Shown here: piece by piece, positions 1 to 64,000 of the stretch | Layout: the number at the start of each line of letters is the position of its first letter | How positions within the stretch are numbered: the stretch's first letter is position 1 | Assembly (NCBI GenBank): GCA_964234715.1 | Contig: OZ174291.1 | Reading direction: 5' to 3' (one strand) | Source: Podarcis melisellensis | Lineage: Eukaryota | Length of the DNA: 64,000 nucleotides | Notes under the pieces: model-generated | Seen by the model: the letters and a program-made list of their open reading frames with translations, nothing else | What the model was told of the DNA's origin: nothing | The model's database searches: none | Translations under genes and position numbers: made by a program

Positions 1-112
1 AGCTGGGACCGAGCAACAGGAGCTCACCCCGTCACGGGGATTCGAACCACCAACCTTCTGATCGGCAAGTCCTAGGCTCTGTGGTTTAACCCACAGCGCC
101 ACCCAGGTCCCT
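1..112 (-). mobile_element. Sauria-type SINE, 5' portion (truncated by window edge)
   Basis: Near-identical to the corresponding part of the 29059-29413 copy, including the tRNA-like B box GGTTCGAATCCC on -. Confidence 0.85.
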
Positions 113-558
113 GCATATTTGGATAGGCTTGCCTTAAAAAGAAAAAAAGTTTTTAAGCTGTTGCTGGAGAGGTACCTGCCTCGAGTCAATAGGCAGGGAG
201 TTCCAAAGTTTGAGTGCTGCCACAATGAAAGATTTGAGTTTTTACAAATGTGTTGATTTTATTCAAATGTCTGGGACACGCTCACACAGCAGCAAACCCA
301 TTTCTAAATAAGGCTGTGCCTTTGCAAACACACTTCCCTCACCCCATCTCACCCCCCAAAAGCACAGGGGCCGATGGGTGTGTAGAGCAAGGATTGCCAA
401 CACGGTGCCCTCCAGTTTCTGCTGGGACCAGACTCCCATCCTCCCTGCCTATTGCCCATGCTGACTAGGGCTGCATTGGGAGCCCAGCCAGAGGATGGAG
501 GGCTCTACATTAGGTGTTCCTCATGTCGAAAGTGTTCTGAGTGCTTTCGTGCCGATAG

Positions 559-698
559 GAACCTGCGAGAATCATCGGATGGGTTCGCGGAGGAGATCAA
601 CTTCGAAGACTTCTTGACGATCATGTCCAATTTCAGGCCCATCGAGATGGACATGGACGACGAGCAGCTCGATCGATTCCGGAAGAAGAAGCTAAAAT
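559..698 (+). CDS. TESC: Tescalcin internal coding exon ([47 protein letters not shown])
   Basis: Translation matches the recalled human TESC segment [29 protein letters not shown]...RKEKLR. Acceptor atag at 555-558, donor gtaagg at 699. 140 bp. Confidence 0.95.
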
Positions 699-1656
699 GT
701 AAGGTGCTCCCTTTTCTCGATCGAGTCTGTTGTTTTGTTGGCAGACAGGAGGATCGGTCTGCATGAACCCACTGTGTTCATGTTTAGCTGTAAAGAGTGT
801 GGTTCCCGGAGTTTCTCCCCTTCTTCCATGTCCACTGTGTGCCCTCCCATCTCCCACTTCAAAGCCATCTAGTGGAGAAACTTTTTTCCTATCAAGGGCC
901 ACATTTCGTTCTGGACAAATGAAGGTGCTTTGGATAAAGAGCTGATCCTGTACTTATTGAGAGCTGCCAGGATGGTTATTGTAGAAAGAGCTTTTAAAAG
1001 GAACTCTTTAGAGGGATTAAATAAGGATTTATAATACAGTCAGAATCTGGTCCATAGCTATTACGAAAAAATTAAGTCGAAGGTTAAGGTATACCAGAGG
1101 ATGCCCCTCCCCTCCTATCATTTTCAACCAGGGGGTAAAAATTCATTTCATGACGGTGATAATGTTCAAAGGCCTTTGGCATTCAAGAATGCTCTTTGGC
1201 ATTCTTGGTGACTTTTCATCATCAAGAGAGAACATCATAAGCCCTTGAGGACAATATCCCAAGATTTATAAGTAAAGCAAATCCTATATTTTAAGAAAGA
1301 ATATGCTACTATGCTCCAGTATCAGTAATTGCCTCCCCCATGGGCTATGAGTGAGATGACCCACATTTTTGGTCCGTGTGTGTTTAATTTTCATTTGCAT
1401 TCAAGCTGTGGTTATTTTTGTAAGTCATTAAATTATATGTTCTTGATTTTGCACACATGCACACAAACAACTTTCCCCTGCCTACTGGCTACAAGAACTC
1501 TGTTGGTGTTTGATACAGTCCCTGATTTGATCTGTTAGGCTCAGTTACTATTGTGCGGGGTAAATATGGGCTTTGAATGAATTTATTTCACGCATAGCAC
1601 TGTGCTTTTAAGCTGTTTACTGCTGACCCTAATTTATTTTGCCTTCTCTCCCCTAG

Positions 1657-1718
1657 TTCTTTTCCACATGTACGATGCAGACAGTGACGGCAAGATCACT
1701 CTGCAGGAATACAGGAAT
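1657..1718 (+). CDS. TESC: Tescalcin exon carrying the EF-hand loop ([21 protein letters not shown])
   Basis: Canonical DxDxDGxIxxxE EF-hand. ccctag acceptor and gtaatg donor. Phase matches the previous exon. Confidence 0.96.
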
Positions 1719-1723
1719 GTAAT

Positions 1724-1724
<1 letters not shown>

Positions 1725-1769
<45 letters not shown>
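1725..1769. repeat. (TAT)n microsatellite in a short TESC intron
   Basis: Directly visible. Other microsatellites at 19317 (ATT), 48203 (CT/CA), 50062 (GT), 53293 (CT). Confidence 0.95.
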
Positions 1770-1770
<1 letters not shown>

Positions 1771-1859
1771 TGGGCATCCCACTCGTTTAACTGCACTTTC
1801 AATGACCCGGCACCGCTCCTCCTCCTCCAACCAGTTTGCAACTTGCTTCTGCCCTCCAG

Positions 1860-1967
1860 ATTGTGCAAGAGATGCTTTCGGGGAACCCCCACCTGGATAA
1901 GGAATCGGCGAGGTCCATCGCAGACGGAGCCATGATGGAGGCTGCCAGCATCTGCGTGGGGCAAATG
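1860..1967 (+). CDS. TESC: Tescalcin exon ([36 protein letters not shown])
   Basis: Near-identical to human [36 protein letters not shown]. ctccag / gtaggc boundaries. Confidence 0.96.
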
Positions 1968-2480
1968 GTAGGCTGAGCGCAACGCTGCAGATGACCAGCA
2001 CACAGTCATTCCGAGGCAAGGAAGGGATGTAGCTCAGTGGTAGAGCATCTGCTTGCCTGCAGGAGGTCCCAGGTTCATTCCACATCTCCAGATAGTGCTT
2101 GGAAAGATGGGGGGATGGAGAGGTACAAAGCAGGTTTGAACTCCCCAGACACCCGCTGATGCTATTCCGCTGTGTGTCTCTCTGCCCCCACACCTGACAT
2201 CAGGTGTGTGGCATGTGGCTGTGTTTCAGGGGGAAAAAATGGACTGGTGGGCCAAGTTTGGCCCAGATTCCCCACCCATTTTAATGTTGAATTGTGTTTT
2301 TCCTCGATTGTGCATTAAGGTTGTGCTGTAAGCCCTTTTAGGAAAACGTCGCCCTTAAGAATGGCATGTAGGTTTTCGCTTTGAGTCAAGAAGTAAGAGC
2401 CCTCCGTTTTTTCTCAGAACGCCTCCTCTGCCCTCAATAGACTTTCACTGCTCGACGTAATGTTTCTGTTCTTGTTGCAG

Positions 2481-2528
2481 GAGCCGGATCAAGTATATGA
2501 GGGAATCACATTTGAAGACTTCCTTAAG
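2481..2528 (+). CDS. TESC: Tescalcin exon (EPDQVYEGITFEDFLK)
   Basis: Identical to the recalled human peptide. ttgcag / gttaga boundaries. 48 bp. Confidence 0.95.
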
Positions 2529-3142
2529 GTTAGAAAGGATGCTCACCCTATTGCTTGGTGGAAGTGATGGAGACCAACCTGTGGGAGGGGCGGGGGCAGG
2601 GGGGGAGGGACACAGTGCTAGGCTTTCTGTTACCTCTAAAATTGGATCTTGTTTTACAGGTTTAAATTGCCTTAACCCTGATTAATATGTTTTTATATTG
2701 CTGTTTCATTGGTTTTAGGCTGCATTTTAATGATATTTTCCCCTGTTTAAAAATTGCACATTGAGAGATTTTATAAACATTAAGGTGTCATATAAATGCT
2801 TCTAAATAAGAAAAGTGGGAGAAGTATCCTGACAGCAAGAACTGTTTGAGGAAGGACCTGTTACTTGGGGGCAGATTGGGGGAGCCTTCCCCACCAGAGA
2901 CCTTTGGTCCGTTTGGGATGCTTCAGATTTCTTGCATCAGACAAGGGCAGGGAAAGGTTTGACTGGCTTGCTTACAAGACTATTCCCCTCCAGCTCTATG
3001 ACTCAAGTGCACTCATAAGCGTAGCAGATGCCCAATCTGCAGCTTATCGACAACAGACCTTAGTTTGTGGCCTGCAGCATTAAAAGGGCCCCTAACCTGT
3101 ACTCGTGGCTCAAGCTTGCTTTCGTTGCCTCTCCACTGGCAG

Positions 3143-3220
3143 ATCTGGGAAGGGATAGACATCGAGACCAAGATGCACGTTCGCTTCCTGACCATGGAGC
3201 CGATTGCGATGTGCTACTGA
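3143..3220 (+). CDS. TESC: Tescalcin last coding exon ([25 protein letters not shown])
   Basis: Matches human [25 protein letters not shown]. tggcag acceptor, TGA at 3218-3220. Confidence 0.95.
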
Positions 3221-3447
3221 CCACGGAGAAGCTGGGACTGAGGTGTTGGTGCCTTCTGGAGCGACCTGGGACGGAAACCGTCAGGCGGTCGATACGGGTA
3301 TTAAGGGGGAACTGCATCTCCCATGGCTGGGGCAGTTTTTTTGCAGGGGGGCGGTGCAGGTTTTAGGAGTTGATGTGCCTGGCTTTGGCTTTACAGCTAT
3401 TTTCTCTCTCTTGTCTACACTAAAAAGCCTCATAGCCTCAAATCATC

Positions 3448-3453
3448 AATAAA
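3448..3453 (+). terminator. Probable TESC polyadenylation signal AATAAA
   Basis: First AATAAA after the stop, about 230 nt downstream, followed by a GT/T-rich tract. Confidence 0.65.
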
Positions 3454-4276
3454 GAAGGTTTTGTTTTTAATTCTTGGCAGAAGCTTGTTTACTTGTGGAT
3501 CCTGTGATCAGATACAGTCATGGGACTCAACTTTTCAAAAACTGGGTGCTCTACTTGACCAAGGGTGAGGAATCAGATCCAGATTATCTTGCATCTATCT
3601 ACTATTTATATATATTGGAAAGTGATTTCTGTCTGTTGTCTTAAAATATTGTTACTGAACTTGGTGTGAGGGTTCCCAGGGCAGGGGCAGTGCTCTCTGT
3701 TGACTTTTGCAAGCTAGCCACTATTTTGAACCAAGATGGGGGACTGAAACATGACTTTGGCATGACTTCACCTGTTCTTTGGCATAGGCTTGACTGCCAC
3801 TCAGGATATCATTCCTAAGATTTGGCATGGGGCTCTTTGTTGACATTTGATTGCCAGGTGCCATTTTGAATCAAGATGGCAAACGAAAAACGTGACTTTG
3901 GATTCATTGCTCCGAAAATCGAGGGAAGTCATGTGCCAAACTCACAAATTACACCATCCATTGGGGGGGTGGTTCTACAAAATCCTGGGCAGTCCAAGCA
4001 CTCTTAGCTAATTGTGAAATAAAACTGGAGAAACAGGCCCCAAGGAACATGGGATGCCCTGTGTAGCATTAAACATGCCACTTTGTTATTCCCAGTTGGT
4101 ACGGTTATATTTATATCCACTAAATCACATACCAAAGAATTCACAACATTAAAACAATAGAATGCATACGGTAAAAGCACAGGAAAGAATTTAAAAGCAA
4201 AAAAAGTTTAAAAACAAGCACCAATAAACCATTGTAGGAGATGTGGTTGAGTCTAATATACCAAGGTACCCTGGTA

Positions 4277-4282
4277 TTTAAT
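4277..4282 (-). terminator. Candidate FBXW8 polyadenylation signal ATTAAA
   Basis: tttaat on +, about 630 nt past the FBXW8 stop. Variant hexamer; not confirmed. Confidence 0.3.
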
Positions 4283-4915
4283 TTTAACAAATCTTATTTC
4301 TTTACATCATCATCATCATCAATAGAAAAGGTTGTTTGTTTGTTTGTGTAAATATGTCCAGAAGCATGTTATAACTTCCTAAGTGTGTTTCAAGGGCTAT
4401 CTGACATCCTGGGAGGAAATGGTAAGTGATTTACACACGCTTTCAAGAGGCCCTGTAGTTTACTTGCTATCTCACTGGTCGTGGTCCCAGCCATCATGTT
4501 CTCCAGCCCCATAGAGTAACCTAAAAGATCAGGCCTGGGCCCAAGGTTAGGAAGTCCAGTCTCTCTACCTGCTTGGCTCCCTGTTTTAACTCCTCCCTTC
4601 TGCTCCTGCTCTTCTTCCTCCTCTGGTCCTGAGTCACTTTGGGCCAGCACTTCTCCATTCCTACTGTGGCAGGCCTGGGTTTTACAAAGCTCTGCACCCT
4701 GCCCGCTGCATCCGCTCCATCCCTCGTCGTCCTCTGCCTCGCTGCATCCAGGTGGGTTTTAGGGGGCGTCACCCAGGATCATCTTCGCATTCTCCTCCAT
4801 GAGTTCCTGCGGCAGCCGCTGCTGTGACCCAAACACCTTCCTGTGGACGTGGGCACCGTCCTTCCTGCTCCACGTTGGTCGGCCTTTGATCAGCACCTCT
4901 TACTTCCCACCGCAG

Positions 4916-5060
4916 CTAGATGTTGTCGTAGGGGACCGCCAGGCCAATATTGTAGTTGTAGCCTGTTGTTTCGTTGTAAGAGGAGCGGCAGATAGGAAGG
5001 ATGCTCTCTGCAGCCAGCTGGTCCACCGAGAACTCATACGCATAGATGATTCCTCGATGT
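4916..5060 (-). CDS. FBXW8: FBXW8 last coding exon (RHRGIIYAYEFSVDQLAAESILPICRSSYNETTGYNYNIGLAVPYDNI*)
   Basis: Matches the human C-terminus HRGLIRAYEFAVDQLAFQSPLPVCRSS...LALAFPYNHV. aatcag acceptor, TAG stop at 4918-4916. Confidence 0.94.
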
Positions 5061-5540
5061 CTGATTTGGGGAGAGAATAATAATAATAATAATAAATTTT
5101 TATTTATACCCCGCCCTCCCCAACCAAGACATAATTAGCATGCATATTATTGTTGTTGTTGTTGTTATTGTTGTTATTATTATTAGGACTCCTTAGTCAC
5201 CTGTTACCTAGAAACTCCAAGCAACTTAGATTGACAAAACATAAACATAACCGCATTATACCATTGTGGGAAAAAGGAGCACAACATTCATTTCATTTGT
5301 ATACTGGCCTTCATCCAAAGATCACAGGGAAGTCCACAGCGTAAAAATACAAAATAAAAACACAAAATATGCAATAAAACAAAAGCAGAACAAAACAATA
5401 TCCCGCCCCCCCACAGACACATTTAAAAGGTCACAGAAGGTTAAATCAGCCTAATGCTCGATTGAAGAGAAGTGTTCTCGCTTGGTGCCTAAATATTTTT
5501 TGGTGGGAGGGGGCAAGCCTCCATATGAAACATTAACATA

Positions 5541-7533
5541 CAGTGGTGCCTCGCAAGACGAAATTAATTCGTTCCGCAAGTCTCTTCGTCTTGCGAGTTT
5601 TTCGTCTTGCGATGCACGGTTTTCCATAGGAATGCATTGAAAATCAATTAATGCGTTCCTATGGAAAAAGCCTTCCCCTGACCTCTTCTGGCGGGCGGCA
5701 TTTTAAAATCGCCCGGGACAGCGGAGGACTTCTCCGCTGTCCGGGGCGATTTAAAAGCCCCTGGGAAGGCAGGCAGGGGGGACAAAGGCTTTCCCGCCCG
5801 GCCGCCCGGCTTCGGGACATCGTTCCGATGCCGGGCGGCTGGGGGAGGCTTTCCTGCCCCACCGCCCGGCATCGGGACGATGCCCCGATGCCGGGCGGCT
5901 GGGGGAGGCGTTCCTGCCCCACCGCCCGGCATCGGGACGATGCCCCGATGCCGGGCGGCTGGGGGAGGCTTTCCTGCCCCACCGCCCGGCATCGGGACGA
6001 TGCCCCGAAGCCGGGCGGGGGGGGGAGGCTTTCCCGCCCGGCCGCCCGGCTTCGGGACATCGTTCCGATGCCGGGCGGCTGGGGGAGGCTTTCCTGCCCC
6101 ACCGCCCGGCATCGGGACGATGCCCCGAAGCCGGGCGGCTGGGGGAGGCGTTCCTGCCCCACCGCCCGGCATCGGGACGATGCCCCGATGCCGGGCGGCT
6201 GGGGGAGGCCTTCCTGCCCCACCGCCCGGCATTGGGACGATGCCCCGAAGCCGGGCGGGGGGGGAGGCTTTCCCGCCCGGCCGCCCGGCTTCGGGACATC
6301 GTTCCGATGCCGGGCGGCTGGGGGAGGCTTTCCTGCCCCACCGCCCGGCATCGGGACGATGCCCCGAAGCCGGGCGGCTGGGGGAGGCGTTCCTGCCCCA
6401 CCGCCCGGCATCGGGACGATGCCCCGATGCCGGGCGGCTGGGGGAGGCGTTCCTGCCCCACCGCCCGGCATCGGGACGATGCCCCGATGCCGGGCGGCTG
6501 GGGGAGGCTTTCCTGCCCCACCGCCCGGCATCGGGACGATGCCCCGAAGCCGGGCGGGGGGGAGGCTTTCCCGCCCGGCCGCCCGGCTTCGGGACATCGT
6601 TCCGATGCCGGGCGGCTGGGGGAGGCTTTCCTGCCCCACCGCCCGGCATCGGGACGATGCCCCGAAGCCGGGCGGCTGGGGGAGGCGTTCCTGCCCCACC
6701 GCCCGGCATCGGGACGATGCCCCGAAGCCGGGCGGGGGGGGGGAGGCTTTCCCGCCCGGCCGCCCGGCTTCGGGACATCGTTCCGATGCCGGGCGGCTGG
6801 GGGAGGCTTTCCTGCCCCACCGCCCGGCATCGGGACGATGCCCCGAAGCCGGGCGGCTGGGGGAGGCGTTCCTGCCCCACCGCCCGGCATCGGGATGATG
6901 CCCCGAAGCCGGGCGGGGGGGGGGAGGCTTTCCCGCCCGGCCGCCCGGCTTCGGGACATCGTTCCGATGCCGGGCGGCTGGGGGAGGCTTTCCTGCCCCA
7001 CCGCCCGGCATCGGGACGATGCCCCGAAGCCGGGCGGCTGGGGGAGGCGTTCCTGCCCCACCGCCCGGCATCGGGATGATGCCCCGAAGCCGGGCGGGGG
7101 GGGAGGCTTCAAAAGCCGTCCGGGGGCTTTTAAATCGCCCCGGACAGTCCCGGGGCGATTTAAAAGCCCCCGGTTAGGCAGGCAGGGGGGGCAAAAGTCT
7201 TTGCCCCCCCTGCCTGCCTTCAAAAGCCGTCCGGGATAGCGGGAAGCGCTTCCCTGCTATCCCGGACCGCTTTTAAAATGCTGGCGGTGGGGAGCAAAGC
7301 CTTTCGCCCCCGCCGGCCTTCCTGGACCTCTTCTGAAGTCCGGAGGGGGGGGAAGGCTTTGCTCCCCACCGCCAGCATTTAAAAAAAGGTCCCCGAGATT
7401 TCCCTATGGGCTTTCGTCTTGCGATGCAAGCCCATAGGGAAAATCGTCTAGCGAAGCGTCGCAAAAACCGAAAAACCCTTTCGTCTTGCGGGTTTTTCGT
7501 CTTGCGAGGCATTCGTCTAGCGGGGCACCACTG
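5541..7533. mobile_element. Non-autonomous Tc1/mariner-pogo (Tigger-like) DNA transposon with an internal tandem array
   Basis: Terminal inverted repeats CAGTGGTGCCTCGCAAGACGAA / TTCGTCTAGCGGGGCACCACTG, TA on both flanks. A shorter sister copy lies at 30146. Confidence 0.9.
5788..7105. repeat. GC-rich ~60-bp minisatellite, 22 units in a higher-order pattern
   Basis: Unit A ggctttcctgccccaccgcccggcatcgggacgatgccccgatgccgggcggctggggga and unit B with cttcgggacatcgttccga. Order B-AAA-B-AAA-B-AAAA-B-AA-B-AA-B-AA. Confidence 0.95.
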
Positions 7534-8131
7534 TATTACCGTAATACAGAAACAAACACATCCTCATTTATTTATTTTTTATTATTATTACTGAATATAT
7601 TGATGGTCTTTTTACCAAGGTAACTGTGAGCAACTTAGACAAAAATCTAAAAGACAGTCCCAAAACATCCCACCACTCAAGGAGGCCACAGATGATTAAG
7701 AGCCAAAGGCCTGGCCAAAAAAAGAAATATTTTTGCCCGGAGCCTAAAGGGGATGGTGACGCCTGGCCACAGAAAGCTTTTGCAGCACAGGTACTATGGG
7801 ACAGATTCGGCTCAGTCCCCCAAAGGCCATGGGGAAGAAAGGCAAGTCTTTATCCGAGACTGAAAAGTTCCCAGGAGACCTCACTAGAGAGACCATCCCA
7901 TAGATGGGGAGCCATAGCTGAAAGGCCCTTCATAGGCAATTCCACATGAACTGGACTGTCCACAGGGTGGTCAATCCAGAATGGCTGCAGTCATTATTCC
8001 CGTCAACTCTATTAACCCTCCCACCTCAGTTTTGAGCATTCAGGGGCGTGGCCCACTCGCATTTCCTGCTTCTCAGACTCTTAGCCCTCTTTCTGCTTAG
8101 TCAAACTGCTCCCCCTGTGGTTGGTTCTTAC

Positions 8132-8248
8132 CTTCGATGAGCAGTCAGGTCATCATCCATGATGCTGGCGCCTCGGGGAACCTTCTCGTCAGGGATATTG
8201 GCGGTGATGAGGCTGTGGCTGTTGAACCAGATGTGGCGGACAGGGTGC
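8132..8248 (-). CDS. FBXW8: FBXW8 exon 10 (HPVRHIWFNSHSLITANIPDEKVPRGASIMDDDLTAHRR)
   Basis: Matches human HPVQHISFSSHSLITANVP. ctccag / gtaaga boundaries. 117 bp, in phase. Confidence 0.94.
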
Positions 8249-9000
8249 CTGGAGGGAAAAAGGAATGTTGTTGGTGTTTCTGTTTAATTTTTTTTTTAAA
8301 AAATCTTAAAGGGAGTCACGATTAACATTTCTAAATATGACGTGCAAGTTCTTTTAATAGTTTCTCTCCCCACCCCCACTGTTAGAAATGTATTGTCATT
8401 AAAATGCAGAGTTGATTGGAACAAAACTCTACACCCACACACACATGAAAATGCCAAGTGAAAAAAAAATGAATTTCCATGCACAAATGACAACATGAAT
8501 GTTGCATTAGCAAGGGGTGCAGGGAACTGCCCAATATTCATAGCAAAATCAACGTTTGTTATCTGTGCATCTAAACTCAATTCTCTCATTTGCGGGCGGA
8601 TTTCCTATGGATACAAAATCAACACGCAATGATCCATATGACCGCACTGAACGATTTGTCTTTTTTTCCACTTTTGAAAAGTAGGCTTGTCTCCAACAAA
8701 GCCATATTCAAGAGTAGACCTACTGAAACCAACGGCCTTGCATAAATTGTGTCTGCTAACTTCAACAGGTCTACTCAGAGAAACAAACCTGGTGCCCTCC
8801 AGAGGTTTTGGTCCAGAACTCAGGCTAATGGGAATTGCAATCCAAAAATATCTGGCAGGCAACCAGGTGGCGCTGGTCATTCCAAAAGTTTCCATTTGCT
8901 GCTTTTTCTTGTTTTGAGTTAAATGGGTCAGTCCAGTGCAGTGGCACTGGAGGGGAAGGGGAGAGAAGGGGGTGGGTCTCCATTCAAGCCAATAATAATA

Positions 9001-9225
9001 CAGTGGTACCTTGGGTTAAGTACTTAATTCGTTCTGGAGGTCCGTTCTTAACCTGAAGCACCACTTTAGCTAATGGGGCCTTCCACTGCTGCCGCGCCGC
9101 TGGAGCACAATTTCTGTTCTCATCCTGAAGCAAAGTTCTTACCCTGAGGTACTATTTCTGGGTTAGCGGAGTCTGTAACCTGAAGCGTATGTAACCTAAA
9201 GTGTATGTAACCTGAGGTACCACTG
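9001..9225. mobile_element. Tigger/pogo-like MITE (CAGTGGTACC TIR family)
   Basis: TA-CAGTGGTACCT...AGGTACCACTG-TA. Two further copies in the opposite orientation at 11499 and 14383. Confidence 0.85.
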
Positions 9226-9916
9226 TAATAGTATTTTTGCTTTTAGCACCACCCAATGGACAATTGCTGAAGTGCAGTCAGATTCCTGAAGCAGGGCAAG
9301 GGGAAAAGGCAGCTTCAGCAGATGCTCTGAGAGCCTCCAAGTGGTGCTGGACTCCGATTCCCATCAGCCCCAGGCAGCATGACCACGGATGATGGGAGAT
9401 GGAGTCCAACCTGGTTCCCCATACCTGACTTATCAGGGCTGGGGTTATACCTGGTGCTAGTCCTGCCCAGAGAAGAGCCACTTAAATTAATGGACGGAAA
9501 TCAGGCATCCAAGATCCTTTTAACCAGAGATGCCAGAAGCAGGAGTTAAAAGGTGCACTCGGGTATTTTATTATATTTGTAAAAAAATATTTAGATCCCA
9601 CTATTCCTGGATAGAGAAAAGAACCGCCACCCCTGAGCAGTTTGCCATTTATACATAAAGCCATACAACGAAAACCAGTGGCAAAGAGTTCTGCAGGACT
9701 GGGCTGATAACACTCAAGGCTTGGCTTCTAAATGAACCTCGCTGGCACTAGAAATCACCGAATCTGGGATGTAAGCATTCAAGCAGCCCCTGTAAGACAG
9801 GGCAATGCCACTGAGAGTGGAATTAACCATTTGGGAGTCCCAAAGCATGGAACTAGACAAATACATTTTTTCAAAATACATAACCACAGAGCAGCTGAGA
9901 CCATTTAACACTGGTC

Positions 9917-10360
9917 GTGAGAGACCTGCATTGGCTCCCAGTACGTTTTCAAGCACAATTCAAAGTGTTGGTGCTGACCTTTAAAGCCCTAAATGGCCTC
10001 GGCCCAGTATACCTGAAGGAGTGTCTCCACCCCCATGGTTCAGCCCAGACGCTGAGGTCCAGCTCTGAAGGCCTTCTGGCGGTTCCCTCCCTGCGAGAAG
10101 CGAGGTTACAGGGAACCAGGCAGAGGGCCTTCTCGGTAGTGGCGCCTGCCCTGTGGAACACCCTCTCATCAGATGACAAGGCAATAAGCAACTATCTGAC
10201 TTTTAGAAGACATATGAAGGTAGCCTTGTTTAGGAAAGCTTTAAATGCTTAATGCTGTATTGTGTTTTTAATATTCAGTTGGGAGCTGCCCAGAGTGGCT
10301 GGGGAGGCCTGGCCAGATGGGCGGGGTATAAGTAATAATTGATGATGATGATGATGATGA
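9917..10360 (+). mobile_element. L2/CR1-clade LINE 3' fragment (end of ORF2 plus 3' UTR)
   Basis: LHWLPVRFQAQFKVLVLTFKALNGLGP...RAFSVVAPALWN motif typical of L2 ORF2 C-termini; microsatellite tail. Confidence 0.85.
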
Positions 10361-10510
10361 CTGCAGTAGTCTCCCCTCACCAAAGCCCCACCTGCCCGCC
10401 TCCTTACTTAAAAGCGGGTGCTGCTGCTAGTCAGCCTCAGCGTTGCCCCTTAGGCAAGTACCCGCCTCCCTTGCTGTAATGGACCAGCCTCCACTGGCAG
10501 CTGACTTTAC

Positions 10511-10684
10511 CTGGCATGGATTTCCCAGAGCTTGGTGCCCATCCTCTGATCCCACACACAGACCAGGCCCTCTTCCCCTCCGCTGACGATCTTCCAGTCA
10601 TCCATCTGCACAGAAGAGACTCCCAGCTGGTGGCCGTAGAGGGAGCAAACGGAGGCGCTTATGCGGAGGTCGAAAACCCTCACC
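10511..10684 (-). CDS. FBXW8: FBXW8 exon 9, WD40 repeats (VRVFDLRISASVCSLYGHQLGVSSVQMDDWKIVSGGEEGLVCVWDQRMGTKLWEIHAR)
   Basis: Highly conserved VQMDDWKIVSGGEEGLV motif. tcttag / gtaaag boundaries. Confidence 0.96.
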
Positions 10685-11498
10685 CTAAGACAAAGACAGA
10701 AATGCAGTCAAGTCTCGTGTCACTGGCACAACCCCAAAAGAGATGGATCCAGCAAGATCTACTTGGAACCACGTTAGATTCCATACGTGCCGACAGCCAG
10801 CCTCTCTCACTAGTTGAGCCGTCTATGAGAGGCAGTGTGGTGCAGCGGTTAGAGTGCCAGAATTAAGACCTGGGAGAGCAAGGTTCAAATCCCCAAGTCG
10901 GCCACAAAGCCTGACCCACCTCGCAGGGTTATTATTGTGGGGATTAACTGAGGAAGGAGAGAGCCATGTACACAACCCTGAGCTCCTTGGAGGAAAAAGG
11001 TGGGATAGAAATGCCCTAAATGAAATGGATGCTTATACGTAAGAACACGGGACGAGCCCTGCCAGATCAGGCCAGTGGCCCATCTAGTAGCCAACCACAT
11101 GCCCATGGGAAGCCCACAAAGCAGGGCACAAGTGCAACAGTGCTCTCGGCTCCTGATTCGCAGCAACTGGCATTCAGCAACATGTTGCCTCTGAAAGTGG
11201 AAGTAGAACCCAGAATCACCATTGATAGTGTTAGCTGCTATGGGAGGGATTCCCAAAGTGCAGTCCACAGACCCCTTCATCCAGGTGGTCCGCAGCACAC
11301 CTGCAATTAAAAATCATGTAGCACCTAGGACAGCGCATGACAATTGCTACAAGAGGCAGAAGAATCCGTCAACAACCTCAGCAATTTTTAAGTGGGGGGA
11401 AATGGTTTGGGGACGGCTGCTCCAATTATTATTATTGTTATAAGTTCCCCACCCATCTGACTGCGTTTCCCCAGTCATTCTGGGTGGCTTCTAACATA

Positions 11499-11718
11499 CA
11501 GTGGTAGCTCGGGTTACAGATGCTTCAGGTTACAGGCACTTCAGGTTACAGACTCCTCTAACCCAAAAATAGTACCTTGGGTTAAGAACTTCAGGATGAG
11601 AACAGAAATCGTGCAGCGGTGGTGCAGCGGCAGTGGGAGGCCCCATTAGCTAAAGTGGTGCTTCAGGTTAAGAACGGACCTCCAGAACAAATTAAGTTCT
11701 TAACCCGAGGTACCACTG
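11499..11718. mobile_element. Tigger/pogo-like MITE, same family as 9001-9225
   Basis: TIRs, TA duplication and internal similarity to the 9001 copy (inverted). Confidence 0.85.
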
Positions 11719-12279
11719 TACAGAAAAACACAATAAAACATTAAAAGGCTTCCCTACACAGGGCTGCCTTCAGATGCCTCTATGAATTTGTCTAAACCCC
11801 TTAAAAAAACTTAAGAAGAGTTTTGCTGGATCAAGCCAATGGCCCATCTAGTCCAACATCCTGTTCTCACAGCGGCCAACCAGTTGCCACATGGGAGGCC
11901 TGCAAGCAGGACCTGAGTGCTCCCCCCACTTTGAATATCAGCTGCTGGCAGTCCTATGGCGAATGGCCTCCGGCAATGGAGGCAGAACACAGCCGTTGTG
12001 GCTAGTGGCCACGGATGGCCTTCTCTTCTGTGGGTTTGTCTAATCCTCTTTTAAAGCCATCCAAGTTGGTGGCAATCATCACTGCCTCCTGAGGGAGCCC
12101 AAATTCCACCATTTAAGTCTGCACTAGAGGAAGAAGTTATTTCTTCTGTCTGTCCTGAATCTTTCAGCTTCATTGGACGGCCCAGAATTGGATGGTGTAA
12201 TATGTTGAAACCATCTTGCCCTGATGAGCAAGCTGGCCACTGAATTCTGCACCAGCTGAAGTTTCTCCAACCATCTTTA

Positions 12280-12606
12280 GAGACGTGGGTGATGCTGTGG
12301 CCTAAACAACAGAGCCTAGGACTTGCCGATCAGAAGGTCGGCGGTTCGAATCCCCACAACGGGGTGAGCTCCCGTTGCTCAGTCCCGGCTCCTGCCAACC
12401 TAGCAGTTCGAAAGCGCAATGTGCAAGTAGATAAATAGGTACTGCTCTGGCAGGAAGGTAAAAGGCGTTTCCGTGCGCTGCTCTGGTTTGCCAGAAGCGG
12501 CTTAGTCATACTGGCCACATGACCCAGAAGCTGTACACCGGCTCCCTTGGCCAGTAAAGCGAGATGAGCGCCGCAACCCCAGAGTCGGGTCTCTTTACCT
12601 TTACCT
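12280..12606 (+). mobile_element. Sauria-type SINE
   Basis: tRNA-like head with GGTTCGAATCC and an ACCTTT-repeat tail. Confidence 0.88.
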
Positions 12607-14382
12607 ATAATGTGTTGCAGTAATCTAACCTAGAGGTCCCCGGAACAGAAATGGAAGAAGTTATTGAGAGCTACTAGCACTCATGAACCCCTCTCTCTGT
12701 GCTTCCTCTAGGGAAGTGAGGGGCATTATGAATATACACCGCAGCCTAGCAAAAACATCCAAGGAAGGTGTGACGTGGAGTCAGTCAGGGGTGCGGCCTG
12801 GGGAGGCAGAGAGGCTGGGAGAGCTGCTTCTCAGCCTGAGGTTTCCCACTGCTGGGTTCAAAGAGGCTGTGGGAGAGTTGAGCAAGTGCATGATGGATGC
12901 AGGAGGTAGGGCTTAGCAGTCTGATCATCCAAAACCGCTGAAGATGAAATCATTGCAGATTGCCAAAAAGGGGTGTGTGTGTGAGTGTGTGTCTCTGTGT
13001 GTAACAATGACAGAGCCCAGAGAGTAGAGCGGGAACCGCCACAGAGGCTGCTGGAAAAGGAATGGAAGCTAATCCTTGGGAAATGATGAACTGCGGAAGC
13101 TGGAAGGCCCGAACGGATGACAGGAGGACACTCCCTGTGCCAGCACTTCCATTGTTCAGGATCCCTGCTCCGATCTGGAGGCTGTTCCAAAAAAACAAAT
13201 CCAAAGCTTCCCCTCCTTCCCTCCCTCCTCCCCGCATTGCCCTTCTCTAATGAAACCGCCCGGCAGGAGCCTGGGAATAGCTCCGTTCCGACAATTAGAA
13301 CAAAAAGGAGGACAAAGGCTTCCGACCGGGTGGCATCCATCTGACAGGCTGGAGAAGGGAAATGAGCGTGCTCAGGCAGGCTGGGCCACGCGCAACACCT
13401 CCGCTGCCGCTTGTCAGAGCATCCACAGATGGAGTAAACAAAGCCTGTCTCCCGCTCTTCCTCTTGCCTGGGTGGGGGGCTGCGCAGAGCTCGGCACTGG
13501 GCGAAACCGAAGCGCTGCTTCCAAGCCCCCGTCCATGACAGCGTGCGGCCTGGCGAGCTGCCCGCCGGCGTCGCGTATGATAATCAGGCCGCCTTCCATC
13601 TACCGAGCCCTGGCTGAGTCGTCGCGGTTTCATTTGCAAGGACCCGGCTTCCAGGCATCCGTTCCCGGGGGCGGGGCGGGGGGGGGAGGCAAAAGACACT
13701 TTTCGAGTTGTTGTTGCTTTTGTGCGGCGGGGAAGTCTTACCAACTCCATCTCCCAGGCTTTGGCTACCAATGCCAGAGCACTGTGGTTCCGCAAAGATT
13801 GAACCTTGAAAAGGATGGAATTAGGGAGCTGGGTTTAGGATTTAGGGACCTGGGAATCTCAGGCGCTGTCTTCTCTCCCCCCGCCCCCCCGCTATGAAGC
13901 TCACTGGGTGCTCTTTAGGCAGTTACTACCTGTCACTTAACCTACCTCACAGGGTTGCTGCTGCTGTTTTTTAAATTAGTTTTTATTAACGATTGTGTGT
14001 TAGAAAACATAGAACCACGCTATATCGCCAACCAAGTGCACCACATAATCCCACACATCCTGGAAGGTGAAACGAAACAATGGGTGCACTTGGAGGTAGA
14101 TAAAACCAGAAAAACCCCCACTATGGCATACCCGTTCCTCGAAAACAAACTAAGGAAAATTCCTGCAACACTAAACAGATTCACACGGCCCATACTTAAA
14201 GGAAAACTGGCCCAAACCCCATCCTCAGTGATTCCCCTGGCTCACAAGGTGGTTGTGAGGGCAAAAGGGGGAAGAAAGAAACATGCACGCTGCTCTGAAT
14301 TGTGTGCATGAAATAAATATAAATTTAAATGAAATGAAGCAAGTATCTAGTCCTCAGGCCCATGGGGAGAGGCTTGGAAGTA

Positions 14383-14608
14383 CTGTGGCACCTTGGGTTG
14401 CAGACGCTTCAGGTTACAGACTCCGCTAACCCAGAAATAGTACCTCGGGTTAAGAACTTTGCTTCAGGATGAGAACAGAAATGGTGCGGTGGTGGTGTGG
14501 AGGCAGCAGGAGGCCCCATCAGCTAAAGTGGTGCTTCAGGTTAAGAACAGTTTCAGGTTAAGAACGGACCTCCGGAACAAATTAAGTTCTTAACCCAAGG
14601 TACCACTG
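14383..14608. mobile_element. Tigger/pogo-like MITE, same family as 9001-9225
   Basis: TIRs (left one degenerate), TA flanks, internal similarity. Confidence 0.8.
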
Positions 14609-15075
14609 TAAGGACAACGTCCGTAACTCCCAGAAGCTGGAGAGAGGCTAAGTGCTTAAATATGTTTCCATTTTTAATTGTGTTGCTTTATCCCTGATGT
14701 GTTTCCTGACCTGAGTTTCTTTGGGAAGAAGGGTGGGAAATAAATTTAAACCCTCCTCCTCCAGTGCACAGGAGATGGTGCTTTACAGCTACACAAAACC
14801 ACTTGACCCTGAGTTTGGAGGAAAGGAGAGCAAAAGGTGACACGAAGGAAGTGTAAAAGAAATTATGTACAGCATGGAGAAAGAAGGTAGAGGAAGGTTT
14901 CTGTCCTTACCACCACCACCCCGACTCTCCTAACACAAGAACCTGTGTTCTTCTTCATGTGCCTCCTCCACGAGAGGTCTGGAAAGTGGCAACACGAGAA
15001 CCTTTTGTACGGTGGCTGCCCATTTGTGAAATGCTCTCGCCAGGGAGGTTCACCTGGCGCCTTCATTATACGCTT

Positions 15076-15205
15076 NNNNNNNNNNNNNNNNNNNNNNNNN
15101 NNNNNNNNNNNNNNNNNNNNNNNNNNNNNNNNNNNNNNNNNNNNNNNNNNNNNNNNNNNNNNNNNNNNNNNNNNNNNNNNNNNNNNNNNNNNNNNNNNNN
15201 NNNNN
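15076..15205. other. Assembly gap (130 N)
   Basis: Run of N; a MITE is truncated at its right edge. Confidence 1.
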
Positions 15206-16668
15206 GTCGAACGCCTTGTGACATTTTGGCTCCTGAACGCCGCAAACCTGGAAGTGAGTGTTCCGGTTTGCTGACATTCTTTGGAACCCAAATGACAGAC
15301 GCGAGTTCCGATTGGCTGCAGGAGCTTCCTTGGTTTCCGAATGTTTTGGAAGTTGAATGGTCTTCCAGAACGGATTCCCTTTGACTTCCGAGGTACGCCT
15401 GTACTCAGGATCGATTTGAAAAAGTACCCAGCTTCACCCAGCACAAAGTTGAATGATGGAACTGGCTCCTGCAGAAGGCAGTTAGGCTCTGAAAATCCAG
15501 AAAGGGGAAACAACATGCCTTTGAATCTGATCCTGGACCAAAGTGCCACCTGGGGCCTGATGCATGGGGGGGGGGGGAAGCAAGGTACAGGGAGGGAGAC
15601 AGGTGTGTGAGAAGGGGAGAAGGAAAGAGCAGGGAGCTATTACCCAGCTGGCCTTTGGCCACCGTGCGACATCCCTTTGGTGCGGTGTGCTGGACCATTT
15701 AAATAATTAACACCCTGTCTCTCCCCCCGCCAAAAAAAAGAAAGAAAAAGAAAAGGTGGCGGGGAGGAGGGGGAATCTAAAAATTGGATGTGGAGGGACG
15801 TGGTTGTTGTTTTTTTTAAAGCACTCTAATCTTTACACGCTGATGACTCTGAGCGCTTCTATGTCTGCCAACAGACACTGAGCGGTGGGGGGGGGAGGGG
15901 GGAGAGACGTAAGACTGGCCAAGATGAGGAGATAAAGGGGTGGGGAGCCGCAAATCAGCTAAATAGGATCTGGAATTCATTCACGTGAAAATCCTTTTTT
16001 GTTTTGGCCACCTGAGAGACATCAACTGCAACCCAACCTACATGATTGCCACTGTTTGGTGGCGGTGATGCCGAGGGGGTGGGGGTGGGTTCTCTTTTTG
16101 GCACGTGCGATTCTCCCTTAGGTTATTTCCCTACTTCAAAATTTCAGGAAGTGAGGTTTAAAATGCCAAACTCATTTCTTTCTCCTTTTTTTCCACGAGT
16201 GTCCGCAGGAAAGAGGAGGGCCTCATTCCAAGAGGCCTCGCTGGGCAGTAGTACACCAACTGTGTCCACCAAATGGCTTTAAAAAATATATTATGTTGGG
16301 GGGGTGGGGAGAAGAGGAATAAAGGAGGGACTCTTCCCGCAGAGCTTGCAAAACAACGACAGGACAGAACAAAGCAAAGCGAAGTGTGCTGTCCAGCCAT
16401 GACCTAATATTGCGTCTGATTTTCTGAAAAGTTTATGCAGACTCTTGCCTCTGGTGTGCAGTGCAATTCCGTGAAAGGCGACAGGTAAGCTGCTACAAAG
16501 GTACAGCCACGTTTGGGCTGGGGTGCCAAGATCCAGGCCGGCCCAAGACATTTGGGAAGGTGTTGTACCTCGGTGGCAGAGCATCAATCCCCAACGGCAT
16601 CTTCAGGCAGGGCTGGGAAATACTCCTGCCTGAAATCCCCCCAAGAGCTGCTGCCAGTCAGTGTAGAC

Positions 16669-17013
16669 CAGGGATGCCCAACAGGCCAATCGCGATCTAC
16701 TGGTAGATCCCCGCGAGGTTTTCGTAGATCGTGGTCGATCTCTGGATCCCTTTCCTTAGAGTCATTAAAACTGACTCCTGCCCCCCCTCGCCATGCCCTC
16801 CATTGTTGTATGATCTCTGGAAGGGAAGACGGAGCTTTCTCTGTGCTGCTGTTTTGATCCATTTGTGAGTGAGTAAAAAAACAGGGCTTTTCACCTCCCT
16901 AAAAAAAGCACTCAACAACTTTGAGCTGAACCCCCCCCCCAAAACAAGGGTAGATGACTGTCAGTTTTTAATTCTGAAAGTAGATGTCAGTCTCTTGAGA
17001 GTTGGCCACCCCG
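16669..17013. mobile_element. hAT-type MITE inserted inside a tRNA-derived SINE
   Basis: 8-bp TSD GTGTAGAC at 16661-16668 and 17014-17021. Ends CAGGGATGCCCAAC / GTTGGCCACCCCG. Confidence 0.85.
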
Positions 17014-17744
17014 GTGTAGACAATACCGAGCTAGACGGACTAAGGGTCTGACTCAGTTTAAAGCAGCTTCCTGTGTTTTGGTACCGGATGAAAATTACAA
17101 GATGGCGCCTCCCTGCCGCAGTCCACATGCAAGAGTCCACCAGACTGGTTGATTCGTGTTACTGTGTGCACTGTGGTTCAGAGCAGCATGATAGGTTTGG
17201 GGGTCCAGGACAAACTGCCTTTCCCCTTAGCAACCTGCCCATCTGAGGCCCTTCTCTGCATGCCACCTATAAGGGACGTCTGTAGGTTGAACATGGCCTT
17301 TTCTGTAGTAGCCCCCAAGTCTATGGAATGCTGTGTCTCAGGAGGCCTGCCTGGTACCTACTCTCTTTTTGTCCTAGGCACCAGGCAAATACATTTTTTA
17401 GTTTCCTGGGCACCTGGGTGGTATCCACTGTTGAATGTTTTTATTCTGTTTCTGATGTGTATATTTATATTTACTGGATTCTATTCCCACAAATCGATTT
17501 GGGACTTTTGGGTTGTATACAGTGTTAGTCCTACTCAGAGTAAATCCATCAACATGAATGGGCCTAAGTGAGCCTCGCCCTTTAATTTTCAACGGGTCTT
17601 TGAGTAGGACTAAGTGTTGGAGGCAACCCTTTTTATGTGTGGGAAGCAAAATTAAAAGTTCGACAAATCTAACCTGACCAAATGGGCCGTACACAGCTCA
17701 GTGTGTGCCGTGTGGGGCCCCCTGCCCCACCTCCTTGGGTGTAC

Positions 17745-17872
17745 CTTCTGTCCTTGTTCCCAGCCACCAGCAGGGAGGGAGGGCTGTCCCGGAGATTGAC
17801 GCAGGAGAAGTCCCCCAAGGAGCTTCCGAGCTGAGCTGTGCACTGTCCCGTTTCCAAGTTGTAGAGAAGGAT
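17745..17872 (-). CDS. FBXW8: FBXW8 exon 8 (ILLYNLETGQCTAQLGSSLGDFSCVNLRDSPPSLLVAGNKDRR)
   Basis: Matches human ILVYSLEAG...DFTCVNLSDSPPNLMVSGNMDGR. ccccag / gtacac boundaries. Confidence 0.94.
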
Positions 17873-18242
17873 CTGGGGGGGGAAAAGACACACCATGGGA
17901 ATGCAGATTGTCAACCAAGGGTTAGGGGAAAGGGTGGGGATCTTCTGGCCTTGCAGGCCAGTCTTCGCCTGCCAGGGGGTCCAAAGTGGCCTGCACAGCT
18001 ATTCCCTCCCCCCGCCAAACCTACCAATCCATTAGGTGACATCACTGGGTGATGTCAACCAAGGGGTGGGCGGGTGGAGTTCAATTCTGCTGGGGTCTGC
18101 TCTGCCAATGCATTCCCTGCAAGGATTGTGCTGACCAAGCAGACGCCTGCAGCAAGCAGGATAGCACCCTCCAGAGCCTTGAGGGGTGGGCGAGATAAGG
18201 ATCTGGCCCTCTGGCCGGAGAAGGTTCCCCAGTCCTAAGTGA

Positions 18243-18380
18243 GATAGCTCGGTAGAGCATGAGACTCTTAATCTCAGGGTCATGGGTCTGAGCCCCAGGT
18301 TGAGCGAAAGATTCCTGCGTTGCAGGGGGTTAGACTAGATGACCATCATGGTCCCTTCCAGCTCTACAATTCTATGATTA
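18243..18380 (+). mobile_element. tRNA-Lys(CTT)-derived SINE with a CR1-type 3' tail
   Basis: GGTAGAGCATGAGACTCTTAATCTCAGGGTC...GAGCCCCA matches tRNA-Lys-CTT, followed by GACTAGATGACC...GGTCCCTTCCA...ATTCTATGATT. Confidence 0.8.
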
Positions 18381-20701
18381 AGAATCTGTCTCTCTGATTA
18401 AGAAAAACCAGGAGTCAGGACTGGTGAACAGAGTTCCTTTCCCTCCAGGAGGTTACTTTCCTCTTTGTGCCCTTCCAGCAACTGTAGACTTGTTATCTCT
18501 TAAAATTAACAATATTGGGGGAATATATAACATTGAAAGCTGTCTTATACTGAGTCCACCCTGAGCCAGGGACCTTCTGCATGCAAAGCAGATTCCCTAC
18601 CACTAAGTTACAACACTTCCCCAATCAGAAATGAAATTTAACTTATAACAGGGGCTGAATTGACGGCACAACCATACACAGTATTATTTGGATATGTTGA
18701 GGATCTGGTTTTGCAGAATTGATAATGTGTTTGCTAACAGCTGCTCCTACAGCAAAATGCTATAATGGAGTGCTATCCCTGTGTTAGAAGATTGGAATGG
18801 GAGAATATGGGAATTGGCTAATTGGCTCATATGATAAAACTAACTAACCTTGCAAGAGTGATAAAGGAATCAACCTAAGACGAGAAAAGATCCAGCCATA
18901 TATACCATTGGAAACAATTCACAGCCCAAATATTGAGAGGGTTAATGGTTGCCAGAGCCCAAATATTGAGTGTGTTAATGGTTGCCAGAGCAGACCCACT
19001 GAATTAATGAACCTGACTATCTTTAGCTGGTTAATTCCAATGGGTCTCCTCTGAGTAGGCCTTAGTTGGCTACAACCCAAGGTCTCTCATTTCCGTGATT
19101 GATTTCCCTTGCTTGCTTGGCTTTAATGTATTTTCATGCGTTAAAAATGAATTAAGCATACTTATACATGGGTAGGTGTATACCTGTACAAGTAGATACC
19201 GATACTCATATATTGCAATCAAATAAAAATAGGAGGAAGAAAAAGAAGAAGAATTTATATCCCTTTATTATTAACTGTAAAACAGTCATAAGTCCTGGCT
19301 GGGGAGGGCGGTGTATAATTATTATTATTATTATTATTATTATTATTGGAGAATCACAGCATGCACATCTAATATCACCTATGCATACAAAGACATGTTC
19401 TGCCATCTGTTGCAAAAAGTCAAGGCTGATCTTCAAAGGTTGCAGAAAAGCATCTTCATATGGCTCCGAAATCAATCAGTGATGGTGGCAGCCTAACATG
19501 CAGGGGAAGCGTGTTCCATCAAGAGGGTACCACCACCAAGAAGGCCCTGCTCACAGCCCCCAACATCTAGACTCATTAGATGTCCAATGCTAACCCTTTC
19601 CTCCCCAGCTGTGACTCCCCCATAAATGGTCTCCCCTTAAACCACTTAGACAATTTAAAAAACACCTCCTATTAGCTTCAAGAGAAACATTAAGTATGGC
19701 ACAGGGGAGAATTGAGGAGCAGAGGCTGAAGGTCAGACAAAGAGGTCCCCGGAGCCATATCCAAAACTTGGACTGGCAGTTCCGCACTACGGCTAAAAAG
19801 TCAGGTGGGGCTAGTTAGGTTTGATCCTGTTGACAAATTTGTTGAGAGCCACAAGCGCTGGGTGCCAAGAAGGCACCCATCTCAGACTGAAGTTCTAAGA
19901 TGGCAGCAGGGGCGACTCAACAAGATTGAAGGCAGGTTAATAGGGAACCTTTTGATTCCAGAACCGAGGGCTCAGCCAGGAAAGCGCGTACCAAACAAAC
20001 AAACAAAGGCGTCCCAGTTTACCACCAGAAATCAAAAAGGTTCTGGACCTGAAGTGGGGACTGATCTCCCCAAACGTTGAATAATTCAACGCGGCCCAAA
20101 CGCCTTAAGATGGCCTTCGCCGCGACTTTGAGTTAAAGCCCTGGGAGATTAGCAAAGCGCAGCATCCATTTCGCGGGCGGGTTCTGCTCCGCGTTACAAG
20201 TCCCTTAACGACCTTTACCGCCTCGCCCCCCCTCTCTCACTCTTTTAATAAGGCTGAGCAAATGGGACTTCATTTTCGCCGGTTGTTACAGGAGAGCAAA
20301 ATCAATTATTTATGCCCTGGCTTTCCCTTTTGTTCAGGCAACGCATTAGTCTAATGCCACCTCACCAAGACGCAAGTTGGGCAAGCTGAGACCTTTGGCC
20401 TTCGCTGGACTGTGGGGCAGTGGGGTGGGTCGGCAAGGGTGGGGGGTGCATGGGGAGAGAGATGCAGGCAAAGGGGGAAGAAATGCAATTTAGGGGATAA
20501 GCAGATACGGGCTTTACTCCAGAGATGGGGAACCCGTGGCTCTTCAGTTGCTGGGGGACTCTGGCCCCTATCAGCCCAAGCCAGCATGGCCAATGGCCAG
20601 GGATGATGAGAGATGTAGTTCGGTAACATTTAGAGGGCACCAGGTTGGGGACAGTGGCATTGGCTCAATAACTAAGGCCGCAGCCGTGCGAACAGTTAAA
20701 G

Positions 20702-20837
20702 CAGGCTTCCTCAACCTCGGACCTCCAGATGTTTTTGGCCTACAACTCCCATGATCCCTAGCTAGCAGGACCAGTGGTCAGGGATGATGGGAACTGTAGT
20801 CTCAAAACATCTGGAGGACCGAGGTTGAGGAAGCCTG
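20702..20837. mobile_element. Palindromic (fold-back) hAT-type MITE
   Basis: Long arms CAGGCTTCCTCAACCTCGG...CCGAGGTTGAGGAAGCCTG and a perfect 8-bp TSD AGTTAAAG. Many decayed relatives elsewhere (about 25500-25620, 27070-27175, 34150-34210, 48910-49010). Confidence 0.9.
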
Positions 20838-20849
20838 AGTTAAAGGTAC

Positions 20850-21215
20850 ATTTATTCAAGACGGATAAGAGACAAGACTTCTTCATGCAGTGCATTGTTA
20901 AACTATGGAACTCACTCCCACAGGAGGCAGTGATGGCCACCAATCTGGGTGGTTTTAAGAGAGGACTGGGCAAATTCATGGAGGGGAAGGCTATTGATGG
21001 CTACCAGCCACAATGGCTATGCTCTGTCTCCATGGCTGGAGGCAGTAATGCTTCTGAATACTGATTGCTGGAAACCACAGGAGGGGAGAGGGCTCTTGTG
21101 CTCAGGGCCTGCTTACAGATTTCCCACAGGCATCTGGTTGGCCGCTGTGAGAACAGGATGCTGGACTAGATGGGTCACTGGCCTGATCCAGCAGGATTTG
21201 TCTTATGTTCTTATT
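20850..21215 (+). mobile_element. CR1 LINE 3' fragment (representative)
   Basis: FFMQCIVKLWNSLPQEAVMATNLGGFKRGLGKFME CR1 ORF2 C-terminus plus 3' UTR. Other copies at about 11810-12180 (-), 41104-41925, 44800-45130, 47395-47620. Confidence 0.85.
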
Positions 21216-22544
21216 CCATTTTAACAGCCCTGGCTCCCCACAAAAAATCTTGGGAACTTTAGGCTGCCCCTCACAGAGCTACAATTGCCAGGACCCTTAA
21301 ACTACAGTTCCCAGGATCCTATTTTGCTGGGGGGGGGGAACGAGAGCTATGACTATGAAAGTCATATAAGAGTGCTTTGAGTGTGCCGAGTGACTGTGGC
21401 TTAAGTGCACATCCAGCATTATTGGGGGCTTATTCCTGCGGCCTTCCTGGTGATATTGGACTCTAATCTGCGTCAGCCCCATGGAGTGTGTGTGGCTAAT
21501 CATCACATTGGCTGGCTAAATACACACAAAGAGTGGAGATAAGGTGATTTGTTTGATTATAAGATTACAGATGAGCTAATATTCGAAAGACCAAGATCAA
21601 CGAGAGAGAGAAAATTGGGGGTGGGAAACAGTAAACCTAGCCAGAAGAAGCTGTTACATGGAGTGGGGGGGGGGGGACGAGAGATGTGTGTGTGGAATAA
21701 TAAAAAAAGAGGGCATAAAGCAGTTAATATGTATGAATAATGGATGTTTGATTTAAAAGCAGTTTACTCCAACATGATGTAATTTTTTGACAGCCGGCCA
21801 GCCAGACTATCTTGCGGCTCTGTGCCAGGGGGGAGTCAGCGTTCTAGCGCAGGGAATGCTACCTCATCGAGGATCACGTGGGCGGCGCGGCAGGGAGGGA
21901 CGCACATCAACTTCCATGCCATCCCAAAAGTGACTTTCTGTACACATACAGACTCTCTTCTCACTCAGGGGCCGAGCATACCTGCCGACCGCTCAGAGGA
22001 GGCCACCTGGGGAAATCAGGCAAAGCGGCAGTCCGCCTTCCCAGCCTACGGCAAGGCTAGATGCTCACGGTGCAATGATAATTCTTCGCAGCACCTCCGT
22101 GCAAATTAACAGAGATGCTATTTTCAAAACAAAAACACTCAGGTTTCTGGGGGGTTTCCCCCCCTTTCCTTTTTAAAGTTTGAAAAAGAGGGGGAGAGAG
22201 AGAGAGAGTCAAAGCTGCCACCGCCAAACCGAGCCAGGAGTGAGCCCGGATGTCGGTGGTGAATTTTGCCAAAGCACCTGCAGCTCCTGCTGCTTCTGCC
22301 CTGGACCTCGTTTCCCTGCATGCTGCCTTGCCAAGCGGAGTGGGCAACCGAGCCAAGCTGGGGTTAAGATGCGGACAGATGTCTGCCAGAGGCAAGGAAG
22401 GAGGCTGCAAAACTCATTTAACCTTTGGACAAAGGCAAAGTGGGGAGAGAGCAGCCGCCCAACGCTGTGGTCATTTCTCTCACTGAGATGCGAGCGGCGA
22501 AACAAGGACTACAAGCTCAGGGACTTGCTCTGTTGCGTTTAGAG

Positions 22545-22892
22545 CAGGCGTTCCCAAACTGGGGTCTGTGGACCACCAGCAGCCCATGGGATTCATGTAG
22601 CGTGTCCGTGGATTTGTGGTCGAAGGCGCACTAAATATACATATTGGTTTCCGATTGCATTTTCATTACTTCTTTTATTTCTTTCATTCTATTGCACTTT
22701 GAATTCCATGGGATTCAGAGGCAAAAGAGTAAACTATAATATCTAAGAAACAAAATAAGTGATTAAAAATGCATATTAAAATCAGCCAGGATCTAGCAGG
22801 CAGAAAAACCATTAAGTGGTCCAGCAAGAGACCCCCAGCAACTTTCAAGTGGTTCTGCGGGGAGACGGGCAGGGAGACTTAAGGAACCACTG
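22545..22892. mobile_element. Older hAT/Charlie-like non-autonomous element
   Basis: CAGGCGTTCCCAAAC...GGAACCACTG ends with an imperfect TSD gtttagag/ttttagaa. Related copy at about 54603-54955. Confidence 0.6.
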
Positions 22893-24219
22893 TTTTAGAA
22901 TATATCCAAAGGACTATAAATTATGTTATTAAAGACCAGTATCTATTTCCCTTAGTAACAATGAGGGCTAGAAACTTTCTCACTTTTTAAAGTGAACTTT
23001 ATAGCCTTGGGATTCTGCGAGATCTACTGGACAGCTCCATGGTGAATCATAGAAGCACAGTATTGCAGAATTGGAAGGGACCCCAAGGATCATCTAGTCC
23101 AACCCCCTGCAATGCAGGAATCTCAGCTAAAGCATCCATAAATATAACAAAATTAGTTAATTAAGGAGACTAGTTTTTAGACAATGGGGCTGAAAATCAA
23201 GGGCACAACACACACATATTTCTGTGAGGCTGTTTTGGTTCTGCTGTGCTCCAGCGATAGGGGAGCAATACAAGAAAATGCTTCTTCTAAGAATAAACGG
23301 CAGCTTTCGATATTTAAATTTTTAGGTTCTCAAAACAGCATCCACAGAAGATTAGCATCTGAGTTATATCAACGAACTGGCAAAAAGACACATCAGCAAA
23401 CCAGCAAGTCTTTGATCGGTTATCAGAGCAACATAAAAGAAAGGGCTGGTGTGATTTTTATGGCACAAAAAGAAGCACATCGTCTCGACAAGCGAGCTCC
23501 TGCTCATCCAGTCCTTCTGCCAACCAAGTGCAGCACCTTGGCCCAGGAAACCAAAAATGAAACATGACTGCCGAGCGGGGGAGACGGCTCCATCCCTCCA
23601 AAACCGGCCAAAACGCAGCGATACGTCTCTCGCATCAACCTGGAGATTGATCATCGCCTCCTGACCACCATAATCAACCCATGCAAAGTCCCTTCACGTC
23701 TGGGGAATAATTATCATAATAGACATTCGTAATTAAGTTTCCGGCGTGATGTCAGCCGGAGCGGGAACGCCAAGCAAGCCGGTGTCCTTGTCAGAGACAT
23801 CCTAACCGTCTGGGTTCCTTCAGCCCCGTTCCCCCTCATTAGCATACATGCCCCTCGCGAACCATCTGCCACCGCACACCAAAAAGACCTCAGACCTACT
23901 TTAGGAAACCACTCCGAATCCACAGAGCGCCATTCGGGAGGCTCCCGCGGAGCTCTTTCTTCTGGTTCCATTTGGGGCACGGACAGGGCACTTTTGTTAT
24001 GATGCCAACACCAGCCTTGTCCCAGCGCTCCTCCTGAATGTTGCACGGGAGCAAAGCTCTGATGTTGCTTCAGCAACAGCCAGCCTTAGATGGAGCCATA
24101 TGTAGAGAGCTACAGCTTGGCAAACGCCACCTTGGCTTAAAGGTGCAGGGGCCCCATCAGCTCCAGGGGTCTTGTACCCCCAATGGAAAGGGGACACTTG
24201 AGCTTTAACGGAGAGTCCT

Positions 24220-24595
24220 TTAAGGATGGCAATGTGACATTCTCACCAGCTAAACATTGCAAAGCATCGTGATATACCAATCTATCACAATGTCTGAAAT
24301 AAGGATGGAGCTATGTAGAGAAATTGCCTGCTTCAGTTTTCCCAACACTGTGATTTTTAGTATAACACACACAGAGAGAGAAAGATATCATGATTTGCAA
24401 TATATTGCCAGGCCAAAAATTATGAAACCACTATCACGATATAGACTTCAAACCGGTTTTGGATGATATATTGCCCAGCCCTAACACACATCTTGATTTG
24501 CAACATATTGCCAGGTCAAAAATTATGAAACCAATAGAGCGATATGGACTTCAAACTACTTTTGGACGATATATAAATATATCGTCCAGCCCTAT
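24220..24595. mobile_element. hAT-like element with a duplicated right end
   Basis: About 105-bp segment ending in CCAGCCCTA occurs twice in tandem. The left part matches 61478-61585 (AAGGCTGGGCGATAT...). Confidence 0.5.
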
Positions 24596-25209
24596 TCCTC
24601 AACCTCATCCCTTGAAGAAAGACACTCTTAACTCCCAGGATCAGGAAAACCTTGGCCTTCTAACTAGGTTTGAGGGAACTACTTTGCCGCAGTAAAAAAT
24701 AAACACCGTTGGAAAGGTAAGAAGAGAGATCAGACACAGTGCACAGAGCCGCTGTTATCATTTCCTCTTGAAATCTTTATGAAACATGCACACTTTGCCA
24801 CCTGTAATTGTATGAGGCACCTGTGGTGTCGGCAGGAGCATCCTTTGGCTGACCAACACAGACAACATGCATTGCAACATTTATTTATTTTTTGCAAGCT
24901 TCTAAATGTCACACACTTTGGAACACAGTTGCACAATCGGAATGCAATTGGTTCCAAGGAGTTCTTGTGGCTCGCAGAGTCTCACAAGGAAAGCACAGTG
25001 TCTCCTATAAAAAAGCAAACAGTTCCCCCTAGAGGCCTACAGCTGTACAAAAAAGCCTGGCTCCCTCTGCGAGGAAATGAGGCGCATTTGTCGCTACAAA
25101 TCAGCCTGGGCCTCTGTGTCAAGGGAATAATGCAGTTGCTGAGGGTGAGGTGGGGCAAATACTGGGCTGCATTTGGCCTCTACTGGAACAACAGGGGGTT
25201 ATTCCTTAT

Positions 25210-25395
25210 TCTCAGTGGCACAGCACCTGCTTTGCAAGAGAGAAGGCCCCAGTTTCAATTCCCGTCATCTCCAGGTAGGGCTGGGAAAGATCTTCCTGTC
25301 TGAAATCCTGGAGAGCCACTGCAAGTCCGTGTAGACAGAACTGAACTAGATGGACCAATGGTCTGACTCAGGAGATGGCAGCTTCCCATGTTCCC
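25210..25395 (+). mobile_element. tRNA-derived squamate SINE (representative of about 12 copies)
   Basis: Shared body ...GCTGCCAGTCAGTGTAGACAATACTGAGCTAGATGGACCAATGGTCTGAC... Other copies at about 2024, 16568, 30515, 30700, 31955, 34748, 49660, 49840, 54105, 56995, 59900. Confidence 0.75.
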
Positions 25396-25804
25396 TTTAA
25401 AACTAGGGCGAAACTTTGCTGGGTGAATACGAAGTGAGTCATTTTGGAGCTTTGAACAGCAACAACACCAGGCAGATGGGCAAAACTTGCGTCTCATGCC
25501 TCTAGGGCAGGTGTAGAGAACTACATCATCTCTGAACACTGGTTGTGCTTGCTGGGGGCTGATGGGAGTTGTAGTTCAGCAAGCATCTGGAGGGCCAATG
25601 GGTCCTCACCCCTGCCCTGGAGAGCTCTTGCCAACAGCAATGTTAGGATGGCAGAGTAAATGGTATCCGTTGTTAGTTGTGGCATAAAAGTAATAAGCAA
25701 GATTTCCACGCAATACAGGAGAGTCAATCATGAGCGAGCAACCATTGATATGCCTTATACAGGGGGCAACTCAAAACGTTTTGCAGAATAAAAGGCTGAA
25801 ATAC

Positions 25805-26014
25805 CTTGTTGGTCTCGTTGATCAACCAGCCGAAGCCTTTCACTCCGAACGCTGCCTCGCTGGAGGTGACGTCCAGGCATGTGGCAGGCTGACCGTAGAC
25901 AGAATGAAGGACCTTGGCTGAGTCCCCAACCTTCAGCAGATAGACGACATCTTCCGCAGTGGCTACGGCCACAGGGAGGCCCATAACGCGGGGGACCAGG
26001 CAGAGTGAGCCCAC
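25805..26014 (-). CDS. FBXW8: FBXW8 exon 7 (VGSLCLVPRVMGLPVAVATAEDVVYLLKVGDSAKVLHSVYGQPATCLDVTSSEAAFGVKGFGWLINETNK)
   Basis: Matches human PVAVAAAGDLMYLLKAEDSAR...PVTCLDVSANQVAFGVQGLGW. ttgcag / gtattt boundaries. 210 bp. Confidence 0.94.
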
Positions 26015-26390
26015 CTGCAAGGGGTCAGGGGGTTACAGTGACTGCAAGAACATCAGCTTTGGCGCTCCTCTCCATCAGGTTCCCTTCCTTTCTGCTGACC
26101 CCACACCCACACCCCAACAAAAAATTCAACTGGTGTTTTGCCTTTTTATTTGTCCACTGGCTTCTTCCACTGTTACGAGCCATAACTCCGTGGTGGAGCA
26201 CCTTCTGAATTATGGTATAAAAGAACTCCTCCTTGGGCCCTTGTTTTTTTGTTTGTTTTTGCTGGGCATGAGCATACATGGCGATTTCCTTCCATCCCAG
26301 AGCTCCATATAACAACCACCCAAAGCAATGGACCTGATGTAATAATAATATTAATAATAATAATAACAATAATAATAGTACAATTTATTT

Positions 26391-26482
26391 GACCAAACTG
26401 CGGGAGGCAGTGGAAGACAGAAGTGCCTGGTGTGCTCTGGTCCATGGGGTCACGAAGAGTCGGACACAACTAAACAACAACA
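26391..26482 (+). mobile_element. RTE-BovB LINE 3' terminus
   Basis: CTGGTGTGCTCTGGTCCATGGGGTCACGAAGAGTCGGACACAACTAAACAACAAC resembles the conserved BovB 3' end with a (CAA)n tail. Confidence 0.75.
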
Positions 26483-26634
26483 GTATAATTTATGCCCAGC
26501 CCATCTGGCTGGTTTGCCCTGTCTCCGCATTTTCTCTCCACTGCAGTGTTTAGAGATGTAAAACCAAACCCACCTTTGCCAAGACACCAGTTCCCCACAC
26601 CCGTCAGGATGCGGAAGCTCTGCGCCCTTCCATA

Positions 26635-26860
26635 CAGTGCTACCTTGAAAGCTGAACGGAATCCGTTCTGGAAGTTCGTTCGGCTTCCAAAACATTCGGA
26701 AACCAAAGTGCAGCTTCTGCAGCCAATCAGAAGCTGTGGAAGCTGTGCCAGACATTCGGGTTCCAAAAGAACATTCGCAAACCAGAACACTTCTGGGTTT
26801 GCAGTTTTGGGGAGCCAAAACCTTCGATTTGCATGGCGTTCGGCTTCCAAGGTACAACTG
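26635..26860. mobile_element. TA-flanked Tigger-like MITE
   Basis: TA-CAGTGCTACCTTG...CAAGGTACAACTG-TA. A related inverted, gap-truncated copy lies at 15206-15401. Confidence 0.75.
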
Positions 26861-27176
26861 TATATATAATTTTGGATTCCTAGAGCAGGTCAGCCCCCAG
26901 CCAGCATGGCCAATGGCCATGTCTGATGGAAGCTGTAGTCCATTGACATCAGGAAGGCCAAAGGGTCCCTCAAACCTGTATTAGGGAGAGAAGAGCACCA
27001 TATCTGTAGCTGACATTTAGCGTAATGTCAAGCTTGACATGAATAATCTGGTGAACTGGGCTCTTTGGTTGCAGGATGGGGAACCGGTGGCCCTCCAGAT
27101 ATTCTTGGACTCCCAACTCCCATCAGCCCCGGCAAGCATGGCCAATGGTCAGGGACGATGGGCGCTGTAGTCTCAC

Positions 27177-27373
27177 CAGTTTCTGGATTTCAAACTCTGC
27201 AGCCGTCTCCCAGTAGCCCTTGTCATTGGCGCTCTCCACTTTGACCTGGAAGGCGGATGCGGTTGCTATCGTTGCCCCTTCAGCCGAAAGGGCCAAGCTT
27301 TGTATCTTCTGATTGTGCTGGGAGCAATGGATCGGGTCACGGCCGACCAGCAGGCTCCACACCTTAATCGTCC
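27177..27373 (-). CDS. FBXW8: FBXW8 exon 6 (TIKVWSLLVGRDPIHCSQHNQKIQSLALSAEGATIATASAFQVKVESANDKGYWETAAEFEIQKL)
   Basis: Matches human IQALALSQDDATVATASAF...GYWQIAAEFEVPKL. gcacag / gtgaga boundaries. Confidence 0.94.
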
Positions 27374-28299
27374 CTGTGCACCAGAAAAACAAAAACAAAA
27401 ATGGAGAATCAGTAGCCGTGGTGGAATATTTTTATTCATGCTGCCAACCACAAAACCATCTGGAGGGTTCATCAAACCAAGATCCGTTCCATGGAGTAAT
27501 CGCTAACATTTGACGAGATCTCAGGGGGCACCTGAATCTCAGCAAGGGCAGCCAGCAGAATCTGGCTTGCCAAATGAAACTGATTGACGGTCAGTTGAAT
27601 ACAAATGAAAGTAGGTTTTTTATTGATTTTCACAAGAAAGCAGCAATATAGAGACAGGTAAGCTCCTCACCAGCACCACCCACAAGAGAAGAAGTAGCTG
27701 AGAAGCTTTTGAGGACATCCACGCAGAATAAATTGGCATAGGACTGAAGCCACTTAAGAGCTGTATATACTCCTTAAGAGCTGTATATACTCCTTAATGT
27801 ATTCCACGAGACACAAACGTGTTCTTCACATAAGAAAAACATAGCTGAGTGACATAGCCAGTTCCCTACACAGCAACTCGCCCTGGCATGCAGCCATCCA
27901 GAAACAGACGAAGGCCACGTTCGTACATCATGAGGAGTCAAACTATGGCTTATTGCAAATGCCAGCAAAACTGAAGCCTAAATAGGGCTTCTGAGAAAGG
28001 TGAAGGAAGTATTAGCCTGCTCAGCCCCACAATATTTTAAAAAGCTAAGGGTGGACACCTTCCTATCACTCAAAGCCCAATGACAATGGAGCATGGTCAG
28101 TAGCCATGGAGAGGGGCGTGTCCTGAATGAAATGGGGGGGGGGGGAACAAACAACCACCAATAGAGAATTGTGGTGAAGTGGAGCTGCCTTCTCTTAGGG
28201 AATGGCTGTGAGAAACCCTGAGCAGCCAAAGTCCTGTTGAAGGTAAATGGGCAAAACATAATAATGGTTATAATATGCCAGTGGAACAGAAGGAACACA

Positions 28300-28850
28300 T
28301 GTGGACTAAAGGGTTAAACGATACATTGTGCTATGACTTAAAGGAGACTTTTTATAATATGATGTATCGTTGGTCTCTAACTCCTTAGAACTTAGCTAGA
28401 ATGCATAAGAGTGTTCCAAATGTTTGTGGGAAATGTCAGGAACAAAAAGGGACATTTTATCACACTTGGTGGTAGTGTAAAAAAAGCTAAGAAATAGTGG
28501 ATACAAATGCATACATTGGTATAGAAGATTTTGAAGGTTAATGTCCAAGTGAAACCAGAGCTTTTTCTGCTGGGGCTTATGGATATACAATTAGAAAAAT
28601 AATACGGAAAACTATTGCAATATATGATTATAGTGGCAAGATTGTTACATGCACAAGGATAGAAGGACTCATTATTACCTACTATGGAAGGTTCTTGAAA
28701 TTAATGGATTTGGCTGAGATGGGGAAGTTGATGTGCTTAATTAGAGAAAAATCACTGTTGACATTTATTAATGATTGGAAACCCCTTACGGACTTTCTGT
28801 GCAATAAGGAAAATGAACTTGTGGTATCAGGGTTTGAAGACTGAAAAAAA
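28300..28850 (+). mobile_element. Decayed L1/Tx1-like LINE 3' fragment
   Basis: AT-rich, broken frame resembling the C-terminal CWKC...GTFYHxWWxC zinc-knuckle region. Similar decayed pieces at about 930-1330 and 18660-18920. Confidence 0.5.
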
Positions 28851-29058
28851 AAGGATAAGATTGGTTAACGGGAAGTGGAAGAGTTTAATGTAATTAAAAG
28901 GCAAAAATGTTATATATATATATATTTAAAGCTAATAGATGGAGAGTCTGAAGTTTTTCTTCTTTTCTTTTTCTAGTTCTCTATTTTCTTTTCAATTTTT
29001 ATGTTAAACACAAGAGCTTGGTATTTGATGTGCATCTTTGTATTTTTTATTTGTTCTA

Positions 29059-29413
29059 AGGTAAAGGTAAAGGGACCCCTGACCATCAGGTCCAGTCATG
29101 GCCGACTCTGGGGTTGCAGCACTCATCTCGCTTTATTGGCCAAGGGAGCTGGCGTACAGCTTCCGGGTCATGTGGCCAGCATGACTAAGCCACTTCTGGC
29201 AAACCAGAGCAGCACACGGAAACAGTGTTTACCTTCCTGCCGGAGCGGTAACTATTTATCTACTTGCACTTTGACGTGCTTTCGAACTGCTAGGTGGGCA
29301 GGAGCAGGGACCAAGCAACGGGAGCTCACCCCGTCGTGGGGATTCGAACTGCCGACCTTCTGATCGGCAAGTCCTAGGCTTTGTGGTTTAACCCACAGCG
29401 CCACCCGCATCCC
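29059..29413 (-). mobile_element. Full-length Sauria-type SINE
   Basis: 15-bp TSD TTTTTATTTGTTCTA (29044-29058 and 29414-29428), (ACCTTT)n tail. Confidence 0.92.
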
Positions 29414-29580
29414 TTTTTATTTGTTCTACCAAGCTTTAAATAAATAACAATAAAGAAAAAGGAAGAAGTCATGTTGAAGGCTCCACATGTGCAGCTGAAT
29501 CCTGACCCTTGTTCCACAGGGAGCTCTCCAAGGTGGCTGCCCAACTTCCATTTTGCATAGGAATACATAAAGCTGCCTTA

Positions 29581-29939
29581 AGGTAAAGGTACCCCTGCCC
29601 ATACGGGCCAGTCGTATCCGACTCTAGGGTTGCGTGCTCATCTCGCTCTAGAGGCCGTGAGCCGGCGCCGTCCGAAGACACTTCCGGGTCATGTGGCTAG
29701 CGTGACGAAGCTGCAGCTGGTGAGCCAGCACCAGCGCAGCACACAGAAACGCCGTTTACCTTCCCGCTATAAAGCGGTACCTATTTATCTACTTGCACCT
29801 AAGAGTGATTTCGAACTGCTAGGTGGGCAGGAGCTGGGACCGAAAGATGGAAGCTCACCCCGCCGTGGGGATTCGAACCGCCGACCATACGATCAGCAAG
29901 TCCTAGGCACTGAGGTTTTACCCACAGCGCCACCCACGC
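29581..29939 (-). mobile_element. Sauria-type SINE of a diverged subfamily, nested in another tRNA-derived SINE
   Basis: Same architecture with diagnostic differences. The host SINE resumes on both sides (about 29555-29580 and 29950-30125). Confidence 0.85.
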
Positions 29940-30145
29940 TTAATCCATGTCTTAATCCATGTCAAACCAATGGTCCGTTTAGCTCAGTAATGTCTACATT
30001 GACTGCCAGTGGCTTTCCGGGATTTCAAACAAATAGTCCCTCCCAGCCCTACCTGGACAAGCCAAGGACTGAACCTGGGACCTTCTGCATGCAGATGATC
30101 CAAGTCTGAACTATGGACCTTCCCCTGGGCTTGCACAGGAAGGTA

Positions 30146-30502
30146 CAGTGGTGCCTCGCAAGACGAAATTAATCCGTTCCGTGAGGCTCTTCGTATAGCG
30201 GTTTTTTCGTCTTGCGAAGCAAGCCCATTGACAGCTTAGCGGATTAGCGCTAAAGCTGTCAAGCGGCTTCCAGCGATCAGCTGTTAAGCGGCTTATCAGC
30301 GGAACAGCTGATAAGCGGCTTAGCGGCTTAAGAAAAGGGTGAAAAAAGCCAAAAAAAACCACGGGGGGGATGCAAGATTTTTTCCGTCTTGCGAAGCAAC
30401 CCCATAGGGGAATTCGTTTTACGAAGCGCCTCCAAAACGGAAAACCCTTTCATCTAGCGGGTTTTTCGTCTTGCAAGGCGTTCGTCTTGCGGGGCACCAC
30501 TG
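30146..30502. mobile_element. Short copy of the same Tigger-like MITE family as 5541-7533
   Basis: Same TIRs (CAGTGGTGCCTCGCAAGACGAA...TTCGTCTTGCGGGGCACCACTG), TA flanks, shared subterminal TCGTCTTGCG motifs. Confidence 0.88.
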
Positions 30503-32752
30503 TAAGAAGATGTCATATAGTGGCTCAGACCTGTTGAGCCACCTATTAGTAATGTCTACACTGACTGTCGGTGGCTTTCCAGGATTTCAGACAGGGTTCT
30601 CTCCTTGTCCTACCTGGAGATTGTAGGGATTGAACCTGGACCCTTCTGCATGCAAAGCAGATGCTCCTCCAATGATCTATGGCTGATCACTATGACAAGT
30701 TGGACCGCTGCTCCATCTAGCTCAGTACTGTCATCACTGACTGTCAGAGGCTCTCCAGGGTCACTCTCAACCCTACCTGGAGATGTCAAGGATTGAACCT
30801 GGGACCATCTGCATGGAAAGCTGATGCTCTACCACTGAGCTATGCCCTTTCCCCTCTGTTTGCAACTCTGGGCCAATCACAGCAAGAAACTCTCGCTCTT
30901 CATGTTTCTCCAGCACAGCTTTTCAGAAGTTCAAGGGGAATCGGAGCTGGTAACATTTCCTCTCCCCATCTGAATTTAAGAAATGGGGAGAATGCTGGCT
31001 TCCAGAAGGCTGAAGGAAGACTCAGAAGGCAGCTGCAGACGGACTGCAGACATCTCCCCCACATCCCAAAGGAAACAAAGCTAGAGTGTGCTAATGAAAC
31101 GGCATCCAAACAAAATTTTAAACATATTTATGTGCACTTCTGCAAAGATTATTTTGGTGCCTTAGAAGCACTCCCCCACTGAGAAATAATGCCCGTAATC
31201 TCGGGAGCTATCTAATGGCACTCTTTCTGAAAGATTTATACTCCTTGTCCTGGGAGCAAAAAGCCATCACAGAAGCCATTTTGGGGTTGCTGTTGACTTT
31301 ATGTTATTATTAGGGATGCATACTTGAATTAATCTATTTGCCTAAACAATTAGCCACCTTGTTCTGCGTGCAACAGAGCCAAAACGGCAATTAGGCTTCC
31401 ATCAAAGAGCCAAAAAAAGAGAAGGAGTCCCAACTAAAACTGCCCCAGTGGAGCCATAAGGCACTCCGAGTCGGATTTTTCCAAATTTACTTTGAGGCAT
31501 AATGGCTATTATGTTGATTGTTTGAAAGGTAAATAACAGCTAAGCTGGTTTTTGAAAAGGGAGGAAAAAAGGAAGGAAGAAAAGCACGGAACAGCAGCTG
31601 CCCCCCCCCCCCGCCCCCTGGCTCCATAAAAACAAGTTAACACTTTTTTAAAAAGCGTTAAACAAAAAATGAGCACTGCGAGCATCATGATCAAGACTAC
31701 AGCCCTGCAGAGAGCAAGCCACCCAAGTCCAAACCACCATTGCAATGGTGGTGGTAGTTATGGAGGTTATTTTAGACAACAGTCATTGGGTTGCTCCTGA
31801 CATTTTTAGGCTGCTTTAAAGGAGGGTGGGGAAGCTCAGGCCCAGGGGTCGGATGAGGCCATCTCCATCGGGCTTGAGGAGCTTCCTCCAGGGCCCTGCT
31901 TACATTTCACCCTCCTTGAGAGCAGCTGCCTGCCTGGGAATGTGCGACGGGACCCTTCTCTGAAGCCCTGGAGAACCGCTGCCAGTCAGTGCAGGCAATA
32001 TTGAGCTAGATGGAGCAATGGTCTGATCCTGCATAAGGCAGTTCTACGTGCATGTGGACAAGGCAAGATACCCTTTGCAAGAATCCGAGGGGAGCCCTGC
32101 CTTTGTCTGCATGAGCGCCACCACAAAAAGGGGGTCGTTTCTACCCACCTTCCTGCAGCGACACAAAAACTTTTCGTGGTGTGAATCAGACCTGCGCAGG
32201 GCAGGGGGTGAAAGCAAACAGTGTCTGAGTGTTCCCCCCTCCCCTCCCCAAACCTCAAGGCTGTGGCTCTGTGCCAGACCCAGGCAAGCATGGAGCAGAT
32301 GGAGCCCTGGCAAGGCCCCCCCCCACCTTCCAGCCCCTGCATTAGAAGCATCTGCTTCATTACCCAGAAAACCTTCCCCTGCTTTATCTAATGCTCCAGG
32401 AAAAGCATTTTGATTTGATTCATTTCGGGTAAAGGCAACGTGGAAGGCAATTAGAGGAGTAAAATAACAACAAAAACAACAAAGAAACCCAAAGTGGAAG
32501 GCAGCCAGTGCTGACAATGGGAAACAAGGCGAAAGAAAATAAGGAGTCTGATCACTTGGAATTCGAACGCCACGACTGTGGATTCGGATGCCAAGCCACC
32601 TTGGGCTTCCAGGGGTAGGTGAGCACAAGGGATGAGCCGGCAAAGCTGGGAAGAGATTCCACCACTTCTTCGGTGTGTGGCTGGTCCCCGTTTGAGCTGG
32701 GAGGGAGGGAGGCAGGGAGCCCAAACAGAAAGTGAAGCCGGAGCTAGTGGTA

Positions 32753-32848
32753 AGTGGAGTCAAAGCCAGAGGCAGATGGAGTCAAAGCCAGTAGAAGGCG
32801 GAGTCAAAGCCAGTAGCAGGTGGAGTCAAAGCCAGTAGAAGGCAGAGC
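32753..32848. repeat. ~22-bp tandem repeat (GGAGTCAAAGCCAGTAG...), about 4.5 copies
   Basis: Directly visible. Confidence 0.85.
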
Positions 32849-35800
32849 CAACTCATTCTACTTGTCCTCATCTTATTTCCTGCTGAGTTCTACAAGGTCA
32901 ACAATGAGGTAGAGGAGAATGAGGGGAAAGCTGACAGGCAACCCATTGGACTGGTCTTTAGGAAAGCAGGCAGGTATAGGCTGGCTGAGGGCAGGGCAGG
33001 GCAGGGCCCCAATTCACCCTAATGGCCGAGTCTCTACTCATGGCAGAGGCTAGGAAGCAATGAGGATGATGACATGGATTTGAACAGCGTAGCCCCCTTG
33101 CAGTTCCCCGGTGGGGAGAGAAAAAGGCTTACGGGTGCCAGGACTTAAGGAACATTTGAAGCTGCCTAAATCCCAGAGGCCAAGGCCTCAGAGGCAGCGA
33201 CTCTGAGGAAGAATAAAATGCAACTGAAGGCAGGTTCTATCACCATCCAGATAGGATCGCAACTGAACCACCAGTTGAAGCTGATATGTAAGCCCTAGGC
33301 ACCATCTTATTCTATTTATAAGAATATCTATAAACTGGCAGCTCCTAAAAATATTGTGATGGTGTATGATAAAATCATTAGAACATCATTAACATTATAA
33401 AACACGGAACAAATAACCGAAGCTGAATTAAATTACCATATTTTTTCGTGTATAACACGACCCCTATTTTTTGGGACTCCAAATAAAGAAATCCCCCATA
33501 TGCACAATCTATGTATAAGACAACCCCCAATTTTAAAATTGAAAAAATTGGGGGGGGTGGATATAGTGTTATACATGTAAAAATACGGTAATTCTCTAGA
33601 AAGTGGATGGCCAATTGTCATGTATCAAGTCGCTTTGATTACTGAATTGCAGGGAGTTGGACTAGAGGGAATCTTTGGGTCTCATCAGTCTCTGCAACTC
33701 TGTAATTCTATGATGCCAGTTGTGCTTTCAATGGCAGTGATGGATCTGAGCTGAGGGTCTATTCCTCCAGGGGAAGTGTAACCCAATCCAGAAAGGGCAG
33801 CTCCTCACCTCTTAAAGATCTTAGCAAGATCTTCTGAGAGTTGGACTTTACTGCCTCCTCATCCTGTTCCTCAGGATGAAAATGGCTGACCTGCCAACGC
33901 TTCTTCCTCTTGGCTCCCTTGCTGGCACTGCCCCTCATTTCTGTTTGACTTCGAAAGAAACGCAACTGCTGCTCCTACTACTGAGTTTCTGCCTCTCAAA
34001 AATTGAGGGAAACCTTCCCCAGAGCAATTCTGATTCCTTGAAACGCTTAGCTCCATCACTGTATTGACCATATTTCTCCAGGGTTAGCTTGCAGAGCAGG
34101 GATAAGCAAACGAGAAGGTCCCAACTGAGCTAACAGCTTATTGCAGTGGTAGCCAACTTGGTGCCCTCCAGATGTTGATGGACTACAACTCCCATCAGCC
34201 CCAAGCCTGCACTGTCAACAGTCGAGAGGTCCATTTCAGCAACTGAAGGGTGCATTGTGTTTGGCTACCCGTTTTGTAGTGGGTGCGAGCAGAAGGACGC
34301 CATCGGCGAGGTGACCCACAGAACTTGCTGCATTGACTGGCAGGCTGTGAGAATGACAAGGCCTCCTCTGAAGGGGCAGGAGCCGCCTTGATGGCTCCTC
34401 GCGAAGATCGGCTGCCAAGGGCATCGCAGCTTGAGCTCTGCTGAGCAGGGAGAAAACGGTGTCGTGTCGAACGCGTTTGCAGAGTGGCTTCAACAGAGGA
34501 GGCCGACGGCGCTGCCTCCTATTGCTACCAGATGGCTTCTCGGTGCTGGTCGCATGCACACACACGTACGCAAAAGAAAAGGAAGCAGGGGTTGAGGAAA
34601 AGCACGAAATAAAGGCCTTGAGGTAGCTTTGAAAACAGAGCAAATTATTTTGGTCTCTTCTCCCCTGCCGCTCCAGATGCAAAAGAAAAGTCTCAGCAAA
34701 CCTACCCTTTTAAAAAGGAAAAATGGGGTGGGAAGGAAAATAGGGGAAGGGCTGCAGCTTCAAGTGGATAGAACATTCGCTTTGATGGCAGAAGGTCCCA
34801 GTTCAATCCCCATCGTCTTCAGGTAAAGATGGGAGAGACCCTGGTCTGAAATCATGGAAAGCTGCTGCAGGTCAAGGTAGGCAGTGTGGAGCTAGATGGA
34901 CCTATGATCTGACGTGGGATAAAGCAGCTCCCTCTATTCCTATGTGCCATTGGGAAAGGACTGGCAGGTGTTTTTGGACTATACCTCCCATCATCTCTGA
35001 CCATTGGCTGTGCTGGCAAGGGACCATAGGTTTTGTAGTCCAAGGCGTTAGGAGGAGAGAGGCTGCGGAAAGCTGACTTAAGCCCTCTTCATACATTATG
35101 AGCTTAGGTTTCTTAAACAATTAGAGTTTTTTTATTGGTCAAATGTTGTCTATTTGATGGTTACAGTTCAGTAACACAGTGCCTGGCAGGCTTAAACAGT
35201 AGTATGAAATAACTACAGAACTTACAATTGGGGCGGGGGGGGGGAGATCCAACACTTTATTTTGACTTACCTACTGTATATAAAAATATATTACCGTATT
35301 TTTCAATGTATAAAATTTTTGGGGGTCATCTTATACACGGGCTGCTTGCCCACTCAGGAAGAGTAGACGGTGACAGTACCGTCAGCCAGAGCAGGGGATC
35401 GTTGGAAAACAGCTCAACAACCGCTCAGTGAACTTACAAAAGATACTCAACAATGTTTTTGCAAAACTCAACAACTTTCTTAATTTTTAAACTTCTTAAT
35501 TTGGGGCTTCCAGAAATAGGGTGTTGTTTTATACATGTGTTCGTGTTATACACAGACAAATATGGTCTATCCTGCCATTTCACTGCACCACAGACGGCAG
35601 GTTGTAACTGTTTGAAATTACTGTAAAAATGAAAATAAAGATAAAATCTTTTAAAACAAATAAAACACATTATAATCCATTTAAAAAGCAACTACAGCAG
35701 AGAAGCAAGGCAAAAGCTTGGTGGAACAAAAATGTTTTTACCCATCAGCAAAAGGCAGCCAGAGGGGTCCATCTGTGCTTTACGGTGAAAGCTATTCCAC

Positions 35801-37337
35801 TGTATTGGTGCAGCCACTGAAAAGGCCCCACCGCTAATCATCCTCAACAGTCCTCAGAGAAGGGCCTCTCCTTCAGATCTTTGGAAGGAGGGAGGAGGTG
35901 GTCCCTTGGGTGTCCTGGGCAAAAGCCATTGAGGGTTTTACAAGGTTATTACTATCATCACTCTGAATTGTGTCTGGGAGCAAACTAGTAGGCATGTGTT
36001 ACTATTAGCATATAAAGCATACCCTCCAACATTTCTCAGATGAATATGTCCATTCTACTGTTCTATTCTGTTCTGTTCTATATACCCCACCCATATGACT
36101 GGGTTGCCCCAGCCACTCTAGGTGGATTCTAACATGTATAAAAACATAATAAAGCATTAAGCATTTTGTAAAGAAAACTTCCCTATATAGGGCTGCCTTC
36201 AGATGTCTTCTAAAGGTTGTATAGTTACTTATCTCCTTGGCTTGGAGGCTGCATAACTCTATACCCTACAACATTTCTCCAACGAAAACAGGGACATCCT
36301 AAGGAAAAGTGGGACATTCCAGGATCAAATCAGAAACCAGGATGGCTTCTGTACATCCAGGACCGTCCCTGGAAAATAGGAGCACTTGGAGGATCTGTAT
36401 AAAGCCCTTAACAACTTGGGACCAGTTTACGTTACCCCCAACTCTTGGTTTCTATCTCTCTCGCTGTAAAGCGCAAGTCAGAACGATCAGCCCAGAGGTG
36501 CTAGGAGGACAAAAACGATAAACAGTCGTAATATCCTTTGCATGTTAAACAAGATCAACGCAACAAGTTTGGACAGGCCTTTTTGAGTGCAGCTGCACAG
36601 GTGGCCATGCTACTTCCGGCAACAACCATGCTTGCTCATTTGGAAAACATGCCTAACAGAGGGCCTCCAGATCCCACAGAAAGAGACCCCCCCACTCTTG
36701 TCTCCCTCTGCAAGTGTGCATCCAACACACATTTTTGGCCACGGACACGTGCATTTCTTTTGCAGGCCAGCCACCTTCTCTTGCTGTCCAAGAAGGAAAG
36801 GCAGATCAAAGCTGATCCACAGACTTTATTTTGCTATATATTCTCTGTGTGCTCAGCACACCAGAGATGAGGCAGGGGACGGGGAGAGGAAGGGAAACGA
36901 GGCAGAAGGCCCGGGATTTGCATTCATCAAACAATATCTGGTTCTCTCTTTTGTCTCGTGAGCTGATCTCCCTGCGTCTCAAGAAAAAAGGGGGGGGGGG
37001 AGAGAGAGAGCCAAAACAAGTTGTTTGCTCAAGACGAGTTTGGCTGGGCTGCAGCCTGGCACGGTTACCCCGAGTGGCAGCTCCAGGAGGAATTAAAAGC
37101 AGCCGTTTTAATGGGCAGCGCGATCCAAGGCCTCCTAATGCACCGAGGGTTACCAGCCAACTTTTCCCCACATAAAAGCAAGTGTGAGCACACACATACA
37201 CACACACGTTGTGTGCAGAAAGGATTAGAGTCGCTGCCACAGAGACACACGCGAGCACACAAAAGCTGGGCGCAGCTGCTGGGGGAGGGGGGACGCTTTT
37301 AGAAAACAATATTAGGAAAGAGTCGCCGTTAACTTAC

Positions 37338-37495
37338 CATCCTCGTAAGCTGCCGCTGCCAGGGAGCTGTTTATCCTCACAAAGGAGGCGTGCGGCCGGG
37401 GGCCGGGTTCGGCCAAGCCGCGCTTGGGGTCCAGGGCAGGAGCGGTGTAGTCCCAGGTGCGAGTGTCCCACAGCTTCACATCCCCTGACGTGTAG
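37338..37495 (-). CDS. FBXW8: FBXW8 exon 5 (YTSGDVKLWDTRTWDYTAPALDPKRGLAEPGPRPHASFVRINSSLAAAAYEDG)
   Basis: Matches human YTSGDVRVWDTRTWDY...SFVRINSSLAVAAYEDG. ttccag / gtaagt boundaries. Confidence 0.96.
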
Positions 37496-40400
37496 CTGGA
37501 AGGGAAAGCGGGAAACGGGTTCAAAAAAAAAGCGAGCGTCGGAGTCAGGGGGAGCCAACAGAGAAGGAACTCGGTGGTCGTGGGCAAAAGCAGGGTGTTT
37601 CTCTTCCCGTCCACCATTTCCTCCTCTCGGCCTCCCACTTCGACAGGAAGAAGACCCTTTTGCAAATGAGGCTGGACTGCTCTTGGTTTTCCTTTTCTTT
37701 TTTTAATCTCATGCTACCAGCTGCGTTCACAAGTGAACAACAGGGCAACGCCGGGTGTGGGGGAACTTTGGCCTTCCAGGTGTTGCTGAAGAGAAACTCC
37801 GATCGGCCCCTGCAAGTGTGGCTCATGGCTGGGGGAGATGGGAGTTCAGCAGCATCTCTCCAGACTTGCGATACACACAAAAAAAAGGGTACTGTTTTAT
37901 TAGAAAACCTCCAAACTCCATATTGTTTATTTATTCAGGAAATTTATATATCACCTGCTCAGGGGAAGGGGTGGGGTTGGGATTATCCAAGCAGTGCAGA
38001 AATCTGATTACGGTATACGCAACACATGACAAAAGGTAACCCAAAGGGAAATATACATTAAAATATCAATTAAAAAAACAAGATAAAACCAATAAAAAGT
38101 TGGAGCAAATGCACCTAAATCAGCTAAGACGGGTTTCCTGAAATGAAAACATTTTCAGCAGGCCTCTTAACATAGTAGAGTTGTGGCAACTATTACTAGA
38201 GGAATGTGCCTTTCTTAGGCCAACCGAAAGAGTCACAAAACAGGTGCAAGCTTTTGAGTTACGCAGGACTCTTTTGTTGGACTAGATGTGGGAAAAAGGC
38301 CTGTTGCTCAAGCCTTCCTTGCCTGCGTGTTTTAACAGTCTTAAGGCAGAATGCGATAAGACAGTAGCAGACTTTCAGGAGCTCTGCAGGTGTCAAGTTG
38401 CCCCCAGGACTCCTGGGGAGGCTGGTCCCCCGCCTCTGCAAATACAGCAACCAGCTGTCGCTCAGTTCTCTCCTTAGGCAAAACGCAGAGATCCCTATTT
38501 GGCTTTCCTTTCTTAACATAGGGGAATGTTGCTATTGTACTCAGGTCCTCCTTGCGGGCTTTCCATAAGTATCTGGCTGGCCTTGTGAGAACAGGATGCT
38601 GGACTCAGTGGACCTAGAAAATCCTCAGAACTCGATACGGCATTGTATCTAACAGATGTTGCATCTACCTCAAGCACCACTAGGGTGATTAAGATAAGGC
38701 TCAACCACTTTGCTGATGCAAGTTCTGCCATGCTGGGAGGTAGCAATGCCACGGGACAGCGGCAGGGGATGGGAAGCAACAATAAGCTTGCGCTTGCGCT
38801 TGGGTCCTGCTTGCGGGTTTCCCATTGGGACATCTGCTTGGCCACTATGAGAACATGAGGCTAGACTAGATGGGCCACTGGCCTGACCCAGCAGGGGTCT
38901 CTTTTTTCCATCCTTATGTACAGGAAGCAAAACAGACCCCTAGCACTCTATGACTTGCAAGCAGCTCCCTCTGCTTGGATGTGATGAAAGAAAATCAGGG
39001 GGGAACTCAAAAGGAGAGTGTCACAGAAGAGCTTCCATTGCACGCAGTTGGAGCGGATGACCAACATAAGCAAGCATGGTGGTGACTCTTAAATAGGGGT
39101 TGGGGGGTAGTTTTGGTCCGGTGGGCCAGATCTTTATCTCCCCACCCTATGGTCCAACTCTGACAGGTGGGTGAAGCATATGACATCAGGTATAATGGAG
39201 TTGTTGTTGTTTGTGGGGAGAGGAGGAATGCTCTGTCAGGCCAAATGGGGAACTCTAGCAGGCTGAATACTACTTGCGAGCCAGATGTTCCCCAACTCTC
39301 ACAGGTTTTCCCTCCAGGACTGCTGACAAACAGTCTCTTCCAGGCCTACCCGAAGGAGCATAAAACCTGACAAGGAGTGCTGAGGCCATTCTGTTGTGTC
39401 TATGCTGCTTCCTTCCTCAGGACCAGTTAGGACAAGGGCAAGAGTAGAGCTTCCCAGGCCTTTCTGAGATGCCAAATCCAGCCTCTCACTGATTCCAAGG
39501 TTCACTTGGGAGTTCTCCGCATCTCAATTTTTTTTTGCAACAAAGGATGCCACAGCATCAAGCTATTCAAGACACAAGGGTTGTGTGGTCAGGCCTCCTG
39601 AAGTTTAAGCTTTTACTTAAAGGAAGCTGTTTCTTGGAGGAGGGATCTAAGGTTTTGACAGGACAGATAGCGTTGGGGAAGTGGGGAGGAGAAGCTCATG
39701 AAAATCCCCACCAACCACGTGGCAGCTTTTGAACTGCAGAAGAAATGCCAGGAAGTGCCATCATCGGTCTCTCGTGAAGGGGTATGCTTGGCCCATATTT
39801 AGTGACGTGCTATAACTCAGGGGTCGCCAACTGTTTTGAGGCCAGTGGGCACATTTGGAATTTTGATAAAGGGCTGTAGGAGCCAGTCACAAAATGGCTG
39901 CCATGCGTGGGGGGGGGGCCGTCACACATCACAAAATGGCTGCCGTGACATAATGGCTTGTGAGGCAGAGCCAGTGAAAGCAGGAACTGAGCAGCAACAG
40001 CAGAGAGCTGCTCATGCATTGTGGATGTTTGAGGGGATGTTTACGGAGACCTTTTGCAGGAGCCACAGGGGGTGCTGGTGAGCACGCTAGCGCCCGCAGG
40101 CACCGCGTTGAAGACCCCTGGCTCGGCTTCTTAGGCATCCAGTTTCTTGAGCCTGCTGGCAGAGACCAAGGCGCGAATGAGAACCAAACAAAGGAGGTGC
40201 TTCAGCCAGGCTGACTCTGCAAGAGGCAGAACGGAGCTGGGTGTTATCCCAACAAAGTGGCAACTTCCCGGAGAATAAATAAATAAATAAAAATAAAAAT
40301 TGGAAAGCTGCAGAAAGCTCGAGTCGCCAAGCCAAAATCAATCTCTCTCCAGAGCCCCAGATGTCCTTATCATTGCCTAATGGCAATTACACTCAGCCAA

Positions 40401-41304
40401 TTAAGACTCGGCTATCACTGTTGCATTGTTAGTAAGCCTTTGGCCCCTAGTGTTGATGGCTGTCTAATTAGTGTTTGTGCAAAGTACAACTGCAAGATAC
40501 GCCACGCAAAGCTGACAAACACACCCCAAAATAAGCCGTCAATAAGAGGATCGTCCGTAGCACCACTGCTGGCAAAAAGCTATCTTTTGAAGAAGAAGAA
40601 ATATCTTACTGATGAAAGAGTGGGAGACATTCTAAACTAGTCAAAACTGAGAAGTCTAGCTGGTTCCTGGTTGATTGGAAAGAAAGAGACAGGAGGCTGG
40701 TCACTGCACACCTAGAAAACCTAATATCCAACAGCGCATAAACTCAAAATTTCTGCCATTGGGCTTCATAGGTGAGCACATTCTGGAGGGAGGCTGAAAA
40801 AATGAATAAGGCCTTCCCACCCTCCATGGGTACGAGGCCCTTGGAAAGTTAACAATGAGGGAATGTGGCTCTCAAGTTGAAAACTGTCCCCAACCCTTTA
40901 TTTAAGGCATCTCAGCACTCTTTGTTGCTCTTCCAAGAGGGATTCTTCCACCTGCTTAAATTTTAGAACTGATTTATTGTAATTATGATGTGTTTTTTGT
41001 TATCTCTGCATAGTCACACGCATGCATGGGTTCTGCAGCTGTGCAGACACTGCTCAGGAACCTTCCAAGACTCTGGAAGCTGCTGGGCAGGGAGTACAAT
41101 CCTGACAGATAAAAGAAAGTACTTCTTCGTGTAGAGCAGAGTTAAACTATGGAACTCACCCCTACAGGAGGCAGGGACAGCCACCAACTTAGATGGCTTT
41201 AAAAGAGGATTGGACAAATTCACAGAGGAGAGGGCTATGGATGGCTACTAGCCACAGCGGCTATTCTCTGCCTCCGCAGTCAGGGACAGTAATGCTTCTG
41301 AATA

Positions 41305-41773
41305 CAGTGGTACCTTGGTTCTCAAACTTAATCCGTTCCAGAAGTCCGTTCCAAAACCAAAGCATTCCAAAACCAAGGCATGGCTTTCCCATAGAAAGTA
41401 ATGCAAAATGAATTAATCCGTTCCAGACTTTTAAAAACAACCCCTAAAACAGCAATTTAACATGAATTTTACTATCCAACGAGACCAGTGATCCATAAAA
41501 TGAAAGCAATAAACAATGTACTGCAGTCGCACAATCAATCAATCAATCAGTAGCTGAACTGGGTTCCATGCAGTCACAAAAACAAAACACAAAGAGCTGC
41601 AAAAGCAAAAACACAAAAAAAATAGCAAAAACAGACCTCAGCGTAACACTCAAAACGGAGCATGTTCGGCTTCCAAAAAAATTTGGCAAACCAGATCACT
41701 TACTTCCAGGTTTACAGTGTTTGGGTTCCAAGTTGTTTGAGTACCAAGGCATTTGAGAACCAAGGTACCACTG
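41305..41773. mobile_element. Tigger-like MITE inserted into a CR1 3' fragment
   Basis: TIR CAGTGGTACCTTGGTTCTCAAA at both ends. The host reads gaaTA|element|TAccagttgctgg, versus uninterrupted gaataccagttgctgg near 44985. Confidence 0.9.
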
Positions 41774-42271
41774 TACCAGTTGCTGGAAACTTTGGGAAGG
41801 GAGAGGGCTCTTGTGCTCATGTCCTGCTTGCAGGTTTCCCACAGGCATCACGTTGGCCACTGTGAGAACAGGATGCTGGACTAGATGGGCCATTGGCCTG
41901 ATCCAGCGGGCTCTTCTAATGTTCTGATCCTGCTTTCTGCAGGGTGCAAATGAGTAGGAACTCAGTCCTGCAAGGTTCAGGCACACCAGGCCATTCCCAG
42001 AGGAAACTAAGCAGGATTGAACTTCACGTGCATCAGGTCACTCTTAGGAGGTCCATCCTGCTTTCCGCTGGGTTGAGCTGAAGTGTGGGCTTCCTGAGGA
42101 TGCATCTCTACCTGCCACACACCTGACATCAGGTGTGGGGCAGAGGCACCTGGTTGGGGGGGATGATTCTGCATTCCAAATGGAGAGGTCTGGCAGACTG
42201 AGTCTTGCCCATGAGCCAGAGGTCTCCAGCTTACCCTGCTCTATACTTAGGCTGACATTTTGATTTAATGA

Positions 42272-42770
42272 GAGCCAATGTGGTGCAGCGGTTAAGATGC
42301 CAATCTAGGACCTGAGAGACCAGAGTTCAAATCTCCCACTCAGCCATGAAGGACCTTGGGACCAGTCATTCGCTCTCAGCCTAACCCATCTCACAGGAAG
42401 GGTGGGGGATGGGAGCAGGAGAACGATGTACGCCACCTTGAAAGGTGGGGTGCAAATAAATAATGTGATCTGCGAACCTGGTAGATCCCTCAGTTTTAAA
42501 TTTCAAATATATTGTACTTTTACTGAATTAACAAGAAGATACTTATATTTATTGCATTGATATCCCTCCTTTTTCTCCAAGGAACTCAAGGCAGTGTATG
42601 TGGGTCACTCCCTCCTCATTTAATACCCTGTGAGGTAGGTTAGGTTGGGGGGGGGGAACAGCGACCGGCTCAAAGTCACCCAGTGAGCTTCATGGCTGAG
42701 TGGGGGATTCAAACCCTGGTCTCCCAGGTCCTAGTATGACACTCTAACCACTGTGCCACACTGGATAGGT
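42272..42770. mobile_element. Two MIR/Ther1-like (core) SINEs in opposite orientation
   Basis: GTGGTGCAGCGGTTAAG...GGTTCAAATC head on +, and the reverse complement at 42540-42770. Relatives at about 10830, 43795, 45360, 55090, 57670. Confidence 0.65.
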
Positions 42771-45700
42771 GGCATGGAACCCACTAGCATAGAACCCACC
42801 GTTCGCCAGGTGGAAGTGGAAGAAAACAGCCCCCTTAAGATGGCTTCATCTCGTCTATGGAGGGGGGGGCGAACCCTTCAATTTCACCTCTCTTCCCATT
42901 CAGTCATGCGAGGAGATTGATTGATAGGCACTTGAGCTGTGGGGCCGAGAGCGCCTGCTCTCTCGTCACTCGCCTTTCTAAAGAGCCCCGTGCTTATGGC
43001 CTGACATCAGAGAACTCAATCTGGCAAGCGCGTGTTTATCAATAGCACTTTGCGCTGCGGCGGTTACGATGCTTGTTTTCTGGGTCAGACCTTGGATTCC
43101 TTTTCATTTGGAGGCTGCGATGTTTGCGGTTACCTCACCCCTAATCAATGCTGGATACAACCAGCCTTTTCTATGGCTGCGTGTCTCAGATGCGCAGCTT
43201 AAAGCGACAGGAGCCTGTGACACGTGGGCCTCCGGTTTCAAAACAATGCAAAGACCTCTTTCTTTCTCTCCCTCTCCCTCTCCCCTCCCTCTTCTTCTTT
43301 CCAGGCTTACAAAAAAAGCCGCTAAGATGGCACTGCAAAATGCAGACTTCTCAAGGACACTTGGTGCTGTAGACAATTAGCATACAGCAGATTTTTTGTT
43401 TAAACAAAAAGAATAGCAAGTATCTGCAGATGGGAGTTCAAGTTGTTCCTCTATGAATCGCATTCTGGAGTCTAAATTCTCTTCTGCCTTAAGGAACAAT
43501 TCCAGATTAGAGAAATGAGTAGCTGGCTTGGAGACTATCGATCTGTTTTCAACTCCCCTAATCTCTAGCCAGTGGGGTGGGGGGGAAATGCATCCCCTTC
43601 CCCAGTCATCTTCATCCTTCTCTCTAATTCTTCGGTTGGTTTTTATTGACGTTAAGTCAACCAATATATAAGAACTGTTAGATGCTATGGGCTGCGGCTA
43701 GTTAAGATGTACTCATAGCGGACCCAGTGAAATTAATCACTGTGACTAACTTAAGCCCATTGATTTCAAATGTTTGTACCATGAATATGTGGCCAGTGTT
43801 GTGTAGCGGTTAGAGTGCTGTACTGGGACCTGGAAGAGACCAGGGTTCAAATCCCCATTTGGCCATTAAGCCCACTGGGCGACTTTGGGCCAGTGGCTGC
43901 CTCTCTCAGCCTGTATGGCCAGCAGCCAGGGCTGATGGGATTTGTAGTCCAACAATACCCAGAGGGCCACAGTTCCCGCACCCTCCCTAGGGGTTAGAAG
44001 GACCAGTACTTTGCTGTAAAAATTCACATGCTCATTAGGAGTAGCCAGAACACACCACGGAACAGGAAAGTTTCCTTCAAAAAAAAGAGAGAGAGCTTGC
44101 TTCTGGTAAGACCAGTTTTTCTATGCATCTCTTATTAGGTAAATTGAGGCTCAGGATGATTGCTGTACATGGTTTCAGTGGGCGTCAAGGCAGCTAACAT
44201 GCATAAGACACCTTGGGGGCCTCGACTCCCACAGCGGAGCTCTAAAATTAGCCCTGTTGATTAGGTTATCATTTCTTCTGTTTCAGACAACCTGTGGTGG
44301 AGGGGACTGGAGGGGGGACGGACGGACGGACAAAAGTCAGTCTCCTTCTAAAACCCAGCTTCTTTCTCTAAAGGAAGGCCGTCACAAAAAAGCACACCTT
44401 TGTGTCACTGCAACAGAAGAGCTGGCAGAAAGGCAAGCAGTTAGGGACACACAGCCAAGCTATACCGTTCTGGGCACTGAACTCTTTGGTTAGGTGGCAT
44501 GTGTGACTGACAATCACCCAGCCAGTGTAGGGATGCCACCCTCTATGGCTGGGCTGTGCCTCCCTGCTGGGCTTTTCTTTCTCGTGGGGACACAGAGGTG
44601 CAAAGGGACTGCGTGGAGAGAGATAGAAAGTGTTGAATGCAGCTGGGTAGATAAAGAGTCTGGCTGGAGAGAAGGCAGCTTTCCTACATTACTACTTCTG
44701 GAACATGGCTGGGGACCAGGAGAAGGGGAAAGCACAGGGGCTGTTCCCTTCGCACCCTATTTGTATCCTTCCTGGAGAAATGCAACTGGCCACAGCCAGA
44801 AACATGAAGGCCTTCAAGCAGTGCATTTTTAAACTATGGAACTCTCTCCCACAGGAAGCAGTGATGGCCACCAACTGGGAAGGCTTTAAAAGAGGACTGG
44901 TCAAATGGAGGAGAAGGTTACCAATGGCTATAAGCCATGATAGCTATTGCTCTGCCTCCACAATGGGGGGCAGGAATGCTTCCGAATACCAGTTGCTGGA
45001 AACCCACAGGGATGGAGAGTGCTCTTGTGCCCTACTTGCAGGCTTCCCACTGAGGCATCTGGTTGGGCATGTGAGAAAAGGATGCTGGAATAGATGGACC
45101 ACTGGCCTGATCTGGCAGGCTCTTTTTCTTAATTTGTGTGCTTCAATACTGGCTCAGGGAGGACCACAAAAGCCCTTGCTTCTGTAGTGCATTTACACCC
45201 CACATTTTTCTCCAAGCAAGTCAGGACTGCACACATGAACAGCAGCAGCAACAACAACTGGGCATCTTACAGCATATCTAAAAACATAATAAAAACATCA
45301 AGCATTAAAAACCTCCCGATACAGGGCTGCCTTCAGGTGTCTTCTAAAAGTTGTTCTTCCCCATCCCAATTAATTCCCACTACAGCCCTGTGAGGTAGGT
45401 TACACTCCAAGGGCACCCAGTGGGCTTCGTGGCCGATTGGGAATAGGAACTCTGGTCTCTCCCAGGTGTTAGTCTGACACTTCAACCCCTATACTACACT
45501 GGCTCTTCTAAGATCAAGGTGAGAAGGGTTCTAGTTTCAGTCGAGATATTAAGACCTGCCAGAACTGTGGCATGCAAGACCTGAGTGAGACAGCCCTTTC
45601 ACCAATGATGATTCACAGGAACTGCTGTTCAGAGGCATGATGCTTCCAGCAGTGGCCAGCACCAATAACGTTTAGTCTGCTTTTCAGAAAAGAACTGGTC

Positions 45701-48197
45701 TTATGTGACCATATCTAATCTTGATTTTATGTCCCCTACCCCAAAAAGAGGTGGGGGGGGGGAAACCACAGTGGATGCTGCTTTGGGTGGTGTTAGATTA
45801 GACCCCCCAAAAAAAGCTTGCAAAATGTCTGGATCTCACAGAGGGAAAGCAGTGGCTGAACTGCCGTGTGGCTTGGCTGCTTCCAAAATGGTTTTTTCAC
45901 ATATCAGCAGCTCTCCAGCTAGACCGAATCTGCGCAAACATCCGCCTCCCTGGGGTCCTCAAAATGTCACGAGCCCCTCTGCCAAAGATACCTGAACGAG
46001 GCCTCGCACCAGCTGCAATCTGAAGTCACGTTTCAAAGGGGGGGGCGGGTTGCAAAAATTAAGACCTTTGAAGGGGCACAGTCAATACCGACTTAGCTAT
46101 TAGTGGGAGGCAATCAATTCTCAACATTTCATCCTGAAAAAGAAAGAAAAAGAAAAGCGGAGGAAAGAACTACTCTCTGAATTTAGTTCAAGCTGCCTTC
46201 GTCTCCGCCACTCAAAGAATCTGGCATTAATGGAGCAGGAGATATATATTTATTTTATACAGACAATTGACTCTAATCCTACTCTACAAAAATGTATCAT
46301 TAAAACGAAGCGTTGCTGTAAAATACCATACATTGATTTATGGCAGGGCTGAGCCAATTTCACAGTTCGTATGACATCACCACTTCTACTGAGCGCCCGC
46401 TTGGTGGCTTCTGAAAGACTGAGAGGGTGGAAAGCGGGGGGGGGGGGGGCGTGCTGGAAGGGGGTGAGGAGAGAGAGGGGGTGGGAGAGGGAGAGAGGGA
46501 TTCTACCTGATCTATATACTCCAGTCTAGGTCAAGGTAAGATTACTGATTAACCTGGGACAATCATTCTCAAAGCCACCGCCCCCCCTCTTTAAACCGTA
46601 GGATCAGAATTAATAAGGCTCAGGGCATTAAAAGACCTGCGTTAATAAACCTTTTCAACTCTTCATTGCAGATAAAGCAATTGTGGTGATAAATAGAAAC
46701 GATGTGCCGTTGTGGGAGTGGACAAATCTCTCTCGGGTGGTTCAGAAAATGCAGCCCAGGAGAGACATTCAGCACTCCAGTACAAACCCTATTCCAAGGC
46801 ATGAAGAAAGGGTATCAAGCAGAGTTTAGCTTTTAACTACTGTCATTGCCTCTCCCCCCCCCCCAACAGCATTTCAGCTAAAAGCCACAATAATAAGTTT
46901 TATCTCTGTTAAATAACAGATTCAGTTTTATGGTTTGGGGATACATCAGTCAGGCTCTTAATCCAATGACGAGTCGAGGCTCTTGGCAGGGGAGGGGGGG
47001 TTAAAAAAAGAAAATCTCAAATTCCACTGAGCTAAAGCTAAACCTCCCCAACACCCCTTTGAGCAGCCAGTTCTGGAAAAAAGAAGTGTTTTGAGAGGTT
47101 TCGAATTTCTAAGCCCCCTTTTAGGCAAATAAGTGACTAAACCCCTGTAAGTAACATCAGCAACAGACACAGTTTTACAGAAACCATCTTCAATTAAAAA
47201 AAACCACACACAAAATCCGTGGATCAATCAATGCTTTCAGCTCTAGCATACTTAGTTACTTAGACAGTAACTTTTTCAAGCACAGATTCAGGCTCCCATT
47301 TCCCATTCTGTCGCCTCTGCTGTCCTGTCAACCTCTCTCCCATAAGGACCAGTGTTCAACTCCCTTAAGAGCTCCAGCTGCAGCCCAGCTCATGACTTCT
47401 TCATGAAGAGCAGTGCTAAAACTCTGGAACTCGCTCCCACAGGAGAGGCAGCGATTGCCACCAACTTGGATGGCTTTAAAAGAGGACTGGACTAGTTCGT
47501 GGAAGATAAGGGTATTGATAGCTGGAAGCCACTTTGCCTCCACTGTTACTAATGCTTCTGAATTCCAGCTGCTGGAAACCATAGGGGCATGGGGTAATAT
47601 TGCTTGTGTGCTCAGGTCCTGGGTAGCCACTCTGAAAAGAGGATAGTGGATTTCATGTCTTAACCTCACAGGACCAAACTGGCTTGCTCTCTTCTTAGCC
47701 AACAAGTGTGTTTGGTGACCCATCATGCAAATACCTAACATGCCCGAGTTTGATTTCCCCCTCTTCCCTTCCTTCCCCTTATGTCATTTTTAGGGTTTCT
47801 TTAAAATCATAAACCTGAGACTGGAGACTGCCTATTATAATTTTTAACTGATAGTATTTATGCCACTCTGGGAACTGAAGTATGGTGCACAAATGCTCTA
47901 AATAAAACAAACAAACAGGCAGGCAGGCAAGCAGACAAGTCTCCCTCCAGGATTTCTACTGGAATCCCCAAGTTTAACAGAGAAACCTCTTAAGTGAGAG
48001 AAATCTCCTTGAAATGTCAGTATGCATAATCACATGCTGTGGATATTAGGACCTGCGTGGATACATAACCATTTGTTTCTCAGTGCAGATCCCATGAGCT
48101 GCTTAGATATGCCACTGTCAATGTATGGAACGTTTTCCTGAAGCCAAGACCAAGGTTTTGAAATCAGCTGGCTTTTGGTGATCATGTTTTATGTTCG

Positions 48198-48271
<74 letters not shown>

Positions 48272-48309
48272 TATCTGGATTTTCAGAATTTATTTTGAAT
48301 TTATTACAT

Positions 48310-48559
48310 CAGGGGTCAGCAAACTTTTTCAGCAGGGGGCCGGTCCACTGTCCCTCAGACCATGTGGTGGGCCGGATTATATTTTGGGAAAAAATATGAA
48401 CAAATTCCTATACCCCACAAATAACCCAGAGATGCATTTTAAATAAAAGCACACATTTTACTCATGTAAAAACACACTGATTCCCAGACCGTCCGTGGGC
48501 TGGATTGAGAAGGCTATTGAGACGGATCTGGCCCCTGGGCCTTAGTTTGCCTACCCATG
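48310..48559. mobile_element. hAT-type MITE
   Basis: 8-bp TSD TATTACAT on both sides. Ends CAGGGGTCAGCAAAC / GTTTGCCTACCCATG. Confidence 0.88.
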
Positions 48560-49488
48560 TATTACATCTTGGAATTTTCAGAGGCGTAGTCATGTTAGCC
48601 CATTACGGCAAACAAGGAAAATCTTACAAGAAAACAAACCAGATAATTTTTTTAGCTGCCACTTCTAAGAAATGTAGCAAATCGACAGTAGAAGAGATGT
48701 GATACTTTTGTGTTGCTAGCAAATTATCTGAATTATGGATACTATTCTGGTTAAGTTTGTAAGATCTTTGTAATTGACCAGAAAGACTGGATGCAAACAC
48801 ACACAGAGCAAAAAATGATTGATTGTGATAGCAGGTTGAGCCCGGAAGATGGCTACTTTGTAGGGCTGTGTTTGAAAGAGAGAGTTTATAAAACTTTATA
48901 GTCTTAAAGCAAGGATGGGAAACCTGTAGTCCTCCAGATATTTGGTCTACAACTCCCATCAGCCCCAAATGTTAGGGATGATAAGTATAGTCTGGCAACA
49001 CCAGAAGGTCACTATGGGCTATATCCAACATTCTCTGTTGAACCTGCTGTACTCCTTTAGCCTGACATGCAACTGTGCCTGAAAAAATTCACCTCCCTTG
49101 AGAACCTCAATTAGGCTGTCAATTCAATTCTTCTAGGCAACATTCAACATTTTTGGACCCTTAGCACAAGAACCTATGCTCCAGCGGGTGGCAGAATTTA
49201 AAGGCTGGGCAACAAAGGAATCTAGCACAACAGCTGTTTTGGCATAAGCTTGTTGAGCAACAGCTGATTCTTGCAGCCTAACAATCTCTGAATACGAATG
49301 CACGTTTTCCCTTGTGCAACAACCTTCCACCAGCTCAATAAGTATACAGCTAAGCAACTTTAACTCACAGCTACATTGGATACAGCCCATTGCATTGGCC
49401 ACGCAACATCCAGTGAGGCTGCCGGTGGGAGGATAAGTGTTCAGTCTGCAAAACAGAACTCTCGGGATGCCAACTACCACGTACTTAC

Positions 49489-49577
49489 CCGGCAATGACC
49501 ACCCCGTCACAAGAATGCACATCGCACAGAACTTTCCCAAGTTCGTACTGCAGCTGGCTCACGGCGCCAATGCGGTT
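49489..49577 (-). CDS. FBXW8: FBXW8 exon 4 (NRIGAVSQLQYELGKVLCDVHSCDGVVIAG)
   Basis: Matches human NRKGAVSELEH...VLCDVHSHDGVVIAG. ctgcag / gtaagt boundaries. 89 bp. Confidence 0.95.
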
Positions 49578-50059
49578 CTGCAGAGGAAGACAAGGGAGCG
49601 GCATTAGCCCTGATCAGCCACGTAGCAATCCCAACCATTCTGCTTCCCCTTCACCAGAAGGGTCATATCTCTGTGCATGCAGGAGGCCTCCACGCTCAAT
49701 CTCAAACATCTCCAAGTTAGGCTAGGAAAGGCTCCTGGTCTGAAACCATGGAGAGCTGCTGCCAGTCAGAGCCAGCAACACTAAGGCAGATGGTTTGAGG
49801 GTCTGACTTGATAGAAAGCAGCTTCCTGCGTTCCTGTATGCAGGGGAAGGCTCAATAGCAGGGCACATGCTTTGTGCCCCAAAGATGCCAAGCTTGCCCC
49901 CCAGTGCCTCCAGATAGGGCTATGAAAGTTCTCTGTCTGAAATCATTGAGAGTTGATACCCATCATATGCCTCTGCCTAGGTTACCCACCCTCCTGAGCC
50001 GTACCTCTCACCAGCCTGGCAATAATGCATCCTTGAATTCTGATTATGCCTCTTGCTTG

Positions 50060-50098
<39 letters not shown>

Positions 50099-50984
50099 GT
50101 GTAGCACGTGAAAGTAAAGTGGTACCCACTTAGAGTGAAACAAGGATCAGACAGACACAGCTTTTGGAGAAAAAGAAGGTGAGGTTTTATTGCTGAGCAA
50201 TAATGGACCCAGTTGGAATCTTTTCCAAAAGACTGGGACCCCGAAGCATACAAATCCTGAGGTCTTTACACCTGAGCAAATCACAGATCATGAGACAGTC
50301 ATGAGACAGTCACAGATGCCAGCGAAGAATAACCAATTAGCGTGCATCTGCCAGGCTCCTAGCCTTGCGCAGAGTTCACTCCCTAACTTCTGCTTTCCAT
50401 TGTCTGCACAAATGATGCGCAGTCTGACCTTTTCCCTAGTTCGGACAGAACAAGGAAATGAGACTCAGGGAAACTCCTGGCCTTACCTCCCCCAAGTTTT
50501 GTGGTTTGGCCCTTGCTTTTCTGTGGACTATTTTAGCCTGCATTGGAGGGGGATTTTGTACCAGTGTCTCTGATTCATGTCTTCCCCTTTCCTTCAGGGT
50601 ACAGGATGTTACTAGGTGAAAGGTCGGTTCTGGACTTGCGGTTCCAAGCAGTTTGCAGTTAGCTTAGGCAAAGCTTTCCTTTGATTCAAAATGGATTATA
50701 AAATTCACTGTAAGCCCTGTTATATGTGAGCATATATGAATATATTGATTACTGATAACTGATTATATGAATAGCATAAGGGTAGCATAAGAGTGGCCCC
50801 CCTTTTCTTGCTTTATAGGAGCTAGCTTATTATACAAGGTTAAAATTTCTATTCATCACTCTGCTGACTTCTGCCCCTGGCCCAGCCTGTCACAAGCATG
50901 CAACCCTCAGGCTAAAACAGCCCCCCCCCCCCGCCTAATAGAATCATAATGGATTCCAAAAGAAGAATCCCCCGCAGAGTTTAC

Positions 50985-51149
50985 CTTCCAGTTGGTTCTT
51001 AAAACCTGCTCCTTCTCCCGGCATTCCCGGAGGGTCCTTTTCCAGAAAGGAGAATCAGATATTTGACTGTTGGGCAGGTAACCTTCTTTTTGGCACAACC
51101 GGAACCAAAGGAGCTGGTCTTCTGCAAGGACCTTCCAGGGCTTGCTAAC
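50985..51149 (-). CDS. FBXW8: FBXW8 exon 3, end of F-box (VSKPWKVLAEDQLLWFRLCQKEGYLPNSQISDSPFWKRTLRECREKEQVLRTNWK)
   Basis: Matches human VSKTWKVIAEDEVLWYRLCQQEG...LRTNWK. ttttag / gtaaac boundaries. Confidence 0.95.
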
Positions 51150-51441
51150 CTAAAAGCAGCAAGACAAGTATCAGCTCTAGACAGTGTGTCTGTTGGAGGC
51201 TGGCAGCATCTTCATGCATGGAGTTAAAAGTGAAGCTTGGCTGTGCTGTGTTACAATGGTCTCTCTTCCCCACCTGAGAGGGGAGAGTTGCTGTCATGCT
51301 TACAGGTCCTGCCTACAGGTTTCCTACGAGAAGCAGGTTGGCCACTGTGAGAACAGGATGATGGAGTAGGAGGGCCATTGGCCTGATCCAGCAGGCTCTT
51401 CTTATGTTCTTAGAAAGCGGACTCAAGGATTGTTACAAATA

Positions 51442-52015
51442 CCGTATTTTTCGCTCTATAGGACGCACCGGACCATAGGAGGGGGAGAACGGGGGGGGGG
51501 ATTCTCCCCCTCTCTGTGCAGCGCCCCTTCAGTGAAGCAGTAGGAGAAACGGAGCCCCTTCCATTTCTCCTCCCGCTTCACTGAAGGGGCGCTGAGCAGA
51601 GAGGGAAAGCTGTGCAGCGCCTCTCCAGCAAAGTGAAGCCAGGAGAGCAGGAGGGATTGGTGAGCACCGACCCCTCTTGCTCTCCAGGCTTCAGACGGCT
51701 ATCCGCAAGCCTTCGGAGCGCAGCGGGAACTCCTGCTGTGCTCCGAAGGCTTGCAGATAGCTGCCGGAAGCCCCCAGAGCCCAGCCTTTGAAGCCTCCAC
51801 AGGGCAGCGGGGTGCCTTCACCCCGCTGCCCTGCGGAGGCTTTGTGCAGCAAACCCCAAGCTAGAGCAGCGAGATGGAGCGCTGCGCAGTGCTCCGTCTC
51901 CCTGTTCTGGCTTTGGGCTTAGCCGTGCAGCCTGCATTCGCTCTATAGGACGCACACACATTTCCCCTTAATTTTTGGAGGGGAAAAAGTGCGTCCTATA
52001 GAGCGAAAAATACGG
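51442..52015. mobile_element. Non-autonomous Tc2/pogo-like DNA transposon
   Basis: Perfect 27-bp TIR CCGTATTTTTCGCTCTATAGGACGCAC, TA flanks, several internal GC-rich inverted repeats. Older CCGTA-ended relatives at 33436-33588 and about 35294-35565. Confidence 0.88.
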
Positions 52016-53291
52016 TAAATCATACACTATTCCACAGTCAATTGGAAGAATGGAAGAGACAGGTAAATACAAACTGGTCTACTGGCAGTTTCAAATTAAT
52101 AAGCAGCTTCCTTACAGGTTCTGGGCTGGCTTGTTGCTCCCTCCCAAACCAAAAGTTTTTTACTGAAAACACAAATGAGAATATGCTGCGGGCGAGGGAT
52201 GGTCAGGTGCACTTAACTCCTGCATACTCAGTAAAACAAGGGGATACAGATGCAAACACTTCCAGCAAGTGTCACTCCTTGTGTGAGCTTGTCTACTAAA
52301 GCAACGCACCACAATCTTTTGGTACCAATGTGCAAGGTCATTTATTGGAAATCCTTCCAAAGCACATCAAATCAAATCTTTATTGATCAATGACGAGAAT
52401 TAAAGAAGCAAAATAAGAAGTGTACGGAACATGTTGTCCAGATGGGTCTAGTACCGTTGAAAACAATAAATAAAAGTAGCACAGAGTAACAAGGGCACCA
52501 ACATCTTAAAAGTTGTAGTCATGTCACAAACTCCAAAGAGGAAAATTACAAAGTGTCTGGGGTCAGTTCTTGGTGGGTTTTGCTTGGCAACACTGAGAGT
52601 GATAGATGCACCTGATCGTCCTGGCAGATTTAATAAAAGTGGTTCAATAAAGATTTTGTGTAGATCTTGACCCTTCCAACGCCTATTCATTGCAGCTCTT
52701 GCTGCTACTGGAAAACAAACTTGCTCTCCTTTCCCTCCACTTCCGATTCCTTTTCTACTCTGACCATCAGTCCTCAGCCAGGGGGGTAGAGATCCTCCAG
52801 GGGGGCAGAGCAGCAACATTACTGCAGTAGAACTATATGGTGTAAAATTATTTCCCAAATGCATGTTTGGCCTAAAGGTGGGTCACCGGTCTGAATAGGT
52901 TGAGGACTCTTGACTTAAAAGTACAATTAGAGCACAAAGATTATGACAGTGCAAAAAAGGGGGGAAAGGGCACAAAACCCAATCTAAAATAATTCATTGG
53001 CTCCTCAAAACCTGGGTGAAGAGATGCATCCTGCCCAATGATTGAAATAAGTGAAATGATGGTGCCAGACACACCTCCAAAGGGAGAGATTTCAATAAAC
53101 AGGATACCAACACAGAGAAGGCCCTGCTATGTGTCACCTAAGAACAGTACCCCACCTCCACCTTAACATTCAGACAGATCTATACAGAAGGCAGCATAAA
53201 GTCCCTTTGTTCCTCTCTGCTGTTATTCCCCCCAGAATAAACCTTCATGTGGGCTTATTGGCCACTTTAGTTAAATTGCAGCTCAGTGCCT

Positions 53292-53339
<48 letters not shown>

Positions 53340-53357
53340 ATGCCATATGCTGTAGAT

Positions 53358-53609
53358 CAGGGGTCAGCAAGCTTTTTCAGCAGAGGGCCAGTCCACTGTC
53401 CCTCAGACGTTGTGAGGGGCTGGACTATATTTTTTTTGGGGGGGGGAATGAACGAATTCCTATGCCCCACAAATAACCCAGAGATGCATTTTAAATAAAA
53501 GGACACATTCTACTCCTGTAAAAACACAGATTCCCGGACTGTCCACAGGCCGGATTTACAAGCCGATTGGGCCGGATCTGGCCCCTGGGCCTTAGTTTGC
53601 CTACCCATG
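53358..53609. mobile_element. hAT-type MITE, same family as 48310-48559
   Basis: High similarity to the 48310 copy. TSD CTGTAGAT / CTGTAGAG. Confidence 0.88.
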
Positions 53610-55542
53610 CTGTAGAGATATGAAAAACACAAATGCTCTGCTGAATCAGAGCGGCAAGGGGGGGGGCATTTAATCTAGAGACAGCTGGCGTGTCGTGCTC
53701 CAGGTCTTTCTGTACTACAGTTCCCATCAGCCTCAGCCGAAATGGCCAGGGGTCAGAGGTCATGGGAGCTGCACTCCAGAAATATCTGGATGGTGACTAC
53801 CCGGGGTTTAAGGAACATGATGCACACCTGGGAGGGGGTATAGAGAATAACTTCTCACTGGCTGCTCCTGTGCTTTGGAGTGCCTTTTCTGAGACCAGGC
53901 CTCATTTAACCCTCTCTGGAAACCTTCCAAAGAACAAGTAAATGTCTTTTTTTAAAAAAAAAACAACAGATATGATTCAGACAGGCCTTTTGCCTGACAG
54001 GCTGATTTGCCTTATGGTTTTTCCACCATGTGTGTGTTTTTTTCTGTTTTAAATCGCCCACAGTTTTACTGCCATGTTTCTGCCCACTCTGGTTTTCAGG
54101 ATGATAGAGAATTGCATTCAGACCATGGGTCCATCTAGCTCAGCACTGTCAACACAGGCAGGCAGGGGCTCTCCAGGGTTTCAGACGAGGCTCCCTCCCA
54201 GCCCCACCTTGGATATACTGGGGACTGAACCTGGGGTCTTCTACATTCAAAGCAGATGTTCTGTCACTGAGCTACGGCCCTTCTCCATCAGCAGCAGAGA
54301 TTCATGTGGGCTTGTTCCTGTTGCTCTGAGCCCCAGATACATGCAGCAAGAAATCTCACCACAGAGAAGACTCGCTATCATGCTGCTACCCTCTGGACCT
54401 CTTTTAGAGGGAGCACATGAATAACAGCCTCAAATGATGATTGCAGGGTTCGGGTCGATTCGTATGGGGTCCTTGAGGTATTGACATTCTGAGCCGTTTA
54501 AGGCTCCGTTCATGACACTAATCATAAAACTAAGTAAAGGGGGGGGAAGCACTCCCCAAATCATGATGCAATCTCTCATGGAGAAGGCCAGATGTTGCAG
54601 GCCAGGGGGTCCCAAACCGTGGTCCATGAACTTCAATTTGGTGGGCTGTGCCACGTCTGCATTAAATACACTGGTTTTTAATTGGATTTTAAAAATTGCG
54701 GCTTATATTCAAATATATTTCTTACATTGCATTTTACTGTTTGACAATCTGAATTCTGCAGACGGCAAATTCTAACGCAATAAAATACAATAGAAAAAAT
54801 AAAAACAGCAAGAAAGGTATGATTAAAAATTGCACGGCAACTAGCACAGCGCCTTACAATTGCTTCAACATGCAGAAAAATCACAGTGGGGCAAGCCAAG
54901 GCAACCAGCAATTTTCAGGTCTCCCACTGGGAGCAGGGATTTTGGGGAACCACTGTTTTAAGCCAAGCTCAGAATCCTTTGGAAACTCAGAGGACATCTT
55001 AAGGCAGTGGTTGTAGAACCTGAAACTCCCCTTTTCAACCCTGACCTTTGGCCATGCTGGATTGAGCTGGTGGGTGTTGGAATGCCACAGAAGAAGAGAA
55101 GAGTTTGGATTTGAGATCCCGCTTTCTCACTACCCTACGGAGTCTCAAAGCAGCTAACGTTCTCCTTTCCCCTCCTCCCCCACAACAAACACTCTGTGAG
55201 GTGAGTGGGACTGAGAGACTTCAGAGAAGTGTGACTGGCCCAAGGTCACCCAGCAGCTGCATGTGGAGGAGCAGAGATGCGAACCCGGTTCCCCAGATTA
55301 CGAGACTACTGCTCTTAACCACTACACCACACTGGCTCCATTAGCGACCCCAGTCCTGGGGTGCTACTAGCTTTCAAGTGTGAGGGATGTATGCTTGTTG
55401 AGGCCACACTTGCCTTCTAGCTTGGGAAGGCCCAACTTTTCTGCACTTGCACTGTGCTGCTTTACACTGTTTTGCTAGCCAGCTGACCTATGTCATTTCA
55501 CTGCATTCTATCACTTACTTTGCTTTGCTTGTTTAATTGTAC

Positions 55543-55548
55543 TTTATT
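55543..55548 (-). terminator. Candidate polyA signal for the nested ORF
   Basis: tttatt on +, about 550 nt after the ORF stop. Confidence 0.35.
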
Positions 55549-56095
55549 GTATACTTTGTTTTAAGGGTTCACCACTTTTGGGGGCCTTGTGGGGACCAAG
55601 AAGCGGCCAATGAATAAATCCTCATCATCCAAGGTGGATAAATGGAAGTCGTGCCCGTTCCGTGTGCTTTTATGAGGTCACAGGATACATGGCAAGTGAC
55701 GGGAGGGGCGCAGAACACTGGGAAGAAGACAGGAAGGAATGGTGGGCCACATGAGCTTCACTCCTCCAATTCAATCTCAATGGGGTGACGACTCAAGGAA
55801 TTCCCAGTCCCAAGTCCTATCAGGCAAGGTTCCAAAAGGCAGTATCACGGAGAGTTAGTTCCTTCCTCAACGGAGTTTCAACATGTGCATCGTGGTTCTC
55901 CCAGAAGCACCCTCTGATTAGCGGTGGTGATCATCTCCTTCTTTCCAGGACGGCCTGCCACTCATCTGGGCGATACAAATGGCCATTCGGTCTCCACTAC
56001 CCTCAATGCAACTGCAGCTGACGCAGCACCCAGGACGACTGGGAATATCATGGACGCAACCCCCTGCCGGCGACGCTTTGTGGTGTATCGCTGAG

Positions 56096-56758
56096 TTAGA
56101 AGGGTTGATAGAAGCCATGTGGATCGTGTAGCATAGCCAGCTGCTGCTGATTGCTGAGGGCCGCCTCCACCCGCTGCTGCTCCCGCTCCACCCACCTCTC
56201 CGTGTCTTGGCGCGCGACATCGAGGCTGTGGCGCAGCCGGCGCTGCTCATGCTCCATCCGCCGATCCGCGCGGAGGTTGGCATTATCCTGATGGTCCTGC
56301 AACGAGTGCCGATGCAGCTCTTGCGCGGTGAACAGGCGAGAGTCCTTGGCCTCCAAGTGGTCCCAGTGCTGCGCCACCAGCTGCAATTGCCGCTGGCGTA
56401 TCGCTTCCTCCTGAGCGGGGTCGCTCCTCCGGGAGCTCAGCCTCCGGCGGAATTCCTGCTGCCGCGCCAGCTCCTGCTGCCGCTGCTCCTCTTCCTGCGC
56501 CAGGCTTTGCCGCTGCTGCAACGCCCGCTGCTGCTGCTGCGACACCCGCCGCTGCTGCTCCAGCAGTCGCTGCTGCTCCCGCTCAAACTCCAGCCGCTGC
56601 CACTCCCGCTCCGCTCGCTCCACTTGCCGCCACTCCCGCAGCCGCTCCTCTTCCTGTTCCCGCAGTTCCACAGCTTCCTCCTCCTCTGCCGATTCTCCTG
56701 TGATGTAACTGCGCAACTGGGTGATGTAATTGCCAACAAGGGTGATGAAATTGCCCAT
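56096..56758 (-). CDS. Putative nested intronless gene: 220-aa E/R/Q-rich coiled-coil protein with an MGNFIT N-terminus (uncharacterised)
   Basis: ATG in acgATGG context, in-frame TAG 17 codons upstream, CpG-rich codon-like composition, non-repetitive C-terminal half, and AATAAA on the same strand at 55548-55543. No homolog recognised. Confidence 0.6.
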   Translation of the reverse strand: MGNFITLVGNYITQLRSYITGESAEEEEAVELREQEEERLREWRQVERAEREWQRLEFEREQQRLLEQQRRVSQQQQRALQQRQSLAQEEEQRQQELARQQEFRRRLSSRRSDPAQEEAIRQRQLQLVAQHWDHLEAKDSRLFTAQELHRHSLQDHQDNANLRADRRMEHEQRRLRHSLDVARQDTERWVEREQQRVEAALSNQQQLAMLHDPHGFYQPF

Positions 56759-57369
56759 CGTTACATGCAAGAAGCACACAGTCTTCTCTTTGCAGAGTCG
56801 ATTGTCCTAGTAGGTTTCCCTGCGCCCATCCATGGAGACTGATATCCAGCTGTAGCCTTCCCCTGGCAGGTTGAGCTTCAAGGCCCACAGAGAGGGTAAG
56901 GATAACTAACATGACTCAACAATAGGCCCATTGATCACTGGGACTTTGCCCACCATGTGCCTGGGCTGGATGGCTTCAGGCTTCAGCGGCTCACAGGGAC
57001 CTGTTGGTCCAGCTAGTTCAGCATGGCCAACAATGACTGGCAGCAGTTCTGAAGGGCTGCAGAAAGGGGACATTCCTAGTCCTTACTAGAGGTGATGAGG
57101 ATTCAACCTGGGATCTTTAGCATCCAAAATAGGTGCTCAAACCAATGGGTTATGGCCCTTTCTTGAATGACTGAATAGTCTTCAGAAAAAAAGGAAAGGG
57201 GAGAGTTATCTCTTCAGGGAAAACTTAAGAAATAGGAAAATTTATACCATTAATTCCTTTTCTCTGTGTGCCATAAGAAACCCCAAGACATCACAGCGGC
57301 CCTATGGCACCCCATAGCATAAATACCGAGAGACCAAAAAAAAAACCCAAACCACACTCTCCCAATGCT

Positions 57370-57630
57370 GCTCTCTGGACTAGGTCATGTAAGGAACAGG
57401 GCCCCCAAATCCCATCCCACGTAGTTGGTCCAGAAGGATACGGAAGTCAACAATATTAAATAGCCACAGAAAGCTTGAGAAGGACCAAGATCAGCCCTGC
57501 TTGTCCCATTAATAGAGGCCATTCCCGGCAGGGTGACCAAGACCAACTCGGTCCCATGGCCTGGACTAAAGTCAGATTTAAATGGCTCTAGATATTCCAT
57601 ATAATCCAAAAATGCCTACAGCTGTCCCAA
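57370..57630 (-). mobile_element. Decayed L2-clade reverse transcriptase fragment
   Basis: LEPFKSDFSPGHGTELVLV resembles the LDPFQSGFRPGHGTETALV RT motif. Confidence 0.65.
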
Positions 57631-60600
57631 CTTTCTCCCCCACGTCTGCTCTTTACAGTCAATGTCTGCTCACTGGCTCTCAGTCAAACCTACCTCACAG
57701 GGTTGTTTTGGGGACTGAATGAGGAGGTGGAAAGCCATGTCCTCCACCTTGAGTTCCTTGGAGAAAAATATGGGATATAAATGCAATGATTCTTTATTTT
57801 TATTATTATGAAGAGGAGGAGGAGGAAGGAGGAGAGGAAGAAAAACTAATAATAAGAATAATAATAATCCTGACATTGGCATACAAGCAAAGACAGCTGC
57901 CAGGAGGAGTTAATGCTCTAGCAAAGGGAAAGAAAACTACCATAGTTGATTGCTTCTTTATCAAATGTTGAGATTTTGCAGTTCCGTGCATGTTATAATT
58001 CTGGGAGTAGATGGAAATATCTCTATGCCCTCCAGGGAGAGAGAGCCTTCTCTACTAGGGATCTGGGCTCCTCTCAGGTGAGAGATGGGAGGAGTAAGAG
58101 ATCGTCCAGAGTCCAGTACTGCTTCAGATATCAGGAATGCATCTTATGAGTGTACACTTGTCTGTGAACCTTTGCCTGTGGGTTGTAATATTCTTGAATA
58201 TGAGTGGTTCACGTATGAGCGGCAGACAGAGGCGACGTTTGAGGTAGCGAATGGCTGCAGTGGTTGTGTGAAATGGATGGTGAGCGAGACTGGATGAACG
58301 ATTTTATGTTGTGTTGTTTGGAACTATATAATTATACTGCCTTGTACTTTTCTCCAATTTTATTTGTTTTGTGTTATGGATTGGATATGGTATGAGTATT
58401 TTGCTATGCAAATCACTTGACTTTAAAAAAATAAAAATACGCATAGTATGCATAAACCACTCTGAGGTCTTTCAGGCAGTAAAGCAGTCTATAAATGGAA
58501 GTAGCAATAAATCTTATTAAACTCTGCTCTCCATTTTAGCTAAAGCAAGCGTCTGATGACATTGGTGAGGCTTCTGAACAAGAGAGAGAAGTAAACACAA
58601 TGAAGCTTTGCCAGCCTCAAAGTGAGGATGGGGTGGGGAAGGAAGGAAGGAAGGAAGACAGGTAAGGAAGAGAGGGGTGGAAAAACAAAAGCCAAGGCTT
58701 GCCAACGTAGAAAGCATTTGTAGCACCACTGCCAAATCTAAGTTAAAACATTGCTTTAGAAAGCACAGACGCTCCTAAGTGGATTCTCGGGTTCCAAGAG
58801 GTCCTTTTAACACTCATGGAGGGGAAAAAGCATAACAAAAATATTATCCCACTGTGATTTTAATCAGATTACTTGTAGCCCCACTAGGCTTATAAACCTG
58901 GGTTTTTCCAAGGAGGGGCCCTGTGACCAGGCACCCCCATTAATGCACCAGGAACTGGCACTGCCAAGCCTAGTAAAAGCTTCGCTGAGCGAGGCACAGC
59001 TGCAAGAAACCGCTAATAAAAAGCGTCTCGAGCCTCCTGCTTTACAAGCGCTGCTCCCATTTAAAGCACAGGCAAACACACACAGCATTTGGCTCCAGCT
59101 CAAACTTCCTAGCTCAGCTTGAGTTAAGGGTACAGGTGAGCAACTGGATGCCAAAAGATGTTTAAAAAGGAAAAGAAAAAAAGTCTTCCCCCCTACCTAA
59201 CAGAGATAGGAAGAGAGAAATAAATTTCGCCGTTGATTTTACCGATACGGAGGCCTGTCTGCCGAAAGCTAAGCTGAGCCACTCAAAAGCATCTTATTAA
59301 TATAAAAATAAATAAGTCTGTGAGCAGTGTTAGAAACTGATATGTGAAAGCTAGGAGCTAAATGGCAGCTGAAACCTAGGTTATGGGCGCAACAACGGAA
59401 TGTCTAGTTGCACTTTTTTATAACAGGAAAACAAAGCTGAAAATGGATGAACTGCAGCTAAAATCTTATGTTCATTTTTCATATGGTCTAGTCCTTCCCC
59501 TGCCCACCTCCCTAATATTCTTAAGAGGGTCTCTTCTTCAGAGAGGAGCTGAAAGTGAGGGGCAGAAAAAGGTTCTCCTTTCCTTCCACTCTGCAGTTTT
59601 AATCTGAAATCTTAGGTGCAGTACTGTGCCTAGAGCTCAGAAACTGCTCGAGCAAATGAAATTCCCTGTCGCAAAATGTGCCTACAACAGTGGGAGTTTC
59701 AAACGCTGTCAGTGAGTTATTTCCCAGGTTTCCACCGAATCTTACCAGCAGAATATCCAAGAGCTAAATACAAATATGCAAGAAATTTGTGTTCTATAAT
59801 CTCACATATATAGCTATTTTAGTGATTAACTGAATCCTAAAAGGGAACCAGAGCAAGCTTGAGTGGAGTGCCATTTAATGCTTTTATACTTTCATGAGAA
59901 AGAGCTACACCTCAGTGACAGAGCATCTCCTTCACATGCAGGAGGTCCCAGGTTCAATCCTCAGCATCTGGGAGAGTCGCTGCCAGTCAGTGCAGACAAT
60001 ACTAAGCTAGATGGAACAATAACCTAGCTTAGTATAAACCATTTAGACAGTCTAACCCAGTAGACAAATTCTCTGTGACCAAGTTGTATACAATAGTTTC
60101 CTTCTGATCACTGAAAATGATTCATTGGGTCAAAACATGTCTGGTCCTTGACATATTTCATTATCATCTGCTGGTCATATTAGGACTTTGACCTGAGTAG
60201 ACAAATCAATTTGTTGCCATAGTTTAGTCATTTTGCCAACATTCTAATCTTTTAGCGTTAAAGTTAAATTAATTAAATTTAAATCTCCTTTTCCTATTTT
60301 ATTTAGAAGGATCCAGGTCTTTTATTCTTACCCAACTTAAAACATTTTTTTCGAGTTCGCGTTGCTCATGACGCTGGTCCACACTAGCCAATGCAACTTC
60401 ACTGACTCTCAAACTGCTCTGCCGCCCATAAGAATCACAATAATGGTAATAATAATAATAACGAACGCTAACAGAACAACAGCTGTGAAAAGCAGCATGG
60501 CATTCCATTTAACAGAAGAGGTCTTCCATCATTCAGCCAAAAAAATAAAATCAAAAGCACCGGGAGGAAAATGAAAACGGTCTTTATTTTTTATGGCTTT

Positions 60601-61622
60601 GCTTTTTACTTGATCGCTTTAGAAGCTGACTAAAAGCTTTGGCCATCCATCTTGTTCCAAAAGCCTTGTAAAGCGCACAGAACTCAGCTGCTCAGCTGCC
60701 TCCTAAATATCCTGGGACTGCTTCTCAAGAATGGCTTCAGAAGCCCACCATTTGCTTAATGTCAAGAAGAGAGCATAATAAAAGCAGTTCCTAATATTTA
60801 TTTTTTTAAGTGGGAGAAAAGAGTCAAGGCCAGTTTACTGCACCAAGCAATTGGCCTGGACAACTTTGGGGTACAATTTCAGTGTAAAATCTCCATCGCA
60901 GGAGTTACAACAGAGTGATTTGAAAGAAAGGAAGGATCCGGCGCAACAGAACCCTTACACTATAAACTTCTATTGCCCGCTTAGAAGTCCCCAATGCGAA
61001 CTTCTCAATCCTTTCCATTTCTTCTGCTCGGGACTTTCTTTGCGGTGAAAGCATACCACTCTGAGTTAAAAACGGGTGAAAATCTTCCAATAAAAAACCC
61101 AGATGGTTTCCTGATCAGAAGAGGCTGTTAATGCAAGCCAGGATGAGGGAGCTTTTTCAGCACTCCCTCGTTGGCAACTCTTCAGGGAAACATGACAGAA
61201 GTAGGGAGGGCCAGAACCAAAAATGGCTGGAGCGGCAGATGGGACTTTTACCTCTGTACATTGGGCTACATTTCAGCTGTGTAGAAGTCAGAGGTTTCTA
61301 TACCGCCCACATACACTGACCCCTTGATGAGCTTATAAAGTAGTCATCGATCCCAACCCAAATTCTTAAAAAATGTCAAAGTCAAGAAATACCTGTATAC
61401 AATCTTTTTTTAAGCAATAAAGCAGCAAGGTTTGAGAACACTGTTGTATTGCGGAAACCTCTGACTAAGTATAGAGTAAGGCTGGGCGATATCTGGCTTT
61501 CAACATCACAACAGATCACCAGCTAAACATTTCAACATACCGATATATCACAATGTCTGAAATAAAGACGGAACTATGTAGAGGCGAGGTTCCGAACTCT
61601 TTGAAAAACTATGCACTGTAAA

Positions 61623-61967
61623 ACTTATTTCCCACTCCTAAGCCTTCCAAGTATGTTTCCGAGCACAATTCAAAGTGTTGGTGCTGACTTTTAAATCCCA
61701 GTATATCTGAAGGAGCATTTCCACCCCAATCACTTAGCCCAGACACTCAGGTCTTCTGCCGATTTCCTCACTGCGAGAAGTGAAGTTACAGGAAACCAGG
61801 CAGAGGGCCTTCTCGGTAGTGGTGCTCGCCCTGTGGAACACCCTCCCATCAGATGTCATGGAGATAAAGAATTAAACAACTTTTAGAAGACATCTGAAGG
61901 CTGTATCAGGAGGTTTTTAATGCTTGATGGAAACCCAGCCAGATGGGCAGGGCATAAATAATAAAAC

Positions 61968-62004
<37 letters not shown>
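61623..62004 (+). mobile_element. L2-clade LINE 3' fragment, same family as 9917
   Basis: Clear similarity to 9940-10340, with an (ATT)n tail. Confidence 0.8.
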
Positions 62005-62553
62005 GACACACACAACCAGCCGGGTCTTTATTCATCCCCAGAAGAGACCCATCACCCCTAGGGGGTAAATATTGACTGCTTTGGGGAACCTGTTAAATGT
62101 TTTATGTCGATATTTTATCACTTTCTAAAGAGTGTTCCTGAAATTTCTTCTCTCTAGCCTCTCAATTCTTTTTGTAACTTAGCACCTCTTTCCATCAATA
62201 TCTGGTTCACTTTGGTCTCAAAAGTTTCTTCCCTCCACCCCGCAGCCAATCCTGGGAGCTGCATGTAGCTCAGGAAGTGGTCATGAAGCAGTCAGTGGCT
62301 GGGAGATGGGGGCTGTCAAAGTGTTAATTACTGCCAGAGTGCTCCAGCTTCCCTGCAAGACAGAGAGATGCGGCCGCTCTCTGCTCAGACATGATGGAGG
62401 ACTAAATTTGAAATTGCAATAATAAATAAATATTACTACAGAGCATTACTACCACTCAGTTCGGCACAACCCACTGATCCCAATGGCATTTACTTCCAAG
62501 GAGTACATTCAAAAAGGAAGCGAGAAGCACTAGCAAACCTGGCAAAGACTTAC

Positions 62554-62658
62554 TTGAGCACATCTCCCCAGTTCCGTCCTGCTGAGGAACTGAAATATTT
62601 TTAACGCCAGTTCATAAGGCAGCTGAACGTCAAAGAAGGGAACTTCGTTTATTTCATT
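62554..62658 (-). CDS. FBXW8: FBXW8 exon 2, start of F-box (NEINEVPFFDVQLPYELALKIFQFLSRTELGRCAQ)
   Basis: Matches human NEMNDVPFFDIQLPYELAINIFQYLDRKELGRCAQ. tttcag / gtaagt boundaries. 105 bp. Confidence 0.96.
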
Positions 62659-64000
62659 CTGAAAAGTAGTCAGAAGAAGTGGGAGACAGGAGTTAAAATA
62701 AAATACTGTATTGCTATTTATTCTACATCCTAGAAGGAAACAGGAAAGAGACACAAGTTGCTGGTCTGCTTTTTTGCATGTATGAGCCCACAGACTTCAT
62801 TCTGATAAAGAATCTTATAAAGAATTTGCATAGAATAGGAGCCCTTAACTTTTGGGGACCCAGGGGCTGTGGGCACAGTAAATTACCTATTTTGCAGAAG
62901 GAAAACTGGCAAGGCACAGAGGCCGCAACCATCCCAAACACAGCTACATGCATAGAGTTGTAACCAATGCTAATCAGAGCAGACCTATTGAAAATAACTG
63001 GCCTAAGCTAGCCTCGATTAAGGCACACACCAAAACAAAACAGTCAAAAAAAGCAGACAACAGCAACATGAACAACAAGCACTAATAATAAATTGTGCAA
63101 ATTCCCCGTGCCAAAAAAACCTCATTAAAAAAAGAAAAAAAATGGGAGGGGCAAGGAAGCTCAGCAGCCACCAGAAGGGTGTCTAAGAGCATGGGGTGCC
63201 CCCAGGTATGCAAGCTGCCTTATACCATCTGTACCCAATGCCAGCCCTACTCAGAATGGACCCACTGATGTTAATGGATATGACGAAGTTCCATTGATTT
63301 CAATGGTTCTACTCTGAGTAGAACTAATTTGGATACAATCCTATATGTCCCCCTAGCTCAACAGCTCTGCCTGGAAGCTGCTCTCTTCCACCCCCTGCTA
63401 CCGATCCTTTTACTTGGGGATTGAACAAGGTTTGAAGCCATCTTGTTCCAAACCTGGTAACCATCGTTTCTCAGTTCAGATGGAACCATAAACTATAGCT
63501 AACTGACGACTTTGGGGTTTAATGGACACGACTTTGGGGTTTAATGGTTTAATTCGGCAACTTCCCTATGGCCTGAGCAGGCCTATGAGGCCTTGACGTC
63601 GTCTTATATACCTGCTGGGATTGACAAAGCTGCCTCTGATTGGTTATCATTTAACTCTCACAGAAAATAATTTGCATCACACGTCATGTGCATGGAAGTT
63701 GCCAAACCAATTAACCAACTAGAAGGATTACTGTTAATAGCACCAGTTTTCCTATACTGTAACTTGATATTGCTGAATATGGTAATGCTAAGAAGACAGA
63801 GGTTGTGTGTGTGTGAACAAAGGCTGCTCAGCTCCGTATTTAGTCAGCTGACATGTGAGCATCCAGACAATATCACTCTCCTGGCACAAAATTATCGTTC
63901 AGCTCCATACATGAAATGGAAAGACAAGTGTGCAGAGAAACAGGCTACTTCTCCTTTGGCCCTTAGACCTGATTCAAAAGGGAGCCCAGGAAGGCAGAAG

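Follow-up and report, generated by a model that had tools for sequence, protein, structure and literature searches.

Does the long open reading frame (ORF) that lies inside an intron of FBXW8 in a squamate-type genome represent an undescribed gene? A preliminary description, based on the letters alone, had proposed a lineage-restricted protein with a myristoylation-type N-terminus and a long charged coiled coil, produced either by a separate nested transcript or by an alternative terminal exon of FBXW8. Here, the frame, its host intron, its possible transcript, its conservation among related organisms and its predicted product were analyzed. The term "window" is used throughout for the whole 64-kb stretch of DNA that was analyzed.

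The open reading frame and its sequence environment

The uninterrupted ORF of 220 codons plus TAA was found again on the strand of FBXW8, the minus strand, where it runs from the ATG at 56758 to the TAA at 56098-56096 (56096..56758). The start codon stands in the context acgATGg as reported, and an in-frame TAG is located 17 codons before it, at 56807-56809. The AATAAA expected about 550 nt past the stop codon was located at 55548-55543 and is followed on the minus strand by an ATTAAA at 55537-55532. Between the ATG and the upstream end of the assembled contigs described below lies a 5' leader of 134 nt (56759..56892, minus strand). It carries two upstream ATGs, both in good context: the one at 56833 opens a frame of 8 codons, while the one at 56829 opens a frame of 22 codons that stops 2 nt short of the main ATG.

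The description of the surroundings as CpG-retaining also held. The GC content over the ORF was 0.63-0.68 with a CpG observed/expected ratio of about 0.8; the ratio was 0.14-0.3 in the flanks, and the GC content of the window was 48%. The GC-rich island (55751..56750, no strand assigned) matches the body of the ORF and not the region upstream of the transcript, and 32 of its 53 CpGs form the start of Arg CGN codons. The product is of extreme composition, with Q, R and E making up 48% of the residues and with 35 Arg and a single Lys among the 220. CGN is used by 32 of the 35 Arg codons, and the commonest Arg and Gln codons are CGG (22) and CAG (31). As a CpG transition converts CGG into CAG, some of the Gln richness may reflect decayed Arg codons. 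The strong periodicity of GC content over the three codon positions (0.77/0.36/0.80) was to be expected anyway, because a Glu/Arg/Gln-rich repeat gives the same pattern.

When this T-poor, GC-rich stretch was shuffled with its dinucleotides preserved, a stop-free run of at least the length of the ORF arose in 2.5-3.7% of cases (p about 0.03). By itself, the length is therefore marginal and barely beyond chance. Further long-open frames exist at the same DNA, including one of 211 codons on the opposite strand (56207-56842, plus strand) with a Leu/Pro-rich translation. This antisense frame was considered as a gene and rejected: a CGA to TGA change at 56690 introduces a stop codon in two related organisms, A and F, and it is therefore regarded as a compositional by-product.

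Other stretches of unusual composition were recorded in the window. In the FBXW8 region, a minisatellite with a GC content of about 0.77 and a CpG observed/expected ratio of about 0.85 occupies 5786-7109, consisting of 22 copies of a 60-nt unit with a higher-order period of 479 nt; all six of its frames are open, with ORFs of up to 490 aa. At 13251-14000, a second CpG-island-like stretch (GC 0.56-0.62, CpG observed/expected 0.76-0.82) carries overlapping ORFs of 215 aa on the plus and 166 aa on the minus strand and might represent a further promoter or transcription unit within an intron. At about 15000-15300, 130 consecutive N mark a gap in the assembly or a masked sequence.

Location within FBXW8

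Candidate exons of the host gene were compared singly with human FBXW8 (PDB 7z8b chain F). Three minus-strand exons matched. The exon at 62554..62658 encodes F-box residues 108-143 and ends with the donor CAA|GTAAGT; the next one, at 50985..51149, follows the acceptor TTTTAG|GTT and encodes residues 144-198; the third, encoding residues 227-283, was found at about 37.4 kb. On the basis of these matches, the ORF is placed inside an FBXW8 intron, where it lies in sense orientation about mid-way in an 11.4-kb phase-0 intron between F-box-coding exons. The location within FBXW8 that had been proposed was thus correct, while the numbering as intron 2 holds if one exon beyond the window encodes residues 1-107. 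Another candidate exon, for the WD40 part of FBXW8, was seen on the minus strand at 10510-10707; it contains VQMDDWKIVSGGEEG and resembles 7z8b chain F near residue 485 in a secondary alignment. In the literature, no paper linking FBXW8 to a nested gene was found.

A probable discrete transcript in RNA-like sequencing runs

Contigs from two sequencing runs that appear RNA-like, their RNA nature being a guess, were aligned to the locus. In the 76-Mb run X1 of organism A, two contigs were found, one of 746 nt at 55519-56264 (depth 27.7) and one of 294 nt at 56599-56892 (depth 26.9). In run X5 of organism B, one contig covers 55527-56206 at a depth of 9.1. The adjoining unique intron sequence showed a depth of 0-7 in RNA-like runs, and part of the stretch was present in 12 small RNA-like runs from 3 related organisms and 4 studies. 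We are aware of the fact that these are assembled contigs, from which the RNA strand, the true ends and the level have to be inferred.

Highly repeated DNA served as a yardstick for the depth. The SINE that flanks the locus, present at a depth of 20118 in X1, reached 4.3 million in a genome run at 37x, so single-copy DNA should appear in X1 at a depth of about 0.17. The depth of the locus exceeds this value about 160-fold, and plain DNA is therefore an unlikely source of the contigs. The low ends of the contigs of organisms A and B (55519 and 55527) lie 5-29 nt beyond the AATAAA/ATTAAA pair of the minus strand, and no plus-strand poly(A) signal was found near 56892. Provided that the runs are RNA as guessed, a depth of 9-28 between near-empty flanks, with the contigs of both organisms ending shortly beyond a poly(A) signal, marks a discrete RNA. 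Transcription above the intronic background, and the option of a separate nested transcript, were thus supported by the relatives.

The middle of the ORF (56265-56598), which is of low complexity, falls between the RNA-like contigs and lacks coverage. An intron at this position was considered and rejected. We read the gap as a break in the assembly, since a donor GT is missing, its 334 nt are not divisible by 3, and the contigs showed no joint there. The 5' contig at 56599-56892 likewise aligns over its whole length, with neither a loose end nor a joint to FBXW8 exon 2. The findings are most simply read as an RNA of about 1.37 kb, unspliced, polyadenylated and transcribed from the minus strand (55519..56892, about 1374 nt, its ends being contig ends and not mapped RNA ends), comprising the leader of 134 nt, the ORF of 663 nt and a 3' UTR of about 577 nt (55519..56095) that carries both poly(A) signals. 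We consider it very probable that the locus is a discrete expressed nested unit.

Copy number and flanking repeats

Genome contigs from two related organisms, E and F, which are 1.7-2.0% diverged from the window, cross 55314-57706 unbroken at a word depth of 37-39. The depth across 55404-57625 was that of single-copy sequence in both genomes, which excludes a high-copy element and agrees with the earlier statement that no repeat was recognizable here. No second copy of the locus was found within the window.

The locus is flanked by two copies of a tRNA-headed SINE, one on the minus strand at 55097-55338 with its natural head at 55338, the other on the plus strand at 57670-57790. The word depth of these SINEs in the genome runs of the relatives was 10^5-10^6, implying on the order of 10^5 copies. 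From the joints, it was conceivable that a unit of 2.3 kb had been inserted into a SINE. This was rejected, since the SINE pieces are oppositely oriented, position 55338 is a natural head, and the other piece is a separate, 5'-truncated copy. Neither multiple copies nor homology to proteins of transposable elements or endogenous viruses were detected for the locus. Elsewhere in the window, a 111-aa ORF on the plus strand at 9917-10252, with the peptide LHWLPV...FKVLVLTFKAL, resembles a translated retroelement tail of a kind common in reptiles.

Conservation of the frame among relatives

Substitutions were evaluated for organism A, whose list of differences is nearly complete, whereas for organisms B, E and F the list gives a minor part of the differences. 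Comparing organism A with the window, 5 substitutions were listed in the covered parts of the ORF and 26 differences in the 3' UTR. Four of the five are synonymous (R192, Q184, D180, S23) and one is non-synonymous (Ser23 to Ala). With synonymous sites making up 0.22-0.28 of the total, at least 4 synonymous changes among these 5 listed substitutions would occur with a probability of 0.009-0.023; the corresponding dN/dS is about 0.07. If up to 3 further differences near the contig ends are counted, the probability rises to a worst case of 0.07-0.15. The proposed dN/dS comparison gave a low value, from a small count of mostly synonymous changes. None of the alternative frames did as well on the same substitutions. 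The divergence of organism A was 1.5-1.9% in the covered ORF parts versus 4.5-4.8% in the 3' UTR (Fisher p 0.02-0.05).

The whole ORF is crossed by the genome contigs of organisms E and F, for which every indel was recorded. Within the frame there were just a loss of 3 nt at 56389 and a gain of 18 nt at 56529, both present in organism F and the latter being one acquired repeat unit, while the indels outside measured 11, 10, 1, 1, 1, 1, 2 and 3 nt. The periods of the three tandem arrays in the ORF (21, 30 and 21/18 nt) are all divisible by 3. Frame-breaking indels, which would have spoken against a gene, were thus absent from both organisms; this preservation is only weakly informative, because all known carriers are close relatives, diverged by about 2-6.5%. 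Overall, the case for coding is thin but suggestive. That the ORF is protein-coding and under constraint has, in our judgement, an even chance, its translation being putative.

Homology searches

The protein was compared with a broad range of collections. Pfam gave 0 families at E values up to 1, including no match to trichohyalin/TPH (PF13868). A word-indexed protein search with the whole protein and with its last 60 aa gave 0 matches, phmmer against 1.84 billion cluster representatives found 0 relatives, and the ESM Atlas contained no match to the whole protein or to residues 113-220. Among PDB sequences no relative was accepted; the sole match, the helical arm of a seryl-tRNA synthetase (E 0.15), was taken as compositional. 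Foldseek with the AlphaFold2 model detected no fold match in the PDB, and no viral relative was found among viral contigs. Searching 55000-58000 against Rfam gave nothing. As the protein was absent even as itself from the collections searched, it appears to be unannotated. The results fit the suggestion that it is lineage-restricted.

Features of the predicted protein

AlphaFold2, run without an alignment, predicted three helices at residues 2-20, 24-109 and 114-210 with a mean pLDDT of 84. The pTM was 0.35, so no packing of the helices against each other is predicted with confidence.

The N-terminal segment (residues 2-21; 56696..56755, minus strand) follows an MGNFIT start and consists of three 7-residue repeats, encoded by a 21-nt tandem array of 2.7 copies at 56700-56755. 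It is the most amphipathic segment of the protein, with a hydrophobic moment of 0.45 whose maximum lies at 100 degrees; 0.6% of shuffles attain this moment. One face of the predicted helix would be formed by F, I, L, V and Y and the opposite one by polar G, T, T, T, S, N, N, G, Q, G and one Arg. The N-myristoylation pattern known from PROSITE, G-{EDRKHPFYW}-x(2)-[STAGCN]-{P}, is permissive. The sequence MGNFITL fits it, and the putative myristoylation-type N-terminus noted before was recovered in this form. Given translation, an association of the protein with membranes via this N-terminus appears evenly balanced, judged from the sequence features.

Residues 24-109 (56432..56689, minus strand) form an E/R/Q-rich stretch predicted as a single long helix with a pLDDT above 93. 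Tandem arrays with a period of 30 (56588-56647) and of 21/18 (56508-56577) underlie this region. The second long predicted helix, residues 114-210 (56129..56419, minus strand), is of higher sequence complexity and passes the SEG filter, in agreement with the "more complex helical half" of the preliminary description. The reading of the charged helical part as a coiled coil or a single alpha-helix (SAH) was not sustained beyond the prediction of long helices. There was no heptad periodicity, the best fixed-register a/d occupancy being 35-38%, and no power peak at 3.5 residues in residues 22-112 or 113-205. In residues 22-112, 8 opposite-charge pairs at i/i+4 were counted versus 9.7 +/- 2.5 expected, hence no excess of the kind that marks an ER/K SAH.

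Weighing of the possible explanations

Our best explanation is an expressed orphan locus that is probably protein-coding, and we give it an even chance. Its main competitor is a real but non-coding transcript, that is, an unspliced intronic RNA from an orphan CpG-rich island, its ORF having arisen incidentally from GC-rich, T-poor DNA of repeat origin. The marginal length of the ORF against shuffles, the several long-open frames on both strands, the extreme composition built from tandem repeats and the ATGs in the leader would all be natural for such an RNA, as would the absence of homologues from all searches and of coiled-coil or SAH periodicity. It accounts poorly for 4 of 5 listed substitutions being synonymous in this frame only, for an antisense frame that is broken in relatives, and for an ORF that, although rich in CpG, has diverged less than the 3' UTR. 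Indels and repeat periods of the ORF that are all multiples of 3 and a significantly amphipathic N-terminal helix also argue against it. We consider the non-coding transcript possible, but clearly on the doubtful side.

The other explanations are less probable still. If FBXW8 had an alternative terminal exon here, or a product of intronic polyadenylation, the host protein would be truncated within the F-box and the ORF left unused. Such a product would lie on the same strand within the FBXW8 intron, as the locus does, and would use a poly(A) signal that is present and taken as working; a pyrimidine-rich tract followed by an AG near 56869-56900 could provide the acceptor. However, the 5' contig reaches upstream of this AG and aligns fully without a joint to exon 2, and the depth of the upstream intron is 0-7 compared to 27. 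The in-frame TAG also precedes the ATG, and the frame of an exon that begins behind the AG near 56869 would not match that of the ORF. This second option of the preliminary description is thus left without support and regarded as quite unlikely. A chance ORF in silent intronic DNA, with the RNA-like contigs actually stemming from DNA, e.g., from capture libraries, is in keeping with the guessed nature of the runs and with the weak significance of the ORF length. It conflicts with the enrichment relative to the SINE-based estimate of DNA depth, with the empty unique sequence next to the locus and with contig ends that meet the poly(A) signal in two organisms, and we consider it very improbable. 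An origin from a transposable element, a virus or a retrocopy is brought to mind by the SINE copies on both sides and by the intronless, CpG-rich coding sequence. Single-copy depth in the genomes of two relatives, the lack of a second copy in the window, of any protein relative among the 1.84 billion representatives and of a viral locus speak against it. Nor was a parent gene, a poly(A) remnant or a target duplication seen, and this origin is the least credible of all.

For the favored orphan locus, the following course can be proposed. An independent, intronless, polyadenylated unit, probably transcribed from the minus strand from about 56892 to 55519, would be nested in sense in the phase-0 FBXW8 intron of a squamate-type genome and most likely encode a young, lineage-restricted protein of 220 aa. 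Its frame may have grown through tandem duplication of units of 18-30 nt, all multiples of 3, in GC-rich DNA, with in-frame gain and loss of units still ongoing between species. The protein would be all-helical, starting with a 20-residue amphipathic helix with an MGNxxT start, followed by an acidic patch and two Glu/Arg/Gln helices of about 90 residues each. With or without myristate, the N-terminal helix may insert into a membrane, from which the charged helices would project as an extended arm, giving a small peripheral-membrane rod or tether. A more far-reaching version places the birth of the gene in the recent past, from GC-rich tandem-repeat DNA of the FBXW8 intron in one squamate lineage, with purifying selection acting on it since then. 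The product would then be a membrane tether in miniature, its myristoyl/ALPS-like anchor made from three copies of a 7-residue unit and its charged helical arm still growing by in-frame repeats. We regard this version as unlikely.

The locus is a candidate new orphan gene and not a new kind of system. If translated, it would be a clean, datable lineage-restricted vertebrate gene in a known host intron, in which the build-up by in-frame tandem duplication is visible, expression is found in several related species and the membrane-binding design is testable. It would be useful for studying the birth of orphan genes and their gain of function in reptiles, and gene sets of squamates would gain an unannotated member. 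Should it be non-coding, the locus would be no more than an intronic transcript of the ordinary kind, with a warning on long ORFs in GC-rich repeats.

Comparison with known systems

With orphan, possibly de novo, intron-nested genes the ORF shares its short and intronless structure, the absence of homologues, a biased composition of low complexity, internal tandem duplications and an occurrence in close relatives only. A de novo origin is a hypothesis here. ARF-family GTPases possess N-myristoylated amphipathic N-termini. The MGN start followed by hydrophobic residues and the amphipathic helix are comparable to these, but the ORF encodes no GTPase domain and shows no homology to the family, and the lipidation of its product is only putative. 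Trichohyalin/TPH-type and ER/K SAH proteins resemble the predicted product in their very high content of Glu, Arg and Gln, in long unbroken predicted helices and in a single coding exon. The product differs from them in having no Pfam TPH or S100 match, almost no Lys and no i/i+4 excess.

The closest parallel in overall layout concerns membrane tethers. ALPS motifs are amphipathic helices whose polar face consists mainly of Gly, Ser and Thr with few charges (PMC4569407), and in the golgin GMAP-210 a long tether ends in an ALPS motif (PMC4961469). Residues 2-21 of the ORF product have the make-up of an ALPS motif, both in their hydrophobic moment and in their G/T/S/N face, although 20 residues are at the short end. 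Unlike GMAP-210, to which it shows no sequence similarity, the product has 220 aa versus about 2000, an arm without heptads, no C-terminal Golgi-binding domain, and a helix of only 20 residues that also carries a myristoylation-type start. Like GMAP-210, it would combine an N-terminal, low-charge amphipathic helix of the Gly/Ser/Thr type with a long helical arm behind it, a resemblance that points to a shared design rather than to membership of the same family.
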